Origin: Escherichia coli
Lineage (GTDB): Bacteria > Pseudomonadota > Gammaproteobacteria > Enterobacterales > Enterobacteriaceae
DNA length: 64,000 bases
Assembly: GCF_003018235.1 (NCBI RefSeq)
Contig: NZ_CP027437.1
Strand: one strand, 5' to 3'
Numbering within the stretch: position 1 is the first letter of the stretch; every line of letters begins with the position of its first letter. The notes under the pieces were generated by a model, which was given only the letters and a program-made list of their open reading frames with translations, ran no database searches and was not told where the DNA came from. Of this stretch, positions 1-64,000 are shown one piece after another. Both the position numbers and the translations under genes were made by a program.

Positions 1-17
1 GGGGTAAGATTTCCGGC

Positions 18-521
18 TCATGATTCGATGATTTTCAGAAACGGGTTAGTGGCTTTCTTCTGCCCCGCCAGGCCAATCAGACGCTGGCGGCTGCTGGGGT
101 CGAGTCCGAGCATTGCCCCCGTGCTGCTCATCTCGGACTCCTGTTCTTTTTTGGCGGTCAGCTCCGGGTTTTTGACCATACCGCCCATTGCACCGGTGAT
201 GGTGTTGCCCTGGCTGGCAATATTCTTCACGGCACGTCGCCAGAACTCATAGGCCACGCACCACCGCTCAAGTACCGCCAGGTCAGTCACGCACAACAGG
301 CCCTGACCGCAGAGTTCTTTGGTTGTCAGTTGCCACATGATCGTGGCGAGAGGGAGATCTTCTTCAGCGAACCACTCCGGTGGCTCAACACCTTTGATGG
401 GCGTAAAAACAGGTTCATCTTTGTTCAGGGCTCGCTTGCCGGGGTTTCCGGCCAGCGCCTTGCGCGCCGTTGGCTTGGGGCGACGCCCGGAACGCCCCGC
501 CGTTCCAGCCATATGCGGCAC
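18..521 (-). CDS. Phage terminase small subunit, P27 family
   Basis: 167 aa. N-terminal GRSGRRPKPTARKALAGNPGKRALNKDEP is the typical P27-family TerS motif. It sits downstream of an HNH gene, as in HK97-like cos packaging modules. Confidence 0.8.
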   Translation of the reverse strand: MPHMAGTAGRSGRRPKPTARKALAGNPGKRALNKDEPVFTPIKGVEPPEWFAEEDLPLATIMWQLTTKELCGQGLLCVTDLAVLERWCVAYEFWRRAVKNIASQGNTITGAMGGMVKNPELTAKKEQESEMSSTGAMLGLDPSSRQRLIGLAGQKKATNPFLKIIES

Positions 522-551
522 TCCTGGTTAAATTTCATTTTTCGCGGGTAT

Positions 552-611
552 AAAAAAACGATGGGGCGGGCAGTCCGGAAGACATCAGGTCACAGGGATT
601 TGACCCGCCCC
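552..611 (-). terminator. GC-rich hairpin plus U-tract between HNH and terS (terminator-like; the cos site may lie in this gap)
   Basis: GGGGCGGG (563-570) pairs with CCCGCCCC (604-611). On the minus strand this is followed by ATCGTTTTTTTA. The loop is long (33 nt), so the call is tentative. Confidence 0.35.
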
Positions 612-637
612 TCCCCTCTGGCAGTGGGAACTGGTTC

Positions 638-988
638 TTACTTCAGCCATTCACGGGCCGTCTTCGCCTTGTGGCACGGCCAGCACAGACTCTGCAGATT
701 ACTGTCGGCATCAGTGCCGCCATGTGCTTTAGGGATGATGTGGTCAACGGTTTTCGCCTCACGCACCACACCGGCACGCAGACATAACTGACACAGGCCT
801 TTGTCACGCTTCAGGACACGCACGCGGATAACATCCCACTTCGAACCATAACCGCGCTGATGACGAGATTGTCCTGGCTTGTATTGCTTCCAGCCTTCGC
901 TTTTATGGCTTTCACAATAGCCTGACGGGTCAGTAGTGGTATTGCGGCAACCGCGAACGCGGCAGGCTTTTGGTGTTCGTGGCGGCAT
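638..988 (-). CDS. HNH endonuclease (packaging-associated)
   Basis: 116 aa with the motif CQLC...VDHIIPKAHGGTDADSNLQSLCWPCHKAKT (HNH/zinc finger). Adjacent to terS. Confidence 0.85.
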   Translation of the reverse strand: MPPRTPKACRVRGCRNTTTDPSGYCESHKSEGWKQYKPGQSRHQRGYGSKWDVIRVRVLKRDKGLCQLCLRAGVVREAKTVDHIIPKAHGGTDADSNLQSLCWPCHKAKTAREWLK

Positions 989-1040
989 ATCTACTCCAAT
1001 GAAAAAGCTACCGGTTGATAACCGATGGCTTTGATTGTTC

Positions 1041-1235
1041 TTACCTGTTTTGAAGAATCTCCCGCTTTCTTACAATACATTCCGTCGTTTCTCTATAGCT
1101 GCACACGTGCTCCCGTGAACATTGGTATGTGTGCAATTCGCCGATGGCATCACCGATACCAGTCAGCACATCTTTTTCATGCAGAATGGTCACCTGCAGA
1201 CGGTTGGTTGGGCAGATAATGTTTGAATAGTTCAT
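1041..1235 (-). CDS. Hypothetical 64-aa phage protein
   Basis: Internal ATG of ORF 1041..1412, preceded by AAGGAG 8 nt upstream (minus strand: gcaaaggagacaccaaaATG). The SD lies inside a 12-bp inverted repeat at 1236-1268. Confidence 0.5.
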   Translation of the reverse strand: MNYSNIICPTNRLQVTILHEKDVLTGIGDAIGELHTYQCSREHVCSYRETTECIVRKREILQNR

Positions 1236-1409
1236 TTTGGTGTCTCCTTTGCTTTCGAGACACCAAAATCCCATCACGACACGTTTACCGCCACAAACAT
1301 TATTGCAGGCACCCATTGAATACCTGCGGGACTGATAAACACAGCCTCCTCCATACGTAGTGAAACCATTTTCATATCTCCAGTAATGAATTCTTTGAAG
1401 AGTCGCAAT

Positions 1410-1432
1410 CAATACGACTCACTAATGGGGAG
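1410..1432 (+). promoter_or_regulatory. T7-group phage RNA-polymerase promoter-like sequence
   Basis: cAATACGACTCACTAATGGGGAG versus the T7 consensus TAATACGACTCACTATAGGGAGA. Fourteen contiguous identities cover -16..-3 and a GGG start is present. Confidence 0.4.
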
Positions 1433-1535
1433 GCATGTCCAACGCGTTGGACGAGTTGCCTACTTGATTTAGATGACACTTTAGAAGGACAGAATGCCTT
1501 CCTCACTCAAATAACATCAATTAAGGAGGTTCAAC

Positions 1536-1658
1536 ATGCTTCGTTCCAAAAGTCAGTTGACTGTAATTATTACTACGTCACCTTATGCCGAAGACCTTTT
1601 CCGCTTCACTTTGAGCCTGATTCACTTCTACCTGACCGGCTCGCCTCTATCCTTCTGA
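1536..1658 (+). CDS. Hypothetical 40-aa peptide behind a consensus SD
   Basis: TAAGGAGGT, 5 nt, ATG. Translation MLRSKSQLTVIITTSPYAEDLFRFTLSLIHFYLTGSPLSF. It overlaps the 3' end of Rz1 in antisense, so it may be non-functional. Confidence 0.3.
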   Translation: MLRSKSQLTVIITTSPYAEDLFRFTLSLIHFYLTGSPLSF

Positions 1659-1881
1659 TCCCCGCTTTATCCAGATTGCACTGCCCTAGCGCCGACAACA
1701 GACTGACATTCAAATCTAGACTACCCGCATAAGTCAGCGGTTCAGAAATGGCTGGTTGCGGGGTTTCAGCGGTCAGACTCGCCGGTAACGGTATAGCCGG
1801 AACTGGCACGTAAACTGTCCGCGAACTTTCGCAACCGGTCAGCAGCGGCAGCAGGCACAGGGCGTACAGCACAATCATCAT
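1606..1881 (-). CDS. Rz1-like outer-membrane spanin lipoprotein (overlapped type)
   Basis: Starts MMIVLYALCLLPLLTGC (lipobox LLTGC) in the +1 frame inside Rz, followed by a Pro-rich mature part. It extends past the Rz stop. Confidence 0.65.
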   Translation of the reverse strand: MMIVLYALCLLPLLTGCESSRTVYVPVPAIPLPASLTAETPQPAISEPLTYAGSLDLNVSLLSALGQCNLDKAGIRRIEASRSGRSESGSK

Positions 1882-2158
1882 CCGCAACAGCCACTTTGAT
1901 ATCAGCCTGGGTTCTCTGTGACTCCAGTGCGATCTGCTGTTTTGCATGCTGGTTAGCCTCCAGAACTGTATTGACGATTTGCAGTGATTGCAGGACGTTA
2001 TTGGTAATAGCGGTTGCCGATTCGGCATTTTGTACAGCCTCATCAGCACGTTTCTTTTCGCGCTGGTATTTGCTGTGGTAGTGGTTAGCTGACCAGACGA
2101 GAGAACCGAATAAAGTCAGGAGGAAAGCAGAAATAACCAGCTTATAGCGAAGTTTCAT
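1766..2158 (-). CDS. Rz-like inner-membrane spanin
   Basis: MKLRYKLVISAFLLTLFGSLVW gives an N-terminal TM segment, followed by coiled-coil-like sequence. It sits immediately after the endolysin and contains the embedded Rz1 start. Confidence 0.75.
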   Translation of the reverse strand: MKLRYKLVISAFLLTLFGSLVWSANHYHSKYQREKKRADEAVQNAESATAITNNVLQSLQIVNTVLEANQHAKQQIALESQRTQADIKVAVADDDCAVRPVPAAAADRLRKFADSLRASSGYTVTGESDR

Positions 2159-2618
2159 TAACCACCCCGCCAGCTTCTTTGAATTTGGCAATCAGACTAT
2201 CGATCTTGTGTTCATACTGACCGTAGCCAGCACCGGGCAATGAGGCCCAAATATTGCTGCAACGATCAATAGCCTGACGAATATCACCCCGATCAATCAG
2301 CGGCAGCGCGCCGCGTTCTTTAATCTGCTGTAACGCCACCGCATCCTGGCTTTTCGGGGAGAAATCTTTCAGTCCAAGCTGTTTACGGTAGGCGTCCCAC
2401 CATTTCGACAGCAGTTGATAACGCCCGGCGGCGGTGGATTTCAGTTTCGGGTTAAGCGTAACCAGCTTACGTGGATGATCGGAGTAATCAGTAAGCAGTT
2501 CGCCACCAACGATAACGTCATAACCATGATTTCTGGTCTTCTGCCATCCGTTATCAGTTCCTTCTGACCACGCCAGCATATCGAGGAAGGCTTTACGCTG
2601 AGGATTAAGGTTTTGCAT
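2142..2618 (-). CDS. R: Endolysin, lambda R-type lytic transglycosylase
   Basis: 158 aa. QRKAFLDMLAWSEGTDNG..TRNHGYDVIVGGEL..DYSDHPRKLVTLNPKL is recalled as near-identical to lambda R. Confidence 0.93.
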   Translation of the reverse strand: MQNLNPQRKAFLDMLAWSEGTDNGWQKTRNHGYDVIVGGELLTDYSDHPRKLVTLNPKLKSTAAGRYQLLSKWWDAYRKQLGLKDFSPKSQDAVALQQIKERGALPLIDRGDIRQAIDRCSNIWASLPGAGYGQYEHKIDSLIAKFKEAGGVVNETSL

Positions 2619-2922
2619 TTTTCACCCCTGTCAGTCGTTCCCAGAAGTAAGTCAGCGCAACTGAACCCATTGCACCGCTGATCCCTGCTGTGGCGAGAAT
2701 CATGTAAATGCTAAATCCGCTTTCGATACTTATCAGGCCACCAATAACACCGGTAAAACCCGATACCACTATCTGAGCCAGAGCATTAATCCAGCTCCAT
2801 GTTGCTTTGCTCTGCTTCACATCAATCAGGTAACGGACAAGCCCGCCCCAGCACGCGAAGATCAGCAGAACGAGCCAGGACATCCCGGCAATGCTCTCTT
2901 TTTCGTGCATATGAATAGCCAT
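2605..2922 (-). CDS. Holin (105 aa, dual-start MAIHM motif)
   Basis: Lies directly upstream of the endolysin and overlaps it. Has multiple hydrophobic segments (WLVLLIFACWGGLV, IVVSGFTGVIGGLISI, IYMILATAGISGAMGSVAL) and two Met codons 4 codons apart. Confidence 0.7.
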   Translation of the reverse strand: MAIHMHEKESIAGMSWLVLLIFACWGGLVRYLIDVKQSKATWSWINALAQIVVSGFTGVIGGLISIESGFSIYMILATAGISGAMGSVALTYFWERLTGVKNAKP

Positions 2923-2951
2923 GATTTTGCCGCCGACGGATGATCGGGACT

Positions 2952-3449
2952 CTAAATGATAGGGAACAGACTCACGGGGTAATTTAACGACAAAGCACGG
3001 AGTTGAAGATCCCCACAAGCCTGGAATAAAAAAGCCAGCGACAGGCTGGCAATGTGAGGGTAACGCAAAGTGCTTAGAAACAAAAAAAGGCCGCCATCGG
3101 CGACCTTCGAGGTATCTAGCGTGCTGGATACTTTCAGCTTCGCCTTCAATTCAGCGTTGATTTCTTTCAGGCGATCAACATCGTTTTTAAGTTTTTCAAT
3201 GTCTTGCCCTTTATTATCAAGGTCGCGCTGAAGACCTTTAATAATTTCTGTTTGGGCCGCCTGTACTTCTCGTGTCGTCTGGAGAGACTTATCAATATCA
3301 TCAACTTGGTTAATCAAGCGTGTACCGAAAAAGCCTACAACTAACATAGTTATCCCAACCATAAAGTTGAGAACCCAGACTTTTGTTCCGGAAGCAGTGT
3401 TTGGAGTTTCGTCGATAAAGTGCACCTTATGCCAGTTAAAGTTACCCAA
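2952..3449 (-). CDS. Hypothetical membrane-anchored coiled-coil protein (moron); 3' extent doubtful
   Basis: TTG start, one TM segment (VWVLNFMVGITMLVVGFFG), then a heptad-like region (DIEKLKNDVDRLKEINAELKAKLK). The last ~45 codons read through two terminator hairpins. Confidence 0.4.
   Translation of the reverse strand: MGNFNWHKVHFIDETPNTASGTKVWVLNFMVGITMLVVGFFGTRLINQVDDIDKSLQTTREVQAAQTEIIKGLQRDLDNKGQDIEKLKNDVDRLKEINAELKAKLKVSSTLDTSKVADGGLFLFLSTLRYPHIASLSLAFLFQACGDLQLRALSLNYPVSLFPII
3025..3050 (-). terminator. Rho-independent terminator upstream of the holin
   Basis: Minus strand: GCCAGC-ctgtc-GCTGGC followed by TTTTTTATT. Confidence 0.6.
3082..3105 (-). terminator. Rho-independent terminator
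   Basis: Minus strand: GGTCGCC-gat-GGCGGCC (one G-U pair) followed by TTTTTTTGTTT. Confidence 0.55.
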
Positions 3450-3537
3450 CGTCTGCGCAGATCGTTAGATTCGGCAACATTGTAACTGGATAAGGAATAG
3501 AAAACCTTGGAATTTTAAGAAGAAACTGATTGATCGA

Positions 3538-3627
3538 TTATTTAACGAGCGAACACATCCATACACCCCAGACGGGTACTACGACAAAGGCCATGAAATA
3601 AGTAACTTTTGCTTGAATGTTTTGCAT
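3538..3627 (-). CDS. Hypothetical 29-aa hydrophobic peptide
   Basis: AAGGAA SD, 5 nt, ATG. Translation MQNIQAKVTYFMAFVVVPVWGVWMCSLVK. Too short for the ORF track. Confidence 0.3.
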   Translation of the reverse strand: MQNIQAKVTYFMAFVVVPVWGVWMCSLVK

Positions 3628-3750
3628 TTCGCTTCCTTAGCAGTCCGATAAGTACTGTCTGCTCATCCAACCTAACGAATGTAGATCAGAATGACAAGTC
3701 TTTCGCGCTAATTTCAATTTGATATCTGTTCGTAAACATGATGGCGCGAA

Positions 3751-3779
3751 ATATTACGCATGAAGTGCTTCTACATCAA
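3751..3779 (-). promoter_or_regulatory. Candidate sigma70 promoter of the moron
   Basis: Minus strand: TTGATG, 17 nt, TAATAT. Confidence 0.35.
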
Positions 3780-3811
3780 CATAAAAGTTACTTTTTTTGT
3801 GTTCACAGCAT

Positions 3812-3843
3812 GTAAAGTAAAAGCCCCGCACGATGGCGAGGCT
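3812..3843 (-). terminator. Terminator about 80 nt downstream of the candidate late promoter (tR'-like)
   Basis: Minus strand: AGCCTCGC-catcgt-GCGGGGCT (8 bp, one G-U pair) followed by TTTACTTTAC. Confidence 0.5.
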
Positions 3844-3896
3844 GTTAATTCTTTGTCGACCAACAAAGCTATGGCGACGATATCAGATTTACATGA

Positions 3897-3925
3897 AATA
3901 TAAGCGTTTCAGTTCGGTTTTGCAA
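3897..3925 (-). promoter_or_regulatory. Candidate late promoter pR' overlapping the Q stop codon
   Basis: Minus strand: TTGCAA, 17 nt, TATATT. A -10-like TAAAT in the initial transcribed region could serve as a sigma-dependent pause for Q loading. Confidence 0.5.
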
Positions 3926-4598
3926 GACTTACGTGCAAACTTGTCGCCTTTTGTTGTGAACGTGATCGCGTTACTGAGATAAGCGCACCGCTATCGAGTC
4001 GCATAAAGCAGCTACGCATTGCCAACCAGTGAGGCAGGTATGTCTCTGTCCAGGTGGATTTCGCCACGCCAACCAGTTCCGCCAGCTTCTGGTATTCGTA
4101 GGCATCTTTCCCGACCAACCCTGCTTTGACATCCTGCGCTGCCAGCCATATCAGCTTCTTCAGGCGCTCCATGGTCTTGCCTGCCACCCTCTTCGCGCCG
4201 AGATACCCCCTGAATTCAGACCACGCCCACTGGGTGATCGCCACCTGGTATTCAAAGCTGATGTTTTCACTGTAACTCCACAGCAACCACGCTTTCTGAT
4301 GTTCTTCGAGAGACAGAACCGCGCGGCGCCATGAAGATGTTGAGAACTCAACCTGGCTGACCAGTGCAATGGATGAACCTTTTGCGTACGACTGCTTACC
4401 GGAAATCGGCGGATTATCCAGCGTAATCATCTTGCCCGTTACCTCATCCAGAATGCGCGGCTTCTTTCGTTTATATGTACCAGTATCAAATTGTGCATGC
4501 TCCAGCCAGGCTTCAAGCTGGCCTTTCGTTGCTCCGCTCAAATCAGCAGTAGCCACAATGAGTTGCTCGCGGACATACTGTAAATATTGGGTATTCAT
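3909..4598 (-). CDS. Late-gene antiterminator Q (229 aa; not the short K-12 QuuD type)
   Basis: Position between ylcG/rusA and the lysis cassette. The sequence resembles the long Q-family antiterminators of lambdoid prophages, by recall only. Confidence 0.75.
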   Translation of the reverse strand: MNTQYLQYVREQLIVATADLSGATKGQLEAWLEHAQFDTGTYKRKKPRILDEVTGKMITLDNPPISGKQSYAKGSSIALVSQVEFSTSSWRRAVLSLEEHQKAWLLWSYSENISFEYQVAITQWAWSEFRGYLGAKRVAGKTMERLKKLIWLAAQDVKAGLVGKDAYEYQKLAELVGVAKSTWTETYLPHWLAMRSCFMRLDSGALISVTRSRSQQKATSLHVSLAKPN

Positions 4599-4735
4599 GC
4601 GGCAGCTCCTTTCAGTGTTTTGGCGTAATTCTTCAGTATCCGGTAATCGGTCAAAACAGAACCGGGGAAACGATATAAGCGCAGGCGCATCCAGCGGTGG
4701 CGAAGACGTTCTGCCATATAAGACTCAAACATCAT
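4595..4735 (-). CDS. ylcG: YlcG-like small protein (46 aa)
   Basis: [50 protein letters not shown] overlaps couple it to both rusA and Q. Confidence 0.7.
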
Positions 4736-5094
4736 TCATTCCCCAGTTCGGTGATGGTCAGCTCCAGCTTCCCACCTTTGGTAACGGGCATCTTCACAAC
4801 ACGGTAATCAACGACCTGAACATCATCCAGCCAGAAACCTGCTTTGGTGAGTGCGTCAAAAGCGGCTTTTTGCAGATTATCCAGGTCACGGCGACGGCGA
4901 TCCGGCATGTGGCACTCAATACGGATTTTCACAGGCATAGCCAGGCCGATATCCAGCATTGCGTTTTTAATGATTTGGGCGACGTTATCGCGGTATGCCT
5001 GCCCCTCTGCGCTGACGTGCGTGCGCCCGCGATTATGGCGGTAATAGCGATTATTGCTCGGAGGCCAGGGTAATGTGATGCTGTAGGTATTCAC
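4732..5094 (-). CDS. rusA: Holliday-junction resolvase RusA
   Basis: 120 aa. [38 protein letters not shown]...[19 protein letters not shown] matches recalled RusA. Confidence 0.95.
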
Positions 5095-5381
5095 GCCTTA
5101 ATAACCCCCTCTTTCAGCCAGATAACCTGTGTTCTCGCCATACCTTCCAGCGCGCATTCTTTTGCATATCCAGCGTCAACAAAATGCGTGCGACGGTCGA
5201 TCTCATCGTGACAGGCAGAACATGCAATGGTGGCAATCAGGTCTGGCGGTTTGGTACCGGTGCCACACAATCCAGCCAGCCGGATATGTGCCAGTACAGA
5301 CGTTTCAGGGTTGCCATTACATATGCCAGGGATTCTTACCTGGCATTCCCGACCACGCGCTGCTTTTCTCAAATCAGCCAT
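5091..5381 (-). CDS. ybcO: YbcO (DUF1364, NinX-like nuclease)
   Basis: The 96-aa form starts [32 protein letters not shown], as in K-12 YbcO. Confidence 0.9.
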
Positions 5382-5544
5382 GATTCCTCCTTGCTGCCAG
5401 TCGCAACCATTTTTTATCAACCAGGCTGGCGGTATACCCTAGCAGCGTTGGTATTTCGGATGGCTTCAGCTCAGGCTTACGCTTACGACGATTTGGTACT
5501 CTGTAGATGTGTCCGTTCATGACCCGAATAAGCGGTGTAGTCAT
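5374..5544 (-). CDS. ninE: NinE-family protein (56 aa)
   Basis: [33 protein letters not shown]... The position between ybcN and ybcO is that of ninE. Its start overlaps the ybcN stop (TAATG). Confidence 0.65.
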   Translation of the reverse strand: MTTPLIRVMNGHIYRVPNRRKRKPELKPSEIPTLLGYTASLVDKKWLRLAARRNHG

Positions 5545-5999
5545 TACGCCTCCTGCTTGTCGCGCAGCAGCTGGAACTCGCAGCTCTGTGGAATAGTCAG
5601 GTGGCAACCAATATTCATCGCCCAGGCTTCAACCTTACACAGGAAGACATACATCTCTCCGGTATCAAGATCGGAGGTATGGCGTAACGACTGGATAGTG
5701 GTGATATCACCGGTTACGACATCAACCAGGTCTTTGGTTTCATAACCGAGATATGTGTGTTTGAGAGCATCTTTTACCCAAGCTGGAGTGGCGAACGTTT
5801 TACCCCTGCTGATGAGGTATTCACTGATTTCGCTGTACCACATGTGGCTGAGTGCATTCTGGGAAAGACTGCGTCTCTCGCGCCACGGTTTAAGCACCAT
5901 GCGAAAGCATTTGCCGTCCTCCAGATAAGGCTGGATCTGCCGACCGATAGCGGTGAAGTTACCGCGATGCAATTTGATACCATCTTGTGGGAGGTTCAC
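5544..5999 (-). CDS. ybcN: YbcN (NinB-position DNA-binding protein)
   Basis: 151 aa, GTG start. [41 protein letters not shown] matches recalled YbcN. Confidence 0.9.
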
Positions 6000-6097
6000 G
6001 CTTCACCTCCGCAGAGATCAAACGCTGGATGCAAAATATCGCAGGTGCATTTCTGCATCTGTGAATGGAGAAGAGAGGTTGGATTGTATGTGCGCAT
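5996..6097 (-). CDS. ylcH: YlcH-like small protein (33 aa)
   Basis: [33 protein letters not shown]. The stop overlaps the ybcN GTG (GTGA). Confidence 0.55.
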
Positions 6098-6191
6098 AAA
6101 CGTCCCCGTTTAGCGCAGAAGTCACCGGAGGAGTTCAAACTCTGGTGACTTAATTATGGCAAGTTGATTGTTGAAAATCAATTTAGTGGAT

Positions 6192-6974
6192 TTAGGCGCA
6201 ATACAAAGGATCATTAGCAGCTCTAATACCGCCCTGAATCGCAAGCCCTGTATGGCAATTTGACATTGAGCATGATTGCCATCTGTGCAAGGGACCTCCA
6301 TTAATCGAAACTTCCAGCAGATCTTTATCTCCTTTCATCCTGACCCCTTCATACAACATATCAAGACGCTCAACAATCAATCCTGTTGGAGGTTCCATTT
6401 TTAGAACGAGGGCAAACTCTCCTGGCCCACGTCGTATTGTTATACGCGGGCCGGTACACTCCACATCCCAATTGTCTGATTTAGCTTTCCATTCATTTTC
6501 ATCTATCAGTAAAGTCTCCTTACCAATAGAATTACAGAAAATTCCTGATAAAAGCATCGGTCCATGTGGTATGGGTGAAGGTTTCACAGAAAGAATGGGT
6601 TGTTCGTTGACTACAATCAAATTTTGACAGTTATGAAACGTCACTCCTGCAAATTTTACTGTTATAGGCTCATTATGAAAATCAAACATTTCATTTGCAA
6701 AACCAGCCTGTAAGCACTTGGGATTTCTGTCAGCTATTTCCACTGTCTGTGCTGAAAGTCTACCACGAGCTCTTTTTTGATTGCATTGGGAGCAAAGAAG
6801 TGTCATTCCATTCGGATCATGTACTTTGGCATCAACGAAGTCAGGTTTAAAATGCTCATAATCATAAAATCCAAATCCACAAATTACACAGCCAAAGCCG
6901 CACCTTTGCCTTATCTGACGTTTTATTGTCTCAGGTATTCTTCTTGAGAGCCCGTGTTTATTAATATTGTCCAT
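6192..6974 (-). CDS. HNH-nuclease-domain protein with an uncharacterised ~170-aa C-terminal domain
   Basis: 260 aa. The N-terminal sequence CGFGCVICG...YDYEHF...HDPNGMTLLCSQCNQKRARG has two CxxC pairs plus His and Asn. AT-rich. It replaces ybcL/ybcM of K-12 DLP12. Confidence 0.7.
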   Translation of the reverse strand: MDNINKHGLSRRIPETIKRQIRQRCGFGCVICGFGFYDYEHFKPDFVDAKVHDPNGMTLLCSQCNQKRARGRLSAQTVEIADRNPKCLQAGFANEMFDFHNEPITVKFAGVTFHNCQNLIVVNEQPILSVKPSPIPHGPMLLSGIFCNSIGKETLLIDENEWKAKSDNWDVECTGPRITIRRGPGEFALVLKMEPPTGLIVERLDMLYEGVRMKGDKDLLEVSINGGPLHRWQSCSMSNCHTGLAIQGGIRAANDPLYCA

Positions 6975-7148
6975 ATGGTTAGTACGCTATAAGTTTGTTT
7001 CTATAATTTTACCACAATAGATAAGTTTGTATCAGAAATCGCTATATGGAGTGAGCGGAATATTTATATTATTCATGCAATTGCTCTCCCGTACGCAGCC
7101 CGCACTTCCGTCATCGCAGAATGACGGAAGCCTTACTAACTAGCGCCT

Positions 7149-7472
7149 TTATTGAAACAGATTCTGAGGTAAATGCGGCAATACTCGACTCCACTTATCA
7201 TCCTGCCACGGCTGAAGTTTTACATGTGCCGTTTCTCGGACGAGGATTGCTCGCGCTCTGTTGAGTATCTGGGGATATTCTTGCTCGATGGAAGTGAAGT
7301 GACCAGCTTCACCATGCTCCGCATCCTGAAGAAGATGAGTAACGTTCTGGTAGGCAATTAACATCACATTCCCTGCTCGCCATAACCAGGCGAGTGTGCA
7401 AAGTTCGTTATCAGTGAATTGTTTTGTGATTGGGGATTGTTGAACTGCTAGAACGAGAACGCCAGCATCCAT
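7149..7472 (-). CDS. Hypothetical protein (107 aa)
   Basis: ORF only; no motif recognised. It lies between ybcK and the HNH gene on the same strand. Confidence 0.45.
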   Translation of the reverse strand: MDAGVLVLAVQQSPITKQFTDNELCTLAWLWRAGNVMLIAYQNVTHLLQDAEHGEAGHFTSIEQEYPQILNRARAILVRETAHVKLQPWQDDKWSRVLPHLPQNLFQ

Positions 7473-7583
7473 TGGCAGTCCCTATAGTAAAACCATAGCT
7501 CAGGACGCTTCGTTCAGGATAGATAATTTTATTGTACTTACCTAACTTTCTTACTATAGCACGGTTGAAAAAGTGATTATTAC

Positions 7584-9110
7584 TCAAAAATAAACCTCAC
7601 CATCAACCATATATTTGAGAGTACTTATCGCCTGCCGGGCGGATATTGTTTTCATTAAAGGATAGTGTTTAAAAACAATGCCATTCATAAAATAGATATC
7701 ACAGGTTTTATTATCTGTATTGATTATGATTTTTTCGAATGTTTTATAGGCAAGTGTACGACATAGCTCTCGCCCATTTTTACTGGTTAAGTCAATAGCA
7801 TGAAAATCACCAAGTGAGCTCACCGCTTTACTCTTCAAAGTTTTTAATGATACAGAAGCCCTTCGTAATTCCTTATCTAATACTCTGATTTTTTCTGCTA
7901 TAGCGGTAACTTCAGGCGCAACAGATAATGCAGCAATTAAATTATTAATTTTCATATGGAGCTCAATAATTCTCAACTCTAAAGTTTCATTAGCATCTTT
8001 CTTGTTTTCAACTGGTTGGATTTTACTACAATTAAAAAGCAACTCATTAATGATATTATAATCAACCAAATCTCTCTTTATTGATGGCCTGCCACATCGA
8101 TGCAGTCTTCTCATCGGACAAACATAATAGCCATGCAAACTTCCAGATACCGCATGAACAATCATGGTATTACCACAAGCCTCGCACTTCATAACTGTTC
8201 GAAGTAGATTTATCAACATAGGATTTTTGCTACTATTGCTAATACCAAAAGGTGCCAACCGAATTTCCTGCACAGCGTAAAACAAATCATCTGATATGAC
8301 TCTGGGATAATAGCCAGCGATTTCACTTATTCCTTTACCTCTTGCACGATATGAAGGTACGCATATACCTATCAGAGCTTTATTCGCTAATAATTTTTCA
8401 ATTACAGAAGGCCCCCATGCACTTTCTTTTCCTGAGAAATTCTTTACAGCATGATCATTTAAATACTTGGCTATTGCATTCAATGAGCGCCTTTCCATCC
8501 TGAGTTTAAAAATTAGCTCAATAGTTTTCACCCTGTCGGGGTCTGGAACAAAAGCCGTTCTTTTGTCATCTAAGGAGAGCCATCTCGGACAAGACGCCGT
8601 CATAATCGTACCTGATTCCAGTGCATCCTGCCGTTTTTTCTTCCATGATAATTTAACCCGACTTGACTTTATCTCGCTTTCTTCATTTGCCCTTTGTGCT
8701 ATAAGTATGGCTTTTATTAATGAATATGGCTCATTCAAAGAGTCAATATTATAGACTGTATTGTCGCAAAGAGTTATAACATCAATACCGTGATTCAAAA
8801 TCAATTTCAGACGTTCAATCGCTTCACCGACTTTTTCTCTTGAAAGTCTGTCCAGACTTTCAACTAACAATGTAGTTCCTGGCAATATATAACCATGCTC
8901 TATAGCATCTAAAAATTCCGAAAAAGCTCCTGATTGTGCATGCTTTCCTTTGAATGCACTTAATCCTAAATCTTCATATGTTATGGTATCAAGATAATAA
9001 TCACTATTTACCTTTAACCATTCAGCAATAAGTCTTCTCTGTCGGTTTAATGAGTCGCCAGACATCTGACCTGGTGATGAAAATCGCATATATGCTATGG
9101 CTTTTTTCAT
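7584..9110 (-). CDS. ybcK: Large serine recombinase YbcK
   Basis: 508 aa. MKKAIAYMRFSSPGQMSGDSLNRQ contains the resolvase catalytic Ser region. A recombinase/zinc-ribbon C-terminal part (CEACG...CPMRRLHRC) follows. The length equals K-12 YbcK. Confidence 0.9.
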   Translation of the reverse strand: MKKAIAYMRFSSPGQMSGDSLNRQRRLIAEWLKVNSDYYLDTITYEDLGLSAFKGKHAQSGAFSEFLDAIEHGYILPGTTLLVESLDRLSREKVGEAIERLKLILNHGIDVITLCDNTVYNIDSLNEPYSLIKAILIAQRANEESEIKSSRVKLSWKKKRQDALESGTIMTASCPRWLSLDDKRTAFVPDPDRVKTIELIFKLRMERRSLNAIAKYLNDHAVKNFSGKESAWGPSVIEKLLANKALIGICVPSYRARGKGISEIAGYYPRVISDDLFYAVQEIRLAPFGISNSSKNPMLINLLRTVMKCEACGNTMIVHAVSGSLHGYYVCPMRRLHRCGRPSIKRDLVDYNIINELLFNCSKIQPVENKKDANETLELRIIELHMKINNLIAALSVAPEVTAIAEKIRVLDKELRRASVSLKTLKSKAVSSLGDFHAIDLTSKNGRELCRTLAYKTFEKIIINTDNKTCDIYFMNGIVFKHYPLMKTISARQAISTLKYMVDGEVYF

Positions 9111-9308
9111 GGTGACACCTGCTAACGTATGCTTTTATAAACCTTAGTGGCGAGATATAATTTTTGTTTAATTTTTATTTAAAAAGACAATTAAGGTCAC
9201 ATTATCTTGAATATACAACAATAATCGTATTGCAATTTTCTTACGCCATAATCTTGAAAGCACAAAAGAATACATAAAAAATAAAGACATTAACAAAAAG
9301 CATAAAAC

Positions 9309-9334
9309 GAGGCTCATATAAATATAAGAGCCTC
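9309..9334 (-). terminator. emrE terminator
   Basis: GAGGCTC/GAGCCTC 7-bp stem. On the minus strand it is followed by GTTTTATGCTTTTTGTT. Confidence 0.5.
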
Positions 9335-9364
9335 CATATTTTAGTCGTTTAGAAACAAATTATT

Positions 9365-9697
9365 TTAATGTGGTGTGCTTCGTGACAATAAATTAATAAC
9401 CAACACACCGGCACAAATCAACATCATGCCTATAATGGCTGGCAGGTCCAGCCGTTGGCCGAAAAATCCCCATGACAGTAAGCTAATCAGGACAATACCG
9501 ACTCCTGACCAGATAGCATAAGCAATCCCTGTAGGAATATAAGCCAGCGTCTGAGCTAATAACCAGAATGATGCACAATAACAAATAATTGTACCAACAG
9601 ATGGCCATAACCGTGTAAAACCTTCTGAAAACTTCATTAAGGTTGTACCAATGACCTCTGCAAGTATTGCACCACCAAGATAAATATAAGGATTCAT
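9365..9697 (-). CDS. emrE: SMR multidrug efflux transporter EmrE
   Basis: The 110-aa form MNPYIYLGGAILAEVIGTTLMKFSEGFTRLWPSVGTIICY... matches recalled EmrE, including Glu14. Confidence 0.95.
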   Translation of the reverse strand: MNPYIYLGGAILAEVIGTTLMKFSEGFTRLWPSVGTIICYCASFWLLAQTLAYIPTGIAYAIWSGVGIVLISLLSWGFFGQRLDLPAIIGMMLICAGVLVINLLSRSTPH

Positions 9698-9764
9698 AGC
9701 ATATTCTTTCCTGTTCAAACTGGAGAGAATTGTACTACAGTTTGAACTCAACTCACCTGTTTCA

Positions 9765-10067
9765 TCATTGTGTACCCATTGATGTTCTTTTATATACCCT
9801 CAATACCCGTTTCATCGCGGCACTCTGGCGACACTCCTTAAAAATCAGATTCGTGCTCACCTTTCCTTCCCGTTCTTCTCTGGTAGCGAACCGGTAATAC
9901 ACCGTTCGCCAGACCTTACCATCAACGACCAGGATTCCTGCCCGCGCCATTTTAGCCGCAGCCTGATTTATGCTGGTTACGGTTGCGCCTGTTACCGCGG
10001 CAACGTCCTGTGCACAGAAGCTCTTATGCGTCCCCAGGTAATGAATAATTGCCTCTTTGCCCGTCAT
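9765..10067 (-). CDS. ren: Ren (Rex-exclusion resistance) protein
   Basis: MTGKEAIIHYLGTH.SFCA.DVAA.TGATVTSINQAAAKMARAG matches recalled lambda Ren. It follows P. Confidence 0.88.
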   Translation of the reverse strand: MTGKEAIIHYLGTHKSFCAQDVAAVTGATVTSINQAAAKMARAGILVVDGKVWRTVYYRFATREEREGKVSTNLIFKECRQSAAMKRVLRVYKRTSMGTQ

Positions 10068-10765
10068 ACACTTGCTCCTTTCAGTCCGAACTTAGCTTTG
10101 ATTTCTGCGATCTTCGCCAGAGCCTGTGCACGATTTAGAGGTCTACCGCCCATGACAGGAAGTTGTTTTACTGGTTCAGGTATCGCCTCACCACGGTTAA
10201 TTCGCGCGGTCATACAGGACAGTTCATCGGCAGCCTTGCGCCGTAATTCCGCGTCAGTCAACGCATTGGCCCGCATGTTCTGATACAGGTTGGTAACCAG
10301 CCAGTAGTGCGCGTTTGATTTCCACGGATAAGACTCTGCATCCGGATACAGACCACGCTTCCGGCAATACTCGTAAACCATATCAACCAGCTCGCTGACG
10401 TTTGGCAGCCCGGCGGTAACGGATGCTTCTTCCCGGCACCATGCAACAAACTGCCCGGGTGATGGCAGAAATGGTCTATTCTGCCGACGGGCAACACGCA
10501 TTCCGGCGCTCACCTGTTCCATCGTGGTGATCCCGTTTTCCCGGAAAGCCAGAACCCACTGGCGGCGGATTTCGTTCAGTTCGTTCTGGTCACGATTAGC
10601 CAGGCTCGCCGGGAAAGTTGCCAGTAACTGGCTGAATACACCGTTGATTATCTGCGCTACCTGCTGTACCTGCGGCTTTTCGTCGTACTGTTCCGGCATG
10701 TTGTTGGCGATCCGACGCATCTGCTCACGGTCAAAGTTAATCATCTGTGCGGCGATGTTTTTCAT
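10064..10765 (-). CDS. P: Replication protein P (DnaB loader)
   Basis: 233 aa. MKNIAAQMINFDREQMRRIANNMPEQYDEKPQVQQVAQIINGVF matches recalled lambda P. Confidence 0.95.
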   Translation of the reverse strand: MKNIAAQMINFDREQMRRIANNMPEQYDEKPQVQQVAQIINGVFSQLLATFPASLANRDQNELNEIRRQWVLAFRENGITTMEQVSAGMRVARRQNRPFLPSPGQFVAWCREEASVTAGLPNVSELVDMVYEYCRKRGLYPDAESYPWKSNAHYWLVTNLYQNMRANALTDAELRRKAADELSCMTARINRGEAIPEPVKQLPVMGGRPLNRAQALAKIAEIKAKFGLKGASV

Positions 10766-11691
10766 AGATCCACCCCGTAAATCCAGTCTGTGTTTGTCAG
10801 GTCGAGTTTTGGTTTGCTAGCTGTCACGCCTGCCTGTTGCTTGTTACGGTTGATTTCGAGTTGGGTCCACTTGTCGCGGAGTTTGGCCGGACTTAGCACG
10901 TTACCGGACCAGAAGTTGTCCTGGCATGCCCAGCGGAACAGCACGCACATGTCGCGGTGGTTACGTCCGTCACGTTCACGCATCAGGCGGATATCGTTAG
11001 CCCACCCTGCAAAATTCGGTTTTCTGGCTGATGGCGCGATGGTCTTCACCATGTCAAACATCCACTCTGCGGCGGTCAGGTCTTCTGCTGTCCCCCACTT
11101 GCTGCCGCTCTGAATTGCAGCATCCGGTTTCACCACAGGAAGATCGTTTTCTGGTTGGTCAGAGGATTCGCCAGAATTCTCGGACGAAAAAGGTTTTATA
11201 TTGTCTTTTGTTAGTTTGTCTTTTGTGTTTACCTGATTCGGGTAAACGCCTTTACCTGATTTGGGTAAACTTTTTTTACCTGATTCAGGTAAATTTACCT
11301 CTTTCAGGTAAACTTTATTTTTCTTACCTGATTCGGGTAATGTTGACCATTCACTGACCACATTATTAATGCCGGTATTCCGCCCGCTCTGAATAAAAAT
11401 CCCACGCTTTACCAGAACACTTTTTGCAGCAGAACACTTGTGCGGCAATATCCCGGTTAATTCGGAAAGTTGCTCGTTGCTAACCCAATCCAGTTTTTTA
11501 TTAAAGCCATATGTTTTGCGCATGACAGCCAGAAAGACCAGAAGCTGGTGCTGTGTTAATCCGGCCAGCATCACAGCTTCCAGCAACTCATTTGCAATGC
11601 GCGTATAACCATCATCGAGATCTGCCACGCGCGGCTCCTTTTGTGCCGCATCCGGCACTGGAAAATTGAATATCTCAGCAGTGTTTGCCAT
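10762..11691 (-). CDS. O: Replication initiator O
   Basis: Starts MANTAEIFNF behind GGAGG. The C-terminal half (SSENSGESSDQPENDL.VVKPDAAIQSGSKWGTAEDLTAAEWMFDM...) matches recalled lambda O. The N-terminal (iteron-binding) half differs. Confidence 0.93.
   Translation of the reverse strand: MANTAEIFNFPVPDAAQKEPRVADLDDGYTRIANELLEAVMLAGLTQHQLLVFLAVMRKTYGFNKKLDWVSNEQLSELTGILPHKCSAAKSVLVKRGIFIQSGRNTGINNVVSEWSTLPESGKKNKVYLKEVNLPESGKKSLPKSGKGVYPNQVNTKDKLTKDNIKPFSSENSGESSDQPENDLPVVKPDAAIQSGSKWGTAEDLTAAEWMFDMVKTIAPSARKPNFAGWANDIRLMRERDGRNHRDMCVLFRWACQDNFWSGNVLSPAKLRDKWTQLEINRNKQQAGVTASKPKLDLTNTDWIYGVDL
11229..11340. repeat. ori iterons: five 17-bp TTACCT(N5)AGGTAA-type inverted-repeat units inside O, with an AT-rich tract at 11190-11228
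   Basis: Units at 11229-45, 11252-68, 11276-92, 11295-311 and 11324-40 (ttacctgattcgggtaa and variants). Confidence 0.85.
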
Positions 11692-11777
11692 AATTCCTCC
11701 CGCAATGAGTGTGTTACGATTTGCACCTGAAAGTCGGTTCTGTTCCAGCAGACCGGCTTTCGCCATTTCTGAACCTG

Positions 11778-12317
11778 TCATATTGCCCCCAGCATGGTGG
11801 TGACCATTGCCATCAGTGGACCAGCCAGATCCGGGTCCACTCGAAACATCGACACAATGCCTTCACTCATCTCCTTCAGTTTCTGGTGGCGTGGTGCGTT
11901 GAGAATGACCGCCTGCTTTGCCTCACTGAGTTCCTTTTCCATTTCAGCCAGCCGAGCCATGAAGCTATCCTGCTCAACTAGGTAACCGCGATATTCCAGC
12001 GGTAGTACCGCCAGAATTGCCGGGGTCAGTTCACGCACGTTATTTCTGTATTTTTCAGAATCGAATTTGTTATCGAGGAAGCGGAACAGCTTCTGGCGTG
12101 CACGGCTGACATCATCAGGGAAATCGATGGTGCCGCCGCCCTGCTCCCGATACTCATTCACAATGAGTGCGGCAACGACATCCTGATTATCTACAGCCGA
12201 CCAGGCGCGGACGGCATCACGGATTTTTTCGTGGCCTGGAGCTTGTTTTGTTTGAGAACGATTTATCACCGCAGTCGGGCTAAATCCGCTAGTCTGTTGG
12301 TATGTAAGTGGTTGCAT
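11778..12317 (-). CDS. YdaT-family regulator (functional CII equivalent)
   Basis: 179 aa. IVNEYREQGGGTIDF and LTPAILAVLPLEYRGYL resemble recalled Rac YdaT (ITEEYLRQGGGELPL, LIPAILAILPRELRHRL). It occupies the cII position between cro and O. Confidence 0.6.
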   Translation of the reverse strand: MQPLTYQQTSGFSPTAVINRSQTKQAPGHEKIRDAVRAWSAVDNQDVVAALIVNEYREQGGGTIDFPDDVSRARQKLFRFLDNKFDSEKYRNNVRELTPAILAVLPLEYRGYLVEQDSFMARLAEMEKELSEAKQAVILNAPRHQKLKEMSEGIVSMFRVDPDLAGPLMAMVTTMLGAI

Positions 12318-12386
12318 AATTGACTCCTTTAGTTTGAATTGACTGTTAAGTTGATTGCTTATTGTTAAAGAGCGTGAAATGGAAAT

Positions 12387-12617
12387 TTAAGCTGCGTTCT
12401 TTTCAGTGTGTGGAAACAACTTCGGAAGATCCGGGCGAATCTGGTATGCCTTCACTACTCCACCAGTAGCCGTAACAATGCTGCCGACATGTTCAGGGGA
12501 TACCTTTGCTTTGTTGTGAAGCCACTTATAGACGGCCTGCTGTGAAACTTCGCAGGCAGCGCCTAGTTTCTTTTGTGAACCAACGATATTGATCGCTGTT
12601 TTGATGGCTGGGTTCAT
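12387..12617 (-). CDS. Cro/YdaS-type HTH regulator
   Basis: 76 aa. GSQKKLGAACEVSQQAVYKWLH is a helix-turn-helix. It is the first gene of the rightward-equivalent operon, divergent from cI, with GGAGG 5 nt upstream of the ATG. Confidence 0.75.
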   Translation of the reverse strand: MNPAIKTAINIVGSQKKLGAACEVSQQAVYKWLHNKAKVSPEHVGSIVTATGGVVKAYQIRPDLPKLFPHTEKNAA

Positions 12618-12644
12618 AACAACCTCCGTGGTTAATTTGAATCA

Positions 12645-12673
12645 AGATTAAAACCATGGTTGTTTTTAGTCAA
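12645..12673 (-). promoter_or_regulatory. Candidate pR
   Basis: Minus strand: TTGACT, 17 nt, TAATCT. An operator-like repeat sits in the spacer. Confidence 0.55.
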
Positions 12674-12713
12674 CAACCATTTTCGTTTGATGAAATAAAA
12701 CCTTGGTTGTACA
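12650..12713. promoter_or_regulatory. Candidate oR operators (three 17-bp sites; consensus about AAAACAAC-N4-GTTTT)
   Basis: Sites at 12650-66 (rc AAAACAACCATGGTTTT), 12670-86 (TCAACAACCATTTTCGT) and 12697-713 (rc TGTACAACCAAGGTTTT). The same motif recurs at oL. Confidence 0.5.
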
Positions 12714-12715
12714 TT
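12687..12715 (+). promoter_or_regulatory. Candidate pRM giving a leaderless cI mRNA
   Basis: TTGATG, 17 nt, TACATT. The A of the cI ATG (12722) lies 7 nt downstream of the -10, and there is no SD. Confidence 0.4.
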
Positions 12716-12721
12716 TGGACT

Positions 12722-13411
12722 ATGAAAACAACACTCTCAGAAAGACTTAAAGAAGCCAGATTAGCGCGAGGCCTTACACAAAAGGCGCTTGGGGATTTGG
12801 TCGGGGTTAGCCAAGCAGCTATTCAGAAAATCGAAACAGGGAAAGCTAACCAAACAACTAAAATCGTGGAGATCGCGAACGCTTTGGGTGTGCGCGCAGA
12901 ATGGTTATCTTCTGGCGTTGGAAATATGTCAGACAGTACAGTGCAACCAATACAAACAACTGTCAGCCATTCCAAATACTTTAAGATTGACGTTCTTGAT
13001 ATCGAAGTGAGTGCCGGGCCGGGAGTCATCAACCGTGAGTTTGTAGAAGTTCTACGCTCGGTTGAGTACTCGTTTGACGATGCTCGTCACATGTTCGATG
13101 GTAGGAAGGCAGAAAATATCCGCATCATTAACGTACGCGGTGACAGCATGTCAGGAACGATTGAACCTGGTGATCTTCTATTCGTTGATATCACGGTTAA
13201 ATCTTTCGACGGTGATGGTATCTATGCGTTTCTGTACGACGACACAGCCCATGTAAAGCGCCTGCAAATGATGAAGGATAAGCTGCTGGTTATCTCTGAT
13301 AACAAAAGCTACTCACCGTGGGACCCGATCGAGAAAGATGAGATGAACCGGGTATTTATCTTCGGGAAAGTTATTGGGAGCATGCCGCAGACGTATAGGA
13401 AGCATGGATAG
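12722..13411 (+). CDS. cI: CI-type prophage repressor (HTH_XRE plus S24 LexA-like peptidase)
   Basis: LSERLKEARLARGLTQKALGDLVGVSQAAIQKIETG is the HTH. EVSAGPG is a candidate Ala-Gly cleavage site. GDSMSGTIEPGD and VKRL carry the Ser/Lys dyad. Start moved from 12656 to 12722 so the operators stay intergenic. Confidence 0.85.
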   Translation: MKTTLSERLKEARLARGLTQKALGDLVGVSQAAIQKIETGKANQTTKIVEIANALGVRAEWLSSGVGNMSDSTVQPIQTTVSHSKYFKIDVLDIEVSAGPGVINREFVEVLRSVEYSFDDARHMFDGRKAENIRIINVRGDSMSGTIEPGDLLFVDITVKSFDGDGIYAFLYDDTAHVKRLQMMKDKLLVISDNKSYSPWDPIEKDEMNRVFIFGKVIGSMPQTYRKHG

Positions 13412-13491
13412 TACCAATTAAAAATTATCAACCGGGCATTGTGCTCATTCAGTAAAACAACTTAATTATTCATTTTAGAATGGAGAACTTA

Positions 13492-14553
13492 ATGGATACT
13501 TTAAAATATGAGAAATTCTCTGATTTTGATCACAATGACCCATTTTTTGACTCTTTAAAAAAAGATTATAAAGAGTTTCCTCTTTGGTTAGAAAAAAAAG
13601 CCAGAGAAGGAGAATCAGCTTATGTGCTCTATGATGACAAGCATAAAATCGAAGGTTTTATGTATCTAAAAGAAAATGATGATGCAAATGACATTAATCC
13701 AGCGCTCCCACCAGGACGTCATCTAAAGATAGGAACATTCAAATTTGAATCTAAAGGCACCCTTCGCGGACAACGATTTCTAAAAAAAGCGTTTGACCAT
13801 GCATTTTCATCAAAATCTGATGATATTTATGTTACTGTTTTCGACAAACACGTCCATCTAATAAAACTTTTCCAAACGTACGGATTTTACATTCATGGTG
13901 AAAAAGAAACACATAACGGGAAAGAGTTTGTATATGCGAGGTCTTTGCATGAGCCTTATGGTGATATTTTATTAGATTACCCTCGAATAATGACATCAAG
14001 GGCCAACAAATATTTACTGGCGATTTATCCCGAATATCACACTAGACTATTCCCTGATTCAAAACTTGTAAATGAATCACCAGATATTGTCAAAGATATA
14101 TCCCATGCTAACAGCATTCATAAAATTTACATATGTGGAATGCGTTCTGTGATGGGAATGAAAAGAGGAGATATCATTGTCATCTATAGAACCGGAGACA
14201 AAAAAGGGCCAGCTCGCTATCGTTCTGTAGCCAGTACATTATGTGTAGTTGAGAGCGTAAAAAATATTTCTGAATTTTTAAGCGAAGATAGTTTTGTAGA
14301 CTATTGTATTCGTTTTAGCGTATTTTCTGAAGATGAACTCAGAAAAATCTATAAAGAACGTCGATACCCTTTCATTATAAGATTCACATACAATCTGTCT
14401 TTGCCAAAGAGACCCAATCGTGCTATTTTAATAGATCATGTGGGGCTAAATGGTTCGCGTGCATTCCGATGGAGTCACTTTAAACTCACAAATGAGCAGT
14501 TCTTAAAGATCATCGAGTTAGGCAAGATAAATGAAAGTTTTATTATCCATTAA
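13492..14553 (+). CDS. Two-domain accessory protein: GNAT-like N-terminal half plus PUA-like (EVE/ASCH-like) C-terminal half
   Basis: 353 aa (357 if started at 13480). GTLRGQRFLKKAFDHA and LIKLFQTYGFYIHGE resemble GNAT motif A and the following GF strand. MKRGDIIVIYRTG...YRSVASTLCVVESV resembles a PUA-like beta-barrel. Domain calls were made by eye. The gene is visibly AT-rich. Confidence 0.55.
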   Translation: MDTLKYEKFSDFDHNDPFFDSLKKDYKEFPLWLEKKAREGESAYVLYDDKHKIEGFMYLKENDDANDINPALPPGRHLKIGTFKFESKGTLRGQRFLKKAFDHAFSSKSDDIYVTVFDKHVHLIKLFQTYGFYIHGEKETHNGKEFVYARSLHEPYGDILLDYPRIMTSRANKYLLAIYPEYHTRLFPDSKLVNESPDIVKDISHANSIHKIYICGMRSVMGMKRGDIIVIYRTGDKKGPARYRSVASTLCVVESVKNISEFLSEDSFVDYCIRFSVFSEDELRKIYKERRYPFIIRFTYNLSLPKRPNRAILIDHVGLNGSRAFRWSHFKLTNEQFLKIIELGKINESFIIH

Positions 14554-14908
14554 GCCTGAGTTTGCAGAAAAAATATTGAACGGAACAAAGCGGTTCGAGT
14601 TTCGTAAAGGTATATTCAAAAATCCGCAAATTAGCACCGTTGTTATTTATGCCACGATGCCATTAGGTAAAGTTGTTGGTCAATTCCGTATTGAATCAAT
14701 ACTAAGTGACGAACCGGAATCTCTTTGGAAAAAGACGGAAAAACACGCAGGTATTTCTAAGCAATTTTATGACTCATATTATTCAGGTAGAGAAAAGGCC
14801 TACGCAATAAAAATTGGTGAAGTGGAAAGATATAAAGAACCAATTCCTATCTCTGCTCTAGGTAGTAATATTAAGCCACCACAATCATATCTTTACCTAC
14901 CTGCGTAA
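14531..14908 (+). CDS. ASCH-domain protein (PUA-like fold)
   Basis: 125 aa. MKVLLSIKPEFAEKILNGTKRFEFRK...VVIYATMPLGKVVGQFRIESI has the typical ASCH N-terminal pattern. It overlaps the upstream gene by 23 nt. Confidence 0.7.
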   Translation: MKVLLSIKPEFAEKILNGTKRFEFRKGIFKNPQISTVVIYATMPLGKVVGQFRIESILSDEPESLWKKTEKHAGISKQFYDSYYSGREKAYAIKIGEVERYKEPIPISALGSNIKPPQSYLYLPA

Positions 14909-14912
14909 GAAT

Positions 14913-14939
14913 CCCGGCCACCGTGCCGGGTTTTCTTTT
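14913..14939 (+). terminator. Rho-independent terminator of the cI-accessory operon
   Basis: CCCGGC-caccgt-GCCGGG followed by TTTTCTTTT. Confidence 0.75.
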
Positions 14940-15054
14940 ATCCCCTCCCCTCATCACATATACCGTTCAAAAAACCACCACAATCTCCCTTCAGTTATCG
15001 CTATGCGATGCAAGTCACAAAATAAACCCATCCTAAATACAACCAGTTACATCT

Positions 15055-15112
15055 AAAACAACCAATAAAACAACTTTTGTTGTTGACGATAAAACAACTA
15101 TAGTTTTAAATA
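15055..15112 (+). promoter_or_regulatory. Candidate oL/pL
   Basis: Operator-like AAAACAACTTTTGTTGT (15067-83) and AAAACAACTATAGTTTT (15091-107), plus a partial site at 15055-71. TTGACG (15083-88), 18 nt, TAAATA (15107-12). Confidence 0.45.
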
Positions 15113-15388
15113 AATTCATCGCAACAACACAACGATACGGCAACCACCTGATTCACCGTTGCGATGACCGCTTAGATCCGCAGCTTGAATTTCAGCAGGC
15201 TCCGGGGAGTGCGAGGGGTGAAGCGGACGCGTGAACGTCGGTGTGACCAGCTGAAATCAACTCAACACTTCATACCTCAGTCGCTTCAACGAGGCGGCTT
15301 AGTTATGACAACCGGCGGCCATCCACCGCCTGAATACGCGCAGAAGTCTCCATATGTTCAGCAGCCCAGCTTACGGGCAGGAGTTTTT

Positions 15389-15595
15389 ATGGTTCATCAA
15401 CATTATGGAACGCAGACCGTTAATCGAGGTGCGGTCATGCCAGGAATGCTGGTCAAACACAAAGATGGTACCTGGACTGCATCAGCTAATTTACGCGGAC
15501 GGCTTTATCTGCATCGCGGCATCGAGCGCACTTATACCCGTGATTTGCTCGTGGAAGTTTTTCTCGACGGACGCGGTAACGGCCTGAATCACTAA
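15389..15595 (+). CDS. Hypothetical early-left protein (68 aa)
   Basis: GGAG 5 nt before the ATG at 15389. In frame with the longer TTG-started ORF 15185..15595. No family recognised. Confidence 0.4.
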
Positions 15596-15670
15596 TCCCC
15601 TTTCCTGTTTTCCTAATCAGCCTGGCATTTCGCGGGCGATATTTTCACAGCCATTTTCAGGAGGTCAGCC

Positions 15671-15967
15671 ATGAACGCTTATTACATTCAGGATCGTCTT
15701 GAGGCTCAGAGCTGGGCGCGTCACTACCAGCAGATCGCCCGTGAAGAGAAAGAGGCAGAACTGGCAGACGACATGGAAAAAGGCCTGCCCCAGCACCTGT
15801 TTGAATCGCTATGCATCGATCATTTGCAACGCCACGGGGCCAGCAAAAAAGCCATTACCCGTGCGTTTGATGACGATGTTGAGTTTCAGGAGCGCATGGC
15901 AGAACACATCCAGTACATGGTTGAAACCATTGCTCACCACCAGGTTGATATTGATTCAGAGGTATAA
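15671..15967 (+). CDS. gam: Gam (RecBCD inhibitor), 98-aa form
   Basis: [59 protein letters not shown] matches recalled lambda Gam. Confidence 0.95.
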
Positions 15968-15972
15968 AACGG

Positions 15973-16758
15973 ATGAGTACAGCACTCGCAACGCTGGCAG
16001 GGAAGCTGGCTGAACGTGTCGGCATGGATTCTGTCGACCCACAGGAACTGATCACCACTCTTCGCCAGACGGCATTTAAAGGTGATGCCAGCGATGCGCA
16101 GTTCATCGCATTACTGATCGTTGCCAACCAGTACGGCCTTAATCCATGGACGAAAGAAATTTACGCCTTTCCTGATAAGCAGAATGGCATCGTTCCGGTG
16201 GTGGGCGTTGATGGCTGGTCCCGCATCATCAATGAAAACCAGCAGTTTGATGGCATGGACTTTGAGCAGGACAACGAATCCTGTACATGCCGGATTTACC
16301 GCAAGGACCGCAATCATCCGATCTGCGTTACCGAGTGGATGGATGAATGCCGCCGCGAACCATTCAAAACCCGCGAAGGCAGAGAAATTACGGGGCCGTG
16401 GCAGTCGCATCCCAAACGGATGTTACGGCATAAAGCCATGATTCAGTGTGCCCGTCTGGCCTTCGGATTTGCTGGTATCTATGACAAGGATGAAGCCGAG
16501 CGCATTGTCGAAAATACTGCATACACTGCAGAACGTCAGCCGGAACGCGACATCACTCCGGTTAACGATGAAACCATGCAGGAGATTAACACTCTGCTGA
16601 TCGCCCTGGATAAAACATGGGATGACGACTTATTGCCGCTCTGTTCCCAGATATTTCGCCGCGACATTCGTGCATCGTCAGAACTGACACAGGCCGAAGC
16701 AGTGAAAGCTCTTGGATTCCTGAAACAGAAAGCCACTGAGCAGAAGGTGGCAGCATGA
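15973..16758 (+). CDS. bet: Bet single-strand annealing protein
   Basis: 261 aa. [59 protein letters not shown] matches recalled lambda Bet. Confidence 0.97.
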
Positions 16759-17435
16759 CACCGTACATTATCCTGCAGCGTACCGGGATCGACGTGAGAG
16801 CTGTCGAACAGGGGGATGATGCATGGCACAAATTACGGCTCGGCGTCATCACCGCTTCAGAAGTTCACAACGTGATAGCAAAGCCCCGCTCAGGAAAGAA
16901 GTGGCCTGACATGAAAATGTCCTACTTCCACACCCTGCTGGCTGAGGTTTGCACCGGTGTGGCTCCGGAAGTTAATGCTAAGGCGCTGGCCTGGGGAAAA
17001 CAGTACGAGAACGACGCCAGAACCCTGTTTGAATTCACTTCCGGCGTGAATGTTACTGAATCCCCGATCATCTATCGCGACGAAAGTATGCGCACCGCCT
17101 GCTCTCCAGATGGTTTATGCAGTGACGGCAACGGCCTTGAACTGAAATGCCCGTTTACCTCCCGGGATTTCATGAAATTCCGGCTCGGTGGTTTTGAGGC
17201 AATAAAATCGGCTTACATGGCCCAGGTGCAGTACAGCATGTGGGTGACGCGAAAAGATGCCTGGTACTTTGCCAACTATGACCCGCGCATGAAGCGTGAA
17301 GGCCTGCATTATGTCGTGATTGAGCGGGATGAAAAGTACATAGCGAGTTTTGACGAGATGGTGCCGGAGTTCATCGAAAAAATGGACGAGGCACTGGCTG
17401 AAATTGGTTTTGTATTTGGGGAGCAATGGCGATGA
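16755..17435 (+). CDS. exo: Exo 5'-3' exonuclease
   Basis: 226 aa. [59 protein letters not shown] matches recalled lambda Exo. Confidence 0.97.
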
Positions 17436-17614
17436 CGCATCCTCACGATAATATCCGGGTAGGCGCGATCGCTTTCGTCTACTCCGTTACAAAGCGAGGC
17501 TGGGTATTTCCCGGCCTTTCTGTTATCAGAAATCCACTGAAAGCACAGCGGCTGGCTGAGAAGATAAATAATAAACGGGAGGCGGTATGCACAAAGCATC
17601 TCCTGTTGAGTTAA
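17426..17614 (+). CDS. Lambda orf60a-like protein
   Basis: [44 protein letters not shown]. Recalled from the lambda b-region, next to exo. Confidence 0.75.
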
Positions 17615-17778
17615 GAACGAGTATTGAGATGGCACATAGCCTTGCTCAAATTGGAGTCAGGTTTGTGCCAATACCAGTAGAAACAGACGAAGAATTTCAT
17701 ACGTTAGCCACATCCCTTTCACAAAAGCTGGAAATGATGGTGGCGAAAGCAGAAGCAGATGAGAGAGACCAGGTATGA
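17587..17778 (+). CDS. Lambda orf63-like protein
   Basis: 63 aa, [41 protein letters not shown]. Position and recall. Confidence 0.75.
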   Translation: MHKASPVELRTSIEMAHSLAQIGVRFVPIPVETDEEFHTLATSLSQKLEMMVAKAEADERDQV

Positions 17779-17858
17779 CAACCACTGAATGCATTTTTCT
17801 GGCAGCGGGCTTCATATTCTGTGTGCTTATGCTTGCCGACATGGGGCTTGTTCAATGA
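17775..17858 (+). CDS. Hypothetical 27-aa hydrophobic peptide
   Basis: MTTTECIFLAAGFIFCVLMLADMGLVQ. ATGA overlaps occur at both ends (orf63 stop and orf61 start). Confidence 0.4.
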   Translation: MTTTECIFLAAGFIFCVLMLADMGLVQ

Positions 17859-18070
17859 CACCTCAGCAAGAAAACGCCCTTCGCAGCATTGCCCGTCAGG
17901 CTAATTCTGAAATCAAAAAAGCCAGACAGCATTTTCCGGATAAAAACGTCGATGACATTTGCCGTAGCGTACTAAAGAAGCACCGCGAAACGGTAACGCT
18001 GATGGGATTCACACCGACTCATTTAAGCCTGGCGATCGGCATGTTGAACGGCGTCTTTAAGGAACGGTGA
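17855..18070 (+). CDS. Lambda orf61-like protein
   Basis: 71 aa from MTPQQENALRSIARQANSEIKK. The upstream part of ORF 17789..18070 is considered non-coding. Confidence 0.7.
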   Translation: MTPQQENALRSIARQANSEIKKARQHFPDKNVDDICRSVLKKHRETVTLMGFTPTHLSLAIGMLNGVFKER

Positions 18071-18092
18071 ACATGAAAAGCAAAATCATCAG

Positions 18093-18113
18093 GGAGCTAC
18101 AGGCTCCTTTTTT
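18093..18113 (+). terminator. Weak rho-independent terminator
   Basis: GGAGC-tacag-GCTCC followed by TTTTTTATT. Confidence 0.45.
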
Positions 18114-18168
18114 ATTATTCGCATTTACCCTCAAGCGTATTAACCAACAATTCAGGGATTAATGAAAG

Positions 18169-18387
18169 ATGGCAGACATCATTGATTCAGCATCAGAAAT
18201 CGAAGAATTACAGCGCAATACAGCAATAAAAATGCGTCGTCTGAACTACCAGACTGTATCCGCAACTCATTGTTGTGAGTGTGGCGATCCGATAGATGAG
18301 CGAAGACGCCTGGCTGTTCAGGGTTGTCGGACTTGTGCTAGTTGCCAGGAGGAGATCGAACTTAAGAACAAACAATGGGGACTGTGA
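18169..18387 (+). CDS. TraR/DksA-family zinc-finger protein (lambda orf73-like)
   Basis: 72 aa. CCECGDPIDERRRLAVQGCRTCASCQ is the C4 zinc finger typical of phage TraR-like RNAP-binding proteins. Confidence 0.85.
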   Translation: MADIIDSASEIEELQRNTAIKMRRLNYQTVSATHCCECGDPIDERRRLAVQGCRTCASCQEEIELKNKQWGL

Positions 18388-18434
18388 TGGCCTCAAAGCA
18401 GCAAATTTCAACATCGTCCAACTGAGGTGTAAAA

Positions 18435-18713
18435 ATGTTCAGAATCATTTTTCCTAACACCTGGTACGTCGACCACCACGGCACTCCCTGCAAAATCCTG
18501 CGTTCTACCCACAACAAAGTTCACTACATCCGAAAAGGCAGAACATGTATCGCCAGCATGTTCCGCTTTAATCATGACTTTGAACCTGTGAATAAAGCTG
18601 ATGCAGATCGGATAGCAGAAGAGATCGAAACGGCAGAACACATTAAGAAGTTACGTGACATGCGTTCAAAAAGCAGAGGTAACCATGGAATCATACAGCC
18701 TCACACTCGATGA
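18435..18713 (+). CDS. Hypothetical protein (92 aa)
   Basis: ORF only. It ends 29 nt inside the xis ORF. Confidence 0.45.
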   Translation: MFRIIFPNTWYVDHHGTPCKILRSTHNKVHYIRKGRTCIASMFRFNHDFEPVNKADADRIAEEIETAEHIKKLRDMRSKSRGNHGIIQPHTR

Positions 18714-19056
18714 GGCCTGTCAGTTTCTTAAGATATCCAGACCAACCGCCACCAACTGGATACGAACAGGCCGCCTACAGGCAACACGTAAAGATCCAAC
18801 CAAGTCAAAATCTCCTTACCTCACAACACGGCAAGCCTGCATTGCGGCGCTTCAGTCTCCGCTGCATACTGTCCAGGTGAGCGCGGGTGATGGCATAACA
18901 GAGGAAAGAAAATGTCACTCTTCCGCAGAAATGAAATATGGTATGCCTCGTATTCGCTCCCGGGCGGGAAACGAATTAAGGAATCTCTTGGCACAAAGGA
19001 CAAGCGGCAAGCTCAGGAGTTGCACGACAAGCGAAAAGCAGAACTCTGGCGAGTAG
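18685..19056 (+). CDS. xisD: Excisionase (AlpA/MerR-like HTH), XisD-like
   Basis: [37 protein letters not shown] is a winged-helix excisionase motif. The 3' 145 nt overlap int in another frame, so the true stop or function of the tail is uncertain. Confidence 0.65.
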
Positions 19057-20075
19057 AAAAGCTAGGGGATTTACCTGATGTCACTTTTGAAGAGGCCTGC
19101 CTAAGATGGCTTGAGGAAAAAGCTGATAAAAAATCTCTCGATTCAGATAAAAGCCGGATTGAGTTCTGGCTTGAACATTTTGAGGGTATAAGGCTTAAAG
19201 ATATCTCGGAGGCAAAGATTTACTCTGCTGTAAGCAGAATGCATAACAGAAAGACGAAAGAAATATGGAAACAGAAAGTTCAGGCCGCCATCAGGAAAGG
19301 TAAAGAACCGCCTGTTTATGAACCAAAGCCAGTATCAACTCAGACAAAGGCAAAGCATCTTGCCATGATAAAGGCCATTCTCCGTGCTGCAGAACGCGAC
19401 TGGAAGTGGCTGGAAAAAGCGCCTGTCATCAAGATACCAGCGGTCAGAAACAAGCGAGTCAGATGGCTGGAAAAGGAGGAAGCAAAACGCCTTATTGATG
19501 AGTGCCCCGAACCACTGAAATCTGTCGTCAAGTTTGCGCTGGCAACTGGTCTGAGAAAGTCGAACATCATAAATCTGGAATGGCAACAAATCGACATGCA
19601 GCGACGAGTTGCCTGGGTGAATCCAGAAGAGAGCAAATCAAACCGCGCCATTGGTGTGGCGCTGAACGATACCGCCTGTAAAGTGTTGCGTGATCAAATA
19701 GGCAAGCATCACAAATGGGTGTTTGTACATACCAAGGCGGCTAAGCGAGCAGATGGAACATCAACGCCTGCGGTCAGGAAGATGCGCATCGACAGCAAGA
19801 CATCATGGCTATCAGCTTGTCGTCGTGCAGGAATTGAAGATTTCCGTTTCCATGACCTCAGACACACCTGGGCAAGCTGGCTGATTCAGTCAGGCGTCCC
19901 ATTATCAGTGCTTCAGGAAATGGGCGGATGGGAGTCCATAGAAATGGTTCGTAGGTATGCTCACCTTGCGCCTAATCATTTGACAGAGCATGCGAGGAAA
20001 ATAGACGACATTTTTGGTGATAATGTCCCAAATATGTCCCACTCTGGAATTATGGAGGATATAAAGAAGGCGTAA
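18912..20075 (+). CDS. intD: Tyrosine integrase IntD
   Basis: 387 aa. The C-terminal [39 protein letters not shown] carries the R..H..R..Y catalytic signature. Adjacent to argU. Confidence 0.95.
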
Positions 20076-20090
20076 CTGATTGAATTGTAA

Positions 20091-20167
20091 TGGCGCGCCC
20101 TGCAGGATTCGAACCTGCGGCCCACGACTTAGAAGGTCGTTGCTCTATCCAACTGAGCTAAGGGCGC
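20091..20167 (-). tRNA. argU: tRNA-Arg (anticodon UCU)
   Basis: Minus strand: GCGCCCTTAGCTCAGTTGGATAGAGCAACGACCTTCTAAGTCGTGGGCCGCAGGTTCGAATCCTGCAGGGCGCGCCA. 77 nt, cloverleaf, encoded CCA. Confidence 0.97.
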
Positions 20168-20198
20168 GTTGATACCGCAATGCGGTGTAATCGCGTGA

Positions 20199-20226
20199 AT
20201 TATACGGTCAACCCTTGCTGAGTCAA
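20199..20226 (-). promoter_or_regulatory. argU promoter
   Basis: Minus strand: TTGACT, 16 nt, TATAAT, about 30 nt upstream of the mature 5' end. Confidence 0.6.
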
Positions 20227-20409
20227 TGGCTTTTGATCTGGTTGCTGAACAAGTGAACGACCGCGTCTGATTTTCTGATTTATTTCGCTATAGCGGCAAA
20301 CAAACGTACACCGCTGCGCGTCTGAATCAAGAAAACCCGTATTTTCATGTATCAAAGTACAATTTCCCGCCCTAACGGAAAATTGTCCGATCCTATGAGA
20401 CTGGTAACT

Positions 20410-21042
20410 ATGAAACCAACGTCGGTGATCATTATGGATACTCATCCTATCATCAGAATGTCTATTGAAGTTCTGTTGCAAAAAAACAGTGAATTGCAAA
20501 TTGTCCTGAAAACGGATGATTATCGCATAACCATCGATTATCTCCGAACCCGTCCTGTTGATTTAATCATTATGGATATAGACTTGCCCGGAACAGACGG
20601 TTTTACCTTCCTGAAAAGGATCAAACAAATCCAGAGCACAGTGAAAGTATTATTTTTATCATCGAAATCAGAATGCTTTTATGCTGGCAGAGCGATACAA
20701 GCTGGTGCTAACGGTTTTGTCAGTAAATGCAATGATCAGAATGATATTTTTCATGCCGTTCAGATGATCCTCTCCGGATACACTTTTTTTCCCAGCGAAA
20801 CGCTCAACTATATAAAAAGCAATAAATGTAGCACGAATAGTTCAACGATCACTGTGCTATCTAATCGTGAAGTGACCATATTACGTTATCTGGTCAGCGG
20901 ATTATCTAATAAAGAAATTGCCGATAAGTTATTACTTAGCAATAAAACAGTTAGTGCGCATAAATCTAATATTTATGGCAAGCTAGGATTGCATTCAATT
21001 GTAGAGCTTATCGACTACGCCAAATTATATGAATTAATATAA
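20410..21042 (+). CDS. fimZ: Fimbrial response regulator FimZ (LuxR-type)
   Basis: The 210-aa form MKPTSVIIMDTHPIIRMSIEVLLQKNSELQIV... matches recalled FimZ. Confidence 0.95.
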   Translation: MKPTSVIIMDTHPIIRMSIEVLLQKNSELQIVLKTDDYRITIDYLRTRPVDLIIMDIDLPGTDGFTFLKRIKQIQSTVKVLFLSSKSECFYAGRAIQAGANGFVSKCNDQNDIFHAVQMILSGYTFFPSETLNYIKSNKCSTNSSTITVLSNREVTILRYLVSGLSNKEIADKLLLSNKTVSAHKSNIYGKLGLHSIVELIDYAKLYELI

Positions 21043-21044
21043 TA

Positions 21045-21560
21045 TTAATTATAATTGATCATAAATATCGCATCCGCTTTCGCCACACCTGGCTGAACAC
21101 CGCTGGCTAACGCTCGATAATTGGCAAAAAAGTTTAGTGTGACATTGCCATTTGCATCTACTTCCTCAGTCGGGCTCGCCTCCCCCAGTGCGAGCCGGGA
21201 GCGATCGCTATTACGTAATTCGATGGCGACGGTTTGTGCCATTGCGGGATCATCCAGAGCCAGCAGGTTGGCATCAGATGCCGGCGTTCCCGTAAATAAA
21301 ATCGCAACTGAACCCGGAGGACATCCCTCCAGCCGCAGGCTAAAAGGGACGAGTGCCGTGGTATCGCCAGCGCTCAGTAATTGTGTCGTAGGCCATCTGC
21401 CTAAATCTACCGTCTTATCCTTATCCGCTGTGTTTACGGTACAGGAGAAATCAACAACGTTACCGTGCAAATTGATATTAATCGTTCCTAAAGGGTCAAC
21501 TGCCCATCCACTGGAACTCCACAGTAGCCCGCAGAAACAGCTAAAGAGTACTCTTCTCAT
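21045..21560 (-). CDS. sfmF: Fimbrial-like adhesin subunit SfmF
   Basis: The 171-aa form MRRVLFSCFCGLLWSSSGWAVDPLGTININLHGNVVDFSCTVN. Confidence 0.9.
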   Translation of the reverse strand: MRRVLFSCFCGLLWSSSGWAVDPLGTININLHGNVVDFSCTVNTADKDKTVDLGRWPTTQLLSAGDTTALVPFSLRLEGCPPGSVAILFTGTPASDANLLALDDPAMAQTVAIELRNSDRSRLALGEASPTEEVDANGNVTLNFFANYRALASGVQPGVAKADAIFMINYN

Positions 21561-21570
21561 TCTCCGTACC

Positions 21571-22578
21571 TCATTGATAATCGACGCGTAAATACCCCAG
21601 CGCGCTAAACGGCCCTTCGGTCGGTTTTTGACCGGTAATACTGATAGGCCAGGCGCGAAGTGTGACATTGGCTGCCGCAGCTGCATCCAGACGGAAAGGA
21701 ATAACGCTATTGAGATCGTTAGGCGTGATCGGCGTATCGTTCTGATCGGCCACAATAAAACCTAAATCCTGATTGTCCGACACCATCGCCTGACCAGAAA
21801 CGGCACTGGCTTCCAGACGCATTGTTAAATAAGCCTGCGCAGCAACATTCGTACATTTGATCGCAATGCTCTTGGTTTGCGGCATGACACCAGCTGGTCG
21901 ATTCCCCGGCCCTGCCGCACTAAATAACGATGCGCCGATATCACCAAAATCAAATTCAACAATTTGCCCGGCATTTAATTCGCAGTTTTGCGGTACTTCA
22001 ACCCGGCCACCAAAACTAATGGTATAAACAGGTGTAACCAACGGATCGTTAGGCGTTGATGTCACATACACGGTAAACATCACCTGTCTGGGGATCTCCA
22101 CCATGTTAATAAAGGGACGAATAACCTTTAAACGAAATATCAAACGAGAATCCATCACCCCGAACGGAAGGTTTTGCGAAACGTTAGGATCTGTTCCCAT
22201 ACGGATATAATTTTGCGGGGGAAACTGAATATCCATCACGCTATCAACCAGACTCATCGCACCTAATAGATAATCATTTAATTTCATATATTTATAATTA
22301 TCGATAGTTTCCTGAACAATAAAGTTGGTGACATAACTACGGTATGTATAATTCACCAGCGTGCCGGGTGGACAAATTGCTGACACACCTACCCAGCCGG
22401 ATTTTTCCGGTAAAACAACAATCTGGCCTGGCTGGTTATTGGTGCTATTAAAGACATTTGAGAGATCATAGTGTTCATCTTCTGCTACGCCAGTACTATT
22501 TGCACAAACAGTAGCCCAGGATATGTTTGCCAGACACAAACATGCCATTGCCAATAATAATCTGCAGATTATCTTCAT
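21571..22578 (-). CDS. sfmH: Fimbrial protein SfmH
   Basis: 335 aa, MKIICRLLLAMACLCLANISWATVCANSTG. Position in the sfm operon. Confidence 0.9.
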   Translation of the reverse strand: MKIICRLLLAMACLCLANISWATVCANSTGVAEDEHYDLSNVFNSTNNQPGQIVVLPEKSGWVGVSAICPPGTLVNYTYRSYVTNFIVQETIDNYKYMKLNDYLLGAMSLVDSVMDIQFPPQNYIRMGTDPNVSQNLPFGVMDSRLIFRLKVIRPFINMVEIPRQVMFTVYVTSTPNDPLVTPVYTISFGGRVEVPQNCELNAGQIVEFDFGDIGASLFSAAGPGNRPAGVMPQTKSIAIKCTNVAAQAYLTMRLEASAVSGQAMVSDNQDLGFIVADQNDTPITPNDLNSVIPFRLDAAAAANVTLRAWPISITGQKPTEGPFSALGYLRVDYQ

Positions 22579-22590
22579 TGATAATTTCCT

Positions 22591-25200
22591 TTATGAGCCA
22601 GAATGTGTGCAAACTGCCGAAATAACAGTGACGGCTTGCTGTAAGCTTTGCTTCGGCAATACATAGTGCGCAATGCAGCGTGAGTTCGCGCCGTCTCCCC
22701 ACTGAACCAGTAATTCACCAGACAATGGCGCACCACTTAAATAAACTTGCCCGTCATCACCCACCATACTGGTTATTCCGGTACTGTTTTCCCGTACCAG
22801 TGATCCAAACGGCACCGGTTTTCCGCCCTGGGTAACGGTAATGAGCGCCCGCACGCCTATGCGGGTATCAAAATTGGCACGAACCAACGCGCCTTGCGTC
22901 GGCACAACGCTGCTAATATTTTTTTCAACATCGATGGAATTCCCCATCGTATTGGTATCAAGCGCGATACGGTTATACCGATAAACCGTGGCATACGGCA
23001 TCACCGCATAGCCGCGCCAGTCGGTTAAAATTCCAGTTTGATTTTCAATGCGTACACCGCCTGCGCCTGGCGCTTTAATCAAAACATTGGTATCCCCTAA
23101 AGGCTGGCTCAGCGTTATACCATTTTCATGCCCGACCACACCGCCAGACAGCTGCCAGTTAACGTCATGTTGATCGCGGTCGTAGTTATACCCGACCCCC
23201 AGCGTACCGTAAGCGGCCTGCCAGTTTGCCGTGGCGCTGCCCGTATACCCATTATTCGAGGTATCGCCCTGGCTTACGTGATAACTCAGGTTGTGGCCTT
23301 CCAGTAAGGTCCCACCAACGCCTGCCAGCCAGCTATTTTGCCCGTTGCTGTTACGGTTGGCGTTAAAGGAGGCATAAGCGCGGTCGAGCGCATTTTCCCG
23401 GGTGTAGCGACGTTTGGTCAGAACATTGAAAGGCACTGAAACATTAAGTCCGACAATACGTTCGTTATCGGGGATCCCTACAGATTCATTCCACGAAAAT
23501 GAGAGTGAATAACTGATGCCAACCCAGCTGCTGGTATACCCCACCTGATACCAGGTATCTGAATCCGAAGTATTCCAGTATTTTTGATGGGTACCAGAGA
23601 TATAAAGCGAGCCAAAGTCATTAAGTGATTGTGAAATATTTAACTGCAAACGGTCTTTACGGCTAAAGCGTAAATTGTGGTAATTCACGATTATCGGTTC
23701 ATCGCGATGCTCACCGTCATAATCGTAATCATATTCGTACCCCTCCATTCGACGATACGCAACATCATCAAGGGTATAAAAACCTTGTGTCGAATAGCGG
23801 TAACCCATTAACTGAAAATTGGTGCCGAAAGTGTTCATTGATTTCGCATAGAGGAAGCGAATGGAATCCCCCTCATGACGACTGTCGTCGGCTAACTGAC
23901 TGCGCGCATGCGTTACATCCAGCGACACTGCGCCCCAGTTCCCGAGGTTGCGCCCCAGCCCTAACAAAAAGGCGGTGTAATTGGCAGATAATTGCGTCCC
24001 GCCGTAGGCAGTAAATTCCTGTGGTAAACCGCCGAGTGCCGTACCCTGAAAAAAGAAAGGCGATGATTGCTGACTATTACCGCTACGAAAATCGCCCGCC
24101 GTCAGGTCAAATTTGAAACGCCCTTCGCGTTGTAAAATTGGCACTGTTGAATACGGAATCGTGTAATTCTGCTGATTACCATCGCGCTCGTCGATGGTGA
24201 CGTCCAGATCGCCATTTGAAGATGTCGGGTGCAAATCTGTAATTTCAAAAGCGCCGGGGGAAACATAGCTTTGATAGATAATAAAACCATTTTGCCGAAT
24301 CGTTAGCTGGGCCGCCGTACGGGCAATCCCACGTACCGTTGGGGCAAACCCTTGCTGGCTATCAGGATACATATTATCGGAAGAGTAAAGCCGTACACCA
24401 CGAAATCCAACGCCATCGAAAATATCACTTCCTGTATTGCCGTCTCCCATTACCAGTTCACTTTTCAGCGGAATAATGGCGCGCTGTACCCAGGTGCCAA
24501 TATTATTCCACTGTTCTGAATGATATCCATTTCCGCGAAAATAGTTCCAGGAACCATTGTTGCGTAAACGCCACGGGCCAATATTAATCCCGCTGAGCTC
24601 ACTAAAAAAATAGCTATCGTTACCATTACCTCTGTTACCGGTGAAATTATAATTCAGGAGTAAAGCAGGAATACCTTCATCCCACTCTTCAGGCGGAATG
24701 TAACCGTGAGCGCTACTCAACAACGCTATCTGAGGAATAGTGATGTTCAGGCGCATCGCTGCAAAATCAAAGTTAATTGTGGCATCAGGTACAGCTTTCA
24801 GTAAATTAATGCATTTATTATTTTGCTGCTGGGCTAACTCGGGGAATGCACTGCTATTAAGGCCAATTCGTTCAAGGAGTGCCTGATTAAAACAAGGCAT
24901 TAACCCACCTGATTTATCACCTGTATTTACTGTCGTCGATTCAAATACGATATCCTGTGAACCAATGAACTCATCATTACGCCAGAGATCCACCCGATAC
25001 ACGCCTGCAGGTTGATGATTACCTCTCTCAAAGCGCGATAAATCAGCAACGGATGTGCCATTCTCTAATAAAAATGCCGGGTTGAAATAACTTTCCGCAT
25101 AGCTTAAAAAGGAGGGTAAAATGGCAAGAGATGAATAACAAATTCCGGCCAGACACCAGGTATACCTCTGCGGAATATCCGTAGTAGTGGGTATTTTCAT
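22591..25200 (-). CDS. sfmD: Outer-membrane fimbrial usher SfmD
   Basis: 869-aa usher-family protein in the sfm operon. Confidence 0.95.
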
Positions 25201-25230
25201 AATTAGCTCTGATATTGTCAGATGATTCGG

Positions 25231-25923
25231 TTAGTTTAAGTTCACTTCTCTGACCGGGGTTACTGAACCATAATCATTAACGGTCTGAAATTTCAGCTTT
25301 CCCTGCACTCCTGAGGGTAAGGGAATTTGTGAATTAACTCTGGGTGCAGCCATAGCATTCCCCAGTTTTTGGCTGCCCACTTGCAAGTTAACCAGGGTGA
25401 CATAAAAAGGTGATGGATTATGAACATTGATATAGTTACCGGATCGCGAAAACTTGAGTGTGTCCGGCGCTTCTGCGGGTAATTCTTGTAATTGAATTGG
25501 ACGGAGAAATAATTTCATGCGCGATAAAATCGCCAGTTGCAAAACATTCCTGCCGTTCAATGCATTTTTATCTACCGAAGGGATCGTCTTAACATTCATC
25601 CAGAACAGAGACTCACGATCTGCCGCCAGCGGTGGACCGGTGTAAATAATACGCAAAGTATTTTCGCTTTTGGGTTCACTAACAAACAGTGGCGGTGTAA
25701 TGATGAATGACTTTTCTTTTACACCGCTGCTGTTTTCAATCCACGAATTGACCAGAAAGCGCTCATTGGTATGGCTATTTCTAATCCATACTGCAGTCTG
25801 TTTAGCATCAGCGGGATAAATAATACGCGTGGCACCTAATGCGATCCCTCCGGCAGCATGGGCGCTGGCCGAAATGATTAAATAAAATATAATGAGCATC
25901 AATAACTTTATTTTAGTCATCAT
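25231..25923 (-). CDS. sfmC: Periplasmic fimbrial chaperone SfmC
   Basis: 230 aa, PapD-like ([20 protein letters not shown]...). Confidence 0.95.
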
Positions 25924-26142
25924 AGTTAATACGCCTTGTGTATTCCTGACGGCAAAAATAAGAATTATAAAGAAATGATTGCTTTGGTTTCTTACAACAC
26001 ATCATTCCCTTTTCATTTAATAAAGCGGCATGATACAAAGTGAACATGATTTCGATTTACATTGCCACCATACCGCTTCTGACAACCGGTACATTACTTT
26101 GTTATAAGACGTGATATATAATTCAAAACAACGTGGTTTTGA

Positions 26143-26685
26143 TTATTCGTATCTCATAATAAAAGTCGCGTCAGCATTTGCTTGCCCTGCTGATGCACTT
26201 GTACCGGTGCCTTTATAACGTGCAGAAAAATGAAGAACGTTGGTCCCGGGGATCAAGTTCTGGTTGGTTGAGAAGCTATTCCCATCAGGTTTGAGAATTG
26301 CGGATGTATTATCAAGTATTTCAATACCGACACCCGTTGCTGTTGTTGTATTAGTACTGGATGCAATGGCCAATAAATTATCATTGATTGCATCCGCCTG
26401 ACCAGAAAATGCAACGGCAGCATTAGCGGCAACGACAGGATCGCAGTCGTTCAACTGTATAGTGAATGGAATTAATGCAGAGGTATTACCAACAGCATTG
26501 AAAATATCGGTACGATATTGACCGAGTGTGACAACCTGGTCTGCCGAGTCAGTATTCACTGAACAGGCAGCATTCACCAGTTCGCCCTCAAAGTGAATTG
26601 TACCGCCATCTACAACGGCAGCATAACTACCCGTAGCGGCGAATAGTGCGGCGGCCAGCGCAGACGAAATAAATCTTAATTTCAT
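26143..26685 (-). CDS. sfmA: Type 1 fimbrial major subunit-like SfmA
   Basis: The 180-aa form [43 protein letters not shown]. Confidence 0.9.
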
Positions 26686-27155
26686 ATATATTCCTTCAAT
26701 CTCATTTATCGACTCCACATCCGTATATAACCGATTACTTTATTTAAGACACTGATAGTAGTAAATTCCTTTTTATCCTCTAAGAATGTCTTAATTGAAA
26801 ATATGCACTCTATTCTAAAAAATAGAGAGCCCCGTTAGATGAATACTTCCGCGCAAAATATATTCAACACAAATATAGACCTGAAGCGGTAAATTACCAG
26901 GCTGAAAATTCTTTTTATATTGTCAGGTATTTCTTAAATTATCTTAATCCTTTGACAAGGAAATAAGTCAGTTCCAGATTTACAACGCCATCATGGACGA
27001 AAAATGAAGCTTTCAATCTCAGCGACAGTACGCCTCACCTTCGCACGAGGTCGCTTCACGCGATAAATCTGAAACGAAACCTGACAGCGCGTCCCGCTTC
27101 TGACAAAATAGGCGCATCCCCTTCGACCTACGTAACAGATGGAATCCTCTCTCTG

Positions 27156-28022
27156 ATGGCAGCAAAGATTATTGACGGTAAAACGATTGCGCAGCAGGTG
27201 CGCTCTGAAGTTGCTCAAAAAGTTCAGGCGCGTATTGAAGCCGGACTGCGGGCACCAGGACTGGCCGTTGTGCTGGTGGGTAGTAACCCTGCATCGCAAA
27301 TTTATGTCGCAAGCAAACGCAAGGCTTGTGAAGAAGTCGGGTTCGTCTCCCGCTCTTACGACCTCCCGGAAACCACCAGCGAAGCGGAGCTGCTGGAGCT
27401 TATCGATACGCTGAATGCCGACAACACCATCGATGGCATTCTGGTTCAACTGCCGTTACCGGCGGGTATTGATAACGTCAAAGTGCTGGAACGTATACAC
27501 CCGGACAAAGACGTAGACGGTTTCCATCCTTATAACGTCGGTCGCCTGTGCCAGCGCGCGCCGCGTCTGCGTCCCTGCACCCCGCGCGGTATTGTCACGC
27601 TGCTTGAGCGTTACAACATTGATACCTTCGGCCTCAACGCCGTGGTGATTGGCGCATCGAATATCGTTGGCCGCCCGATGAGCATGGAACTGCTACTGGC
27701 AGGTTGCACCACCACCGTGACTCACCGTTTCACTAAAAATCTGCGTCACCACGTAGAAAATGCCGATCTATTGATCGTTGCCGTCGGTAAGCCAAGCTTT
27801 ATTCCCGGTGACTGGATCAAAGAAGGCGCAATTGTGATTGATGTCGGCATCAACCGTCTGGAAAATGGCAAAGTTGTGGGCGACGTCGTGTTTGAAGACG
27901 CGGCTAAACGCGCCTCATACATTACGCCTGTTCCCGGCGGCGTTGGCCCGATGACGGTTGCCACGCTGATTGAAAACACGCTACAGGCGTGCGTTGAATA
28001 TCATGATCCACAGGGTGAGTAA
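27156..28022 (+). CDS. folD: Bifunctional methylene-THF dehydrogenase/cyclohydrolase
   Basis: 288 aa, [42 protein letters not shown]. Confidence 0.97.
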
Positions 28023-28023
28023 C

Positions 28024-28236
28024 ATGGCGACATTTTCTTTAGGTAAACATCCGCACGTTGAGCTGTGCGACTTGCTGAAACTGGAAGGCTGGAGCGAAAG
28101 CGGCGCGCAGGCGAAAATCGCGATTGCCGAAGGCCAGGTGAAAGTCGACGGTGCGGTTGAAACGCGCAAACGCTGCAAAATCGTTGCCGGGCAGACAGTG
28201 AGTTTTGCAGGTCACAGCGTACAGGTTGTTGCCTGA
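28024..28236 (+). CDS. ybcJ: S4-like RNA-binding protein YbcJ
   Basis: 70 aa, MATFSLGKHPHVELCDLLKLEGWSESGAQAKIAIAEGQVKVDG. Confidence 0.9.
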   Translation: MATFSLGKHPHVELCDLLKLEGWSESGAQAKIAIAEGQVKVDGAVETRKRCKIVAGQTVSFAGHSVQVVA

Positions 28237-28343
28237 TCCCTTTCCCGGCCTGTAACAACAGGCCGGTTCTCTTTTCAGACTTTTGCCCTCTACGCCCCGT
28301 TCATCCATGCTGATAGCATCGACATTTTGCCGAAGTGACCATC

Positions 28344-28865
28344 ATGCCAACCGTTATTACGCACGCCGCCGTTCCCCTTTGCATTGGTTTAGGGTTGGGT
28401 TCGAAAGTCATCCCTCCGCGCCTGTTATTTGCCGGAATCATCCTGGCGATGCTGCCCGATGCCGACGTCTTGTCGTTTAAATTTGGCGTTGCTTACGGCA
28501 ATGTTTTTGGTCATCGCGGGTTTACCCATTCGCTGGTGTTTGCGTTTGTTGTCCCGCTGTTATGTGTGCTGATTGGGCGTCGATGGTTCAGGGCTGGGCT
28601 GATTCGCTGCTGGCTGTTTTTAACCGTCTCGTTGCTATCGCACAGCTTGCTGGATTCGGTAACCACTGGCGGTAAAGGGGTTGGCTGGCTGTGGCCGTGG
28701 TCAGATGAACGCTTTTTCGCTCCCTGGCAGGTGATTAAAGTCGCGCCGTTTGCATTGTCTCGTTACACCACGCCGTACGGGCATCAGGTGATTATTTCTG
28801 AATTGATGTGGGTGTGGTTGCCGGGGATGCTACTGATGGGAATGTTGTGGTGGCGCAGACGATAA
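28344..28865 (+). CDS. ybcI: Inner-membrane metal-dependent hydrolase family protein YbcI
   Basis: 173 aa, MPTVITHAAVPLCIGLGLGSKVIPPRLLFAG. Confidence 0.9.
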   Translation: MPTVITHAAVPLCIGLGLGSKVIPPRLLFAGIILAMLPDADVLSFKFGVAYGNVFGHRGFTHSLVFAFVVPLLCVLIGRRWFRAGLIRCWLFLTVSLLSHSLLDSVTTGGKGVGWLWPWSDERFFAPWQVIKVAPFALSRYTTPYGHQVIISELMWVWLPGMLLMGMLWWRRR

Positions 28866-28890
28866 CCGGATGCGAAAACTCGCATCCGGT
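28865..28890. terminator. Hairpin between convergent ybcI and cysS
   Basis: ACCGGATGCG-aaaact-CGCATCCGGT, a 10-bp stem with no strong U-tract. Confidence 0.45.
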
Positions 28891-28900
28891 AATAGCGCAA

Positions 28901-30286
28901 TTACTTACGACGCCAGGTGGTCCCTTGCGGGCCATCTTCCAGCACGATCCCCATCTCGTTAAGACGGTCACGCGCCGCATCTGCCGCCGCCCAGTCTTTC
29001 GCTTTACGGGCATCCAGACGCTGTTGAATTAACGCTTCAATCTCAGCCACTTCACTGTCGTCTGCCTGCGCACCGCTTTGCAGGAACGCTTCCGGTTCTT
29101 GCTCCAGCAGGCCCAATACAGCGGAAAGTTTACGCAGATGAGACGCCATTGCATTCGCCGCTGCCATATCTTCTGCTTTCAGACGGTTCACTTCACGGGC
29201 CATATCAAACAGCACGGAATAGGCTTCCGGGGTGTTGAAATCGTCATCCATCGCTTCAATAAAGCGCGCTTCAAACGCTTCGCCACCGGCAGGCGCAACG
29301 GTTTTATCTGTGCCGCGCAGCGCAGTGTAGAGGCGCTCCAGCGCCGCACGCGCCTGCTTCAGGTTCTCTTCGCTGTAGTTCAACTGGCTGCGATAGTGGC
29401 CCGACATCAGGAAGTAACGCACGGTTTCAGCATCGTAGTATTTCAGCACATCGCGCACGGTAAAGAAGTTACCCAGCGATTTGGACATCTTCTCGCGGTC
29501 AACCATTACCATCCCGGAGTGCATCCAGTAGTTCACATACTGACCATCATGTGCACAGGTGGACTGCGCGATTTCGTTTTCGTGGTGTGGGAACATCAGG
29601 TCTGAACCACCGCCGTGGATATCAAAGTGGTTACCCAACTGCTTGCAGTTCATTGCCGAACATTCAATGTGCCAGCCTGGACGGCCCGCGCCCCACGGAG
29701 ACGGCCAGCTCGGTTCGCCCTCTTTCGACATCTTCCACAGAACGAAGTCCATCGGGTTGCGTTTGTCGTCGACCACGTCAACGCGCGCGCCTGCCTGCAG
29801 CTGGTCGAGATCCTGACGCGACAGCACGCCATAAGTCGGATCGGTCGGGACGTCGAACATCACGTCGCCGTTGTCCGCCACATAAGCGTGACCTTTGGCG
29901 ATCAGTTGTTCAGTGAGTTCAATAATTTCTGCGATATGGTGCGTCGCGCGCGGCTCCATATCCGGGCGCAGAATGTTCAACGCATCAAAATCTTTGTGCA
30001 TTTCGGCGATCATGCGATCCACCAGCGCCACAAAGCTTTCGCCATTTTCATTGGCGCGTTTGATGATTTTGTCGTCGATATCGGTAATGTTGCGCACATA
30101 CTTCAGCTTATAGCCGAGGAAACGCAGATAGCGCGCAACCACGTCAAAGGCAACAAAGGTACGCCCGTGACCGATATGACAGAGATCGTAAACGGTGATT
30201 CCACACACGTACATGCCGACTTCCCCGGCGTGAATAGGCTTAAATTCCTCTTTTTGGCGTGTCAGAGTATTGAAGATTTTTAGCAT
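28901..30286 (-). CDS. cysS: Cysteinyl-tRNA synthetase
   Basis: 461 aa, with HIGH (CHIGHGRT) and KMSKS motifs. Confidence 0.97.
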
Positions 30287-30459
30287 CGAAGATTCCGTTT
30301 AGACATGTGTGGGTAATTGAGTTGCGTATAATACCCATATTTCCCGCGCGAATCAGCATACATTGCGTGATGATCCGATCGTGCGGTTATGCTATAACAC
30401 CACCCTATATATGACCCGAACCGGGTTGAAGCACCAATCAAACGGAACAGGATGCAAAA

Positions 30460-30954
30460 ATGGTTACTTTCCACACCAATCACGGCGATATTGTCATCAA
30501 AACTTTTGACGATAAAGCACCTGAAACAGTTAAAAACTTCCTGGACTACTGCCGCGAAGGTTTTTACAACAACACCATTTTCCACCGTGTTATCAACGGC
30601 TTTATGATTCAGGGCGGCGGTTTTGAACCGGGCATGAAGCAAAAAGCCACCAAAGAACCGATCAAAAACGAAGCCAACAACGGTCTGAAAAATACCCGTG
30701 GTACGCTGGCAATGGCCCGTACTCAGGCACCGCACTCTGCAACTGCACAGTTCTTCATCAACGTGGTTGATAACGACTTCCTGAACTTCTCTGGCGAAAG
30801 CCTGCAAGGTTGGGGCTACTGCGTGTTTGCTGAAGTGGTTGAAGGCATGGACGTGGTAGACAAAATCAAAGGTGTGGCAACCGGTCGTAGCGGTATGCAC
30901 CAGGACGTGCCAAAAGAAGACGTTATCATTGAAAGCGTGACCGTTAGCGAGTAA
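30460..30954 (+). CDS. ppiB: Peptidyl-prolyl isomerase B (cyclophilin)
   Basis: 164 aa, [44 protein letters not shown]. Confidence 0.97.
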
Positions 30955-30956
30955 TC

Positions 30957-31679
30957 GTGGCGACACTCTTTATTGCAGATCTTCATCTCTGCGCGGAAGA
31001 ACCGGCGATCACCGCCGGTTTTCTGCGTTTTTTAGCGGGGGAAGCCCGCAAGGCCGACGCGCTGTATATTCTTGGCGATCTGTTTGAAGCATGGATTGGC
31101 GACGACGATCCCAACCCACTCCATCGCCAGATGGCGGCAGCGATCAAAGCGGTGTCCGATTCCGGCGTTCCCTGTTATTTCATTCATGGCAACCGTGATT
31201 TTCTGCTCGGCAAACGCTTTGCCCGTGAAAGCGGCATGACGTTATTGCCGGAAGAAAAGGTGCTCGAACTGTATGGTCGTCGGGTGTTGATTATGCATGG
31301 CGACACGCTGTGCACCGATGACGCGGGTTATCAGGCTTTTCGCGCCAAAGTCCACAAGCCGTGGCTGCAGACGCTATTCCTCGCCCTGCCGTTGTTTGTG
31401 CGCAAACGCATTGCCGCGCGAATGCGAGCGAACAGCAAAGAAGCCAACAGCAGTAAATCGCTGGCGATCATGGACGTTAACCAAAACGCGGTGGTCAGTG
31501 CGATGGAAAAACATCAGGTGCAATGGCTGATTCACGGGCATACCCATCGCCCGGCAGTACATGAACTTATCGCCAATCAGCAACCTGCTTTCCGCGTCGT
31601 GCTGGGTGCCTGGCATACGGAAGGTTCAATGGTGAAAGTCACGGCGGATGACGTTGAGCTAATTCATTTCCCGTTTTAA
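30957..31679 (+). CDS. lpxH: UDP-2,3-diacylglucosamine hydrolase
   Basis: 240 aa, GTG start. [11 protein letters not shown]...[11 protein letters not shown] is the calcineurin-like metallophosphatase motif. Confidence 0.95.
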
Positions 31680-31709
31680 AAAACCCGCAACTTTGCTGAT
31701 TTCACAGCC

Positions 31710-31725
31710 ACGCAACCGTTTTCCT
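31710..31725. promoter_or_regulatory. PurR operator of purEK
   Basis: ACGCAACCGTTTTCCT matches the PurR box consensus ACGCAAACGTTTTCNT. It lies about 70 nt upstream of purE. Confidence 0.6.
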
Positions 31726-31796
31726 TGCTCTCTTTCCGTGCTATTCTCTGTGCCCTCTAAAGCCGAGAGTTGTGCACCACAGGAGTTTTAAGACGC

Positions 31797-32306
31797 ATGT
31801 CTTCCCGCAATAATCCGGCGCGTGTCGCCATCGTGATGGGGTCCAAAAGCGACTGGGCTACCATGCAGTTCGCCGCCGAAATCTTCGAAATCCTGAATGT
31901 CCCACACCACGTTGAAGTGGTTTCTGCTCACCGCACCCCCGATAAACTGTTCAGCTTCGCCGAAAGTGCCGAAGAGAACGGTTATCAGGTGATTATTGCG
32001 GGCGCAGGCGGCGCAGCGCACCTGCCTGGCATGATTGCCGCCAAAACGCTGGTGCCAGTGCTGGGCGTGCCAGTACAGAGCGCCGCACTGAGCGGTGTCG
32101 ATAGTCTCTACTCCATCGTACAAATGCCGCGCGGCATTCCGGTGGGTACACTGGCGATTGGTAAAGCTGGCGCGGCAAACGCGGCATTACTGGCAGCACA
32201 AATTCTCGCGACTCACGATAAAGAGCTACACCAGCGTCTGAATGACTGGCGCAAAGCCCAGACTGACGAAGTGCTGGAAAACCCGGACCCGCGAGGTGCG
32301 GCATGA
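31797..32306 (+). CDS. purE: N5-CAIR mutase
   Basis: 169 aa, [38 protein letters not shown]. Confidence 0.95.
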
Positions 32307-33370
32307 AACAGGTTTGCGTCCTCGGTAACGGGCAGTTAGGCCGTATGCTGCGTCAGGCAGGCGAACCGTTAGGCATTGCTGTCTGGCCGGTCGGGCTGGA
32401 CGCTGAACCGGCGGCAGTGCCTTTTCAACAAAGCGTGATTACCGCTGAGATCGAACGCTGGCCGGAAACCGCATTAACCCGCGAGCTGGCGCGCCATCCG
32501 GCATTTGTGAACCGCGATGTGTTCCCGATTATTGCCGACCGTCTGACTCAGAAGCAGCTTTTCGACAAGCTTCACCTGCCGACCGCACCGTGGCAGTTAC
32601 TTGCCGATCGCAGCGAGTGGCCTGCGGTGTTTGATCGTTTAGGTGAGCTGGCGATTGTTAAGCGTCGCACTGGTGGCTATGACGGACGCGGTCAATGGCG
32701 TTTACGCGCCGATGAAACCGAACAGTTACCGGCTGAATGCTACGGCGAATGTATTGTCGAGCAGGGCATAAACTTCTCTGGCGAAGTGTCGCTGGTTGGC
32801 GCGCGCGGCTTTGATGGTAGCACCGTGTTTTATCCGCTGACGCATAACCTGCATCAGGACGGTATTTTGCGTACCAGCGTCGCTTTCCCGCAGGCCAATG
32901 CGCAGCAGCAAGCGCAAGCCGAAGAGATGCTGTCGGCGATTATGCAGGAGCTGGGCTATGTGGGCGTGATGGCGATGGAGTGTTTTGTCACCCCGCAAGG
33001 TCTGCTGATCAACGAACTGGCTCCGCGTGTGCATAACAGTGGTCACTGGACGCAAAACGGTGCCAGCATCAGCCAGTTTGAGCTGCATCTGCGGGCGATT
33101 ACCGATCTGCCGTTACCGCAACCGGTAGTGAATAGTCCGTCGGTGATGATCAACCTGATTGGTAGCGATGTGAATTATGACTGGCTGAAACTGCCGCTGG
33201 TACATCTGCACTGGTACGACAAAGAAGTCCGTCCGGGGCGTAAAGTGGGGCATCTGAATTTAACCGACAGCGACACATCGCGTCTGACCGCGACGCTGGA
33301 AGCCTTAATCCCGCTGCTGCCGCCGGAGTATGCCAGCGGCGTGATGTGGGCGCAGAGTAAGTTCAATTAA
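32303..33370 (+). CDS. purK: N5-CAIR synthetase
   Basis: 355 aa, ATP-grasp family. ATGA overlap with purE. Confidence 0.95.
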
Positions 33371-33388
33371 CCTGGTGCTCATATTCTT

Positions 33389-33497
33389 GCCGGATTCGGC
33401 GTGAACGCCTTATCCGGCTTACCACTCCGGTACCCATTGTAGACCTGATAAGACGCGTCAAGCGTCGCATCAGGCATGGTGCGCCGATTGCCGGATG
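33389..33497. repeat. BIME (two or three REP units)
   Basis: GCCGGATTCGGCGTGAACGCCTTATCCGGC (33389-418), inverted GTAGACCTGATAAGACGCGTCAAGCGTCGCATCAGGC (33439-75), and a partial unit. Confidence 0.7.
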
Positions 33498-33506
33498 CTC
33501 TCATCA

Positions 33507-34400
33507 CTACAGCGAAATACAGGTCCCCGCTTCGCCCGCCAGCGTCTCTTCAATCCGCGATAACGCCCCAATCCACGCAGGTTTGCCACGGCTTCTGACA
33601 TAGCCACTCACCGCCATTACCTTCGGCCCCATCGAACCATCGGCTTTGGCAAATGGCGCTAACTCATCCGGTGTGGCATGGCGAATGGCACGTTGCTGCG
33701 GGGTTCCCCAGTTTTCATATACCGCATCAGCATCGGTGAGGATCACCAGTCCATCGGCATTAATCTGCTCGGCGAGCAACGCAGCGGCGAGATCTTTATC
33801 AATCACCGCTTCACTCCCTGCCCCATCATCCGTCACAGGCACACCGCCGCCGCCGCTGCAAATCACCACATGCCCTTCTTTGAGCAACAACTCAATAGCT
33901 TCGCTGTCGAGAATTTTACGCGGTTGCGGAGACGCCACCACCCGGCGCAAGTATTTACCATCACGTTTCATCTGCCAGCCGTAAGCTGCTTCTAGTGCCT
34001 CTTGTTCTTCTGGCTGATAAACCGGACCAATAAACTTCTCTGGCTGCAAAAACGCCGGATCATCAGGCGAAACCTCAATGCGCGTCAGCACCGTCGTCAC
34101 GGGCGGCATCTGCGGCTGTGCGCTCAAGCTCTGCGCCAGCATATAGCCAATCATCCCCTAGCTTTCCGCCACCAGCACATCCAGCGGATACGGTTCTACC
34201 TCTTTCCACGCCAGATTCTGTAACGCCAGCAGCCCCACCTGCGGCCCGTTGCCGTGAACAATCGCCAGCCGATAAGAACGGGCCAGGCGCGCCAGCGCAG
34301 GTACAGCGCTGGCGATATTGCGATATTGATTTTCTGCCGTCAGCGCCTCACCGCGCTGAAGCAAGGCATTGCCCCCAAGAGCTACAACCAGTGTTTTCAT
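33507..34400 (-). pseudogene. ybcF: Carbamate kinase-like YbcF interrupted by an in-frame amber codon
   Basis: ORFs 34158..34400 and 33507..34154 are in the same frame and separated only by TAG (34158-60). The reading is ...[17 protein letters not shown]... where I recall ...ESQGMIGY... in K-12. Confidence 0.8.
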
Positions 34401-35212
34401 GGTTTTCCTTGTAATAATTGTTGACCAAGCCAGAACCCCAGCAGCGTATCTGCCCCTGACGTATGCCCCAGCGCCAGCAGCGAATCAATCGCAACAGCGG
34501 TACGTTTCGGGCAACTCAGAGCATGAACAAAGTGCAGGAGTGGCGAGGCGAAATATCCTTGCGCGGCATAACGTAAATAACTGACGCTCACCGCTGTGGT
34601 AACGAGTTGAAGATGGTCGGAACAGGCAAAAAACGGGCGACCGGAGCGCGCATCTAAAGCGCCATAATACCAGGCTGCCAGCAGCATTCCCGTCAGCGTG
34701 TCATCATGACTCGGCGTTAATCCCGGCCCTTTACCCAGCCAGTGCCGCCAGTCGGTCTTAACGCCATTGAGCGCGGCCTGAAAACAGTGACGAAACTGGC
34801 GTAATTCAGCAGGCAGCGGATCGCTTGTCGCCATCGCCAGTGGCCCGAAAAGCCCGGTTTCCTCCGCGCGTTGCATCCATGCAGCTGCAAGCGGTTGAGG
34901 ATGCGCAGGCGGCGTAATACGCAGCAAACAATAACGCTGTGGCTGTTTAACCGTGAAACGCCCGAGGCGAATCCCTTGTGCCACAACCTGCGGTCGTTCA
35001 TTGCCGCATAATCCACCACATAACGCATCGAATTGCGCGCGGCGAAGCACCCATCCTCCGGGGCCGAAACCACTACCCTGACGATGCAGCGTTAACAGTT
35101 CGCCGCTTTCCGTCATCAGGTTAATCGCCCGTCGCCACACTCCCGCTAACCGCCAGGACTGGCAATAATTCGGTGCGCTACGGCTGGCAAGCAGAGGATG
35201 GATGATCGTCAT
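34397..35212 (-). CDS. ylbF: YlbF (DUF2877) protein
   Basis: The 271-aa form [41 protein letters not shown]. Confidence 0.85.
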
Positions 35213-35222
35213 TGCGCGATCC

Positions 35223-36482
35223 TCAACCAATCCCCATGCTTTCAGCCAGTGCTTCCAGCGCCTGTTCAAAGCACGCCAGCGGTGCCCGCACAGTGCCTGC
35301 GCCAATCTGCCCGATCCCCGCCTCTTTATGGGCGATACCGGTATTGATGAGTGGCGTAATGCCGGTTTCTACCACGCGACGAATGTCCAGTCCCAGGCAC
35401 GCGCCCTGAAAATCCCAGCTTGGGATCTGCAACTGCATATTGCGTTCAAGGAAGATTTCCGCCATCTCTTCAGATACAGCTCTGGCCGCTTCCATGCCAC
35501 CCGCACCGACAAAGCGCGTTACGCCAGGCGCTGCGATCATTGCCGCTCCGCCAATACCAAAGGTTTCGGTAATTGCGCTATCGCCCATATCCGGGTTCGC
35601 CTGCTCCTGCGAGAAGCCGGTGAAAAACAGACCTTGCGGAGTGTTTACAGGCGCAGTAAACCAGCGTTCACCCAGCCCGCTTACCCGAATCCCGAACATA
35701 TTGCCGTTGCGGGTCATAGCCGTAACGATGCTGCCTGCGCGGATCATCGCGCCAGCATCCATCGCCGCCTTGCAGTAGGCCATCGCGAGGTTGAGGAAGA
35801 ACTGATCGGTCACGTTGAGGAAATCCATCACTTCCGCAATGTGCTGTTTATCATGATCGAGGCGAGCAATTTGTGGGGCCAGCGCACGCATTAACAGTGC
35901 AGAGGAAGCAATGTTGCGTTGATGGAACTCATCGCCCATGGTAATGCCCTGCGCCATCATCGCCGTGAGATCGATACCGCGCTCCATGCGCCCCAGCGCC
36001 GCGCTTAATACTGGCATTAACACATCGCGCATCCAGCGATGGCGAGTCAGGACATCTTCGCCGTAAGCGCCAAAACGCATCACTTTGCCGATACCTTCGT
36101 TGAGGTTGCAGTACGCCCGGTTGCCGTCGGTCACGTTCTCGACCACCAGCATCGGCATACTGGCAGAAGTAATGCCGCCCATTGGCCCGACGGCATTCAC
36201 ATGGTGACAAGGAATGAAGTTCACTTCCCCCTGATCCAGCATTGCCAGCGCCTGCGCTTCATCTTTCGCCCAGCCTTCAAACAGACATGCGCCCACACAT
36301 GCCCCTTTCATGGGTCCGGTCATCTCCTGCCAGCGCATTGGCGGCCCGGCGTGAAGCAGTGTTTTGCCCTCGTTTAGTTCGCTGATAAGTGAAGAAGCCG
36401 GTTGCACATCCAGCCAGTGTGGACGAGCACGACGAATTTGTTCGATAACCGCAGCATTGGCTTGCGCCACTGATGTAAACAT
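35223..36482 (-). CDS. ylbE: YlbE (DUF1116) protein, intact 419-aa form
   Basis: A single uninterrupted ORF between fdrA and ylbF. Confidence 0.85.
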
Positions 36483-36491
36483 GGGAACCCC

Positions 36492-38159
36492 TTATTGCAA
36501 ACGTTCTAATAAACGAGCCAGTTTTTTATTGCCGCCGGCGACTGGCGACCATTGGTAATGCACAACCGGTTTGCTGGCGCTTTGTAGCGCCAGCGCAAAG
36601 CTGCGTAATCCGATGTTAATCACGGCGACGTTTTCCAGTAATGACGGTGTGTGTTGCTGTGTGGCAGGCGAGAGCGGATGAATTAACGCTGCCGCCAGCA
36701 AGGTGGCTTCCGGCAGCGAACTCACGACCGCGATCCCCGCATCTTCCAGCGTGGCGATTTGTTGCGAGCGGCATTGCGGGTCACGTTCGGTGCCTGTCAC
36801 CGTGGCAATGGCATACAGTGGTTGATTGTCTGGACGCGCGGCACAGGCTTTTTGCCAGGCGCTCACCAGCGAGGCGGCAGGATCGGCAGTCGCACCGAAG
36901 CCAATCACGACATCAAGCAGCAACACGCGCACTTGCGGTTTAGCGCCGAGATCGGCAATTAACAGGTTGCGTAAGGTCGGGTCGATCATCGGATGGGGAC
37001 GCCCGACGGTGTAAAAATCATCGCCCAGGTCGAGGATCTGATGTCCGTCGGCGTCGAGCATCATGCCATGTTGATGGGTATCGTCGGCTTCCACGCCAAG
37101 GTGTCCGGCAAGTAATCCCGCCGCTTCAGCAGCCAGCGTACCGCCGGTATACAAACCGCAAATAAATCCGCTGCTGACAGGTGCTATTGCGTTACGTCGC
37201 GCCGTGACGCGTGAAAGCAGGCAAGCCAGGCGTGCGGCCTCATCAAGCGAGGAGGCAAACCAGACATTCTCGTCGCGGGCCACCGCCGGGGTATAACCTA
37301 AAAACAGCGCCACCGTCGGTTTGCCAGTTGCTTTCATGGCATTAACAATTTTCAGACGCACAGCTTCGGCAGGTGGTTTTGAAACAAATGCCAGCACTTC
37401 GCTTTTCTCGTCGGCGCTTAACATTTCCAGCGCCGTTAGCGCACTGATGCCGCCCACTTCAAGGCTGAGGTCGCGCCCGCCAAGACCAATCGCGTGGGTA
37501 ATTCCCTCACCTGCCAGCGCAATCTGTGAGCACAGCTCCTGAATCCCGGTACCGGAAGCGCCAATGACGCCAATGTTGCCTTCCGGCATCACGTTAGCAA
37601 AAGCCAGCGGCGTGCCGGCAATCATCGACGTACCGCAGTCCGGCCCCATCACCAGCAAGCCTTTTTCCCGCGCGCGGGTTTTAAGTTGGATTTCATCTTC
37701 CAGCGTGACGTTATCGGAGAACATCATCACGTTGAGGTTGCGATCCAGCGCCTGATTCGCCAGCTCCGCCGCATACTCGCCAGCCACTGAAATCAGCGCC
37801 AGACTGGCGTCGGGTAATTTCTGACAGGCACTGTCCCAGCGACGCACCTGCGTCAACGCCTGGCTGCTGCCTGACCCCTGCGCCAGTTGTTTTAGCGCCT
37901 CTTCAAGCTGCTGCATAATCGCCTGCGCGATCCCCGCATCCGCCGCTTCGCTACGAATTGCCACGCAAATATCGTTCGGCGTGGCGTTATTAAAATCGTC
38001 ATGCCAGAAACCTGTGGTATCTAATAACGCTTTATTGGCGGGCGTACCCATCATTACGGAAACATCATCAACATTTTCTGATTCGCTGAGTTTTCGTGAA
38101 ATAATCATTAAACTGACCGAATCCTGAAAACACCCTTTTTTAATAAAGGCGTGGATCAT
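36492..38159 (-). CDS. fdrA: FdrA (acyl-CoA synthetase/succinyl-CoA ligase alpha-like)
   Basis: 555 aa, MIHAFIKKGCFQDSVSLMIISRKLSESENVDDVSVMMGTPANK. Confidence 0.9.
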   Translation of the reverse strand: MIHAFIKKGCFQDSVSLMIISRKLSESENVDDVSVMMGTPANKALLDTTGFWHDDFNNATPNDICVAIRSEAADAGIAQAIMQQLEEALKQLAQGSGSSQALTQVRRWDSACQKLPDASLALISVAGEYAAELANQALDRNLNVMMFSDNVTLEDEIQLKTRAREKGLLVMGPDCGTSMIAGTPLAFANVMPEGNIGVIGASGTGIQELCSQIALAGEGITHAIGLGGRDLSLEVGGISALTALEMLSADEKSEVLAFVSKPPAEAVRLKIVNAMKATGKPTVALFLGYTPAVARDENVWFASSLDEAARLACLLSRVTARRNAIAPVSSGFICGLYTGGTLAAEAAGLLAGHLGVEADDTHQHGMMLDADGHQILDLGDDFYTVGRPHPMIDPTLRNLLIADLGAKPQVRVLLLDVVIGFGATADPAASLVSAWQKACAARPDNQPLYAIATVTGTERDPQCRSQQIATLEDAGIAVVSSLPEATLLAAALIHPLSPATQQHTPSLLENVAVINIGLRSFALALQSASKPVVHYQWSPVAGGNKKLARLLERLQ

Positions 38160-38475
38160 AACAACTCCTTAAAAATTGCACCCATGGCAATTGCACGAGC
38201 AGTGTTAATGTGGCGATTACGGTATCGATGACAACGAGTAAATAAGGTGATGAATATCACACAGGGATTATTAACAAAAGAATTCAAATAACCGCCAGGC
38301 TATTACGTGTTATTTTTTAATAAGCGTGGTTGTTTTAAAAACCAGGTTAAAAGCGAGCGGATTATCAAATAAATTCTAACTATATTTTTTTGCCTGTCTG
38401 GATCACATAATCCAGATATTTTCCCTGTATGTTAATTGCAGTCATGCTTCACACCGTCGTTAAAAAGGAAGACAG

Positions 38476-39525
38476 ATGAAAATCAGTCGGGAAACACTCC
38501 ACCAGCTAATCGAGAATAAACTCTGCCAGGCTGGGTTAAAACGTGAGCACGCTGCAACCGTGGCTGAAGTATTGGTTTACGCCGATGCCAGAGGGATCCA
38601 CTCTCATGGCGCGGTGCGCGTGGAATACTACGCGGAACGCATTTCAAAAGGCGGCACCAACCGCGAACCGGAGTTTCGTCTTGAGGAAACCGGGCCGTGT
38701 TCGGCAATTTTACATGCCGACAATGCTGCCGGACAGGTCGCGGCGAAAATGGGTATGGAACATGCCATCAAAACCGCCCAGCAAAAAGGCGTTGCGGTGG
38801 TCGGTATCAGCCGGATGGGTCACAGCGGCGCAATCTCTTATTTTGTACAGCAGGCAGCTCGCGCCGGGTTAATTGGCATTTCGATGTGCCAGTCCGATCC
38901 AATGGTGGTGCCGTTTGGCGGCGCGGAAATTTACTACGGTACTAACCCACTGGCCTTTGCCGCGCCGGGAGAGGGCGACGAGATCCTTACCTTTGATATG
39001 GCGACTACCGTACAGGCATGGGGAAAAGTGCTCGACGCCCGCTCGCGTAATATGTCTATCCCGGATACCTGGGCGGTCGATAAAAACGGTGCACCAACAA
39101 CCGATCCATTTGCAGTTAACGCCCTGCTCCCTGCCGCCGGACCGAAAGGGTATGGCCTGATGATGATGATTGACGTCCTCTCAGGCGTCTTACTCGGCTT
39201 ACCGTTCGGGCGACAGGTTAGTTCGATGTATGACGATTTACACGCCGGGCGTAATTTGGGGCAATTACATATCGTTATTAACCCGAACTTTTTCTCCTCC
39301 AGCGAATTATTCCGTCAACATCTTAGCCAGACCATGCGCGAATTAAATGCCATTACCCCCGCGCCCGGTTTTAATCAGGTTTATTATCCCGGACAGGATC
39401 AGGATATTAAACAACGCAAAGCCGCCGTCGAAGGCATCGAAATTGTTGATGATATTTACCAGTATTTAATTTCCGACGCGCTTTATAACACGTCATACGA
39501 AACGAAAAATCCCTTTGCGCAATAA
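38476..39525 (+). CDS. allD: Ureidoglycolate dehydrogenase
   Basis: 349 aa, MKISRETLHQLIENKLCQAGLKREHAATVAEVLVYADARGIHSHG. Confidence 0.95.
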   Translation: MKISRETLHQLIENKLCQAGLKREHAATVAEVLVYADARGIHSHGAVRVEYYAERISKGGTNREPEFRLEETGPCSAILHADNAAGQVAAKMGMEHAIKTAQQKGVAVVGISRMGHSGAISYFVQQAARAGLIGISMCQSDPMVVPFGGAEIYYGTNPLAFAAPGEGDEILTFDMATTVQAWGKVLDARSRNMSIPDTWAVDKNGAPTTDPFAVNALLPAAGPKGYGLMMMIDVLSGVLLGLPFGRQVSSMYDDLHAGRNLGQLHIVINPNFFSSSELFRQHLSQTMRELNAITPAPGFNQVYYPGQDQDIKQRKAAVEGIEIVDDIYQYLISDALYNTSYETKNPFAQ

Positions 39526-39546
39526 TTATTGAGACAGGACTTTCTT

Positions 39547-40782
39547 ATGATTACACATTTCCGTCAAGCCATAGAAGAAACGCTGCCCTGGCTTTCCTCT
39601 TTTGGCGCTGACCCAACGGGTGGGATGACCCGTTTACTTTATTCGCCGGAATGGCTGGAAACCCAGCAGCAATTTAAAAAAAGAATGGCAGCAAGCGGGC
39701 TGGAAACACGTTTCGATGAAGTGGGGAATTTATACGGTCGCCTGAGTGGCACCGAATATCCACAGGAAGTGGTTCTGAGCGGTTCGCATATCGATACCGT
39801 GGTTAACGGCGGTAACCTCGACGGGCAATTCGGCGCGCTGGCGGCGTGGCTGGCAATTGACTGGTTGAAAACGCAATACGGCGCGCCGTTACGTACGGTC
39901 GAAGTGGTGGCGATGGCAGAAGAAGAAGGCAGCCGCTTCCCGTATGTCTTCTGGGGCAGTAAAAATATCTTTGGGCTGGCGAATCCTGACGACGTGCGGA
40001 ATATCTGTGATGCCAAAGGAAATAGTTTTGTCGATGCGATGAAGGCTTGCGGATTTACTCTGCCGAACGCCCCACTAACTCCGCGTCAGGATATTAAAGC
40101 CTTTGTCGAACTGCATATCGAACAGGGCTGTGTGCTGGAAAGTAATGGGCAGTCAATTGGCGTGGTGAATGCAATTGTCGGGCAGCGTCGTTATACGGTG
40201 ACGCTGAATGGCGAATCAAACCATGCAGGCACCACGCCGATGGGTTATCGTCGTGATACGGTTTACGCTTTCAGTCGCATATGCCATCAGTCGATCGAAA
40301 AAGCGAAAAAGATGGGCGACCCGCTGGTGCTGACCTTTGGCAAGGTGGAGCCGCGCCCGAATACGGTGAATGTGGTGCCGGGTAAAACCACGTTCACCAT
40401 TGATTGTCGCCATACCGATGCTGCCGTGCTGCGCGATTTCACCCAACAGTTAGAAAACGACATGCGGGCGATTTGCGATGAAATGGACATTGGTATTGAT
40501 ATCGATTTATGGATGGACGAAGAACCCGTGCCGATGAATAAGGAGCTGGTCGCCACCCTGACAGAATTGTGTGAAAGTGAAAAACTGAATTACCGGGTGA
40601 TGCACAGTGGTGCCGGGCACGACGCACAAATTTTCGCGCCGCGCGTGCCGACCTGCATGATTTTTATCCCCAGCATCAACGGGATCAGCCATAACCCGGC
40701 AGAACGCACCAATATTACCGACCTTGCCGAAGGGGTCAAAACGTTGGCACTCATGCTTTATCAACTTGCCTGGCAGAAATAA
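39547..40782 (+). CDS. allC: Allantoate amidohydrolase
   Basis: The 411-aa form MITHFRQAIEETLPWLSSFGADP.GGMTRLLYSPEWLETQ. M20 peptidase family. Confidence 0.95.
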   Translation: MITHFRQAIEETLPWLSSFGADPTGGMTRLLYSPEWLETQQQFKKRMAASGLETRFDEVGNLYGRLSGTEYPQEVVLSGSHIDTVVNGGNLDGQFGALAAWLAIDWLKTQYGAPLRTVEVVAMAEEEGSRFPYVFWGSKNIFGLANPDDVRNICDAKGNSFVDAMKACGFTLPNAPLTPRQDIKAFVELHIEQGCVLESNGQSIGVVNAIVGQRRYTVTLNGESNHAGTTPMGYRRDTVYAFSRICHQSIEKAKKMGDPLVLTFGKVEPRPNTVNVVPGKTTFTIDCRHTDAAVLRDFTQQLENDMRAICDEMDIGIDIDLWMDEEPVPMNKELVATLTELCESEKLNYRVMHSGAGHDAQIFAPRVPTCMIFIPSINGISHNPAERTNITDLAEGVKTLALMLYQLAWQK

Positions 40783-40792
40783 GGAGTCATAA

Positions 40793-41578
40793 ATGGGATA
40801 TTTAAATAACGTCACCGGTTACCGCGATGATTTACTGGCTAACCGTGCAATTGTTAAACACGGTAATTTCGCGCTGTTAACCCCGGATGGTCTGGTAAAA
40901 AATATTATTCCTGGCTTTGAAAATTGTGACGCGACAATCCTCTCCACGCCAAAGCTGGGTGCCTCTTTTGTTGATTATCTGGTCACACTGCATCAAAACG
41001 GTGGCAACCAACAGGGCTTCGGGGGTGAAGGAATTGAAACGTTCCTGTATGTGATCTCTGGAAATATCACTGCCAAAGCCGAAGGGAAAACATTTGCCTT
41101 AAGCGAAGGTGGCTATCTTTATTGCCCACCAGGCTCCTTAATGACGTTTGTTAACGCCCAGGCCGAAGACAGCCAAATCTTTTTATATAAGCGCCGCTAT
41201 GTTCCGGTAGAAGGCCATGCACCGTGGCTGGTTTCTGGCAATGCCAGCGAACTGGAACGCATTCATTATGAAGGCATGGACGATGTTATTCTGCTGGATT
41301 TTCTGCCCAAAGAGTTAGGTTTTGATATGAACATGCATATCCTCTCTTTTGCGCCAGGTGCCAGCCACGGTTATATCGAAACACATGTTCAGGAACACGG
41401 TGCCTATATTCTTTCCGGTCAGGGGGTTTATAACCTCGACAATAACTGGATCCCGGTGAAAAAAGGCGATTACATCTTTATGGGCGCTTATTCCTTACAG
41501 GCCGGTTATGGCGTAGGGCGTGGTGAAGCGTTCAGCTATATTTACTCGAAAGATTGCAACCGCGACGTAGAGATTTAA
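40793..41578 (+). CDS. allE: (S)-ureidoglycine aminohydrolase (cupin)
   Basis: 261 aa, MGYLNNVTGYRDDLLANRAIVKHGNFALLTPDGLVKN (ylbA). Confidence 0.9.
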   Translation: MGYLNNVTGYRDDLLANRAIVKHGNFALLTPDGLVKNIIPGFENCDATILSTPKLGASFVDYLVTLHQNGGNQQGFGGEGIETFLYVISGNITAKAEGKTFALSEGGYLYCPPGSLMTFVNAQAEDSQIFLYKRRYVPVEGHAPWLVSGNASELERIHYEGMDDVILLDFLPKELGFDMNMHILSFAPGASHGYIETHVQEHGAYILSGQGVYNLDNNWIPVKKGDYIFMGAYSLQAGYGVGRGEAFSYIYSKDCNRDVEI

Positions 41579-41620
41579 GTCATACCACTCGCCTGATTAT
41601 TTTTAGCTATGTTGGATTTT

Positions 41621-41647
41621 GCCACGGTTTATACCGTGGCTTTTTTT
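41621..41647 (+). terminator. allE terminator
   Basis: GCCACGG-tttata-CCGTGGC followed by TTTTTTT. Confidence 0.75.
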
Positions 41648-41662
41648 GTAGTCAATTCAGGT

Positions 41663-41689
41663 AAAAAAAGATGCGATATAAATCGCATC
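41663..41689 (-). terminator. glxK terminator
   Basis: Minus strand: GATGCGAT-ttat-ATCGCATC followed by TTTTTTT. Confidence 0.7.
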
Positions 41690-41706
41690 CGCTTTAAAGG
41701 TAATAG

Positions 41707-42852
41707 TCAATTTTTAATTCCCTGACCTATTTTAATGGCGCAGGCAATATTTCGTGCGCTGTTGAAGAGATTGGTTTCACCGCTGGCGAGCACTTCGGCT
41801 AAAGGTGCCAGACGTGGCAAAATGCTGAACACCGCGTCAATGCCGTACTGGTGCACCACTTCCACGCCATCACCCAATACGCCAGCAATCCCAATCACCG
41901 GGACATTAAACTGCTTCGCCACCGACGCCACGCCCAGCGGCGCTTTACCACCTGCCGTTTGCGAATCGATGCGCCCTTCCCCGGTGATCACCAGCGCTGC
42001 GCCCTGCACCGCCTGCTCCAGGTTGACCGCCCGCAGTACAATCTCAATACCCGGTTTAATATCCGCATTGAGGAATACCGCCGCCGCAATACCCATCCCG
42101 CCCGCCGCGCCGCCGCCCGCCATCTGGCAGACATTAATTTCAGTTTGCTGTTGTAAAACACGGGCGTAATTTTGCAGCCCCTGCTCCAGCTCTTCGACCA
42201 TTTCCGGCGTTGCCCCTTTTTGCGGGCCAAACACCGCCGCCGCGCCGCGTGCCCCTACCAGCGGGTTATCAACGTCACATGCGACTTCAATATGGCAGTT
42301 CGCCAGACGCGGATCGCATTCCTCCATCTCAATGCTTGCCACGCGCGCTAAATTGCCGCCGTTAGCCGCCAGCACCTGACCGTCGGCATCAAAGAAACGC
42401 ACACCGAGCGCCTGCGCCATGCCCATACCGCCGTCGACCGTCGCGCTACCACCAATGCCGAGAATAATATGGCGAATGCCGTTATCCAGCGCATGGCGAA
42501 TTAACTCCCCCGTACCAAAACTGGAGGCCAGCAACGGATTACGCTTTTCAGGCGCGACCAGCATCAGACCACTTGCTGCCGCCATCTCAATCACCGCTGT
42601 TTTCCCGTCGCCGGTAAGGCCATAAAAAGCATTCACTTTTTCGCCCATCGGCCCGCAGACTTCAAGCGTCACGATGTTGCCGCCCGTCGCGGCGACCATC
42701 GCATCCACCGTCCCTTCGCCGCCATCCGCTATCGGCAAACAGATATAGTTCGCATCGGGAAAGAGGGTCGAAAACCCGGCTTTAATTGCCTGACAACATT
42801 TTTCTGCACTTAAGCTCTCTTTAAAAGAGTCTGGCGCAATGACAATCTTCAT
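41707..42852 (-). CDS. glxK: Glycerate kinase II
   Basis: The 381-aa form [47 protein letters not shown]. Confidence 0.95.
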
Positions 42853-42873
42853 TATCAATCCTTTTTCAACAAA

Positions 42874-44175
42874 TTATTCGATGCGTTCCCACGGAATAAG
42901 ATTATCCATAAGAACAGCCAGTAAAATTCCGACCAGTAAGCCGTTACTGAGCAGAGGACGAAGCGTTAATGGAAGGTCTTGCAGATACACAGGCGGTAAT
43001 GCCATTAAAAATATGCCGACAAATAACGGCAATGCGAGTCGATAAATATTGCGAGCGGTAAACGTGATTTGCTGGCTAAACACCAGCGCGGAAAAGAGTA
43101 AAGGCAGATAAGAAACCAGCATGACCGCGCTACTCACTGGTAAGGGGATACTGCAAAACAGACGCGTGAGTGCCGGAACCAGCGCCACCAGCAGGCAAAT
43201 AACGCTGCCATAAATAAACGAACGCCGCGTGTAATCGCCAGTCTGGGTTAATAAACCAATGGATGAAACAAACGGTGAAAATGGAATTACCGCCAGCGGC
43301 ACGGTTATCAGCGTCATAAATCCGGTCGCCACAAAGCTGCGACGATAACGCGTATTCCCCGCGCCCTGTTGCGGATAAAAAACATCCGTGCCACGAATCG
43401 CACCGTAGGTATTGCTGATATTTACCAGACCTGTAATCACCGCCGTCAGAATAATCCCCGGCGACAAAGCACCGCCACTGCCGAGCGGGAACCACTGCCA
43501 GTGCAACTCACCGGAGAGCGAATGCGAAGAAGGAAAGCAAAAGTACCACAACAACCAGCCGGTTATCGTACCGACCAGCAGGCCATAACGGGCAAAACGT
43601 TGCGGCAGAAAGATAATCATCGCCAGTACCAGGCACATCACCGCCACCGAGAGCGCGAACGGTGGTAACTGAATTTTAAAATTTGGGTCGGCTATGCCAA
43701 ACGGCAGCCCGAGCATACCTTTGAAAAAGATAGTGGTCAGCTGCGCGCCCAGCATCAACATAAACAAGACCATCACCGACGGCGTAAATAACCGCGCCAG
43801 ACGATGACCTAATCCGCTAAAACCAATCAACATCGTCAACACGCCAGAGAGCGCAATCCCCACCGCCAGGCTGGTAGCGATATCGTTGATCGGTGTCCCG
43901 CGCGATGCTTCGCCAAGGGTGATAGTAAGGATGGTTCCCCACCACAGGCCACCCGGCCCTTCCATAATAGCGCGACGATGACCGCAGAACGCCTGAGCGA
44001 AGCAGGCCAGTGCGGTAGCAAGAAAAGCATATTGCGTGAGCGTAAGCAGGCTGCTTTGCGGCAACTGAAAAGCAGAAAGTAGCGTAGGAGGAACCACAAC
44101 AGTGTTGCAAAAAATAAAGAAAAACCACTGAAATCCTGATAACAGGCTTTCGCGGCTGACTGCAAAATTGAACAT
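42874..44175 (-). CDS. ybbY: Putative purine/uracil permease YbbY
   Basis: The 433-aa form MFNFAVSRESLLSGFQWFFFIFCNTVVVPPTLL. Polytopic membrane protein. Confidence 0.85.
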   Translation of the reverse strand: MFNFAVSRESLLSGFQWFFFIFCNTVVVPPTLLSAFQLPQSSLLTLTQYAFLATALACFAQAFCGHRRAIMEGPGGLWWGTILTITLGEASRGTPINDIATSLAVGIALSGVLTMLIGFSGLGHRLARLFTPSVMVLFMLMLGAQLTTIFFKGMLGLPFGIADPNFKIQLPPFALSVAVMCLVLAMIIFLPQRFARYGLLVGTITGWLLWYFCFPSSHSLSGELHWQWFPLGSGGALSPGIILTAVITGLVNISNTYGAIRGTDVFYPQQGAGNTRYRRSFVATGFMTLITVPLAVIPFSPFVSSIGLLTQTGDYTRRSFIYGSVICLLVALVPALTRLFCSIPLPVSSAVMLVSYLPLLFSALVFSQQITFTARNIYRLALPLFVGIFLMALPPVYLQDLPLTLRPLLSNGLLVGILLAVLMDNLIPWERIE

Positions 44176-44231
44176 AAACACACCTTAACCGGAGAATGCC
44201 CGCCGCAAGGACGGGCATTGCAGGGGCCAGA

Positions 44232-45593
44232 TTACTGCTGATGTTTAAGGATAAATTGACCTTTCGGCGCAACAGGGAAGCCCTGTTCAATGTCGTAAAT
44301 CACATCACCACGTAAGATGGTTTTCGTGATACGCGCGCCAATGGTACGGCCAACATACGGGCTGACTTTGTGGCGATATTCCAGATCGTCATTGGTAAGA
44401 ACATAGCTGCTATTCGGCTGAATGAAGACGAAGTCGGCATCTTTTCCTGGGGCGATACGGCCTTTTTGCTGCAGACCGAAAATATCTGCTGCGTTAGTCG
44501 CCATTAATTTGCCGAACATTGGCAGAGACATTCCGCGTTTCTGTACCGCTTCATCGAACATCACGTCCATACAGTTTTGCAGACCGGCAATACCGCCCCA
44601 TGCTTCCATGATGTTGCCGGCTTTCATTTCCGGAGGGCATGGTGAGTGGTCGGAAACCAGGCAGTCGATTTCACCGTTAAATAGTTTTTCCCACATGCCT
44701 TTCTGGTTTTCCAGATCGCGGATCGGCGGAGAACACTTCGCCAGAGTACCGATTTCTTCGAACTGATCGGTATCCAGTACAAAGTAATGCGGGCAGGATT
44801 CACAGGTAACATCCTGACCTTCCTGACGTGCACGAGTCACTTCCTCAACGCCTTCCGGGCTGCTGATATGGCAAACGTGCAGACGGCAACCAGCAACTTT
44901 CGCCAGATACAGCACGCGGCGAATCGCTTCCACTTCGGTAAATACCGGACGCGAAGCCACATAGTCATGTGCGGTTACGCGACCTTCACGTTTCGCTTCT
45001 TCGCCAAGTTCGTCACAGATCAGCGCGTTTTCGCAGTGCACCAGCACCGGCTGTCCCAGTTCGCCCAGCTTCTGCGCACCTTTGAAGAACTGCCAGTCAT
45101 TGACGTCACGGAAGTCGTTGTCGATACCGCGATCGCCACAGGTCGCAACGAAGCATTTGAAGCCGACAACGCCCACTTCATCCAGCTCATGCAGACGGTC
45201 GATGTTGTAAGACACCAGGCCACCGAGTTGTGCCGCATCGATAGTCAGCTTGCCTTTAGCGGCATCGAACTTCAGTTCAATCGATGCGCGGTCAACCGTT
45301 GCAGGCAGCTGGTTGAGCGGCATTTCGATCATGGTGGTGATACCACCTTTTGCCGCTGCGCGAGTACCGGTTTCATAACCTTCCCAGTGGCTACGACCCG
45401 GCTCAGAAATATGGGTGTGCGCATCAACCATGCCTGGAGAAACCACCAGACCAGACGCATCCATAACTTCTTTTGCATCGCCCAGATCCTGACCGATAGC
45501 AGCAATTTTTCCGCCTTTAACGGCGATATCTACAACGCGAGCTTCGTTTTCTAAAATAACGGTGCCGTTTTTAATGATTAAATCAAAAGACAT
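44232..45593 (-). CDS. allB: Allantoinase
   Basis: The 453-aa form [34 protein letters not shown]...[11 protein letters not shown]. Amidohydrolase family. Confidence 0.95.
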
Positions 45594-45653
45594 AACAAAC
45601 TCCTTGTAAAATACAGATTGGTTTTTTAACTCAATGTTCAATATCGGGATTAA

Positions 45654-47108
45654 TTAACCTGTGACTTTTTGTTCTCCTGTTTTTTCTGCTGTAGTACGTT
45701 TCTTTAATAAGGCGTAGGCCGCAAAGGCGACGATGACGCCGACAAACCATGAAACACGAGATAACGGTTCCATAAAGGGAATAAACTTACCGCCAAGAGA
45801 TAAAATAACGGCCACCAGAGTTACTGAAAACGCAGTGAGGTTAAAACCGTTATCGTAATATTTATAATCGCCAGGTGCGGTGTACAGTTCATCAAGATTA
45901 ATTTGCCCACGCATCACTACAAAATAATGCGCCATCATGACACCAATTACCGGGCCAAGCATTCCGCCGATAATATCGAGGAACAGATAAATACTGTCCT
46001 GATTTTCCATTAATTTCCACGGGCAGATCAGCAGGCTGATAATACTGGCAATCAGTACGCCGTTTTTATAGGTCAGTTTCGTCGGTGCAATAGCGGCAAT
46101 CTGATAACCGGCCGGAATAATATTACCGGTGGCGTTAGTGGAGATAGTTGTCATCAGAATAACCAGTACCGCAAAGAACGAGGCGAACAGGCTGTCCCAA
46201 CGCTGAACAATATCCAGCACGTTCCAGGTATCAGCGCCGTAGTGAATACTGGCTCCGGCAATAATACATACCCCGGCGACCGCAAACAGAATATAGGCCA
46301 CAACTAAACCCAGCGTTTGCCCCAGCGCTTGCTCACGAAACGAGTGGGCGTTTTGCGTAAAGTCGGATGCGCTCACCGCCGGTGCCGCCCAGACCGCAAC
46401 TACCGCGTTAATCACCACCAGGAACAGGAAGCCACTGTTTTCTGCTTTCTGAATACCGCTCGGAATGTAGTCAAAGATTGGACCGAGCCCGACCAGCGAA
46501 ATCGCCCAAATCGCCATACCGCCGAAAACGATATAGATGCACGGGTTAAGAATGGCAGTGAATTTATTTAAAACTTTGCCACCGCCAAAACCTATACCAA
46601 CGTTGACCAGCCAGAAGAGTAAGAAAGTAATTAAGCCCGGTAGAGAAAGGCCTAACAGAGTGAAATCATCACCGAGAGTTAAAAATCCCGGCCAGATTTT
46701 GCCAATCAGGATCAAGCAGGCCAGCGATCCAGCGTAACATTGCAGGCCAAACCACATAATGGCAGCAATCCCGCCTCTTAATAATCCGGGAAACAGTGCA
46801 CCACGTACGCCGTAAGAAGCACGCAGGATCATGGCAAAAGGCACACCGTATTTACTGCCCGCAGCACCGTTTAATACCATTACCGCGGCAATGAAAAAGG
46901 CGCTGAGGATAATTGCCAGCATAATACTAAAGGTAGACAAGCCGAGAATAAAAAAGCCGCCGACCATCACATAATTGGGAACGTTATGAACCGAACCCAT
47001 CCATAAGGTAAAATAGTTAAATGTTTTCCAGGTCCGCTGGCTTTGCGTTTTCGGCAATAGATCTTCGCTATAGCCGCGTTGCTGGAATAGTTTTCTCTGA
47101 TGTTCCAT
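45654..47108 (-). CDS. ybbW: Putative allantoin permease (NCS1 family)
   Basis: 484 aa, MEHQRKLFQQRGYSEDLLPKTQSQRTWKTFNYFTLWMGSVHN. Confidence 0.9.
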   Translation of the reverse strand: MEHQRKLFQQRGYSEDLLPKTQSQRTWKTFNYFTLWMGSVHNVPNYVMVGGFFILGLSTFSIMLAIILSAFFIAAVMVLNGAAGSKYGVPFAMILRASYGVRGALFPGLLRGGIAAIMWFGLQCYAGSLACLILIGKIWPGFLTLGDDFTLLGLSLPGLITFLLFWLVNVGIGFGGGKVLNKFTAILNPCIYIVFGGMAIWAISLVGLGPIFDYIPSGIQKAENSGFLFLVVINAVVAVWAAPAVSASDFTQNAHSFREQALGQTLGLVVAYILFAVAGVCIIAGASIHYGADTWNVLDIVQRWDSLFASFFAVLVILMTTISTNATGNIIPAGYQIAAIAPTKLTYKNGVLIASIISLLICPWKLMENQDSIYLFLDIIGGMLGPVIGVMMAHYFVVMRGQINLDELYTAPGDYKYYDNGFNLTAFSVTLVAVILSLGGKFIPFMEPLSRVSWFVGVIVAFAAYALLKKRTTAEKTGEQKVTG

Positions 47109-47277
47109 AAATCCCTCTTAATTTCACGTATCGAATAACGTCTTTTTAATCTAGCTATGAGGAACAAATAAAATAAAAATATTATTTTTAATACTGAAGC
47201 AACATCTTTGGCTGCTTTCTTTTTTTAATATTGCTGGCCGATTCATTTTCTGATATCGGCCATTTTTATTGCGGGTA

Positions 47278-48156
47278 TCAGGCCAGTTTATGGTTAGCCA
47301 TTAATTCCAGCGCCTGCACTAACGCAGAGTGATCCAACTGGCTGCCACCGTTTGCCGCACAGGTATTAAACAATTCCTGGCAGGTCGCGGTGTTTGGCAG
47401 GTTCAGCGCCAGTGCTTTCGCACTTTGCAGTGCCAGGTTGAGATCTTTCTGGTGCAGCGCAATTTTAAAACCTGGATTAAAGGTGCGTTTAATCATGCGC
47501 TCACCGTGAACTTCCAGAATACGTGAGGAAGCAAAGCCGCCCATCAGCGCCTGGCGCACACGTACCGGATCTGCACCGGCTTTTGAAGCAAACAGCAGGG
47601 CTTCAGAAACCGCTTCAATATTGAGCGCCACGATAATCTGATTTGCCACTTTGCAGGTTTGACCGTCGCCGTTACCGCCCACGAGGGTGATATTTTTACC
47701 GAGCAGTTCAAACAGCGGTTTAACACGTTCAAATACCGCTTCGTCACCGCCAACCATAATCGACAACGTCCCTTCACGCGCGCCGATTTCACCGCCGGAG
47801 ACTGGCGCATCGAGATAATCGCCGCCCAGTTCATTCACCTGACGAGCGAAACGCTTAGTTTCAATCGGGGAAATGGAGCTCATATCAACAATGGTTTTGC
47901 CCTTCAGCGAGGCTTTGGTACAACCATTTTCACCGAACAGAACTTCTTCAACCTGTGGCGTATCCGGCACCATAATAAAAATGATGTCCGATGCTTCCGT
48001 TACCTGGCGCGCAGTTTCAACACTGACGGCACCCAGTGACAGTAATTCATCAGCAACCGGACCAATGGTTGTGACATGCAGTTGATGACCGGCACGCGAC
48101 AGATTAATGGCCATCGGTGTACCCATAATGCCTAAGCCAATAAATCCCAGTTTCAT
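47278..48156 (-). CDS. glxR: Tartronate semialdehyde reductase
   Basis: 292 aa, MKLGFIGLGIMGTPMAINL (Rossmann GxGxxG motif). Confidence 0.95.
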   Translation of the reverse strand: MKLGFIGLGIMGTPMAINLSRAGHQLHVTTIGPVADELLSLGAVSVETARQVTEASDIIFIMVPDTPQVEEVLFGENGCTKASLKGKTIVDMSSISPIETKRFARQVNELGGDYLDAPVSGGEIGAREGTLSIMVGGDEAVFERVKPLFELLGKNITLVGGNGDGQTCKVANQIIVALNIEAVSEALLFASKAGADPVRVRQALMGGFASSRILEVHGERMIKRTFNPGFKIALHQKDLNLALQSAKALALNLPNTATCQELFNTCAANGGSQLDHSALVQALELMANHKLA

Positions 48157-48255
48157 AATTAACCTCTTTTAAATTTCGCTTTTCCTGAATTCAGACAACA
48201 CGATCCCCTGCCAACTTAGCGGCCTAAAAAAGCATTGTCTGAATAGCGTTACGTT

Positions 48256-49032
48256 TTAACGGTACGGATCCATCCAGCGTAAACCGGCTTCCGTGGTGGT
48301 TTGGGGTTTATATTCACACCCAACCCAACCGTTGTAGTCAGAATTTTCGATTACCTTAAAGAGATAATCATAATTAATTTCTCCGGTTCCCGGTTCGCCG
48401 CGATGCGGATTATCAGCAATTTGCAGGTGACCAATTTTATCGGCCCACTGAGTCATGGTATTAGTTAATTCACCTTCCATCCGCTGCATGTGATAAATGT
48501 CATACTGAATTTTCAAATTGCAGCAACCAACATCGTCAATCAGTTTCAGTGCCTGCCGAGTTCCGGTGAGATGGAAACCAGGAATATCAAAATGGTTAAT
48601 AGGTTCAATCAGTAATAAAATATCTTCTTTCATCAGCATATTCGCGGCATAACGCAGGTTTTCTACAAGCGTTGTGTGAATCTGTTCACTGCTGAAACCA
48701 GCCGGCGTTTTACCGACCAGACAGTTAATTTTTTTATTACCCAGCGCACGAGCATAACGAATCGCTGCTGCTACGCCATCCCGAAACTCTTCTTCACGAC
48801 CAGGAATACAAGCAATACCCCGCTCGCCCGCCGCCCAGTCACCTGCCGGTAAATTGTGCAACGTATGTTCGAGTTTATTACTCGCCAGCACCTGTTTTAA
48901 TTCTTCAATGTCATAGTCATAAGGGAACATAAATTCAACGCCGCGAAAACCACACTGCGCAGCTTTCTCAAAACGGGCGAGAAAATCATATTCACCAAAT
49001 AACATCGATAAATTAGCAGAGAAACGTAACAT
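48256..49032 (-). CDS. hyi: Hydroxypyruvate isomerase
   Basis: 258 aa, MLRFSANLSMLFGEYDFLARFEKAAQCGFRGVEFMFPYDYD. Confidence 0.95.
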   Translation of the reverse strand: MLRFSANLSMLFGEYDFLARFEKAAQCGFRGVEFMFPYDYDIEELKQVLASNKLEHTLHNLPAGDWAAGERGIACIPGREEEFRDGVAAAIRYARALGNKKINCLVGKTPAGFSSEQIHTTLVENLRYAANMLMKEDILLLIEPINHFDIPGFHLTGTRQALKLIDDVGCCNLKIQYDIYHMQRMEGELTNTMTQWADKIGHLQIADNPHRGEPGTGEINYDYLFKVIENSDYNGWVGCEYKPQTTTEAGLRWMDPYR

Positions 49033-49044
49033 TATTTATCTCCC

Positions 49045-50826
49045 TTATTCATAGTGCATGAAGCAGGTTTCAGTCGGTGCATCCACTGCGTTATCGGCGA
49101 TATCTTCAAATTCCATGACATTATCCAGTTCGCTGCCCATCGAAATATTGGTCACACGCTCGAGAATAACTTCCACGACTACCGGTACCCGATATTGCGC
49201 CATTAAGGCTTTCGCCTGTTCAAAGGCTGGTGCTATATCTTCCGGTTTGAAAACGCGAATCGCTTTACAACCTAAACCTTCCGCTACTTTTACGTGGTCG
49301 ACGCCGTAACCGTTCACTTCGCTGGAGTTAATATTTTCGAACGCGAGCTGTACGCAGTAATCCATATCAAACGCGCGCTGCGACTGGCGAATCAGACCCA
49401 GATAGGCGTTATTGACCAGTACATGGATGTACGGAATGTTGAACTGTGCGCCAACGGCTAATTCTTCAATCAGGAACTGGAAGTCGAAGTCACCGGAAAT
49501 CGCCACCACATTGCGCTCTGGATCAGCGGCACACACGCCCAGCGCCGCCGGAATGGTCCAGCCCAACGGGCCTGCCTGCCCACAGTTGATCCAGTGGCGG
49601 TCTTTAAAGACATGCAGCATTTGTGCCGCAGCGATTTGTGACAGACCAATGGTGGTGACATAACAAACATCGCGACCAAAGGCTTTGTTCATCTCTTCAT
49701 ACACGCGCTGCGGTTTCACCGGCACGTTGTCGAAGTGGGTTTTGCGCAGCAAAGTGCGTTTGCGCTGCTGGCAGTCGGCGACCCATTCTTTACGACACGG
49801 CAGACGACCCGCTTTTTGCATCTCCTGCGCCACTTCAACCAGCAGTGTCAGCGCCGCTTTAGCATCAGAGACAATGCCGAGATCCGGACACAGCACGCGG
49901 CCAATTTGCGTCGGCTCAATATCGATATGAACGATTTTGCGCCCTTCGGTGTATTTCTCTACCGAACCGGTATGACGGTTAGCAAAACGGTTACCGATAC
50001 CAAACACCATGTCGGACGCCAGCAACGTTGCGTTACCGTAACGATGCGCGGTTTGCAGACCCACCATCCCGGCCATCAGTTCATGATCGTCCGGGATACA
50101 GCCCCAGCCCATCAGCGTTGGGATCACCGGAACGCTGGTAAGTTCAGCAAACTGTTGTAACAGTGCAGCTGCGTCAGCATTAATTACCCCGCCCCCGGCA
50201 ACAATCACCGGACGTTCGGCCTGGATTAACATTTCTACCGCTTTTTCGATCTGCATACGGCTGGCAGCAGGTTTGTAGACCGGCAGCGGTTCGTACATGT
50301 CAGGATCAAACTCGATTTCCGCAACCTGAACGTCGAACGGTAAATCCACCAGTACCGGCCCCGGACGACCAGAACGCATCAGGTGAAATGCCTGTTGCAG
50401 CACGCGAGGCACCAGCGCCGCTTCACGAACTGTAACCGCCATTTTGCTGACCGGTTTAGCAATTGCTTCAATATCAACGGCCTGGAAATCTTCTTTATGC
50501 AGACGGGCGCGCGGAGCCTGGCCGGTAATACACAGAATAGGAATGGAATCAGCAGAAGCGGAATAGAGCGCGGTGATCATGTCCGTGCCTGCAGGACCGG
50601 AAGTCCCCAGACATACGCCGATATTCCCTGCCGTTGCGCGGGTATAACCTTCCGCCATGTGCGAAGCACCTTCCACATGACGCGCCAGAATGTGACGAAT
50701 ACCGCCGTGCTTACGCATCGCTGAGTAGAACGGATTGATTGCAGCTCCCGGAACGCCGAAGGCGGTGGTGATACCTTCTTTCTCCAGCACATACATTGCC
50801 GCGTCAACGGCTCTCATTTTTGCCAT
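49045..50826 (-). CDS. gcl: Glyoxylate carboligase
   Basis: The 593-aa form [42 protein letters not shown]. ThDP enzyme. Confidence 0.97.
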
Positions 50827-50846
50827 TTTATTCCTACCTCTATTAA

Positions 50847-50863
50847 TTGGAAAAATTTTCCAA
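50847..50863. promoter_or_regulatory. AllR operator in the gcl promoter
   Basis: Perfect palindrome TTGGAAAAATTTTCCAA, 21 nt upstream of the gcl start. Confidence 0.7.
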
Positions 50864-50915
50864 CTTTCAAATTTTGTCAAAAAAACCCGCTCCGCAGAGC
50901 GGGATGCGACAGACA

Positions 50916-51731
50916 CTATGGATGTGCTTTCAGTCCCAACGCCGTGCTGATATCGCGGGCGGTGTCTCTGACCAGCTCACCCTGACTGACAAAACGATCT
51001 TCTGTCAGTCTTGATGAAGGCCCGGAGATGGAGATAGCGGCAACAACACTACCTACATCATCGTAAATTGCTGAAGCTATACAATTCAGGCCTACAACAT
51101 GCTCTTCTTTATCTACGGTATAGCCCAGTTCACGCGCTTGTTCCAGGTCCTTCAGCAAGGTGGGCATATCCACAAGCGTCGTTGGCGTAAACTGCTGCAA
51201 ACCGGTTTGCAGAATGATGCTCATCAACTCCTCTTCCGCCAGCGGATAAAGCAGCGCCTTGCCCGCACCAGAAGCATGCAGCGGCAGACGACTGCCCAGC
51301 GGCGCACACATCCTGACCATCGATTTACACTCTAACTGACCAATTAATACTGCTTCATTGCCGTTACGAATCGCGACATTGACCGTTTCGCCGGAAAGTA
51401 ACATCAGGCGGCGCATAAACGGCCCGGCTACGGAGAGGACATCGCGGTTATGGATGTACGCCGCACCGACGTTAAAGACACCTAATCCTATATGCCACCA
51501 GCCTAACTGACTGTCCTGATAGACAAAATCCGCTGCCTGTAAAACCTTCAGCAAGCGAAAGGTCGTGGAGAGCGGCAAATCCAGATTGAGAGAAATATCG
51601 CTAACCGATGAACTTCCCCCACTTTTTTCCAGATATTGCAGAATCGCAATTCCCCGCTCTAACGCCTGTGCGCCCTTCTGTGCCACAGGCTCCGCCTGTC
51701 CTGGCCTGCCGCGCCGTCTAACTTCCGTCAT
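50916..51731 (-). CDS. allR: Allantoin regulon repressor AllR (IclR family)
   Basis: 271 aa, [47 protein letters not shown]. Confidence 0.95.
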
Positions 51732-51808
51732 ACCTACGTTAACTCCGACCTACAAGTGAGCATAAACAATGAACAATTAGTTTATCTTATGCAAGTCGGT
51801 TGCAGGCG

Positions 51809-52291
51809 TCACGCAAAACAGAGTTCCTGTTCAGGAATACTTTCAACATCACAGTTGTCACTGCCGCCGCGATCGATGGTCAGAAAATCGGTGACGCGCT
51901 GCCAGGCGAAAAGTGGGTGATGCCAGACGTTACGATGGTAATTCACCCCCTGTTCACCGTTGGTGATAAACGCCCGCAGCGTTGACAGGTCTGGTTTGTC
52001 GTCACCTAACGCCACGACCACCACAAACACTTCACCTTTCATCGGGATAAAGGCCTGAGTGCCCAGCGGATGACGTTCGAGTTCGTGAATGGTCAGCGGC
52101 AGATTCGCCGGTTGCGCGCGGTTAATGCTGATGAGCGTACGGTCTTGCTCAAGAATCTCAACCAGCGCCAAATCGTGGTAACGCTCTACCAGACCATTGT
52201 TAATATGGAAAAAATCCCGTTGCTGCGTTTCGATTACATCGCCATAAGCACTAAAGGCTTCCTGACTTAACGGTAATACCTGAAGTTTCAT
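51809..52291 (-). CDS. allA: Ureidoglycolate lyase
   Basis: 160 aa, [42 protein letters not shown]. Confidence 0.95.
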
Positions 52292-52396
52292 CTTTTTGTC
52301 CTTGTAACATAATTCCGTTCAACCACCGCCGACCGGTCAGCTTGGTTTCAATAACAGGCAATCTAAAACCTTAAGAGAACAACATCAACACAAAAG

Positions 52397-52413
52397 TTGG
52401 AATATTTTTCCAA
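52397..52413. promoter_or_regulatory. AllR operator in the allA-allS intergenic region
   Basis: TTGGAATATTTTTCCAA, the same half-sites as the gcl operator. Confidence 0.65.
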
Positions 52414-52520
52414 AACTAGATTTAGTCCACAAATTGAACAGGGTTATCATGTAAAAATACTGATAAATCAGAGGATAAGAAAATCACGCAACTTGCGGAT
52501 TTAAAAGGGGATACCTGAAG

Positions 52521-53447
52521 ATGTTCGATCCAGAAACCTTGCGGACTTTCATTGCGGTTGCTGAAACAGGAAGTTTTTCAAAAGCGGCAGAACGATTATG
52601 TAAAACCACGGCGACAATCAGTTATCGCATTAAACTTCTGGAAGAGAATACCGGAGTAGCGCTGTTTTTCCGCACGACTCGCAGCGTGACATTGACAGCG
52701 GCTGGCGAGCATCTACTTTCCCAGGCCAGAGACTGGCTGAGCTGGCTGGAAAGTATGCCCAGCGAGCTGCAACAGGTGAATGATGGCGTGGAACGCCAGG
52801 TGAATATTGTCATCAACAACCTGCTCTACAACCCCCAGGCCGTCGCCCAGTTGCTGGCGTGGCTGAATGAACGTTACCCCTTTACCCAGTTTCACATCTC
52901 CCGACAAATCTATATGGGCGTCTGGGATTCGCTATTATACGAAGGTTTTTCACTGGCTATCGGCGTCACGGGAACCGAGGCGCTGGCAAATACCTTTAGT
53001 CTTGATCCCTTAGGATCGGTGCAATGGCGCTTTGTCATGGCGGCGGATCATCCGCTGGCGAACGTTGAAGAGCCGCTAACAGAAGCGCAGTTGCGGCGCT
53101 TTCCGGCGGTCAATATTGAAGACAGCGCCCGCACACTAACCAAACGCGTCGCCTGGCGATTGCCGGGGCAAAAAGAGATTATTGTTCCCGATATGGAAAC
53201 GAAAATCGCCGCCCATCTGGCGGGCGTTGGCATTGGTTTTTTGCCAAAATCACTTTGCCAGTCAATGATCGATAATCAACAACTGGTCAGCCGGGTAATC
53301 CCAACGATGCGCCCTCCTTCGCCATTGAGTCTGGCATGGCGCAAATTTGGCAGCGGCAAAGCGGTAGAAGATATTGTGACCTTGTTTACCCAGCGCAGGC
53401 CAGAAATCAGCGGATTTTTAGAAATTTTCGGCAACCCACGCAGTTAA
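52521..53447 (+). CDS. allS: LysR-type activator AllS
   Basis: 308 aa, [42 protein letters not shown]. Confidence 0.95.
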
Positions 53448-53500
53448 AAATCAAGTTTCCTTGCGCGTTGGCGCGTAAAATAGCGCGCAAGCTGATTTGA

Positions 53501-54610
<1,110 letters not shown>

Positions 54611-54671
54611 TGGGCGGTATTCTGAAACGGCGATTGTCGTGAGAACAGAATGGTTGCACCAGAATACAGAT

Positions 54672-54762
54672 ATAAAAAAACCGACATGACAGTCGGTTTT
54701 TTTATTTTTTCCGCCCAAGACTTGGTGGTTCCGGGCAGAAATGAAACAGTCCTCATCTAGCA
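54672..54762 (-). ncRNA. Candidate ~90-nt antisense (antitoxin) sRNA of a type I toxin-antitoxin pair
   Basis: A near-consensus promoter lies just upstream and the terminator at 54674-54710 downstream. Its 5' end (TGCTAGATGAGGACTG) is complementary to 54933-54948 in the toxin 5' UTR. Confidence 0.45.
54674..54710. terminator. Bidirectional rho-independent terminator (selU on plus; candidate sRNA on minus)
   Basis: AAAAAAACCGAC-atgaca-GTCGGTTTTTTTATTTTTT, with A-tract and T-tract flanks. Confidence 0.75.
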
Positions 54763-54767
54763 AGTGA

Positions 54768-54796
54768 ATTATAAGTCAGGATGCCTACATATTCAA
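54768..54796 (-). promoter_or_regulatory. Near-consensus sigma70 promoter for the candidate sRNA
   Basis: Minus strand: TTGAAT (54796-91), 17 nt, TATAAT (54773-68). Confidence 0.55.
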
Positions 54797-55021
54797 ACAG
54801 CTATGTTGGCGATACAATCCCGACGCTAGTAGTGATACTGCCTCAAGGGATTACCGCAGTGCGGAAAAGTACTTTTAAGTCCTGGTCAGGATACAGGTGG
54901 TGCTGATTCTGGTGCTCTAATTTGGAGAGAGGCAGTCCTCATCTAGCACATGAAGAAAATCATAGTTACAGGCAACGTAAGGGTAAGCTGTGATTGTCTT
55001 TCTCCCTTAAGGGAGCAACGG

Positions 55022-55105
55022 ATGAAAACTTTTCTCGATAAAGTTCTCATCGTTCTTAAGGCGCTAATCGCGCTGCTGGAACTGATTCGTCAGTTTATTG
55101 AATAA
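55022..55105 (+). CDS. DinQ-like 27-aa hydrophobic type I toxin candidate
   Basis: MKTFLDKVLIVLKALIALLELIRQFIE. The core DKVLIVLKALIALLELIR compares with recalled DinQ DKAIIVLGALIALLELIR. The SD GGGAG is buried in the palindrome CTCCCTTAAGGGAG (55002-15). Confidence 0.6.
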   Translation: MKTFLDKVLIVLKALIALLELIRQFIE

Positions 55106-55121
55106 CTGAGGAAACGTAGCT

Positions 55122-55152
55122 AAGGCCGAAGGTTTACCACCTTCGGCCTTTA
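55122..55152 (+). terminator. Terminator of the toxin transcript
   Basis: AAGGCCGAAGG-tttacca-CCTTCGGCCTT, an 11-bp stem with a short T-tract. Confidence 0.55.
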
Positions 55153-55208
55153 AAAAAACCGACATGACAGTTGGTTTCATATTTATTGCCAAAATGCATA
55201 CTGTTCAT

Positions 55209-55241
55209 GCCAGATGCGGCGTAAACGCCTTATCCGGCCTA
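55209..55241. repeat. REP element (partner of the REP split off by IS621)
   Basis: GCCAGATGCGGCGTAAACGCCTTATCCGGCCTAC. Confidence 0.7.
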
Positions 55242-55277
55242 CACAATCTTGCAAAATCAATATATTGCACGCTCTTC

Positions 55278-56586
<1,309 letters not shown>

Positions 56587-56602
56587 AATCTAACACCTGT
56601 CA

Positions 56603-59017
56603 TCATCCCGCAAACTGCCTGAACAGCGCCTTACCCTTAACCAGTCGCGCACCCAGCCAGCCGCCGAAAAGCGACAGCAGCAGCGCACCGCTGCACGGCA
56701 GAACAATCCACAATCGCCAGTCTGGCTCCCACGGGAAATCAAACACTTTCGCCTGCAACACTGCCAGCGCCGTTTCCGCACCAATTGCGGCCACCAGGCC
56801 AGAAACAAACCCGAGCATGGCGAATTCACACCACAACGTGGTGTGCAGCAGTTTTTTCCCCGCACCGAGTGTGCGCCACACCACCAGCTCCTGATGACGC
56901 TGACGCATTCCCACCTGCACCTGTGCCAGCAACAGCAACATACCGCAGGCAGTGACCAGCACCACCATCACCTCCAGCGCCCGACTTACCTGCTCCAGCA
57001 CCTGACCGACCTGTTTTAAAATCGCGCCAATGTCTAACAGGCTAATGGTCGGGAACTGGCGGTTGAGTTGCGTCAACATGCCATTGCCATTCTCCCAGCG
57101 GAAACTGGTAAGCCAGCTCTGCGGTTGCCCGTCTAATGCCCCTTCCGGGAAAATAAAATAGAAATTAGGCCGCAGACTTTCCCAGTCCACTTTGCGCAGG
57201 CTGGTCACTTTAGCGCGGAACTCCTGGGTATCGCCCATAAAGGTGACTGTATCGCCGAGGCCAACGTTTAAGCGTTTCGCCAGCCCCTCTTCCATCGACA
57301 CTTCATCGGCTTTTGGCGGCCAGTTACCGGCGACAATCGGATTATGATCGGGCCGCGTATTTTGCCAGGTAAGATTAAGTTCGCGATTGAGCGCCTCATC
57401 TTCATTGCCTTCTGTCGGCTTGCCGTTAATCGCCGTCAGTCTCGCCCGCACCACCGGATAAAATGATTCCGGGACTATCTGATGTTCCGCGAGGAACGCT
57501 TTTAGCGGTGCTACCTGTTCTGTGGCGATGTTGATTAAAAAGTAGTTCGGGCTTTCTGGCGGTAGCTGCTGTTGCCAGCGGTCGAGCAGATCGCCACGCA
57601 ATACCAGCAACAGCGCCAGCAGCATAAAGGAGAGCGAAAATGCCGAAAGCTGGCTTAACGTTGACCACGGCTGACGTAACAGGCGGCTAACCGCCAGGCG
57701 CAGAGGCAGCGATTTCAGCGTCATGCGGCGAAGTACATTCAGCAGCATCCAGCCCAGCACACCGCACAGCAAAGCCAGTACTACCGCGCCCGCCAGCACC
57801 GCCCAAAGCAGCATGCTGCCACCCATTAATCCGGCGAGCAGCACCACAACCACCACACTGACAATCGGCAGATAAAACTTCAGCGGCCAGACGTTCGCTA
57901 CCACATCATTACGTAATACGCGTAAAGGCTGCGTTGCCAGCAACAAGCGGTATGGTCGTAGCCCCACCAGCAGCGAGATAACCGTCATGGTGCCCAGCGC
58001 CCATAGCCACGGCCAGAGGCTGGCTGGCGGTAGTGCAGCAGGCAGAACGGGCTTGAGCAGCACCATCAACACGTTTTCGAACAACAGGCCTATCGCCCCG
58101 CCGGTAACGGCTGAAAGCGCCAGCACCATCAACCACTGACCGACGATTAGCTTACGCAGTTGCGCTCGCCCTGCCCCCAGCGTTTTGAGGATCGCCACCA
58201 GATCGTAGCGACTGCGACAGTAATGATTCATCGCCACCGCCACCGCTGCCACTGCCAGCAGCAAGGTCAGAAGCGCCGAAAGCAGCAGGAACTGTTGCGA
58301 GCGTTCCATCGAGCGCCCCAGCGCGCCTTCGTCCTGTTCCAGACCGTACCAGCGTTGTTCGGGTTTAAGCTGGGGTAACAACCATTTCTCATAGCCGTCG
58401 AGCTGGTTCTCGTTGCCGCCGAATTTATAGCGCCAGGTGACCCGACTTCCCGGCTGCACGGCTCCGGTTTTATCGACATCCGCCAGATTCATCATCAGAC
58501 GCGGAGCCATCTGGAAGGGGTTAAAACCGGAATCCGGTTCCTGAATCACTTCTCCGGCAATCCGCAAGGTGGCATCACCCACGTCGATGGTGTCGCCTGT
58601 TTTCAGGTTAAGCAGTGCCATCAGGCGTGGGGCCAGCAATACGCTGCCCGCCTGCGGTTTCAGGCCAGGGGGATTAGTTTGCAGATCGCCATACATCGGG
58701 TAGATATCATCCACCGCTTTGACGTTCGCCAGCTGCGGTGTGTCGCCTGCAAATGTCATGGTGGCGAAAGTCAGCTGCTTGCCGACTTTCAGGCCGCGCT
58801 TTTGCGCTTCCTCCAGCCACGCTTGCGGCACTTCGCGCGAACTGCGCAACGCCCGATCGCCCGCCATAAACTCCCGGCTTTGCTGGCTTAAGCCCTTCTC
58901 CATGCGATCGCTGATATTGCCCAGCGCCAGCACGCAGGCCACCGCCAGGCTTAGCGCCAGCCAGACAATTAATAGCGACGGCGAGCGCCATTCGCGCCAG
59001 AACCAACGTGCAATCAT
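56603..59017 (-). CDS. ybbP: ABC transporter permease (FtsX-like) YbbP
   Basis: 804 aa, MIARWFWREWRSPSLLIVWLALSLAVACVLALGNISDRMEKG. Confidence 0.95.
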   Translation of the reverse strand: MIARWFWREWRSPSLLIVWLALSLAVACVLALGNISDRMEKGLSQQSREFMAGDRALRSSREVPQAWLEEAQKRGLKVGKQLTFATMTFAGDTPQLANVKAVDDIYPMYGDLQTNPPGLKPQAGSVLLAPRLMALLNLKTGDTIDVGDATLRIAGEVIQEPDSGFNPFQMAPRLMMNLADVDKTGAVQPGSRVTWRYKFGGNENQLDGYEKWLLPQLKPEQRWYGLEQDEGALGRSMERSQQFLLLSALLTLLLAVAAVAVAMNHYCRSRYDLVAILKTLGAGRAQLRKLIVGQWLMVLALSAVTGGAIGLLFENVLMVLLKPVLPAALPPASLWPWLWALGTMTVISLLVGLRPYRLLLATQPLRVLRNDVVANVWPLKFYLPIVSVVVVVLLAGLMGGSMLLWAVLAGAVVLALLCGVLGWMLLNVLRRMTLKSLPLRLAVSRLLRQPWSTLSQLSAFSLSFMLLALLLVLRGDLLDRWQQQLPPESPNYFLINIATEQVAPLKAFLAEHQIVPESFYPVVRARLTAINGKPTEGNEDEALNRELNLTWQNTRPDHNPIVAGNWPPKADEVSMEEGLAKRLNVGLGDTVTFMGDTQEFRAKVTSLRKVDWESLRPNFYFIFPEGALDGQPQSWLTSFRWENGNGMLTQLNRQFPTISLLDIGAILKQVGQVLEQVSRALEVMVVLVTACGMLLLLAQVQVGMRQRHQELVVWRTLGAGKKLLHTTLWCEFAMLGFVSGLVAAIGAETALAVLQAKVFDFPWEPDWRLWIVLPCSGALLLSLFGGWLGARLVKGKALFRQFAG

Positions 59018-59700
59018 GCTTCCTCCTGCAACTGCCCGTTCATCAGCCGTAAGCAGCGGTCGCAGCGTGCCGCCAGTTGCAGGTCGTGGGTCACCATAAT
59101 CAACGTGGTGCCATGTTCACGGTTGAGGGAAAACAGCAGGTCGGCAATTTTATCGCCCGTCTGGCGGTCAAGGTTGCCGGTGGGTTCGTCGGCAAACAGC
59201 ACATCAGGCCGACCATTAAAGGCTCGCGCCAGCGCCACTCGTTGCTGTTCGCCGCCGGAAAGCTGTGCCGGAAGATGATCAAGACGTTTACCCAGCCCTA
59301 ACTGTTCGAGCAACGCTTTCGCTCCGTTACGACTTTCCGCGCTACTCTCACCGCGCAGCAGCGCCGGAAGCTCGACGTTTTCCAGCGCGTTAAGGGTAGG
59401 AATTAACATAAATGACTGAAAAACAAAGCCGACGTGCTTCGCGCGCAACTTTGCCCGCGCTTCTTCGTCCATATTATGTAGCGGTTGTCCCACCAGACTC
59501 ACTTCGCCACTGCTGCCGTCATCCAGCCCGGCGAGGATCGCCAGCAAGGTTGACTTACCCGATCCCGACTCGCCCACCAGTGCGATGGTCTCGCCACGTT
59601 TGACAACCAGCTCAACTCCGGTGAGGATGGAGAGTTCATGCTCCCCCTGACCGACGGACTTCTTAAGATGATGAACTTCAACAATGTTTTCCGCTGGCAT
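59014..59700 (-). CDS. ybbA: ABC transporter ATP-binding protein YbbA
   Basis: 228 aa with Walker A (GESGSGKST), the signature LSGGEQQR, and Walker B (LFADEPTG). Confidence 0.95.
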   Translation of the reverse strand: MPAENIVEVHHLKKSVGQGEHELSILTGVELVVKRGETIALVGESGSGKSTLLAILAGLDDGSSGEVSLVGQPLHNMDEEARAKLRAKHVGFVFQSFMLIPTLNALENVELPALLRGESSAESRNGAKALLEQLGLGKRLDHLPAQLSGGEQQRVALARAFNGRPDVLFADEPTGNLDRQTGDKIADLLFSLNREHGTTLIMVTHDLQLAARCDRCLRLMNGQLQEEA

Positions 59701-60294
59701 TTGCCCTTCCTGTTCCTGGTCCTGTTAACCTTCCGTGCCGCCGCAGCGGACACGTTATTGATTCTGGGTGATAGCCTGAGCGCCGGGTATCGAATGTCTG
59801 CCAGCGCGGCCTGGCCTGCCTTGTTGAATGATAAGTGGCAGAGTAAAACGTCGGTAGTCAATGCCAGCATCAGCGGCGACACCTCGCAACAAGGGCTGGC
59901 GCGCCTTCCGGCTCTGCTGAAACAGCATCAGCCGCGTTGGGTGCTGGTTGAACTGGGCGGCAATGACGGTTTGCGTGGTTTTCAGCCACAGCAAACCGAG
60001 CAAACGCTGCGCCAGATTTTGCAGGATGTCAAAGCCGCCAACGCTGAACCATTGTTAATGCAAATACGTCTGCCTGCAAACTATGGTCGCCGTTATAATG
60101 AAGCCTTTAGCGCCATTTACCCCAAACTCGCCAAAGAGTTTGATGTTCCGCTGCTGCCCTTTTTTATGGAAGAGGTCTACCTCAAGCCACAATGGATGCA
60201 GGATGACGGTATTCATCCCAACCGCGACGCCCAGCCGTTTATTGCCGACTGGATGGCGAAGCAGTTGCAGCCTTTAGTAAATCATGACTCATAA
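59668..60294 (+). CDS. tesA: Thioesterase I / protease I / lysophospholipase L1
   Basis: The 208-aa form MMNFNNVFRWHLPFLFLVLLTFRAAAADTLLILGDSLSAGY (SGNH GDS motif). Confidence 0.95.
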   Translation: MMNFNNVFRWHLPFLFLVLLTFRAAAADTLLILGDSLSAGYRMSASAAWPALLNDKWQSKTSVVNASISGDTSQQGLARLPALLKQHQPRWVLVELGGNDGLRGFQPQQTEQTLRQILQDVKAANAEPLLMQIRLPANYGRRYNEAFSAIYPKLAKEFDVPLLPFFMEEVYLKPQWMQDDGIHPNRDAQPFIADWMAKQLQPLVNHDS

Positions 60295-61093
60295 AGCAAC
60301 GGAGATCCTGACAGGTAAAGTTATGCAAAAATCGGTCTTAATTACCGGATGTTCCAGTGGAATTGGCCTGGAAAGCGCGCTCGAATTAAAACGCCAGGGT
60401 TTTCATGTGCTGGCAGGTTGCCGGAAACAGGATGATGTTGAGCGCATGAACAGCATGGGATTTACCGGCGTGTTGATCGATCTGGATTCACCAGAAAGTG
60501 TTGATCGCGCAGCCGACGAAGTGATCGCCCTGACCGATAATTGTCTGTATGGGATCTTTAACAATGCCGGATTCGGCATGTATGGCCCCCTTTCCACCAT
60601 CAGCCGTGCGCAGATGGAACAGCAGTTTTCCGCCAACTTTTTCGGCGCACACCAGCTCACCATGCGCCTGTTACCCGCGATGTTACCGCACGGTGAAGGA
60701 CGTATTGTGATGACCTCATCGGTGATGGGATTAATCTCCACGCCGGGTCGTGGCGCTTACGCGGCCAGTAAATATGCGCTGGAGGCGTGGTCAGACGCGC
60801 TGCGCATGGAGCTGCGCCACAGCGGAATAAAAGTCAGCCTGATCGAACCCGGTCCCATTCGTACTCGCTTCACCGACAACGTCAACCAGACGCAAAGTGA
60901 TAAACCAGTCGAAAATCCCGGCATCGCCGCTCGCTTTACGTTGGGGCCGGAAGCGGTGGTGGACAAAGTACGCCATGCTTTTATTAGCGAGAAGCCGAAG
61001 ATGCGCTATCCGGTAACGCTGGTGACCTGGGCAGTAATGGTGCTTAAGCGCCTGCTGCCGGGGCGCGTGATGGACAAAATATTGCAGGGGTGA
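60284..61093 (+). CDS. ybbO: NADP-dependent short-chain dehydrogenase/aldehyde reductase YbbO
   Basis: 269 aa with TGCSSGIG and YAASK motifs. The start could instead be the internal MQKSV. Confidence 0.9.
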   Translation: MTHKATEILTGKVMQKSVLITGCSSGIGLESALELKRQGFHVLAGCRKQDDVERMNSMGFTGVLIDLDSPESVDRAADEVIALTDNCLYGIFNNAGFGMYGPLSTISRAQMEQQFSANFFGAHQLTMRLLPAMLPHGEGRIVMTSSVMGLISTPGRGAYAASKYALEAWSDALRMELRHSGIKVSLIEPGPIRTRFTDNVNQTQSDKPVENPGIAARFTLGPEAVVDKVRHAFISEKPKMRYPVTLVTWAVMVLKRLLPGRVMDKILQG

Positions 61094-61111
61094 GTTGAAG
61101 CGCGCGCTTAA

Positions 61112-62008
<897 letters not shown>

Positions 62009-62038
62009 TTTTCCGTTGATCGGCACATGAACCACAAC

Positions 62039-62064
62039 GCCGGATGCGATGCTGCGCATCCGGC
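62039..62064. terminator. REP-like hairpin between convergent cnoX and fetB
   Basis: GCCGGATGCG-atgctg-CGCATCCGGC, a 10-bp stem. Confidence 0.55.
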
Positions 62065-62070
62065 ATCGCA

Positions 62071-62850
62071 TCATTTCTTCTTCAATTGCGTCACCACCAA
62101 CTGGTGGCGCGAATTATAAAACTTACGATAGGTTAAATAGCAGGCAATAATGGTCGACAAGCTGGCGGTTGAGAGCAGCATAAAGGTCACCATAATCTGA
62201 TATTTAATCGCCTTCACCGGATCAATCCCGGCAAATATCAGCCCGGACATCATTCCTGGTAAACTCACTAAGCCAACCGTTTTTGCTGAATCGACCGTCG
62301 GAATTAAAGCCGCGCGAATACTGTCGCGAATCAATATCGCTGAAGCCTGTTTCGGCGTCGCGCCAAGACTCAGTTTCTCCTGAATCTGTTGCTGTTCGCT
62401 AATCACCCGTTGCCCTAAATTGTTGTAACACAACCCCACCGCTACCATGGCGTTACCGGCTATCATCCCGGCGATAGGGATCACCTGCATCGGGATAAAT
62501 TCAATCGACCCTGAGAGAATCAGCACCGCCAGGGTAATTCCCGCCCCGACCGTAATGGCAATAAACGATGAGATAAAAGCTTTAGCAATATATTTACTGC
62601 GTTTTTGCGCGTTCCACGCCGCATTAAAGCAGATAAATAACACCATCAATAATGTCAGGCTGGCATCATCCACGCTGAAAATATACTTCAGCACATAGCC
62701 GACAATAATCAGCTGAATTATCGCGCGCCCGACGCTCCAGAGAATATCTTTCTCCAGCGCCAGTTTTTCTTTATGGCTAATTAAGATTGCCACCACCACC
62801 AGCATTAATGCCAGTGCCAATGATTCGTTAGTAATATTATGCGAGTTCAT
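62071..62850 (-). CDS. fetB: Iron-export ABC permease FetB
   Basis: The 259-aa form MNSHNITNESLALALMLVVVAILISHKEKLALEKDILWSV. Confidence 0.9.
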   Translation of the reverse strand: MNSHNITNESLALALMLVVVAILISHKEKLALEKDILWSVGRAIIQLIIVGYVLKYIFSVDDASLTLLMVLFICFNAAWNAQKRSKYIAKAFISSFIAITVGAGITLAVLILSGSIEFIPMQVIPIAGMIAGNAMVAVGLCYNNLGQRVISEQQQIQEKLSLGATPKQASAILIRDSIRAALIPTVDSAKTVGLVSLPGMMSGLIFAGIDPVKAIKYQIMVTFMLLSTASLSTIIACYLTYRKFYNSRHQLVVTQLKKK

Positions 62851-63514
62851 AGCGTGCTTCCTGCATTTCTCCGGCATGCGGTTGCAGTGTAATCACTTTA
62901 TCCGCATGATTAATTTCGTCTTTATCGTGTGTCACCCACAGCACGGCAATATTTTGCTCGCGCACATAGCGATGGATCATCTCATTAACGTTATGTTTAT
63001 TACTTTCATCCAGCGCACTGGTGATTTCATCCAGCAATAAAACCTTCGGCATAAATTGCAGGTTACGAATCAATGAGATGCGTTGTTTTTCACCACCAGA
63101 TAGCTCGGCGATATTCTTCGTCAAAATGGTGTCCGGTAAGGCGAAGCGTTCGAGAAAATCGAGAAAAATGGCTGGGTCAGGCTGCTGGTTACGGATCTGC
63201 CAGGGAAAAATCAGGTTATCGTATACCGTATCGCCAAACAGCGTCGGCGTCTGGGCGCAGTAAGAAACTTGCTGGCGGTAGATTTCTGGCTTTAGTGTGC
63301 TGACATCCTCACCTTCAAACAGTAACGTTCCGCTGGTTGGGCTGATCAATGAAGCAACTATTTTTAGCAGCGTACTTTTGCCACAACCAGAAGGACCAGT
63401 AATTAACTTAAATTCGCCAGCACGCAGCGAAAAATTGATGTTATTAAGAATCTTCGCATCACCCACCAGATATCCTACGTTTTGTAGCTGAACCAAAGGA
63501 CTATTTTCCTGCAT
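62837..63514 (-). CDS. fetA: Iron-export ABC ATPase FetA
   Basis: 225 aa with Walker A (GPSGCGKST), the signature LSGGEKQR, and Walker B (LLLDEITS). Confidence 0.9.
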   Translation of the reverse strand: MQENSPLVQLQNVGYLVGDAKILNNINFSLRAGEFKLITGPSGCGKSTLLKIVASLISPTSGTLLFEGEDVSTLKPEIYRQQVSYCAQTPTLFGDTVYDNLIFPWQIRNQQPDPAIFLDFLERFALPDTILTKNIAELSGGEKQRISLIRNLQFMPKVLLLDEITSALDESNKHNVNEMIHRYVREQNIAVLWVTHDKDEINHADKVITLQPHAGEMQEARYELA

Positions 63515-63659
63515 CGCTGTTCCCTTTTTCTGATTTTTACTAAAAACAGTTTATCCTTCGCAGGAATAAGGGGGAACTCTCTTTCAGTAATCAGGTATAA
63601 TTTGTTTAATCAAGCAGCAATTTTGCTGATTATGGACGGTACAACAGGAGGTTTTTCCG

Positions 63660-64000
63660 ATGCTTATCTTTATCCCGATTCTCATTTTTGTCGCGCTGGT
63701 CATTGTTGGCGCGGGCGTCAAAATCGTGCCGCAGGGCTACCAGTGGACAGTAGAACGTTTTGGTCGCTATACCAAAACGTTACAGCCAGGTCTAAGCCTG
63801 GTGGTGCCGTTTATGGATCGCATTGGTCGCAAGATCAATATGATGGAGCAAGTGCTCGACATCCCTTCCCAGGAAGTTATCTCGAAAGATAACGCCAACG
63901 TTACTATCGACGCCGTGTGCTTTATTCAGGTGATTGACGCGCCGCGCGCGGCTTATGAAGTCAGCAATCTGGAGCTGGCGATCATCAACCTGACCATGAC
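63660..64000 (+). CDS. qmcA: SPFH/prohibitin-family protein QmcA (5' partial; runs off the window)
   Basis: ATG at 63660 behind GGAGG. Translation [56 protein letters not shown]... with no stop before the window end. Confidence 0.85.

Follow-up and report, generated by a model that had tools for sequence, protein, structure and literature searches.

The segment at positions 1410-1658 of the window (the whole 64 kb stretch of DNA analysed) is best read as a small expression cassette, a moron that occupies the classic bor site in a lambdoid prophage and is directed against its late operon. We consider it probable (about 0.6) that this moron is silent in the lysogen and would depend for its expression on the RNA polymerase that an infecting Autographiviridae phage brings in, the purpose probably being exclusion or abortive infection. 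Lacking a detectable host-type promoter, the cassette appears to carry two tandem promoters for phage single-subunit RNA polymerases, one of Berlin/T7 type with a predicted start at the G at 1427 and one of SP6 type with a predicted start at the G at 1484. Each would be directly followed by a 5' hairpin, as in the late mRNAs of T7-like and SP6-like phages, and a capsid-gene-like leader, a strong ribosome-binding site and a 40-codon gene would complete the order in the 3' direction. Upon infection of the lysogen by a T7-like or SP6-like phage, the phage's polymerase would transcribe the cassette and the peptide would be produced in quantity, the likeliest purpose being harm to the invader (exclusion or abortive infection) through a generic host target, e.g. 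the membrane. Transcription by phage enzymes, production of the peptide and the anti-phage effect are what we infer from sequence comparison. The features concerned are listed below.

1400-1420, no strand assigned: inverted repeat GAGTCG / CGACTC, of uncertain significance, which shares -12 to -7 with the T7-type promoter
1410-1432, plus strand: predicted promoter of the T7 group (Studiervirinae, Berlin-type), positions -17 to +6, by matrix score
1431-1458, plus strand: stem-loop, +5 to +32 of the T7-type transcript, with the palindrome 1437-1452 as its core, by covariation
1467-1489, plus strand: predicted promoter of the SP6 group (Molineuxvirinae), positions -17 to +6, by matrix score
1484-1501, plus strand: hairpin GAAGG-ACAGAATG-CCTTC, beginning exactly at the predicted +1 of the SP6-type promoter
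1522-1530, plus strand: Shine-Dalgarno sequence TAAGGAGGT, 5 nt before the ATG at 1536
1536-1658, plus strand: 40-codon ORF MLRSKSQLTVIITTSPYAEDLFRFTLSLIHFYLTGSPLSF, N-terminal half variable, C-terminal half conserved
1606-1881, minus strand: lysC (Rz1-like o-spanin; Pfam LysC 1.8e-15, phrog_456 1e-26)

The surroundings agree with the preliminary description, which had placed the element inside a lambdoid prophage and antisense to its lysis genes. The region is a lambdoid late region with holin, endolysin, DUF2570 i-spanin and LysC o-spanin genes on the minus strand, and in this SfIV-like lambdoid prophage the cassette is flanked by lysC and by the HNH/TerS/TerL genes. As with the bor/iss-type morons of lambda, it is found just past the spanin genes and opposite to late transcription, and it adjoins iss in most E. 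coli copies. The promoters differ: bor owes its expression in the lysogen to the host polymerase, whereas the cassette has promoters of the phage-polymerase type and a consensus scan of 900-2200 returned 0 sigma-70-like promoters against 1.6 expected in shuffled sequences, in line with the earlier statement that a host sigma-70 polymerase would not use this site. No single-subunit RNA polymerase was found among the six ORFs tested of the eight in the window with at least 450 aa; the other two are shorter than 500 aa. The two window ORFs of at least 800 aa encode a fimbrial usher and an FtsX-type permease.

Promoter matrices were built from the natural promoters of each phage and applied to both strands of the 64 kb. 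The plus-strand sequence of 1410-1432, checked in the window as cAATACGACTCACTAATGGGGAG, returned 33.6 bits on the matrix of Yersinia phage Berlin, within the range of the natural Berlin sites (25.9-37.6), and 26.2 bits on the T7 matrix, at the lower edge of the natural T7 sites (26.0-39.2), while the runner-up reached 7.4-7.7 bits. A T7-group promoter had been proposed here from a 14-mer match judged to be beyond chance, and both points hold; the 14-mer AATACGACTCACTA at 1411-1424 is the sole match within the window even when two mismatches are permitted. The assignment to T7 was upheld at the level of the group and gave way at the level of the phage: the site differs by one mismatch from the Berlin promoter at 31844 (CAATACGACTCACTATTGGGGAG; 22/23), whereas the T7 consensus agrees with the whole 23-mer at only 17/23 positions, and for this reason a T7-consensus search at three or fewer mismatches finds nothing. 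The predicted promoter is closest to the Berlin type rather than to T7 proper. Its A and T at -2/-1 are present in only 2-3 of the 13 Berlin promoters, and some lineages carry weaker sites, such as the O157-type allele with 24.5 bits. The 14-mer is present in only 9 of 104 loci, most relatives having A and not G at -11. This A had early raised the suspicion of a chance match, which was dropped because natural promoters with A at -11 exist (T7 phiOL and two Berlin promoters) and a second promoter was recognised.

The second promoter lies 57 nt downstream of the first on the same strand (1467-1489, ATTTAGATGACACTTTAGAAG), in the stretch previously likened to the T7 gene-10 leader and better described as an SP6-type site. 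Aligned as ATTTAGATGACACTTTAGAAGGA, it agrees with the SP6 consensus ATTTAGGTGACACTATAGAAG at 19 of 21 positions, and it scored 27.4 bits on the SP6 matrix, a borderline value inside the natural SP6 range (27.0-36.2), with a runner-up in the window of 12.5 bits. The window allele, which carries T at -3 and A at -11, is at the bottom of the natural score range and has its best matches in SP6-like Salmonella phages; the SfIV allele reached 31.9 bits. The common E. coli allele ATTTACTGGACACTATAGAAGGA is identical to the K1E promoter at 13925 (23/23), returned 36.2 bits on the K1E matrix and recurs 6-9 times per genome among K1-5, K1E and Vectrevirus phages. At a locus of another enterobacterial assembly (L128) the site is one base off the SP6 capsid promoter (22/23). 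Polylinkers of the pGEM type combine T7 and SP6 promoters with a CCAACGCGTTGG site, and on account of this likeness contamination by a cloning vector was considered. It was rejected on the grounds that both promoters are on one strand and show natural allelic variation, that the cassette occurs in phage SfIV as well as in 634 complete genomes, and that the common allele is K1E-type and not the vector SP6.

The preliminary description had proposed a search for the element in other prophages, and its conservation was borne out by the occurrence of the cassette in 634 of 5426 complete E. coli genomes (~12%), including ST131 and O157 strains. In E. coli prophages the sites are of the K1E/K1-5 type. 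Klebsiella prophages carry ATTAGTGGCGAGTATAGAAGAGG, for which the matrix of FBKp16, an SP6-like phage of Klebsiella, gave 35.0 bits and the other matrices less than -30, and which is found in 6-8 copies per lytic phage genome. The Klebsiella cassettes also contain TTTAATGTTACACGAGTAGGAA, occurring in ~225 Klebsiella phage records, of which those listed are KP34-like; in KP34 this candidate KP34-type promoter stands directly after the polymerase gene. The predicted promoter type changes with the host's own Autographiviridae, being K1E-type in E. coli and FBKp16-type and KP34-type in Klebsiella, and the likeness to lytic phages is limited to promoter-length stretches. Two patterns gave no matches in contigs of one genome per species, and the range seen comprises Escherichia/Shigella, Klebsiella and one further enterobacterial assembly. 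A full-text literature search returned no experimental report.

The 16-bp palindrome GTCCAACGCGTTGGAC described earlier at 1437-1452 was found there and forms the core of the stem-loop 1431-1458. Across relatives, the plus-strand reading of this stem-loop gave 358 Watson-Crick, 60 G-U and 24 mismatched cells, against 14 G-U and 70 mismatches when read as the minus strand. Pairing amounted to 94.4% of the cells compared with 32-50% for slid partners, and none of 500 shuffles reached the observed value. Two pairs are altered on both sides (CCAAC/GTTGG to CTCAC/GTGAG) and further compensated variants occur (GCCTCAC/GTGAGGC and GCCCAAC/GTTGGGC), covariation that may derive from few independent events. 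The same hairpin is shared by the Klebsiella cassettes. In the hairpin 1484-1501 all cells are paired (100%), and the variants at +2 and +3 form G-U pairs on the plus strand and mismatches on the minus strand. The capsid-gene leaders of K1E, SP6 and FBKp16 show this hairpin design, and its counterpart in the Klebsiella cassette is GAAGAGGA-atcg-TCCTCTTC. Both hairpins, sited at the predicted 5' ends of the transcripts, favour RNA of the plus strand. A long-range pairing between GGAGGCATGTCC and GGACAGAATGCCTTCC had also been suggested; it was abandoned, as most relatives have T in place of the A of GGCAT and show no compensating change, and the two local hairpins are supported instead.

The folding data bear on a different account, in which the conserved feature is either an RNA structure within the late transcript of the minus strand or a DNA site flanked by lysC and the HNH/terminase genes, and its likeness to phage promoters is incidental. 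The minus strand folds slightly better than shuffled sequences (z = -2.1), the folding energy of the whole segment being unremarkable (z = -1.3), and the element is always upstream of the HNH-TerS-TerL genes in E. coli. The inverted repeat 1400-1420 shows one covarying pair (C-G, T-A) whose C-A intermediate is a G-U pair on the minus strand only; lying upstream of both predicted starts, it cannot belong to the plus transcripts. However, host-matched scores of 27-36 bits, obtained with four phage matrices that are independent of one another, cannot be incidental, and both main hairpins favour the plus strand. A search of 1-4000 against Rfam returned no family except isrJ at 3820-3893, and at the Klebsiella locus L117 the left neighbour is apparently not HNH-like, as judged by reading the sequence. 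We regard this account as highly improbable.

The Shine-Dalgarno sequence, the 5-nt gap and the ATG opening the 40-codon ORF were all found as first described. AAGGAGG and the ATG are kept in all 35 distinct variants of alignment A2, except for one AAGGAAG allele. The ORF itself is intact at 40 codons in 100/100 loci, representing 25 distinct nucleotide sequences. Counting distinct changes in codons 21-41 gave 9 synonymous to 3 non-synonymous in the frame of the ORF and 2:10 in the frame of lysC; by our own arithmetic, P is ~4e-4 for at least 9 of 12 synonymous changes with an expectation of 25%. The counts indicate that the C-terminal half is under purifying selection in the plus frame, while codons 2-20, with 3:25 synonymous to non-synonymous changes, show no purifying selection in the N-terminal half. 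The 3' end of lysC overlaps the ORF by 53 nt, so that its last 17 codons and stop are antisense to the 3' end of the ORF. Conservation of the ORF merely as the antisense of lysC was rejected both by the frame-specific counts and by the relatives bearing iss, in which lysC is reduced to a 3' remnant and the plus-strand ORF is still intact. The late transcript of the prophage, made only in lytic growth, is also antisense to the ORF.

In Klebsiella, where it was found in 298 contigs, the peptide is 38 aa long in its several versions, with the common C-terminus LSLIHFYLTGSPLSF. Searches of Pfam, PHROGs, PADLOC (defence) and NCBIfam returned no match and no defence or toxin family. The peptide is absent from Autographiviridae genomes, and the possibility that it had been borrowed from a T7-like phage was ruled out by tblastn, which returned matches in temperate phages only. 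The best 19-residue Kyte-Doolittle window reached 0.90 for the window peptide, 1.40 for the common E. coli version and 1.83 and 1.41 for the Klebsiella versions; a membrane toxin is a guess, because the window peptide is only moderately hydrophobic (0.90 against 1.83 in the Klebsiella version). PifA of the F plasmid and RexAB of lambda, which act in exclusion of T7 or in abortive infection, and the small type I toxins Hok/Gef and TisB resemble the proposed system in that a small, partly hydrophobic effector would disable the infected lysogen. Those systems detect proteins or complexes of the phage, or are under the control of an antisense RNA, and none of them is known to be triggered through promoter recognition by a phage polymerase; the cassette peptide, in turn, matches none of these families.

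The cassette leader aligned with the capsid-gene leaders of K1E and SP6 with z = 5-7, and the resemblance to the late promoters and capsid leaders of Autographiviridae (T7 phi10, SP6/K1E) extends to the 23-bp promoter, the G start, the 5' hairpin, a leader of 52-57 nt and the TAAGGAGGT before the ATG. The cassette differs from these in residing in a temperate phage devoid of such a polymerase and in carrying a gene unrelated to any Autographiviridae gene. The captured fragment put forward earlier is accordingly kept as a plausible origin of the SP6-type promoter plus leader. That the entire element is a mosaic scar, once captured from T7-like/SP6-like phages by illegitimate recombination and left passive and without present function at the recombination-prone lysis/packaging junction, seems unlikely. 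Besides the leader, it would be consistent with the location at a module boundary, where one flank has an inserted 64-aa ORF and the other carries either iss or lysC, with the junctions that fall inside the palindrome at loci L013 and L117, and with the Klebsiella cassette L121, whose start codon is lost, indicating that the element can decay. A scar would not, however, be expected to have its promoter specificity swapped to suit the lytic phages of each host genus, nor does it accord with an ORF intact at every one of the 100 loci and changing synonymously at 9:3, with the retention of the Shine-Dalgarno sequence, the ATG and the +1 hairpins in the midst of bases that diverge, or with a similarity to lytic phages confined to promoter lengths.

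Functional promoters might also serve an RNA or read-through payload, i.e. antisense RNA over the lysis genes, over-expression of iss/bor, or a disruptive run-away transcription of the prophage or chromosome. No strong plus-strand terminator was found after the ORF, the only candidate being a weak 5-bp stem at 2015-2027, and T7-type polymerases ignore most host terminators; in most E. coli copies iss is ~300 nt downstream on the same strand. Nevertheless, the downstream content is not conserved, as the lysis genes are antisense in the window, in SfIV and in Klebsiella, while most E. coli copies have iss in sense. Antisense RNA over the lysis genes, named in the preliminary description as a product of this transcription, is unlikely to be the purpose, most relatives having iss/bor in their place on the same strand. 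The conserved Shine-Dalgarno sequence and ATG and the selection at the protein level on the C-terminal half of the ORF also speak for a translated product, and we give a payload of this kind little weight.

The decoy that had been suggested, in which the sites titrate the invader's polymerase off its own promoters, fares still worse and is hardly credible. Two to four high-scoring sites are indeed clustered in the cassettes; a single chromosomal copy would nonetheless have to compete with 10-17 promoters per genome on many replicating phage genomes, and a decoy needs neither a Shine-Dalgarno sequence and ATG nor a selected ORF. Among the three earlier readings, the infection-triggered switch is the best supported. 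The underlying proposal, that the polymerase of an infecting T7-group phage would drive the small ORF, draws its support from comparative data: the promoter scores, the tandem SP6-type site, the selection on the ORF and the host-matched promoters.

Tandem T7-like promoters in resident elements are not new. Chen and Schneider reportedly described in 2006 islands in enterobacterial chromosomes with two or three such promoters and no cognate polymerase gene, which would imply that the enzyme comes from an infecting phage. These islands are said to be 4-13 kb long, to be flanked by direct repeats and to encode a tyrosine (P4-type) integrase ahead of the promoters, which are distributed over 150-620 bp and drive two to five phage-like genes; they were reportedly read as possible satellites using a T7-like helper. 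The cassette is similar in having two tandem promoters 57 bp apart and no polymerase gene among the ORFs tested, and differs from the islands in context and payload. It forms part of the late region in a full lambdoid prophage and not of a 4-13 kb integrase island, it would drive one 40-codon gene followed by antisense lysis genes or iss, and cassettes combine T7-, SP6- and, in Klebsiella, KP34-type promoters. Cross-activation between resident elements is also known from P4, whose late promoters are activated by P2 Ogr, and from SaPI, whose operon I is activated by helper LtrC. There, too, promoters of a resident element answer the transcription factor of another phage; those factors are activators of the host polymerase serving satellite packaging, whereas the signal for the cassette would be a whole foreign polymerase and its payload one peptide.

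By analogy with such satellites, the prophage might use the invader's polymerase for its own escape or for a competition factor, e.g. in lysis timing, and not for protection of the cell. The islands, which reportedly exploit a T7-like helper, offer a conceptual precedent, the cassette is embedded in the lysis module, with which it overlaps, and its peptide resembles lysis modulators in being small and partly hydrophobic. On the other hand, the host element is a complete lambdoid phage whose own late transcription is Q-dependent and runs along the opposite strand, and the cassette is retained beside quite different lysis cassettes, of lambda-type Rz/Rz1 or of LysB/LysC type. T7-like infections also degrade host DNA quickly, which would leave little time for escape. 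Hijacking of this sort is therefore judged improbable, and expression of the moron against the invader is the reading that we prefer.

A wider generalisation of this preferred reading is offered tentatively, its chances being rated slightly short of even. Enterobacterial temperate phages may share a modular polymerase alarm, made up of orphan promoters for up to three Autographiviridae subfamilies (T7-, SP6/K1E- and KP34-like) with specificity bases swapped to match the lytic phages of the host, a capsid-like leader and a fast-evolving micro-peptide that would abort infection, the transcription machine of the invader acting as the trigger. If the cassette works as read, the defence itself would recognise nothing; the invader's polymerase would recognise the promoter of the defence. 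The signal would arise minutes into infection, and phage escape would be hard without rewriting all of the phage's own promoters. Many Klebsiella pneumoniae also carry the cassette, and K1-5/K1E, SP6-like, KP34-like and T7-like phages are favoured for therapy; the cassette being common and the matching phages therapeutic, it could explain strain-specific failures of those phages. The cassettes also provide natural sets of promoter variants for orthogonal polymerases. Finally, the cassette exposes a selected 40-codon gene missed by annotation, the ORF being left unannotated by RefSeq (PGAP) in the six E. coli genomes examined.

The element lies inside a lambdoid prophage, as the preliminary description had recognised, and more precisely in its late region, with genes on the minus strand:

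18-521, minus: P27-family small terminase
638-988, minus: HNH endonuclease
1041-1235, minus: 64-aa ORF (phrog_31491, unknown function)
about 1400-1658, plus: element under study
1606-1881, minus: LysC-type o-spanin (lysC)
1766-2158, minus: DUF2570 i-spanin
2142-2618, minus: endolysin
2605-2931, minus: holin
3820-3893, minus: isrJ-like short RNA (full-length match to Rfam isrJ, 64.9 bits; gathering score 37)
3909-4598, minus: Q antiterminator

The position and orientation of the cassette exclude it from the prophage's own late transcript. A consensus scan of 900-2200 found no sigma-70-like promoter, no polymerase gene of the T7/SP6 type was found in the window, and RefSeq annotates nothing at the element in six E. 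coli genomes examined. The evidence base is computational throughout.

The promoter-like sequence cAATACGACTCACTAATGGGGAG proposed at 1410-1432 was confirmed there, and its 14-mer AATACGACTCACTA has no second match in the window when up to two mismatches are tolerated. The site agrees with the full 23-base T7 consensus at only 17/23 positions, so a search with up to three mismatches returns nothing. On matrices built from each phage's own sites, it scored 33.6 bits for Yersinia phage Berlin (natural range 25.9-37.6; next best in the 64-kb window 7.4) and 26.2 bits for T7 (natural range 26.0-39.2; next best 7.7), and it is identical to the Berlin promoter CAATACGACTCACTATTGGGGAG at 22 of 23 bases. 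The exact T7 14-mer occurs in 9 of 104 related loci, the usual form being CAATACAACTCACTAATGGAGAG. A chance resemblance, suspected after this count, was rejected because natural promoters share the variant: the form frequent in E. coli prophages, ACAACTCACTAATGG, also occurs among Berlin promoters, and T7's own phiOL promoter carries A at -11.

A second site was found in the same orientation, 57 nt past the first predicted start. In the alignment of relatives, 1467-1487 reads ATTTAGATGACACTTTAGAAG and matches the SP6 promoter consensus ATTTAGGTGACACTATAGAAG at 19/21 positions (20/21 in Shigella phage SfIV); part of this promoter had previously been likened to the T7 gene-10 leader. The site at 1467-1489 scored 27.4 bits on the SP6 matrix (natural range 27.0-36.2; next best in the window 12.5), and the common E. 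coli allele 36.2 bits on the K1E matrix (natural range 19.8-37.6; next best not applicable). This allele, ATTTACTGGACACTATAGAAGGA, agrees in all 23 bases with the coliphage K1E promoter at 13925. The K1E genome has about ten sites of this consensus type, and a 40-mer around the allele matches each genome of K1-5, K1E and further Vectrevirus phages in 6-9 places. The window alleles stand at the weaker end, the SP6-type site having T at -3 and A at -11, and in some lineages the promoter sites are degraded.

Each predicted start is directly followed by a stem-loop. The 16-bp palindrome at 1437-1452, already noted in the preliminary description, is the core of a stem at 1431-1458 in which relatives show two pairs altered on both sides (CCAAC/GTTGG to CTCAC/GTGAG), as well as the compensated variants GCCTCAC/GTGAGGC and GCCCAAC/GTTGGGC. 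Read as plus strand, the alignment cells comprise 358 Watson-Crick, 60 G-U and 24 mismatched pairs, against 14 G-U and 70 mismatches on the minus strand; 94.4% of the cells are paired versus 32-50% with the partners slid, a value reached by 0 of 500 shuffles. As the double changes may be few events, this covariation may be taken as supporting, not decisive. The hairpin at 1484-1501 is paired in all relatives, with variants that are G-U on the plus strand only. This strand-specific G-U pattern and the promoter scores contradict a minus-strand element whose likeness to phage promoters would be incidental, a reading favoured by a small inverted repeat at 1400-1420. This repeat (GAGTCG/CGACTC) overlaps -12 to -7 of the T7-type promoter, and its pair including -11 covaries (C-G, T-A) through a C-A intermediate, for which only minus-strand RNA would allow a G-U pair; either linkage or a minus-strand or DNA-level role may account for it. 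Whole-segment folding was unremarkable, and the element had no match in Rfam.

The 55-nt leader from 1484 to the ATG resembles the major-capsid leaders of K1E and SP6 (z = 5-7, 0-2 of 2000 shuffles) and has the 5' hairpin, ATCAAT and TAAGGAGGTT in common with them, which points to past acquisition of the SP6-type promoter and leader from such a phage, or to close mimicry of one. Leader excepted, the likeness to lytic phages is limited to promoter-length stretches.

The search for the element in other prophages found 1380-1700 at 99.4% identity in SfIV. Of 5426 complete E. coli genomes, 634 have the element, usually at ~86% identity, with ST131 and O157:H7 strains among the carriers. Both scans of species-representative genomes gave no match, the element being seen in Escherichia/Shigella, Klebsiella and the enterobacterial locus L128. 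A protein search returned 38-residue versions of the peptide on 298 Klebsiella contigs. Klebsiella prophages have the same design at the 3' end of lysC, consisting of a T7-like site ATTAAGACTCACTATTAGGAAGG, the same hairpin as in E. coli (GGCTTGTCCAACACGTTGGACA), one or two copies of ATTAGTGGCGAG(T/G)ATAGAAG, a hairpin from the predicted +1 (GAAGAGGA-atcg-TCCTCTTC), and AAAGGAGG, ATG and a 38-codon ORF with the C-terminus ...YLTG(S/Y)PLSF. With the matrix for FBKp16, an SP6-like phage of Klebsiella, the motif ATTAGTGGCGAGTATAGAAGAGG scored 35.0 bits (natural range 27.0-36.7), and on all other matrices below -30 bits, with 6-8 matches per genome in Klebsiella SP6-like phages. A third Klebsiella motif, TTTAATGTTACACGAGTAGGAA (2330-2400 in locus L116, with equivalents in L122 and L124), is matched at 21/22 in about 225 Klebsiella phage records, those among the matches listed being KP34-like Drulisvirus; the KP34 genome has it immediately behind the polymerase gene and in a second intergenic region, and we infer that it is a promoter there. 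At 1370-1450, L128 (assembly GCA_045625305.1, 5.1 Mb) carries ATTTAGGTGACACTATAGAAGGA, 22/23 to the SP6 capsid promoter, and also AATTACGACTCACTATTGGGAAA, a near-consensus Berlin-type promoter, while locus L130 has the K1E capsid promoter at 23/23. As judged from these sequences, promoter type therefore tracks the lytic phages of the host, and the architecture is constant.

Among further variants, a fourth motif similar to TTTAATGTTACACGAGTAGGAA, AAGTTACACAATAGAAATC, occurs in Klebsiella cassettes and had one 22/24 match, in Klebsiella phage 6939. The L128 hairpin is of the form TCTAAC/GTTAGA, and no complete E. coli genome covers more than 29% of this 3.1-kb locus. A decayed copy, L121 (IMG/VR contig 2788499887_000005), has no T7-type site, an ATA start codon and in-frame stops, and retains the SP6-like (FBKp16-type) motif and hairpin.

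The Shine-Dalgarno sequence TAAGGAGGT at 1522-1530 and the 40-codon ORF at 1536-1658 were both found as described. The ORF and the end of lysC, which are on opposite strands, share 53 nt. The ORF is exactly 40 codons long and is intact in 100 of 100 loci (25 distinct nucleotide sequences), with an essentially invariant SD and ATG. In codons 21-41, distinct synonymous and non-synonymous changes number 9:3 in the ORF frame and 2:10 in the minus-strand lysC frame; most other frames give 1-3 to 8-10, the one exception being the antisense frame sharing wobble positions (7:4). If 25% were expected to be synonymous, our own arithmetic puts the probability of at least 9 such changes in 12 at about 4e-4. 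The target of selection is therefore the C-terminal half of the plus-strand peptide (LFRFTLSLIHFYLTGSPLSF) and not the LysC tail, in agreement with the survival of the ORF where lysC is truncated: most copies have iss/bor downstream on the same strand, with a lysis cassette of a different type beyond and lysC reduced to a 3' remnant. The N-terminal half changes fast (3:25 in codons 2-20, where the lysC frame is not applicable) and its alleles are shuffled, which means relaxed or diversifying selection. Selection on the ORF and the replacement of promoters to match the host contradict a passive scar without function. A payload consisting of RNA or read-through instead of the peptide is weakened, since downstream content varies by lineage while SD, ATG and ORF are retained. 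The peptide had no match in Pfam, PHROGs, PADLOC or NCBIfam and no homologue was found in Autographiviridae; its hydrophobicity ranges from a modest 0.90 in the window allele to a transmembrane-grade 1.83 in one Klebsiella version.

The cassette thus has at least two host-matched phage-polymerase-type promoters in tandem, plus-strand 5' hairpins and a selected small gene behind a strong ribosome-binding site, with no host-type promoter. It would stay unexpressed as long as no T7-, SP6/K1E- or, in Klebsiella, KP34-like phage produces its polymerase; that enzyme would then transcribe it heavily and let the peptide accumulate. Since polymerases from as many as three subfamilies are linked to one payload, some general function of the host would be a likelier target than any single phage's protein, and a small, partly hydrophobic peptide would suggest the membrane. 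The evolutionary logic would be exclusion or abortive infection protecting sister lysogens. We give this whole chain, from phage polymerase to exclusion or abortive infection, a probability of roughly 0.6; that promoters and ORF are functional is considered highly probable, while defence by the peptide itself is put forward tentatively, at a little under even odds. A satellite-like use benefiting the prophage itself appears improbable, and a polymerase decoy is implausible for a single-copy element.

The closest precedent is the work of Chen & Schneider (2006), who reportedly described tandem T7-like promoter clusters without polymerase genes in enterobacteria and read them as islands of a new group. 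The principle is common to both, in that orphan promoters arranged in tandem would serve a polymerase from elsewhere. The other features reported to define the islands are absent here: the islands are reported to be discrete elements of 4-13 kb that encode an integrase, are flanked by repeats and drive several genes, and the promoters of the cassette drive just one gene, of 40 codons. The cassette also mixes promoter subfamilies. A full-text literature search turned up no experimental work on an element of this kind.

Several observations concern the surrounding region. The 64-aa ORF at 1041-1235, for which the annotation of two E. coli relatives gives a hypothetical protein, has a strong SD and is preceded by a terminator-like hairpin at 1305-1327 (minus); its region is a ~325-bp insertion relative to SfIV, between the HNH gene and the cassette. 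In loci L013 (about 5990-6040) and L117 (2270-2300), cassette homology breaks in or beside the palindrome, with unrelated sequence to the left; recombination may favour the palindrome as a junction. At ~6 kb from the cassette there is a gene for a large serine recombinase (7584-9110, minus; Resolvase, Recombinase and zinc-ribbon domains), with a tRNA-Arg(TCT) gene (20091-20167, minus) beyond it, and the remainder of the window is chromosomal (cysS, fimbrial usher). The isrJ match adjoins the Q gene immediately downstream and probably represents the late promoter's short leader RNA together with its terminator; in that case 'IsrJ' would be a lambdoid pR' leader transcript. Finally, the holin-to-Q interval (window about 3000-3800) looks like a variable hotspot, with differing cargo genes in relatives on the same strand as the cassette (KAP-family NTPase, DUF3800 protein, nucleoid-associated protein and hypothetical proteins; L008 4367-5321, L007 4740-5321, L005 4840-5320, L006 4445-5319); read-through by a phage polymerase starting at the cassette would reach these genes in the sense direction.

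Follow-up and report, generated by a model that had tools for sequence, protein, structure and literature searches.

In the present study, we analysed a 64,000-nt stretch of Escherichia coli DNA (NCBI RefSeq assembly GCF_003018235.1, contig NZ_CP027437.1; hereafter, the window) and found that the two genes directly downstream of its cI-type repressor gene are already catalogued as the PADLOC candidate system PDC-M11; as a sequence feature, the pair adds nothing new. By a narrow preference, we read this copy of GevTA/PDC-M11 as a toxin-antitoxin-type cassette that is inserted in the rexAB slot, is expressed in the lysogen, and combines a writer-eraser action with a role in exclusion or addiction. 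The evidence came from the position of the pair, the predicted domains of both proteins, the strict pairing of the two genes across genomes, and the genetics of an orthologous pair.

Location and borders of the gene pair

The two genes lie on the + strand between cI and an intrinsic terminator, upstream of a candidate oL/pL region (Table 1). Since cI is located upstream, and the terminator, the oL/pL-like repeats, a candidate promoter, and kil/gam/bet/exo follow downstream, the position of the pair corresponds to the rexAB slot of lambda. The GC content was 0.31-0.37 over positions 13300-14800 compared with 0.44-0.55 in the flanks, and the overlap of the two genes (14531-14553) was 23 nt. The coordinates, the GC content, and the flanking genes thus confirmed the initial annotation, which had placed two overlapping AT-rich genes after cI and before the terminator, in the rexAB slot.

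Table 1. Coordinates of the features in and around the cI-gevT-gevA unit, as positions in the window.
Feature	Position	Strand	Description
cI-type prophage repressor	12722..13411	+	Pfam Peptidase_S24 1.5e-18, HTH_3 6.5e-13
Spacer between cI and gene 1	13412..13491	+	One AAAACAAC copy at 13454
Gene 1, gevT / PDC-M11A, predicted toxin	13492..14553	+	353 aa; PADLOC PDC-M11A, phrog_6345
GNAT acetyltransferase domain of gene 1	13492..13947	+	Residues about 1-152
PUA-like (ASCH/EVE-type) beta-barrel domain of gene 1	14008..14550	+	Residues about 173-353
Gene 2, gevA / PDC-M11B, predicted antitoxin	14531..14908	+	125 aa; stand-alone ASCH protein
Intrinsic terminator closing the cI-gevT-gevA unit	14913..14939	+	CCCGGC-loop-GCCGGG stem and T-run
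Candidate oL/pL, right-hand border of the slot	15055..15110	+	Three AAAACAAC repeats; TTGACG-17 nt-TTAAAT

A longer open reading frame of cI begins at 12656, within the operator palindrome (12656-12680), and this start is probably not used; the GenBank phage record PV340567.1 annotates cI at the equivalent 229-aa coordinates. A consensus scan, which constitutes weak evidence, predicted no promoter- or terminator-like site on the + strand of the spacer between cI and gevT, and transcription from cI therefore probably continues into the cassette. The 68-nt gap between cI and the first possible gevT start recurred in 33 loci. Because gevTA lies on the same strand as cI, with no terminator between them and a strong terminator after the pair, its expression is expected in the lysogen. 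The stem of this terminator consisted of 6 bp, all GC, at 14913-14930, and was followed by TTTTCTTTT.

The right-hand border was indicated by the 8-mer AAAACAAC, which occurred 12 times in the window compared with 3.4 expected; three copies were located at 15055-15098 and one in the oR palindrome. This 8-mer was informative, whereas an operator search by inverted-repeat pattern yielded a count no better than chance. Rfam scans in and around the cassette, with the gathering threshold or E <= 1 as the cut-off, returned only noise, and the folding of the RNA of 15111-15390 gave a z of -0.63.

Domain structure of the two proteins

The start of gevT is most likely 13492, since nearly all homologues were 350-357 aa long and aligned from that Met; an alternative in-frame ATG at 13480 would give a protein of 357 aa. 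A GGAGA motif was located 6 nt upstream of the 13492 start. When seven diverged cassettes were compared, the nucleotide similarity started exactly at 13492 and stopped at 14909-14945. The product matched the PADLOC PDC-M11A profile with an E-value of 2.1e-133 (residues 6-356 against profile positions 10-356 of 357), and the match to phrog_6345 reached 1e-186. Homologues at E <= 1e-3 formed 1631 protein clusters (90% identity) for gevT and 2443 for gevA, indicating that the two genes are not chance open reading frames.

The structure prediction confirmed that GevT joins a GNAT domain to a PUA-like (ASCH/EVE-type) domain at the C-terminus. This fusion had been proposed by eye in the initial annotation, and the peptide strings quoted there were all found in the translations. 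Motif A of the GNAT domain was degenerate, no Pfam acetyltransferase model matched GevT, and a Phe occupied the usual position of the general-acid Tyr, as judged from the alignment. The PUA-like domain lacked the Lys/Glu catalytic pair of ASCH proteins. Only 29 columns could be aligned between GevA and the C-terminal GevT domain (E 2e-4, probability 44%), an alignment that is suggestive of paralogy.

GevA had been described as a stand-alone ASCH domain, and this description was supported by both the Pfam ASCH match (E 2.5e-8) and the predicted structure, which adopted the ASCH fold with a pLDDT of 95.4. Its residues 1-123 matched positions 1-122 of 132 of the PADLOC PDC-M11B profile (E 6.8e-52). 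Six residues were invariant in the GevA family, namely, G18, K20, E23, R25, Y40, and S119. Four of them lie in the octapeptide G18-T-K20-R-F-E23-F-R25, in which the invariant Glu takes the position of the Thr in YqfB.

The closest solved relative of GevA was ZmASCH of Zymomonas mobilis (PDB 5GUQ/5GUS), with 34% identity, a TM-score of 0.9, and a profile E-value of 2e-18. GevA conserved the G-x-K-x-x-E-x-R octapeptide of the Glu-type ("GKER") proteins and the equivalents of Tyr47 and Ser128 of ZmASCH. The two proteins differed at Lys53 of ZmASCH, which is replaced by an invariant Gly in the GevA family; this Gly is followed by a Lys, which is not strictly conserved in the family. ZmASCH was originally reported to be an ssRNA ribonuclease that requires Mg. 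A 2026 preprint reported that 19 ASCH proteins, ZmASCH among them, stripped ac4C from tRNA in vitro and that the Lys and Glu of the octapeptide were essential; in the same preprint, ZmASCH failed to reduce the ac4C level in vivo and showed no activity towards the free nucleoside. By analogy with these Glu-type proteins, it is plausible that GevA is a tRNA ac4C deacetylase. For ZmASCH, no partner or toxin-antitoxin role was documented in the literature examined.

The initial annotation had drawn its analogy with YqfB instead. The ASCH fold and the idea of a deacetylase survived, and GevA also shared the octapeptide Lys and Arg with YqfB. The match was nevertheless distant (TM-score of only 0.58, 14% identity) compared with that of ZmASCH, and the nucleophile Thr24 of YqfB is replaced by the invariant Glu23 in GevA. 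GevA was therefore rejected as an amidohydrolase of the YqfB type with a Thr-Lys-Glu triad, because the Thr nucleophile is missing.

Family identity and distribution

The initial annotation had not recognised the pair as a named defence system. This statement did not hold: the PADLOC search proposed there matched both proteins (PDC-M11A at 2e-133 and PDC-M11B at 7e-52), and the pair is also the GNAT-EVE + ASCH operon of Bell et al. (2020). These authors described such operons as predicted toxin-antitoxin systems and noted that prophages of beta- and gamma-proteobacteria commonly carry them; the same prediction was made by Iyer et al. (2013), as cited by Bell et al. (2020). The PDC systems were not described in the 2022 PADLOC paper. 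The cassette DNA was 100% identical in six phage records and at least 99.9% identical in two more. The labels "GevT toxin / GevA antitoxin" come from the record PV340567.1 (phage PhiR47_2), which matches the cassette DNA at an identity of 99.9% or higher. These names are an annotation without a reference, and our literature search found no paper behind them. The cassette was present at an identity of at least 99% in 274 of the 5426 complete E. coli genomes (about 5%), and the pair occurred across many phyla. The system is small and is located in a classic exclusion slot.

Gene pairing and toxin-antitoxin-like genetics

Across loci from many phyla, an ASCH gene directly followed gevT on the same strand in 156 of 161 cases. 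The two genes overlapped in 155 of these 156 paired loci, and the overlap was exactly 23 nt in 98 of them, with the spacing taken from the first possible start codon. Among viral contigs, a CI-type repressor was located directly upstream of the pair in 57 of 79, representing at least four immunity types; the C repressor and int flanked the pair in a P2-like prophage of Dickeya. In other prophages, proteins of 358 aa and 260 aa preceded GevT, and neither had a useful Pfam or PADLOC match. The pair was also found outside prophages, beside defence genes; its immediate neighbours in other genomes included SoFic, ThsA, GajB, type I/III RM, and several PDC candidates. At one other locus, a Mom-family protein was encoded upstream of the pair.

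The disruption pattern of the two genes was asymmetric. Disrupted gevT with intact gevA was observed in five cases (L046, L104, L135, L150, and E. coli E138, which carries an IS1 insertion), compared with zero cases of the reverse, although these counts are small. E. coli SCU-485 (H28) was considered as a case of damaged gevA and was set aside as uninformative, since gam and bet are frameshifted in the same assembly.

Further genetic evidence was provided by an orthologous pair in Dickeya dadantii 3937. In a published Tn-seq study of this strain, the ASCH gene Dda3937_01763 was essential, whereas its GNAT neighbour Dda3937_01764 was scored as causing a growth defect; both genes adjoin an essential CI repressor. 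The two Dickeya proteins belong to 90% clusters whose homologues share 57% and 63% identity with the proteins of the window. A growth defect of the GNAT gene, instead of a non-essential score, is not the textbook pattern of a toxin; the score could result from polarity onto the antitoxin or from HMM smoothing between two essential genes. As far as can be judged from this orthologous pair, the genetic behaviour fits that of a toxin-antitoxin module. The toxin/antidote reading in the initial annotation was thus supported, indirectly, by the strict pairing, the asymmetric disruption, the essentiality of the Dickeya ASCH gene, and the GenBank names. The literature searched contained no toxicity, rescue, or phage-protection phenotype for the pair, and GevTA is a candidate for anti-phage defence only by its location and its PADLOC candidate status.

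Proposed mechanism and alternative explanations

According to the mechanism that we propose, GevT would be the toxin. Its PUA-like domain may dock on a nucleic acid, with tRNA or a different RNA as the likeliest target, and the GNAT domain would there acetylate an amine, for which the N4 of cytidine and the amino group of aminoacyl-tRNA are the candidates; translation would consequently be stalled. GevA, which would be translationally coupled to GevT, is predicted to keep the toxin harmless in the lysogen; with its invariant octapeptide Lys and Glu, it would probably hydrolyse the acetyl-amide written by GevT, in a writer-eraser manner similar to that of DarT/DarG. The pay-off for the prophage might be abortive infection or the exclusion of a superinfecting phage once the balance is upset or, alternatively, prophage addiction. 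This mechanism is plausible because GevA keeps the Lys/Glu pair that was reported to be essential for tRNA ac4C deacetylation. In its most specific form, in which GevA is an ASCH amidohydrolase that reverses the RNA or aminoacyl mark of GevT and phage infection leads to abortive infection, the proposal is tentative, and we consider it possible rather than probable. The invariant ASCH catalytic pair and the recent report on tRNA ac4C deacetylation would allow a sharp and cheap test of the writer-eraser model.

An alternative explanation, which we regard as rather unlikely, is a type II-like sequestration, in which GevA would bind GevT or compete for its nucleic-acid site without deacetylation and might also regulate the operon. 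The 23-nt overlap, with its tight translational coupling, would favour stoichiometric co-production, and competition or pairing would be conceivable, since GevA and the C-terminal GevT domain both have the fold of ZmASCH and resemble each other in the beta1-alpha1 motif. ZmASCH itself binds nucleic acids. A regulatory role was suggested by Bell et al. (2020), who noted HTH-ASCH fusions in alpha-proteobacteria, and some sources annotate the ASCH protein of this type as a "predicted transcriptional regulator". However, a mere binding partner would not need the invariant octapeptide Lys, Glu, and Arg or the equivalents of Tyr47 and Ser128 of ZmASCH, and autoregulation is difficult to reconcile with a lambdoid cassette that seems to lack its own promoter.

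The remaining explanations assign other functions to the two proteins. GevT might acetylate a DNA or RNA base in the service of the phage, comparable to Mom of phage Mu, as a protection against restriction or as a self mark; GevA would then read or trim the mark, and toxicity would be a side-effect. Acetylation of DNA bases was proposed for these fusions by Iyer et al. (2013), according to Bell et al. (2020), who themselves suggested that GNAT-EVE proteins may protect phages from host RM systems and described the binding of modified bases by PUA-like, EVE, and ASCH domains; the Mom-family protein upstream of the pair at one other locus is consistent with this function. We nevertheless consider it improbable, because the cassette is probably on the repressor transcript and has its own terminator before pL, and gevTA would therefore be made in the lysogen and not during lytic DNA replication. 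The essentiality of the Dickeya ASCH gene also points to a standing toxic activity that has to be neutralised constantly, and the occurrence of the pair outside prophages, beside defence genes, argues in the same direction. A reversal of the roles is very improbable. GevA would then be an ssRNA endoribonuclease effector, and GevT would be its sensor or inhibitor, with GevA itself or the RNA that GevA targets as a conceivable substrate of acetylation. The reported Mg-dependent cleavage of ssRNA by ZmASCH, to which the Tyr47 and Ser128 conserved in GevA contribute, would be compatible with this assignment, and the Dickeya authors call their ASCH protein an endoribonuclease. An effector nuclease should, however, be dispensable, in contrast to the essential ASCH gene of Dickeya; moreover, the disruptions were always located in gevT and never in gevA, and it is gevT that is named the toxin in GenBank.

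Comparison with known systems

The window pair showed no essential difference from PDC-M11/GevTA. The domain architecture, the gene order, and the overlap were the same, and the HMM matches of both proteins were nearly end-to-end. The window copy represents the short form, without the N-terminal PIN-type extension of some PDC-M11A models (profile positions about 1-150 unmatched) and without the AAA_17 partner found in some PDC-M11 loci. The association of the PIN-less form with prophages reported by Bell et al. (2020) also holds for this copy.

The likeness to lambda RexAB is one of position. Both pairs directly follow cI on the same strand as AT-rich accessory cargo, end at a terminator before oL/pL, and are expected to be expressed in lysogens. 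Membership in RexAB was rejected, as neither Pfam nor PADLOC gave a Rex match for either protein, and there was no relationship in sequence or fold. RexAB consists of a sensor and a membrane ion channel, whereas the proteins of the window pair are predicted to be soluble nucleic-acid-directed enzymes.

With TacAT, AtaRT, KacAT, and ItaRT, the predicted GevTA system would share a GNAT-fold toxin and a small adjacent partner that neutralises it, and it is plausible, by analogy, that they also have in common the acetylation of an amine linked to tRNA. In contrast to these toxins, GevT is twice as large and has a PUA-like domain in addition; its partner is an ASCH protein encoded downstream instead of a DUF1778/RHH protein encoded upstream, where the window has cI. 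The GNAT half had been compared with the TacT/AtaT class in the initial annotation, a comparison for which the sequence and structure searches revealed no specific similarity: no chain of this type was present among the PDB sequence matches at E <= 10 or among the top 50-60 structural matches. Membership in this type, defined by a single-domain GNAT toxin and an upstream RHH antitoxin, was therefore rejected.

DarTG is an anti-phage system, in which DarT is an ADP-ribosyltransferase and DarG is a macrodomain protein. It is not homologous to GevTA, and the writer-eraser logic of GevTA is proposed by functional analogy: in both cases, the toxin gene would come first and the toxin would place a covalent mark on nucleic acid, which the partner would erase enzymatically. 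If this proposal is correct, GevTA would represent the first counterpart of DarTG that works through RNA acetylation, and a bacterial deacetylase of the Glu-type ASCH subgroup would for the first time be assigned a physiological role.

Identification and occurrence of the GevTA pair

The two genes between the cI-type repressor and the terminator were identified as the PADLOC candidate PDC-M11, with both models matching nearly end to end (PDC-M11A, E = 2.1e-133; PDC-M11B, E = 6.8e-52), and as members of the GNAT-EVE/ASCH class of Bell et al. (2020). The initial annotation, which did not recognise the pair as a named system, was wrong on this point; as a sequence finding, the cassette is already known. 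Bell et al. (2020), who credited the first description to Iyer et al. (2013), reported a large (PIN)-GNAT-EVE class whose operons almost always include an ASCH protein, predicted these operons to be toxin-antitoxin systems, and found the PIN-less GNAT-EVE form to be common in beta- and gammaproteobacterial prophages. A 2026 preprint placed PDC-M11 among the "phage defense candidate systems" of an E. coli O157:H7 strain. Six phage records matched the 1528-nt region at 100% identity and two further records at 99.9% or more; one of the latter, PhiR47_2 (PV340567.1), is annotated with "GevT toxin" (gene 1) and "GevA antitoxin" (gene 2). Our literature search found no paper with the Gev names or with experiments on the pair.

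By megablast, the cassette was present at ≥99% identity in 274 of 5426 complete E. coli genomes and was chromosomal every time. A second E. coli GevT lineage (protein clusters P0086 and P0111, one comprising 195 member sequences) was 56-57% identical to the window copy; thus the 274-genome count understates the frequency of the family in this species.

Organization of the cassette and the immunity region

The ORFs, 23-nt overlap, low GC, terminator and rexAB-slot position noted in the initial annotation were all confirmed. The GC content was 0.31-0.37 across both genes versus 0.44-0.55 in either flank. The most likely start of gene 1 is the ATG at 13492: nearly every homologue measures 350-357 aa and aligns from this Met, a GGAGA sequence precedes it by 6 nt, and nucleotide similarity with seven diverged cassette copies begins exactly there. 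The pair is likely expressed from the repressor transcript, since neither a terminator-like nor a promoter-like site was predicted in the cI-gene 1 spacer. Judged by gene order against the established map of lambda, the pair stands where that phage carries rexA-rexB.

The 8-mer AAAACAAC occurred 12 times in the window versus 3.4 expected. Three copies were clustered at the candidate oL/pL, 3' of the cassette; one lay inside a 25-nt palindrome at oR, in the cro-cI intergenic region, overlapping the start of the longest cI ORF; and one lay in the cI-gene 1 spacer. These copies are probably repressor operator half-sites. Beyond the candidate oL/pL, the gene order was a Kil-like gene, gam, bet (RecT) and exo (YqaJ). 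No N-like antiterminator ORF was found between pL and gam (14940-15670), where the RefSeq annotation contained only the 68-aa Kil-like protein. The leader at 15111-15390 was not unusual in folding (z = -0.63) and matched no Rfam family. YdaS-type and YdaT-type proteins occupied the cro and cII positions, as they likewise do in the Rac prophage.

Features of the cassette, the surrounding prophage and related loci
Feature	Position	Strand	Remarks
isrJ small RNA	3820-3893	-	Rfam, above gathering score
O (Phage_rep_O)	10762-11781		after YdaS/YdaT-type genes
cro and cII positions	within 11778-12617	-	YdaS-type (76 aa) and YdaT-type (179 aa) proteins
Palindrome at oR	12656-12680		one AAAACAAC copy
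cI-type repressor	end 13411	+	HTH_3 and Peptidase_S24
AAAACAAC in spacer	13454-13461		one copy
Gene 1 (GevT)	ORF opens 13480, ATG 13492, end 14553	+	68-80 nt past repressor end
Gene 2 (GevA)	14531-14908	+	
Terminator	14913-14939	+	6-bp GC-only hairpin and T-run
AAAACAAC cluster	15055-15098		three copies
Promoter candidate	adjoining the AAAACAAC cluster		TTGACG-17-TTAAAT
128-aa ORF	15209-15595		no Pfam match
Cell-division inhibitor (Kil-like)	about 15389-15595		RefSeq, 68 aa
int	18912-20075		by position and integrase annotation in matching phage record
tRNA-Arg	20091-20167		marks prophage end
STnc480 small RNA	41585-41651	-	Rfam, above gathering score; chromosome past prophage end
AgrB small RNA	54672-54760	-	Rfam, above gathering score; chromosome past prophage end
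357-379-aa protein 5' of GevT	L162:3893-4969		fetched locus; also in L008, L010, L012, L137-L142, L150

Structural and motif analysis of GevT and GevA

The model of GevT, built from a 35-sequence alignment, had a pLDDT of 90.5. No Pfam acetyltransferase model matched. The GNAT fold of GevT was certain, whereas its catalytic competence was not. In the alignment with PaiA, the acetyl-CoA loop reads K-G-T-L-R-G with G93 as its sole invariant Gly, flanked by the invariant R95, K98 and K99, and a Phe stands at the position of the usual general-acid Tyr. The suggested comparison with the aminoacyl-tRNA-acetylating toxins TacT and AtaT was not borne out, as the GNAT half had no specific link to them. 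In profile-profile alignment, the C-domain matched the GevA family only over its initial strand and helix (LLSIxPEF; E = 2e-4), and nothing in it corresponded to the conserved GevA Lys/Glu pair. This domain looks like a binding module and not an enzyme.

GevA (model pLDDT 95.4) was an ASCH domain, as proposed (Pfam E = 2.5e-8). Its nearest solved relative by a wide margin was the ASCH protein of Zymomonas mobilis, ZmASCH (profile E = 2e-18; TM 0.9, 34% identity). The analogy to the E. coli ac4C amidohydrolase YqfB therefore gave way to a ZmASCH-type assignment: YqfB was distant (TM 0.58, 14% identity) and uses the nucleophile Thr24 with Lys21 and Glu74, whereas the octapeptide of GevA (G18-T-K20-R-F-E23-F-R25) has E23 at the Thr position. 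Residues G18, K20, E23 and R25, and likewise Y40 and S119, were invariant across 26 diverse homologues. Earlier work had presented ZmASCH as an ssRNA ribonuclease dependent on Mg. According to a 2026 preprint, each of 19 ASCH proteins tested, ZmASCH included, could strip ac4C from E. coli tRNA in vitro, with the Lys and Glu of the octapeptide essential in Glu-type members; ZmASCH showed no activity on the free nucleoside and failed to lower ac4C in vivo.

Distribution and genomic neighbourhoods

The locus set comprised 80 loci taken from species-representative genomes and another 80 from viral contigs. Full-length homologues with 45-60% identity were found in Gammaproteobacteria, Betaproteobacteria, Bacteroidota, Bacillota, Acidobacteriota, Verrucomicrobiota, Campylobacterota and others. 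A CI-type repressor lay directly upstream on the same strand in 57 of 79 viral contigs, with at least four immunity types that included both S24-type and short Phage_CI_repr-type repressors, versus only 3 of 76 species genomes; the repressor slot is therefore an enterobacterial prophage habit and does not characterise the family. A P2-like prophage of Dickeya carried the pair between its C repressor and int, on the repressor's strand. Diverged lambdoid copies shared similarity from the start codon of gene 1 to 14909-14945, and the mobile unit, on this comparison, consists of both genes and the terminator.

In a plain tally, immediate neighbours in other genomic settings included integrases, proteins of established or candidate defence systems (SoFic, ThsA, GajB, type I and III RM, mad2, several PDC-S) and, in 8 of 139 cases, AAA_17 kinase-like proteins. 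Kinase-like AAA_17/AAA_18 proteins (176-192 aa) stood directly 5' of GevT in the non-prophage loci L024, L066, L075 and others; they matched PADLOC VakA weakly and fit the accessory ATPase of Bell et al. A 357-379-aa protein (N-terminus MSRSFAVWGCR...) was directly 5' of GevT in P2-like and other prophages, at 14-36 nt in most and at 169 nt in L150 (an ORF call; gene 1 is N-terminally truncated there). It had no Pfam or PADLOC match and could represent either a third component or independent cargo. A 260-aa protein abutted or overlapped the GevT start in L011 and L143-L154 (about 5216-5998 in each), its sole match being a weak one to PADLOC SduA/DUF4263 (E = 7e-4). One upstream neighbour of a GevT homologue matched the Mom family (PF25680, E = 7e-73; alignment A3).

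Genetic evidence for a toxin-antitoxin relationship

The toxin-antidote reading of the initial annotation was backed by operon coupling, disruption asymmetry and Dickeya Tn-seq, which are genetic and indirect. The ASCH gene came next on the same strand in 156 of 161 loci, with an overlap in 155 of the 156 and one of exactly 23 nt in 98, when spacing was counted from the earliest possible start codon. In three loci from Vibrio and Photobacterium (L013, L017, L022), it was convergent, on the opposite strand 3' of GevT. Gene 1 was split or truncated beside an intact gene 2 in four loci (L046, L104, L135, L150), and in E. coli E138 (NZ_AP022351.1; L164:1581-3417) IS1X4 interrupted gene 1, with gene 2 and the remainder of the immunity region intact. 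The converse, damage to gene 2 beside an intact gene 1, was not seen among the fetched loci, contig ends aside, although the numbers are small.

In an independent Tn-seq study of Dickeya dadantii 3937, the ASCH gene Dda3937_01763 ("unknown phage protein") was scored as essential, its neighbour on the same strand, Dda3937_01764 ("Acetyltransferase, GNAT family"), as growth-defect, and the CI repressor Dda3937_01765 as essential. Proteins of this strain with the same names (ADM97072.1 and ADM97071.1) fell within the clusters (90% identity) that contain P0099 and P0160; these two match gene 1 and gene 2 of the window at 57% and 63% identity, respectively. An ASCH gene that stands last in its operon and resists inactivation fits the expectation for an antitoxin. 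For the GNAT gene, the intermediate score could stem from polar insertions after which the N-terminal GNAT is still active, or from smoothing by the HMM between two essential genes.

Proposed mechanism and comparison with known systems

The domain architecture of the pair, its family, its position, its operon coupling and the genetic signature of a relative are shown. We infer that GevT would be a nucleic-acid-directed acetyltransferase toxin, which GevA would keep harmless. GevT could act on the N4 of a tRNA cytidine, on some other RNA base or on an aminoacyl amine. As the mode of neutralisation, we favour enzymatic reversal by GevA over simple sequestration, because its octapeptide and pocket residues are invariant across phyla and because the ASCH proteins of the preprint, ZmASCH among them, reportedly remove ac4C from tRNA in vitro, with essential Lys and Glu in the Glu-type members. 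The ZmASCH results in vivo and on the free nucleoside, the earlier ribonuclease description of that protein, and the lack of a specific link between the GNAT half and TacT/AtaT qualify this reading. Anti-phage defence is a candidate function, the case for which consists of the slot, the PADLOC candidate listing and the defence-rich neighbourhoods elsewhere; prophage addiction with no anti-phage effect would be equally compatible. The remaining interest of the pair lies in a testable writer-eraser mechanism and a phage phenotype. The proposed mechanism resembles DarTG, in which the toxin writes and the antitoxin erases, by functional analogy and not by homology to GevTA.

Follow-up and report, generated by a model that had tools for sequence, protein, structure and literature searches.

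The window analyzed here, a stretch of 64,000 nucleotides of Escherichia coli DNA, contains between selU and ybbP a segment that is very probably a chromosomal type I toxin-antitoxin module of the DinQ/AgrB (dql) family, namely, a paralogue of dinQ-agrAB carried as an accessory insert at this site. The original prediction, a DinQ-like type I toxin with a divergently encoded antisense sRNA pairing in trans, is borne out by matches to the AgrB and DinQ models and by an end-to-end alignment with the corresponding K-12 locus; all features that it listed were verified at the coordinates given. We base the identification on homology, family models, covarying complementarity, and predicted folds; the distribution of the module and the absence of a LexA box were also computed. 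Its features, in window coordinates, are as follows.

54627-55193, no strand assigned: whole module, ~567 bp, defined against "empty" selU-ybbP intergenic regions
54672-54761, minus strand: AgrB-family antisense sRNA of ~90 nt, predicted antitoxin (Rfam; homologous to K-12 agrA/agrB)
54672-54705, no strand assigned: bidirectional terminator hairpin with a 14-bp stem, found by the scan on both strands; 3' part of the AgrB match
54743-54762, minus strand: 5' antisense segment of the sRNA, including repeat copy 1 (54747-54762)
54768-54796, minus strand: sigma-70 promoter of the sRNA, TTGAAT-17 nt-TATAAT, near-consensus (10/12 matches)
54813-54818, plus strand: candidate toxin -10 element TACAAT; weak -35, inferred start near 54825-54826
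54826-55152, plus strand: predicted toxin mRNA of ~327 nt, from the alignment with K-12 dinQ +1 to +331; both ends predicted
54837-54844, plus strand: leader element 1 (ACTGCCTC), predicted to pair with element 2 in the full-length transcript
54924-54937, plus strand: leader element 2, overlapping the sRNA target; predicted partner element 1, or element 3 after 5' truncation
54929-54948, plus strand: sRNA target in the toxin leader, ~75-90 nt before the start codon, with repeat copy 2 (54933-54948)
54992-55015, plus strand: leader elements 3 and 4 (predicted folds)
55022-55105, plus strand: toxin ORF of 27 aa (MKTFLDKVLIVLKALIALLELIRQFIE plus stop; NCBIfam DinQ match, PGAP CDS)
55122-55152, plus strand: toxin terminator hairpin AAGGCCGAAGG-TTTACCA-CCTTCGGCCTT, 11-bp stem and short U tail
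55152-55178, no strand assigned: partial second copy of the agr-type terminator (AAAAAAACCGACATGACAGTTGGTTT) at the right edge of the insert, repeating 54674-54700

The empty selU (mnmH)-ybbP intergenic region measures 140 bp in E. coli HB42 and DA61218, and the alignment with these two strains revealed no clear target-site duplication at the edges of the module. The partial terminator copy at its right edge was called terminator-like on the plus strand by the terminator scan. Strain K-12 was rejected as an empty site, since its sequence departs right after the selU stop codon. It holds rhsD-ybbC-ylbH-ybbD-ylbI-ylbG between ybbP and selU, which confirms the gene order underlying the earlier statement that the rhsD region of K-12 is replaced here by a module of ~0.5 kb. 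The module is an insertion/deletion polymorphism in E. coli, carried by 1332 of the 5426 complete genomes (~25%); canonical dinQ is present in 5422 of them. Strains HS and ATCC 8739 are two of the carriers. Both loci, i.e., the selU-ybbP module and the canonical dinQ between gor and arsR, co-occur within single genomes (L007 with L066; L006 with L061). All 1338 places at which the module was found are chromosomal, and the plasmid collection contained no true plasmid with it. Three high-identity records in that collection, including one of 1.2 Mb, were set aside as probably chromosomal, and the plasmid homologues were 66 to 77% identical over parts of the module only.

Translation of the 27-codon ORF verified the DinQ-like core for which it had been singled out, and the peptide obtained 40.9 bits with the NCBIfam model NF041472 toxin_DinQ (cut-off 30). 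It shares 65% identity with K-12 DinQ, contains the invariant core K..L.AL.ALLELIR, and is hydrophobic at 18 of its 27 residues (manual count). The peptide clade …LKAL[IV]ALLELIRQFI[DE] is common to Serratia, Salmonella, Enterobacter, and Photorhabdus, and the NCBI annotation pipeline (PGAP) names the ORF dinQ in more than 1300 genomes. A search of a local Pfam copy with the peptide returned no match. The search for protein homologues used as query a 51-aa in-frame form, standing in for the 27-aa peptide, and homologues of this longer form carry PF28061 in the database listing.

The start codon at 55022 is preceded, at a distance of 6 nt, by GGGAG, which favors it over the ATG of the 51-aa form (54950-55105); the latter is devoid of a Shine-Dalgarno (SD) sequence and lies within the structured leader, immediately 3' of the sRNA target. 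That this longer ORF, and not the 27-aa peptide, is the true product is in our view extremely improbable, even though it forms an open frame from an ATG and has been deposited as DinQ on at least 1000 contigs: its N-terminal extension is not conserved between genera, whereas the 27- to 31-aa core is, and it is the peptide of 27 aa that PGAP annotates in complete genomes. For dinQ of K-12, the reported translated product likewise has 27 aa (PMC3567139, PMC5066626).

On the minus strand, positions 54672-54760 match the Rfam family RF02891 AgrB with 53.6 bits (gathering score 40, E = 9.8e-8, model positions 1-84). Together with the hairpin found by the terminator scan, this match agrees with the proposed RNA of ~90 nt that would end at the bidirectional selU terminator, which would serve both selU and the sRNA. 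The likely start is G54761, or C54760 according to the Rfam alignment, and the predicted fold comprises the 5' antisense segment, an internal stem-loop, and a Rho-independent terminator. The minus-strand promoter was found exactly where it had been proposed, reading from 54796 to 54768, and is the sole promoter-like site that a consensus scan detected in 54550-55300. Among 20 sampled homologous loci, AgrB scored above the gathering score at the sRNA site in 13, with a total of 15 matches because two canonical loci hold two copies.

The direct repeat noted initially, CAGTCCTCATCTAGCA, is present at 54747-54762 and 54933-54948 and has no other copy on either strand of the 64-kb window; the chance expectation of an exact 16-nt repeat within ~600 bp is ~4e-5 (1.8e5 position pairs / 4^16). 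The accompanying claim that the first ~16 nt of the sRNA are complementary to the leader was correct as to the repeat and inexact as to the RNA, in that 14 to 15 of the 16 bases would be transcribed; the duplex between 54743-54762 and 54929-54948 extends to 20 contiguous pairs, two of which are G-U. The leader target occupies a place equivalent to that of the agrB target in K-12 dinQ (G88-A119).

This complementarity is conserved in homologous loci, as the original prediction required, at the same position and with a covarying sequence in other genera. Over 75 homologous loci, its placement is constant and its sequence changes. In six genera (Escherichia, Serratia, Citrobacter, Pantoea, Kosakonia, and Leminorella), the repeat is located at about -90 in the leader and at about -275 to -307 upstream, with a different sequence in each genus; control comparisons gave only 7 to 10 nt. 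The sRNA gene has the opposite orientation in Photorhabdus and Xenorhabdus, where a complementarity of 19 to 24 nt is still present. The persistence of complementarity with changing sequence, even where the sRNA gene is flipped, is the reason why the sRNA-leader pairing appears to be under selection. Duplex energies were restricted to the first 30 to 36 nt of the sRNA; whole-length energies proved uninformative, since the sRNA gene arose long ago as a copy of a portion of the leader, so that all combinations pair. Across the family, cognate duplexes ranged from -37 to -58 kcal/mol and non-cognate medians from -22 to -46 kcal/mol, and of 29 distinct sRNAs, 72% had their best partner in the cognate target. 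The cognate duplex of the window is among the weakest of the family, with 16 perfect bases compared to 21 to 25 elsewhere and 30/31 for AgrB.

For the toxin transcript, the proposed promoter element TACAAT was verified in the sequence, with a poor -35. The mapped +1 of K-12 dinQ aligns near 54840, and a 7-nt gap here replaces the LexA box and the -10 element. A start near 54826 would put element 1 at +12 to +19 (K-12, +16 to +28). The minimum-free-energy structure of 54826-55152 has 54837-54844 paired with 54929-54936, and in folds of 5'-truncated RNA, 54924-54937 are paired with 54992-55005, the energy of this 2:3 duplex being -24.9 kcal/mol. The SD sequence GGGAG lies, as had been observed, within a perfect palindrome (CTCCCTTAAGGGAG, 55002-55015), and the predicted fold closes the SD hairpin. 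The predicted mean probability of the SD being unpaired was 0.01 in the full-length RNA, 0.16 to 0.18 in the truncated RNA, and 0.01 with the sRNA site blocked; truncation releases the SD only in part in these folds, because four of its bases pair elsewhere in the predicted structure. With a start near 54826, the folds yield three states, namely, 1:2 plus 3:4, 2:3, and sRNA-blocked. The folding appears to reproduce the published DinQ leader switch, with a partial opening of the SD, and compensatory changes across loci maintain both the SD hairpin and the 2:3 duplex. The leader hairpin loop motif GGUGGUG is nearly universal among the loci. A kissing contact between this loop and the sRNA loop CCACCAA was discarded as a family feature, both motifs being present in only 21 of 73 loci. 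As for the 11-bp-stem terminator claimed at 55122-55152, its hairpin exists and aligns with the mapped and homologous K-12 dinQ terminator with compensatory stem changes, but it failed the T-run rule of the scan with a tail of 3 U only.

Transcription starts, processing, toxicity, and repression at the module are those that we infer from K-12 dinQ and pOXA-48 dqlB, in conjunction with the computations on the window. A weak promoter, whose -10 element is probably TACAAT at 54813, would produce a toxin mRNA of ~330 nt, in which element 1 would pair with element 2 and the SD would be shut in a CTCCC/GGGAG hairpin, which would make this RNA translationally inert. Removal of the 5' end would then free element 2 for element 3, open the hairpin, and permit the start of translation. 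The product would be a 27-aa hydrophobic inner-membrane peptide that may be toxic on accumulation. The strong near-consensus divergent promoter would give rise to the AgrB-like sRNA of ~90 nt, whose 5' end would pair with element 2 and its flank over 20 contiguous pairs and thereby re-close the SD hairpin; the resulting sRNA:leader duplex would probably be a substrate for RNase III.

About 1100 to 1260 genomes have intact versions of the ORF, the SD hairpin, the sRNA promoter, and the 16-nt pair, with an identity of at least 99%. The full-length core is missing in ~195 of 1325 carriers (~15%), and in one allele that was inspected, the sRNA target, the SD, and the start codon are lost through a deletion of 108 bp, which indicates that the toxin is dispensable and sometimes lost. 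Furthermore, in the allele of Shigella flexneri (L015), the duplex is broken and the C-terminus frameshifted. These alleles, the complementarity that is shorter than in other family members, and the weak -35 of the toxin promoter could be read as signs of a decaying relic, in which the toxin, the sRNA, or both are non-functional in E. coli and which persists by drift. This is unlikely considering the large number of intact copies. In addition, compensatory changes relative to K-12 preserve every stem of the module, and the Escherichia ruysiae peptide is 100% identical to that of the window despite three nucleotide changes in the ORF, all of which are therefore synonymous. The deleted forms offer natural toxin-dead alleles. 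It is speculation that its presence or absence and its toxin-dead alleles might reflect a strain-specific role, e.g., in persistence or phage tolerance.

The report that the module has no LexA box was confirmed by alignment, motif search, and locus comparison. There was no CTG-N10-CAG in 54600-55200, the sequence aligned to the K-12 operator CTGTATGATTATCCAG is disrupted and includes a 7-nt gap, and, among 73 loci, a LexA box at that position is limited to the gor-arsR dinQ clade and Citrobacter. The missing operator suggests that the selU-ybbP module is probably not SOS-induced. All three observations count against the notion that it is still SOS-regulated as is dinQ, via a non-canonical LexA site or indirectly, which we deem very unlikely although a one-mismatch LexA-like CTA-N10-CAG site (CTACATATTCAAACAG, 54785-54800) overlaps the -35 regions of both promoters and NF041472 is labeled an equivalog of the damage-inducible DinQ. 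The RefSeq name of the window gene is "DinQ"; a "damage-inducible" name finds no support here for the selU-ybbP paralogue and is likely an over-annotation.

The window sRNA forms a cognate duplex of -47.7 kcal/mol, compared to -34.6 kcal/mol for AgrB with the window leader and -38.3 kcal/mol for the window sRNA with the dinQ leader. Both cross pairs are weaker than the AgrA-dinQ duplex (-44.4 kcal/mol), and AgrA was reported not to protect against DinQ (PMC3567139). A recognition sequence unlike that of AgrB suggests that the module and dinQ/AgrB are probably insulated from each other in one cell. The more far-reaching proposal, that the module is a functionally independent, SOS-blind sister of dinQ with an sRNA orthogonal to AgrB, is tentative, and we place it slightly short of an even chance. 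If true, about a quarter of the E. coli strains would possess two DinQ-type toxins that are insulated from each other and respond to different triggers, and "damage-inducible" in RefSeq would systematically misname this paralogue. The two loci also form a natural pair of related systems in one cell for tests of sRNA specificity. The findings leave the known workings of such systems unchanged and illustrate that a type I toxin-antitoxin module is recognizable from raw sequence by careful reading.

Compared to K-12, the module is homologous to agrA-dinQ from end to end, with ~68% identity over the leader, SD hairpin, ORF, and terminator. In both loci, the toxin is a hydrophobic peptide of 27 aa, and the AgrB-type sRNA gene is divergent from the toxin gene and does not overlap it; the sRNA pairs through its 5' end with the leader ~80 to 100 nt ahead of the start codon. 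They also have in common the SD hairpin, leader elements 1 to 4, an mRNA of ~330 nt (331 nt for K-12 dinQ), and a homologous terminator. However, K-12 dinQ (b4613) is located in the gor-arsR intergenic region, possesses a LexA operator, and is accompanied by two sRNA genes (tandem agrA and agrB), whereas the module is located between selU and ybbP, is devoid of the operator, and has one sRNA gene. From these three differences, the window ORF appears not to be dinQ proper. Its recognition sequence differs from that of K-12 and is shorter (16 perfect or 20 contiguous pairs, 30/31 in K-12), its ATG lies three codons further upstream, and the peptide is without three codons near the C-terminus, with QFIE where K-12 DinQ has FLLQLLN. 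Experimental precedent for the steps of the mechanism exists for dinQ (PMC3567139, PMC5066626).

The dinQ-like (dql) family, with dqlA and dqlB on Enterobacteriaceae chromosomes and plasmids, was published in 2016 with 14 sequences (PMC5066626), and dql antisense RNAs were predicted in T1TAdb (PMC8594479). The published description fits the module, which has a dinQ homologue, a similar 5' UTR, and the signature peptide; other dql-like traits are the sigma-70 promoter, the terminator, the SD, and coexistence with dinQ in one strain. As for the window gene, a longer N-terminus is often annotated in databases for dql genes. A literature search found the peptide string in no searchable paper and nothing relevant under "dqlA." The dinQ-like family and the annotation of the window gene are already known, and the locus is real but ordinary. 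The dqlB gene of pOXA-48 is toxic and is repressed by its agrB via base pairing, as established with compensatory mutations, and the pair acts as an addiction module (PMC12365149). The window module belongs to the same family, and these experiments support the mechanism proposed for it. Differences concern the DqlB model NF041473, with which the window peptide obtained 24.5 bits (cut-off 35), the complementarity (35 nt in the pOXA-48 system, 16 to 20 in the module), and the location, since dqlB-agrB resides on pOXA-48 and other conjugative plasmids whereas the module is chromosomal. The original prediction had attributed to the module the same design as dinQ/agrB, tisB/istR-1, and zorO/orzO; this holds for the first of these, and the other two are analogies, with no match in sequence or model. 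In Rfam searches, OrzO-P reached 24.1 and 19.5 bits (gathering score 60) at the terminator hairpin only, and IstR and OhsC gave no match in the module. The likeness to tisB/istR-1, zorO/orzO, and shoB/ohsC is one of general layout, in which a small membrane toxin is encoded by an mRNA with an extended, structured 5' UTR requiring processing, and an sRNA transcribed divergently acts in trans by pairing 5' of the ribosome binding site.

To check the parts of the dinQ-like module between selU and ybbP, the sequence was read again, and the ORF, palindrome, hairpin, promoter and 16-nt repeat were each found where the original prediction had placed them; its observation is thus confirmed. The parts are as follows.

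54672-54705, both strands: bidirectional terminator (consensus scan)
54672-54760, - strand: AgrB-type sRNA (Rfam AgrB covariance model)
54747-54762 and 54933-54948: 16-nt direct repeat CAGTCCTCATCTAGCA (sequence)
54796-54768, - strand: sRNA promoter TTGAAT-17-TATAAT (sequence and consensus scan)
54813, + strand: candidate toxin-promoter -10, TACAAT
55002-55015, + strand: palindrome CTCCCTTAAGGGAG; GGGAG is 6 nt upstream of the ATG
55022-55105, + strand: toxin ORF of 27 codons (coordinates re-read in the sequence)
55122-55152, + strand: toxin terminator hairpin with an 11-bp stem (sequence re-read)

The consensus scan returned TTGAAT-17-TATAAT as the sole promoter-like site in the region, and there was no third copy of the repeat anywhere in the 64-kb window.

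By three independent model-based tests, the module belongs to the DinQ/AgrB family, which supports the earlier interpretation as a DinQ-like toxin with an antisense sRNA of the dinQ/agrB design. The Rfam AgrB model matched the minus strand at 54672-54760 over its full length (53.6 bits; gathering score 40), and the NCBIfam DinQ model scored 40.9 bits on the 27-amino-acid peptide (cut-off 30). The plasmid DqlB model gave 24.5 bits, under its cut-off of 35. Furthermore, the module and the K-12 agrA-dinQ locus could be aligned over their whole length (~68% identity), from the sRNA terminator and stem-loop through the divergent promoter region, leader, Shine-Dalgarno (SD) hairpin and ORF to the toxin terminator, with stems preserved by compensatory changes. 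The K-12 numbering derived here matches the published element positions exactly (PMC5066626), indicating that this homology-based mapping is reliable. The peptide type …LKAL[IV]ALLELIRQFI[DE] is common to Salmonella, Serratia, Enterobacter, Klebsiella aerogenes and Photorhabdus. In two homologous peptides, P0026 and P0019, the N-terminal part of the selU-ybbP paralogue (MKTFLDKVLIVLKALIALLELIR) is fused to a DinQ-type C-terminus (FLLQLLN or QLLNN), which suggests recombination between module and dinQ loci, or with plasmid copies.

The complementarity between sRNA and leader, on whose conservation the original prediction had been made to depend, is kept in homologues. In 75 loci of other species, 13-25 nt occur as a direct repeat, once in the leader at about -90 and once ~275-307 nt upstream. 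The repeated sequence differs between genera, and the controls reach only 7-10 nt. Rfam AgrB exceeded its threshold at the expected upstream place in 13 of 20 sampled loci. When the first 30 nt of 29 distinct sRNAs were tested for duplex partners, the cognate leader was the best partner for 72%; for the others, the winner was mostly an orthologous or closely related locus. In Photorhabdus and Xenorhabdus (loci L027, L028, L030, L031, L033, L037-L039, L043, L050 and L052), the AgrB-like sRNA gene is upstream of the toxin gene and in the same orientation, not divergent. There, a complementarity of 19-24 nt persists as an inverted repeat, and the sRNA has its own promoter and terminator; Rfam AgrB gave no detection on L027, the one such locus tried individually. 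Since the complementarity survives this flip of the sRNA gene, it is the pairing that is conserved and not the DNA repeat as such. A leader hairpin C(A/G)G-GUGGUG-C(U/C)G with a covarying stem (window 54895-54902) is nearly universal in the family (73 loci), and a complementary sRNA loop, CCACCAA (window 54726-54732), is present in the window and K-12; the two coincide in just 21 of the 73 loci.

The leader is predicted to act as a switch, with an inferred transcription start. The proposed toxin -10, TACAAT at 54813, stood as the best candidate, in that a start set by it would put leader element 1 at a K-12-like distance; its -35 is weak. Three RNA forms were folded, namely full length (54826-55152), truncated to 54850-54880, and truncated with the sRNA target blocked. 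The full-length fold shows elements 1 (54837-54844) and 2 (54929-54936) paired with each other and a closed SD hairpin (probability of an unpaired SD, 0.01). In the truncated folds, element 3 (54992-55005) becomes the partner of element 2 (54924-54937). The SD hairpin is lost, and the SD is only partly freed (probability rising to 0.16-0.18). Blocking the sRNA target, which element 2 overlaps, re-forms the hairpin and returns the probability to 0.01. The same three-state switch is the published model for dinQ (PMC5066626), and the SD hairpin and 2:3 duplex, with compensatory changes, were found across the family.

The module is carried by 1,332 of 5,426 complete E. coli genomes, chromosomally in every case, and the canonical dinQ locus by 5,422; both are co-resident in single genomes. 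The annotation pipeline labels the ORF of carriers "damage-inducible type I toxin DinQ", and the exact 27- and 51-amino-acid proteins are in public databases on at least 1,000 contigs. Comparison with the empty-site strains HB42 and DA61218, whose selU-ybbP spacer is just 140 bp, set the insert limits at ~54627-55193 and revealed no clear target duplication at the edges. As the original prediction stated, K-12 has its rhsD region in this slot (rhsD-ybbC-ylbH-ybbD-ylbI-ylbG). The E. coli interval (54611-56602 versus comparison regions L003, L004 and L005) exists in at least three forms: an empty one, with REP sequences in a spacer of 140 bp; one with the 567-bp module, with or without IS621; and one with an rhsD island of ~7 kb, as in K-12. 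At the right insert edge, 55152-55178 is a partial second copy of the agr-type terminator at 54674-54700 (AAAAAAACCGACATGACAGT, followed by C or T and by GGTTT). A 30-nt match between leader and downstream region at Serratia locus L075 suggests tandem modules, and the right-edge copy is perhaps the remnant of an adjacent module or a similar array.

Judged from their sequences, natural toxin-dead alleles of the module exist. The core is not full length in ~195 of 1,325 carriers. E. coli EF5-18-41 (L081) has lost 108 bp (window equivalent 54934-55041) between two imperfect repeats, AGTCCTCATC and AGTTCTCATC. This deletion takes out the sRNA target, SD hairpin, start codon and first toxin codons and leaves the sRNA gene intact; PGAP still names the 25-amino-acid remnant dinQ. 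Four more sampled carriers, whose match pattern is the same as in EF5-18-41 (coverage of 74% across 263 bp), probably have this deletion too. The diverged allele of Shigella flexneri SFBU1023 (L015), with leader target CAGTCGCATCTAGCA, a broken duplex (longest exact sRNA match, 9 nt) and a frameshifted peptide end (…RKFVIE), looks as if it is decaying. The E. ruysiae peptide is identical to that of the window, and its ORF differs at three nucleotides.

IS621 is a bridge-RNA recombinase element. Between module and ybbP, adjoining REP sequences, lies an IS621-like copy, whose 326-amino-acid IS110-family transposase (55387-56367, - strand) aligns at full length with the IS621 transposase in PDB 8WT6 (726 bits); there is none at the corresponding site of strain CFSAN061763. 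A partial naRNA4 (REP-derived RNA) match at 55203-55239 (36.6 bits, under the gathering score of 59.5) is an ordinary REP element immediately to the right of the insert, also present in empty-site strains. In a plasmid collection, dinQ/dqlB-type modules, 66-77% identical to parts of the window module, were found on 1,773 plasmids, mostly conjugative, from Escherichia, Klebsiella and Salmonella.

The dinQ-agrAB system was characterized in 2013 (PMC3567139), and in 2016 the same group defined the dinQ-like (dql) family, with 14 published sequences, on chromosomes and plasmids of Enterobacteriaceae. Its genes co-occur with dinQ, and their annotations often give a longer N-terminus (PMC5066626). 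T1TAdb predicts antisense RNAs for dql genes (PMC8594479), and plasmid dqlB-agrB was shown in 2025 to be a toxic addiction module controlled by base pairing (PMC12365149). The module is a member of this described family, already annotated in public records, and there is therefore little new in it; what is useful is the unsupported "damage-inducible" name, the seemingly orthogonal sRNA and the natural toxin-dead alleles.

Several features separate the module from dinQ proper. In K-12, the LexA operator CTGTATGATTATCCAG overlaps the -10 and +1 of dinQ, whereas the aligned stretch of the module is disrupted, with a 7-nt gap, and CTG-N10-CAG does not occur in the module, in agreement with the earlier failure to find a LexA box. 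In a set of 73 homologous loci, boxes at this position were limited to Citrobacter and to the gor-arsR dinQ loci of Escherichia and Shigella. On this sequence evidence, the name "damage-inducible" is not supported for the paralogue. Its peptide starts three codons upstream of the K-12 DinQ start, ends in QFIE instead of FLLQLLN, and is three residues shorter at this end. The module has one sRNA gene, compared with two at the K-12 locus. Its sRNA/leader duplex has 20 contiguous pairs, including two G-U, continues past one mismatch, and reaches -47.7 kcal/mol. The cross-pairs with the canonical system (-34.6 and -38.3 kcal/mol) are weaker than AgrA-dinQ (-44.4 kcal/mol), and AgrA is reported to give no protection against DinQ (PMC3567139). 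The module and dinQ/AgrB are therefore probably insulated from each other in the same cell, and the sRNA of the module looks orthogonal to AgrB.
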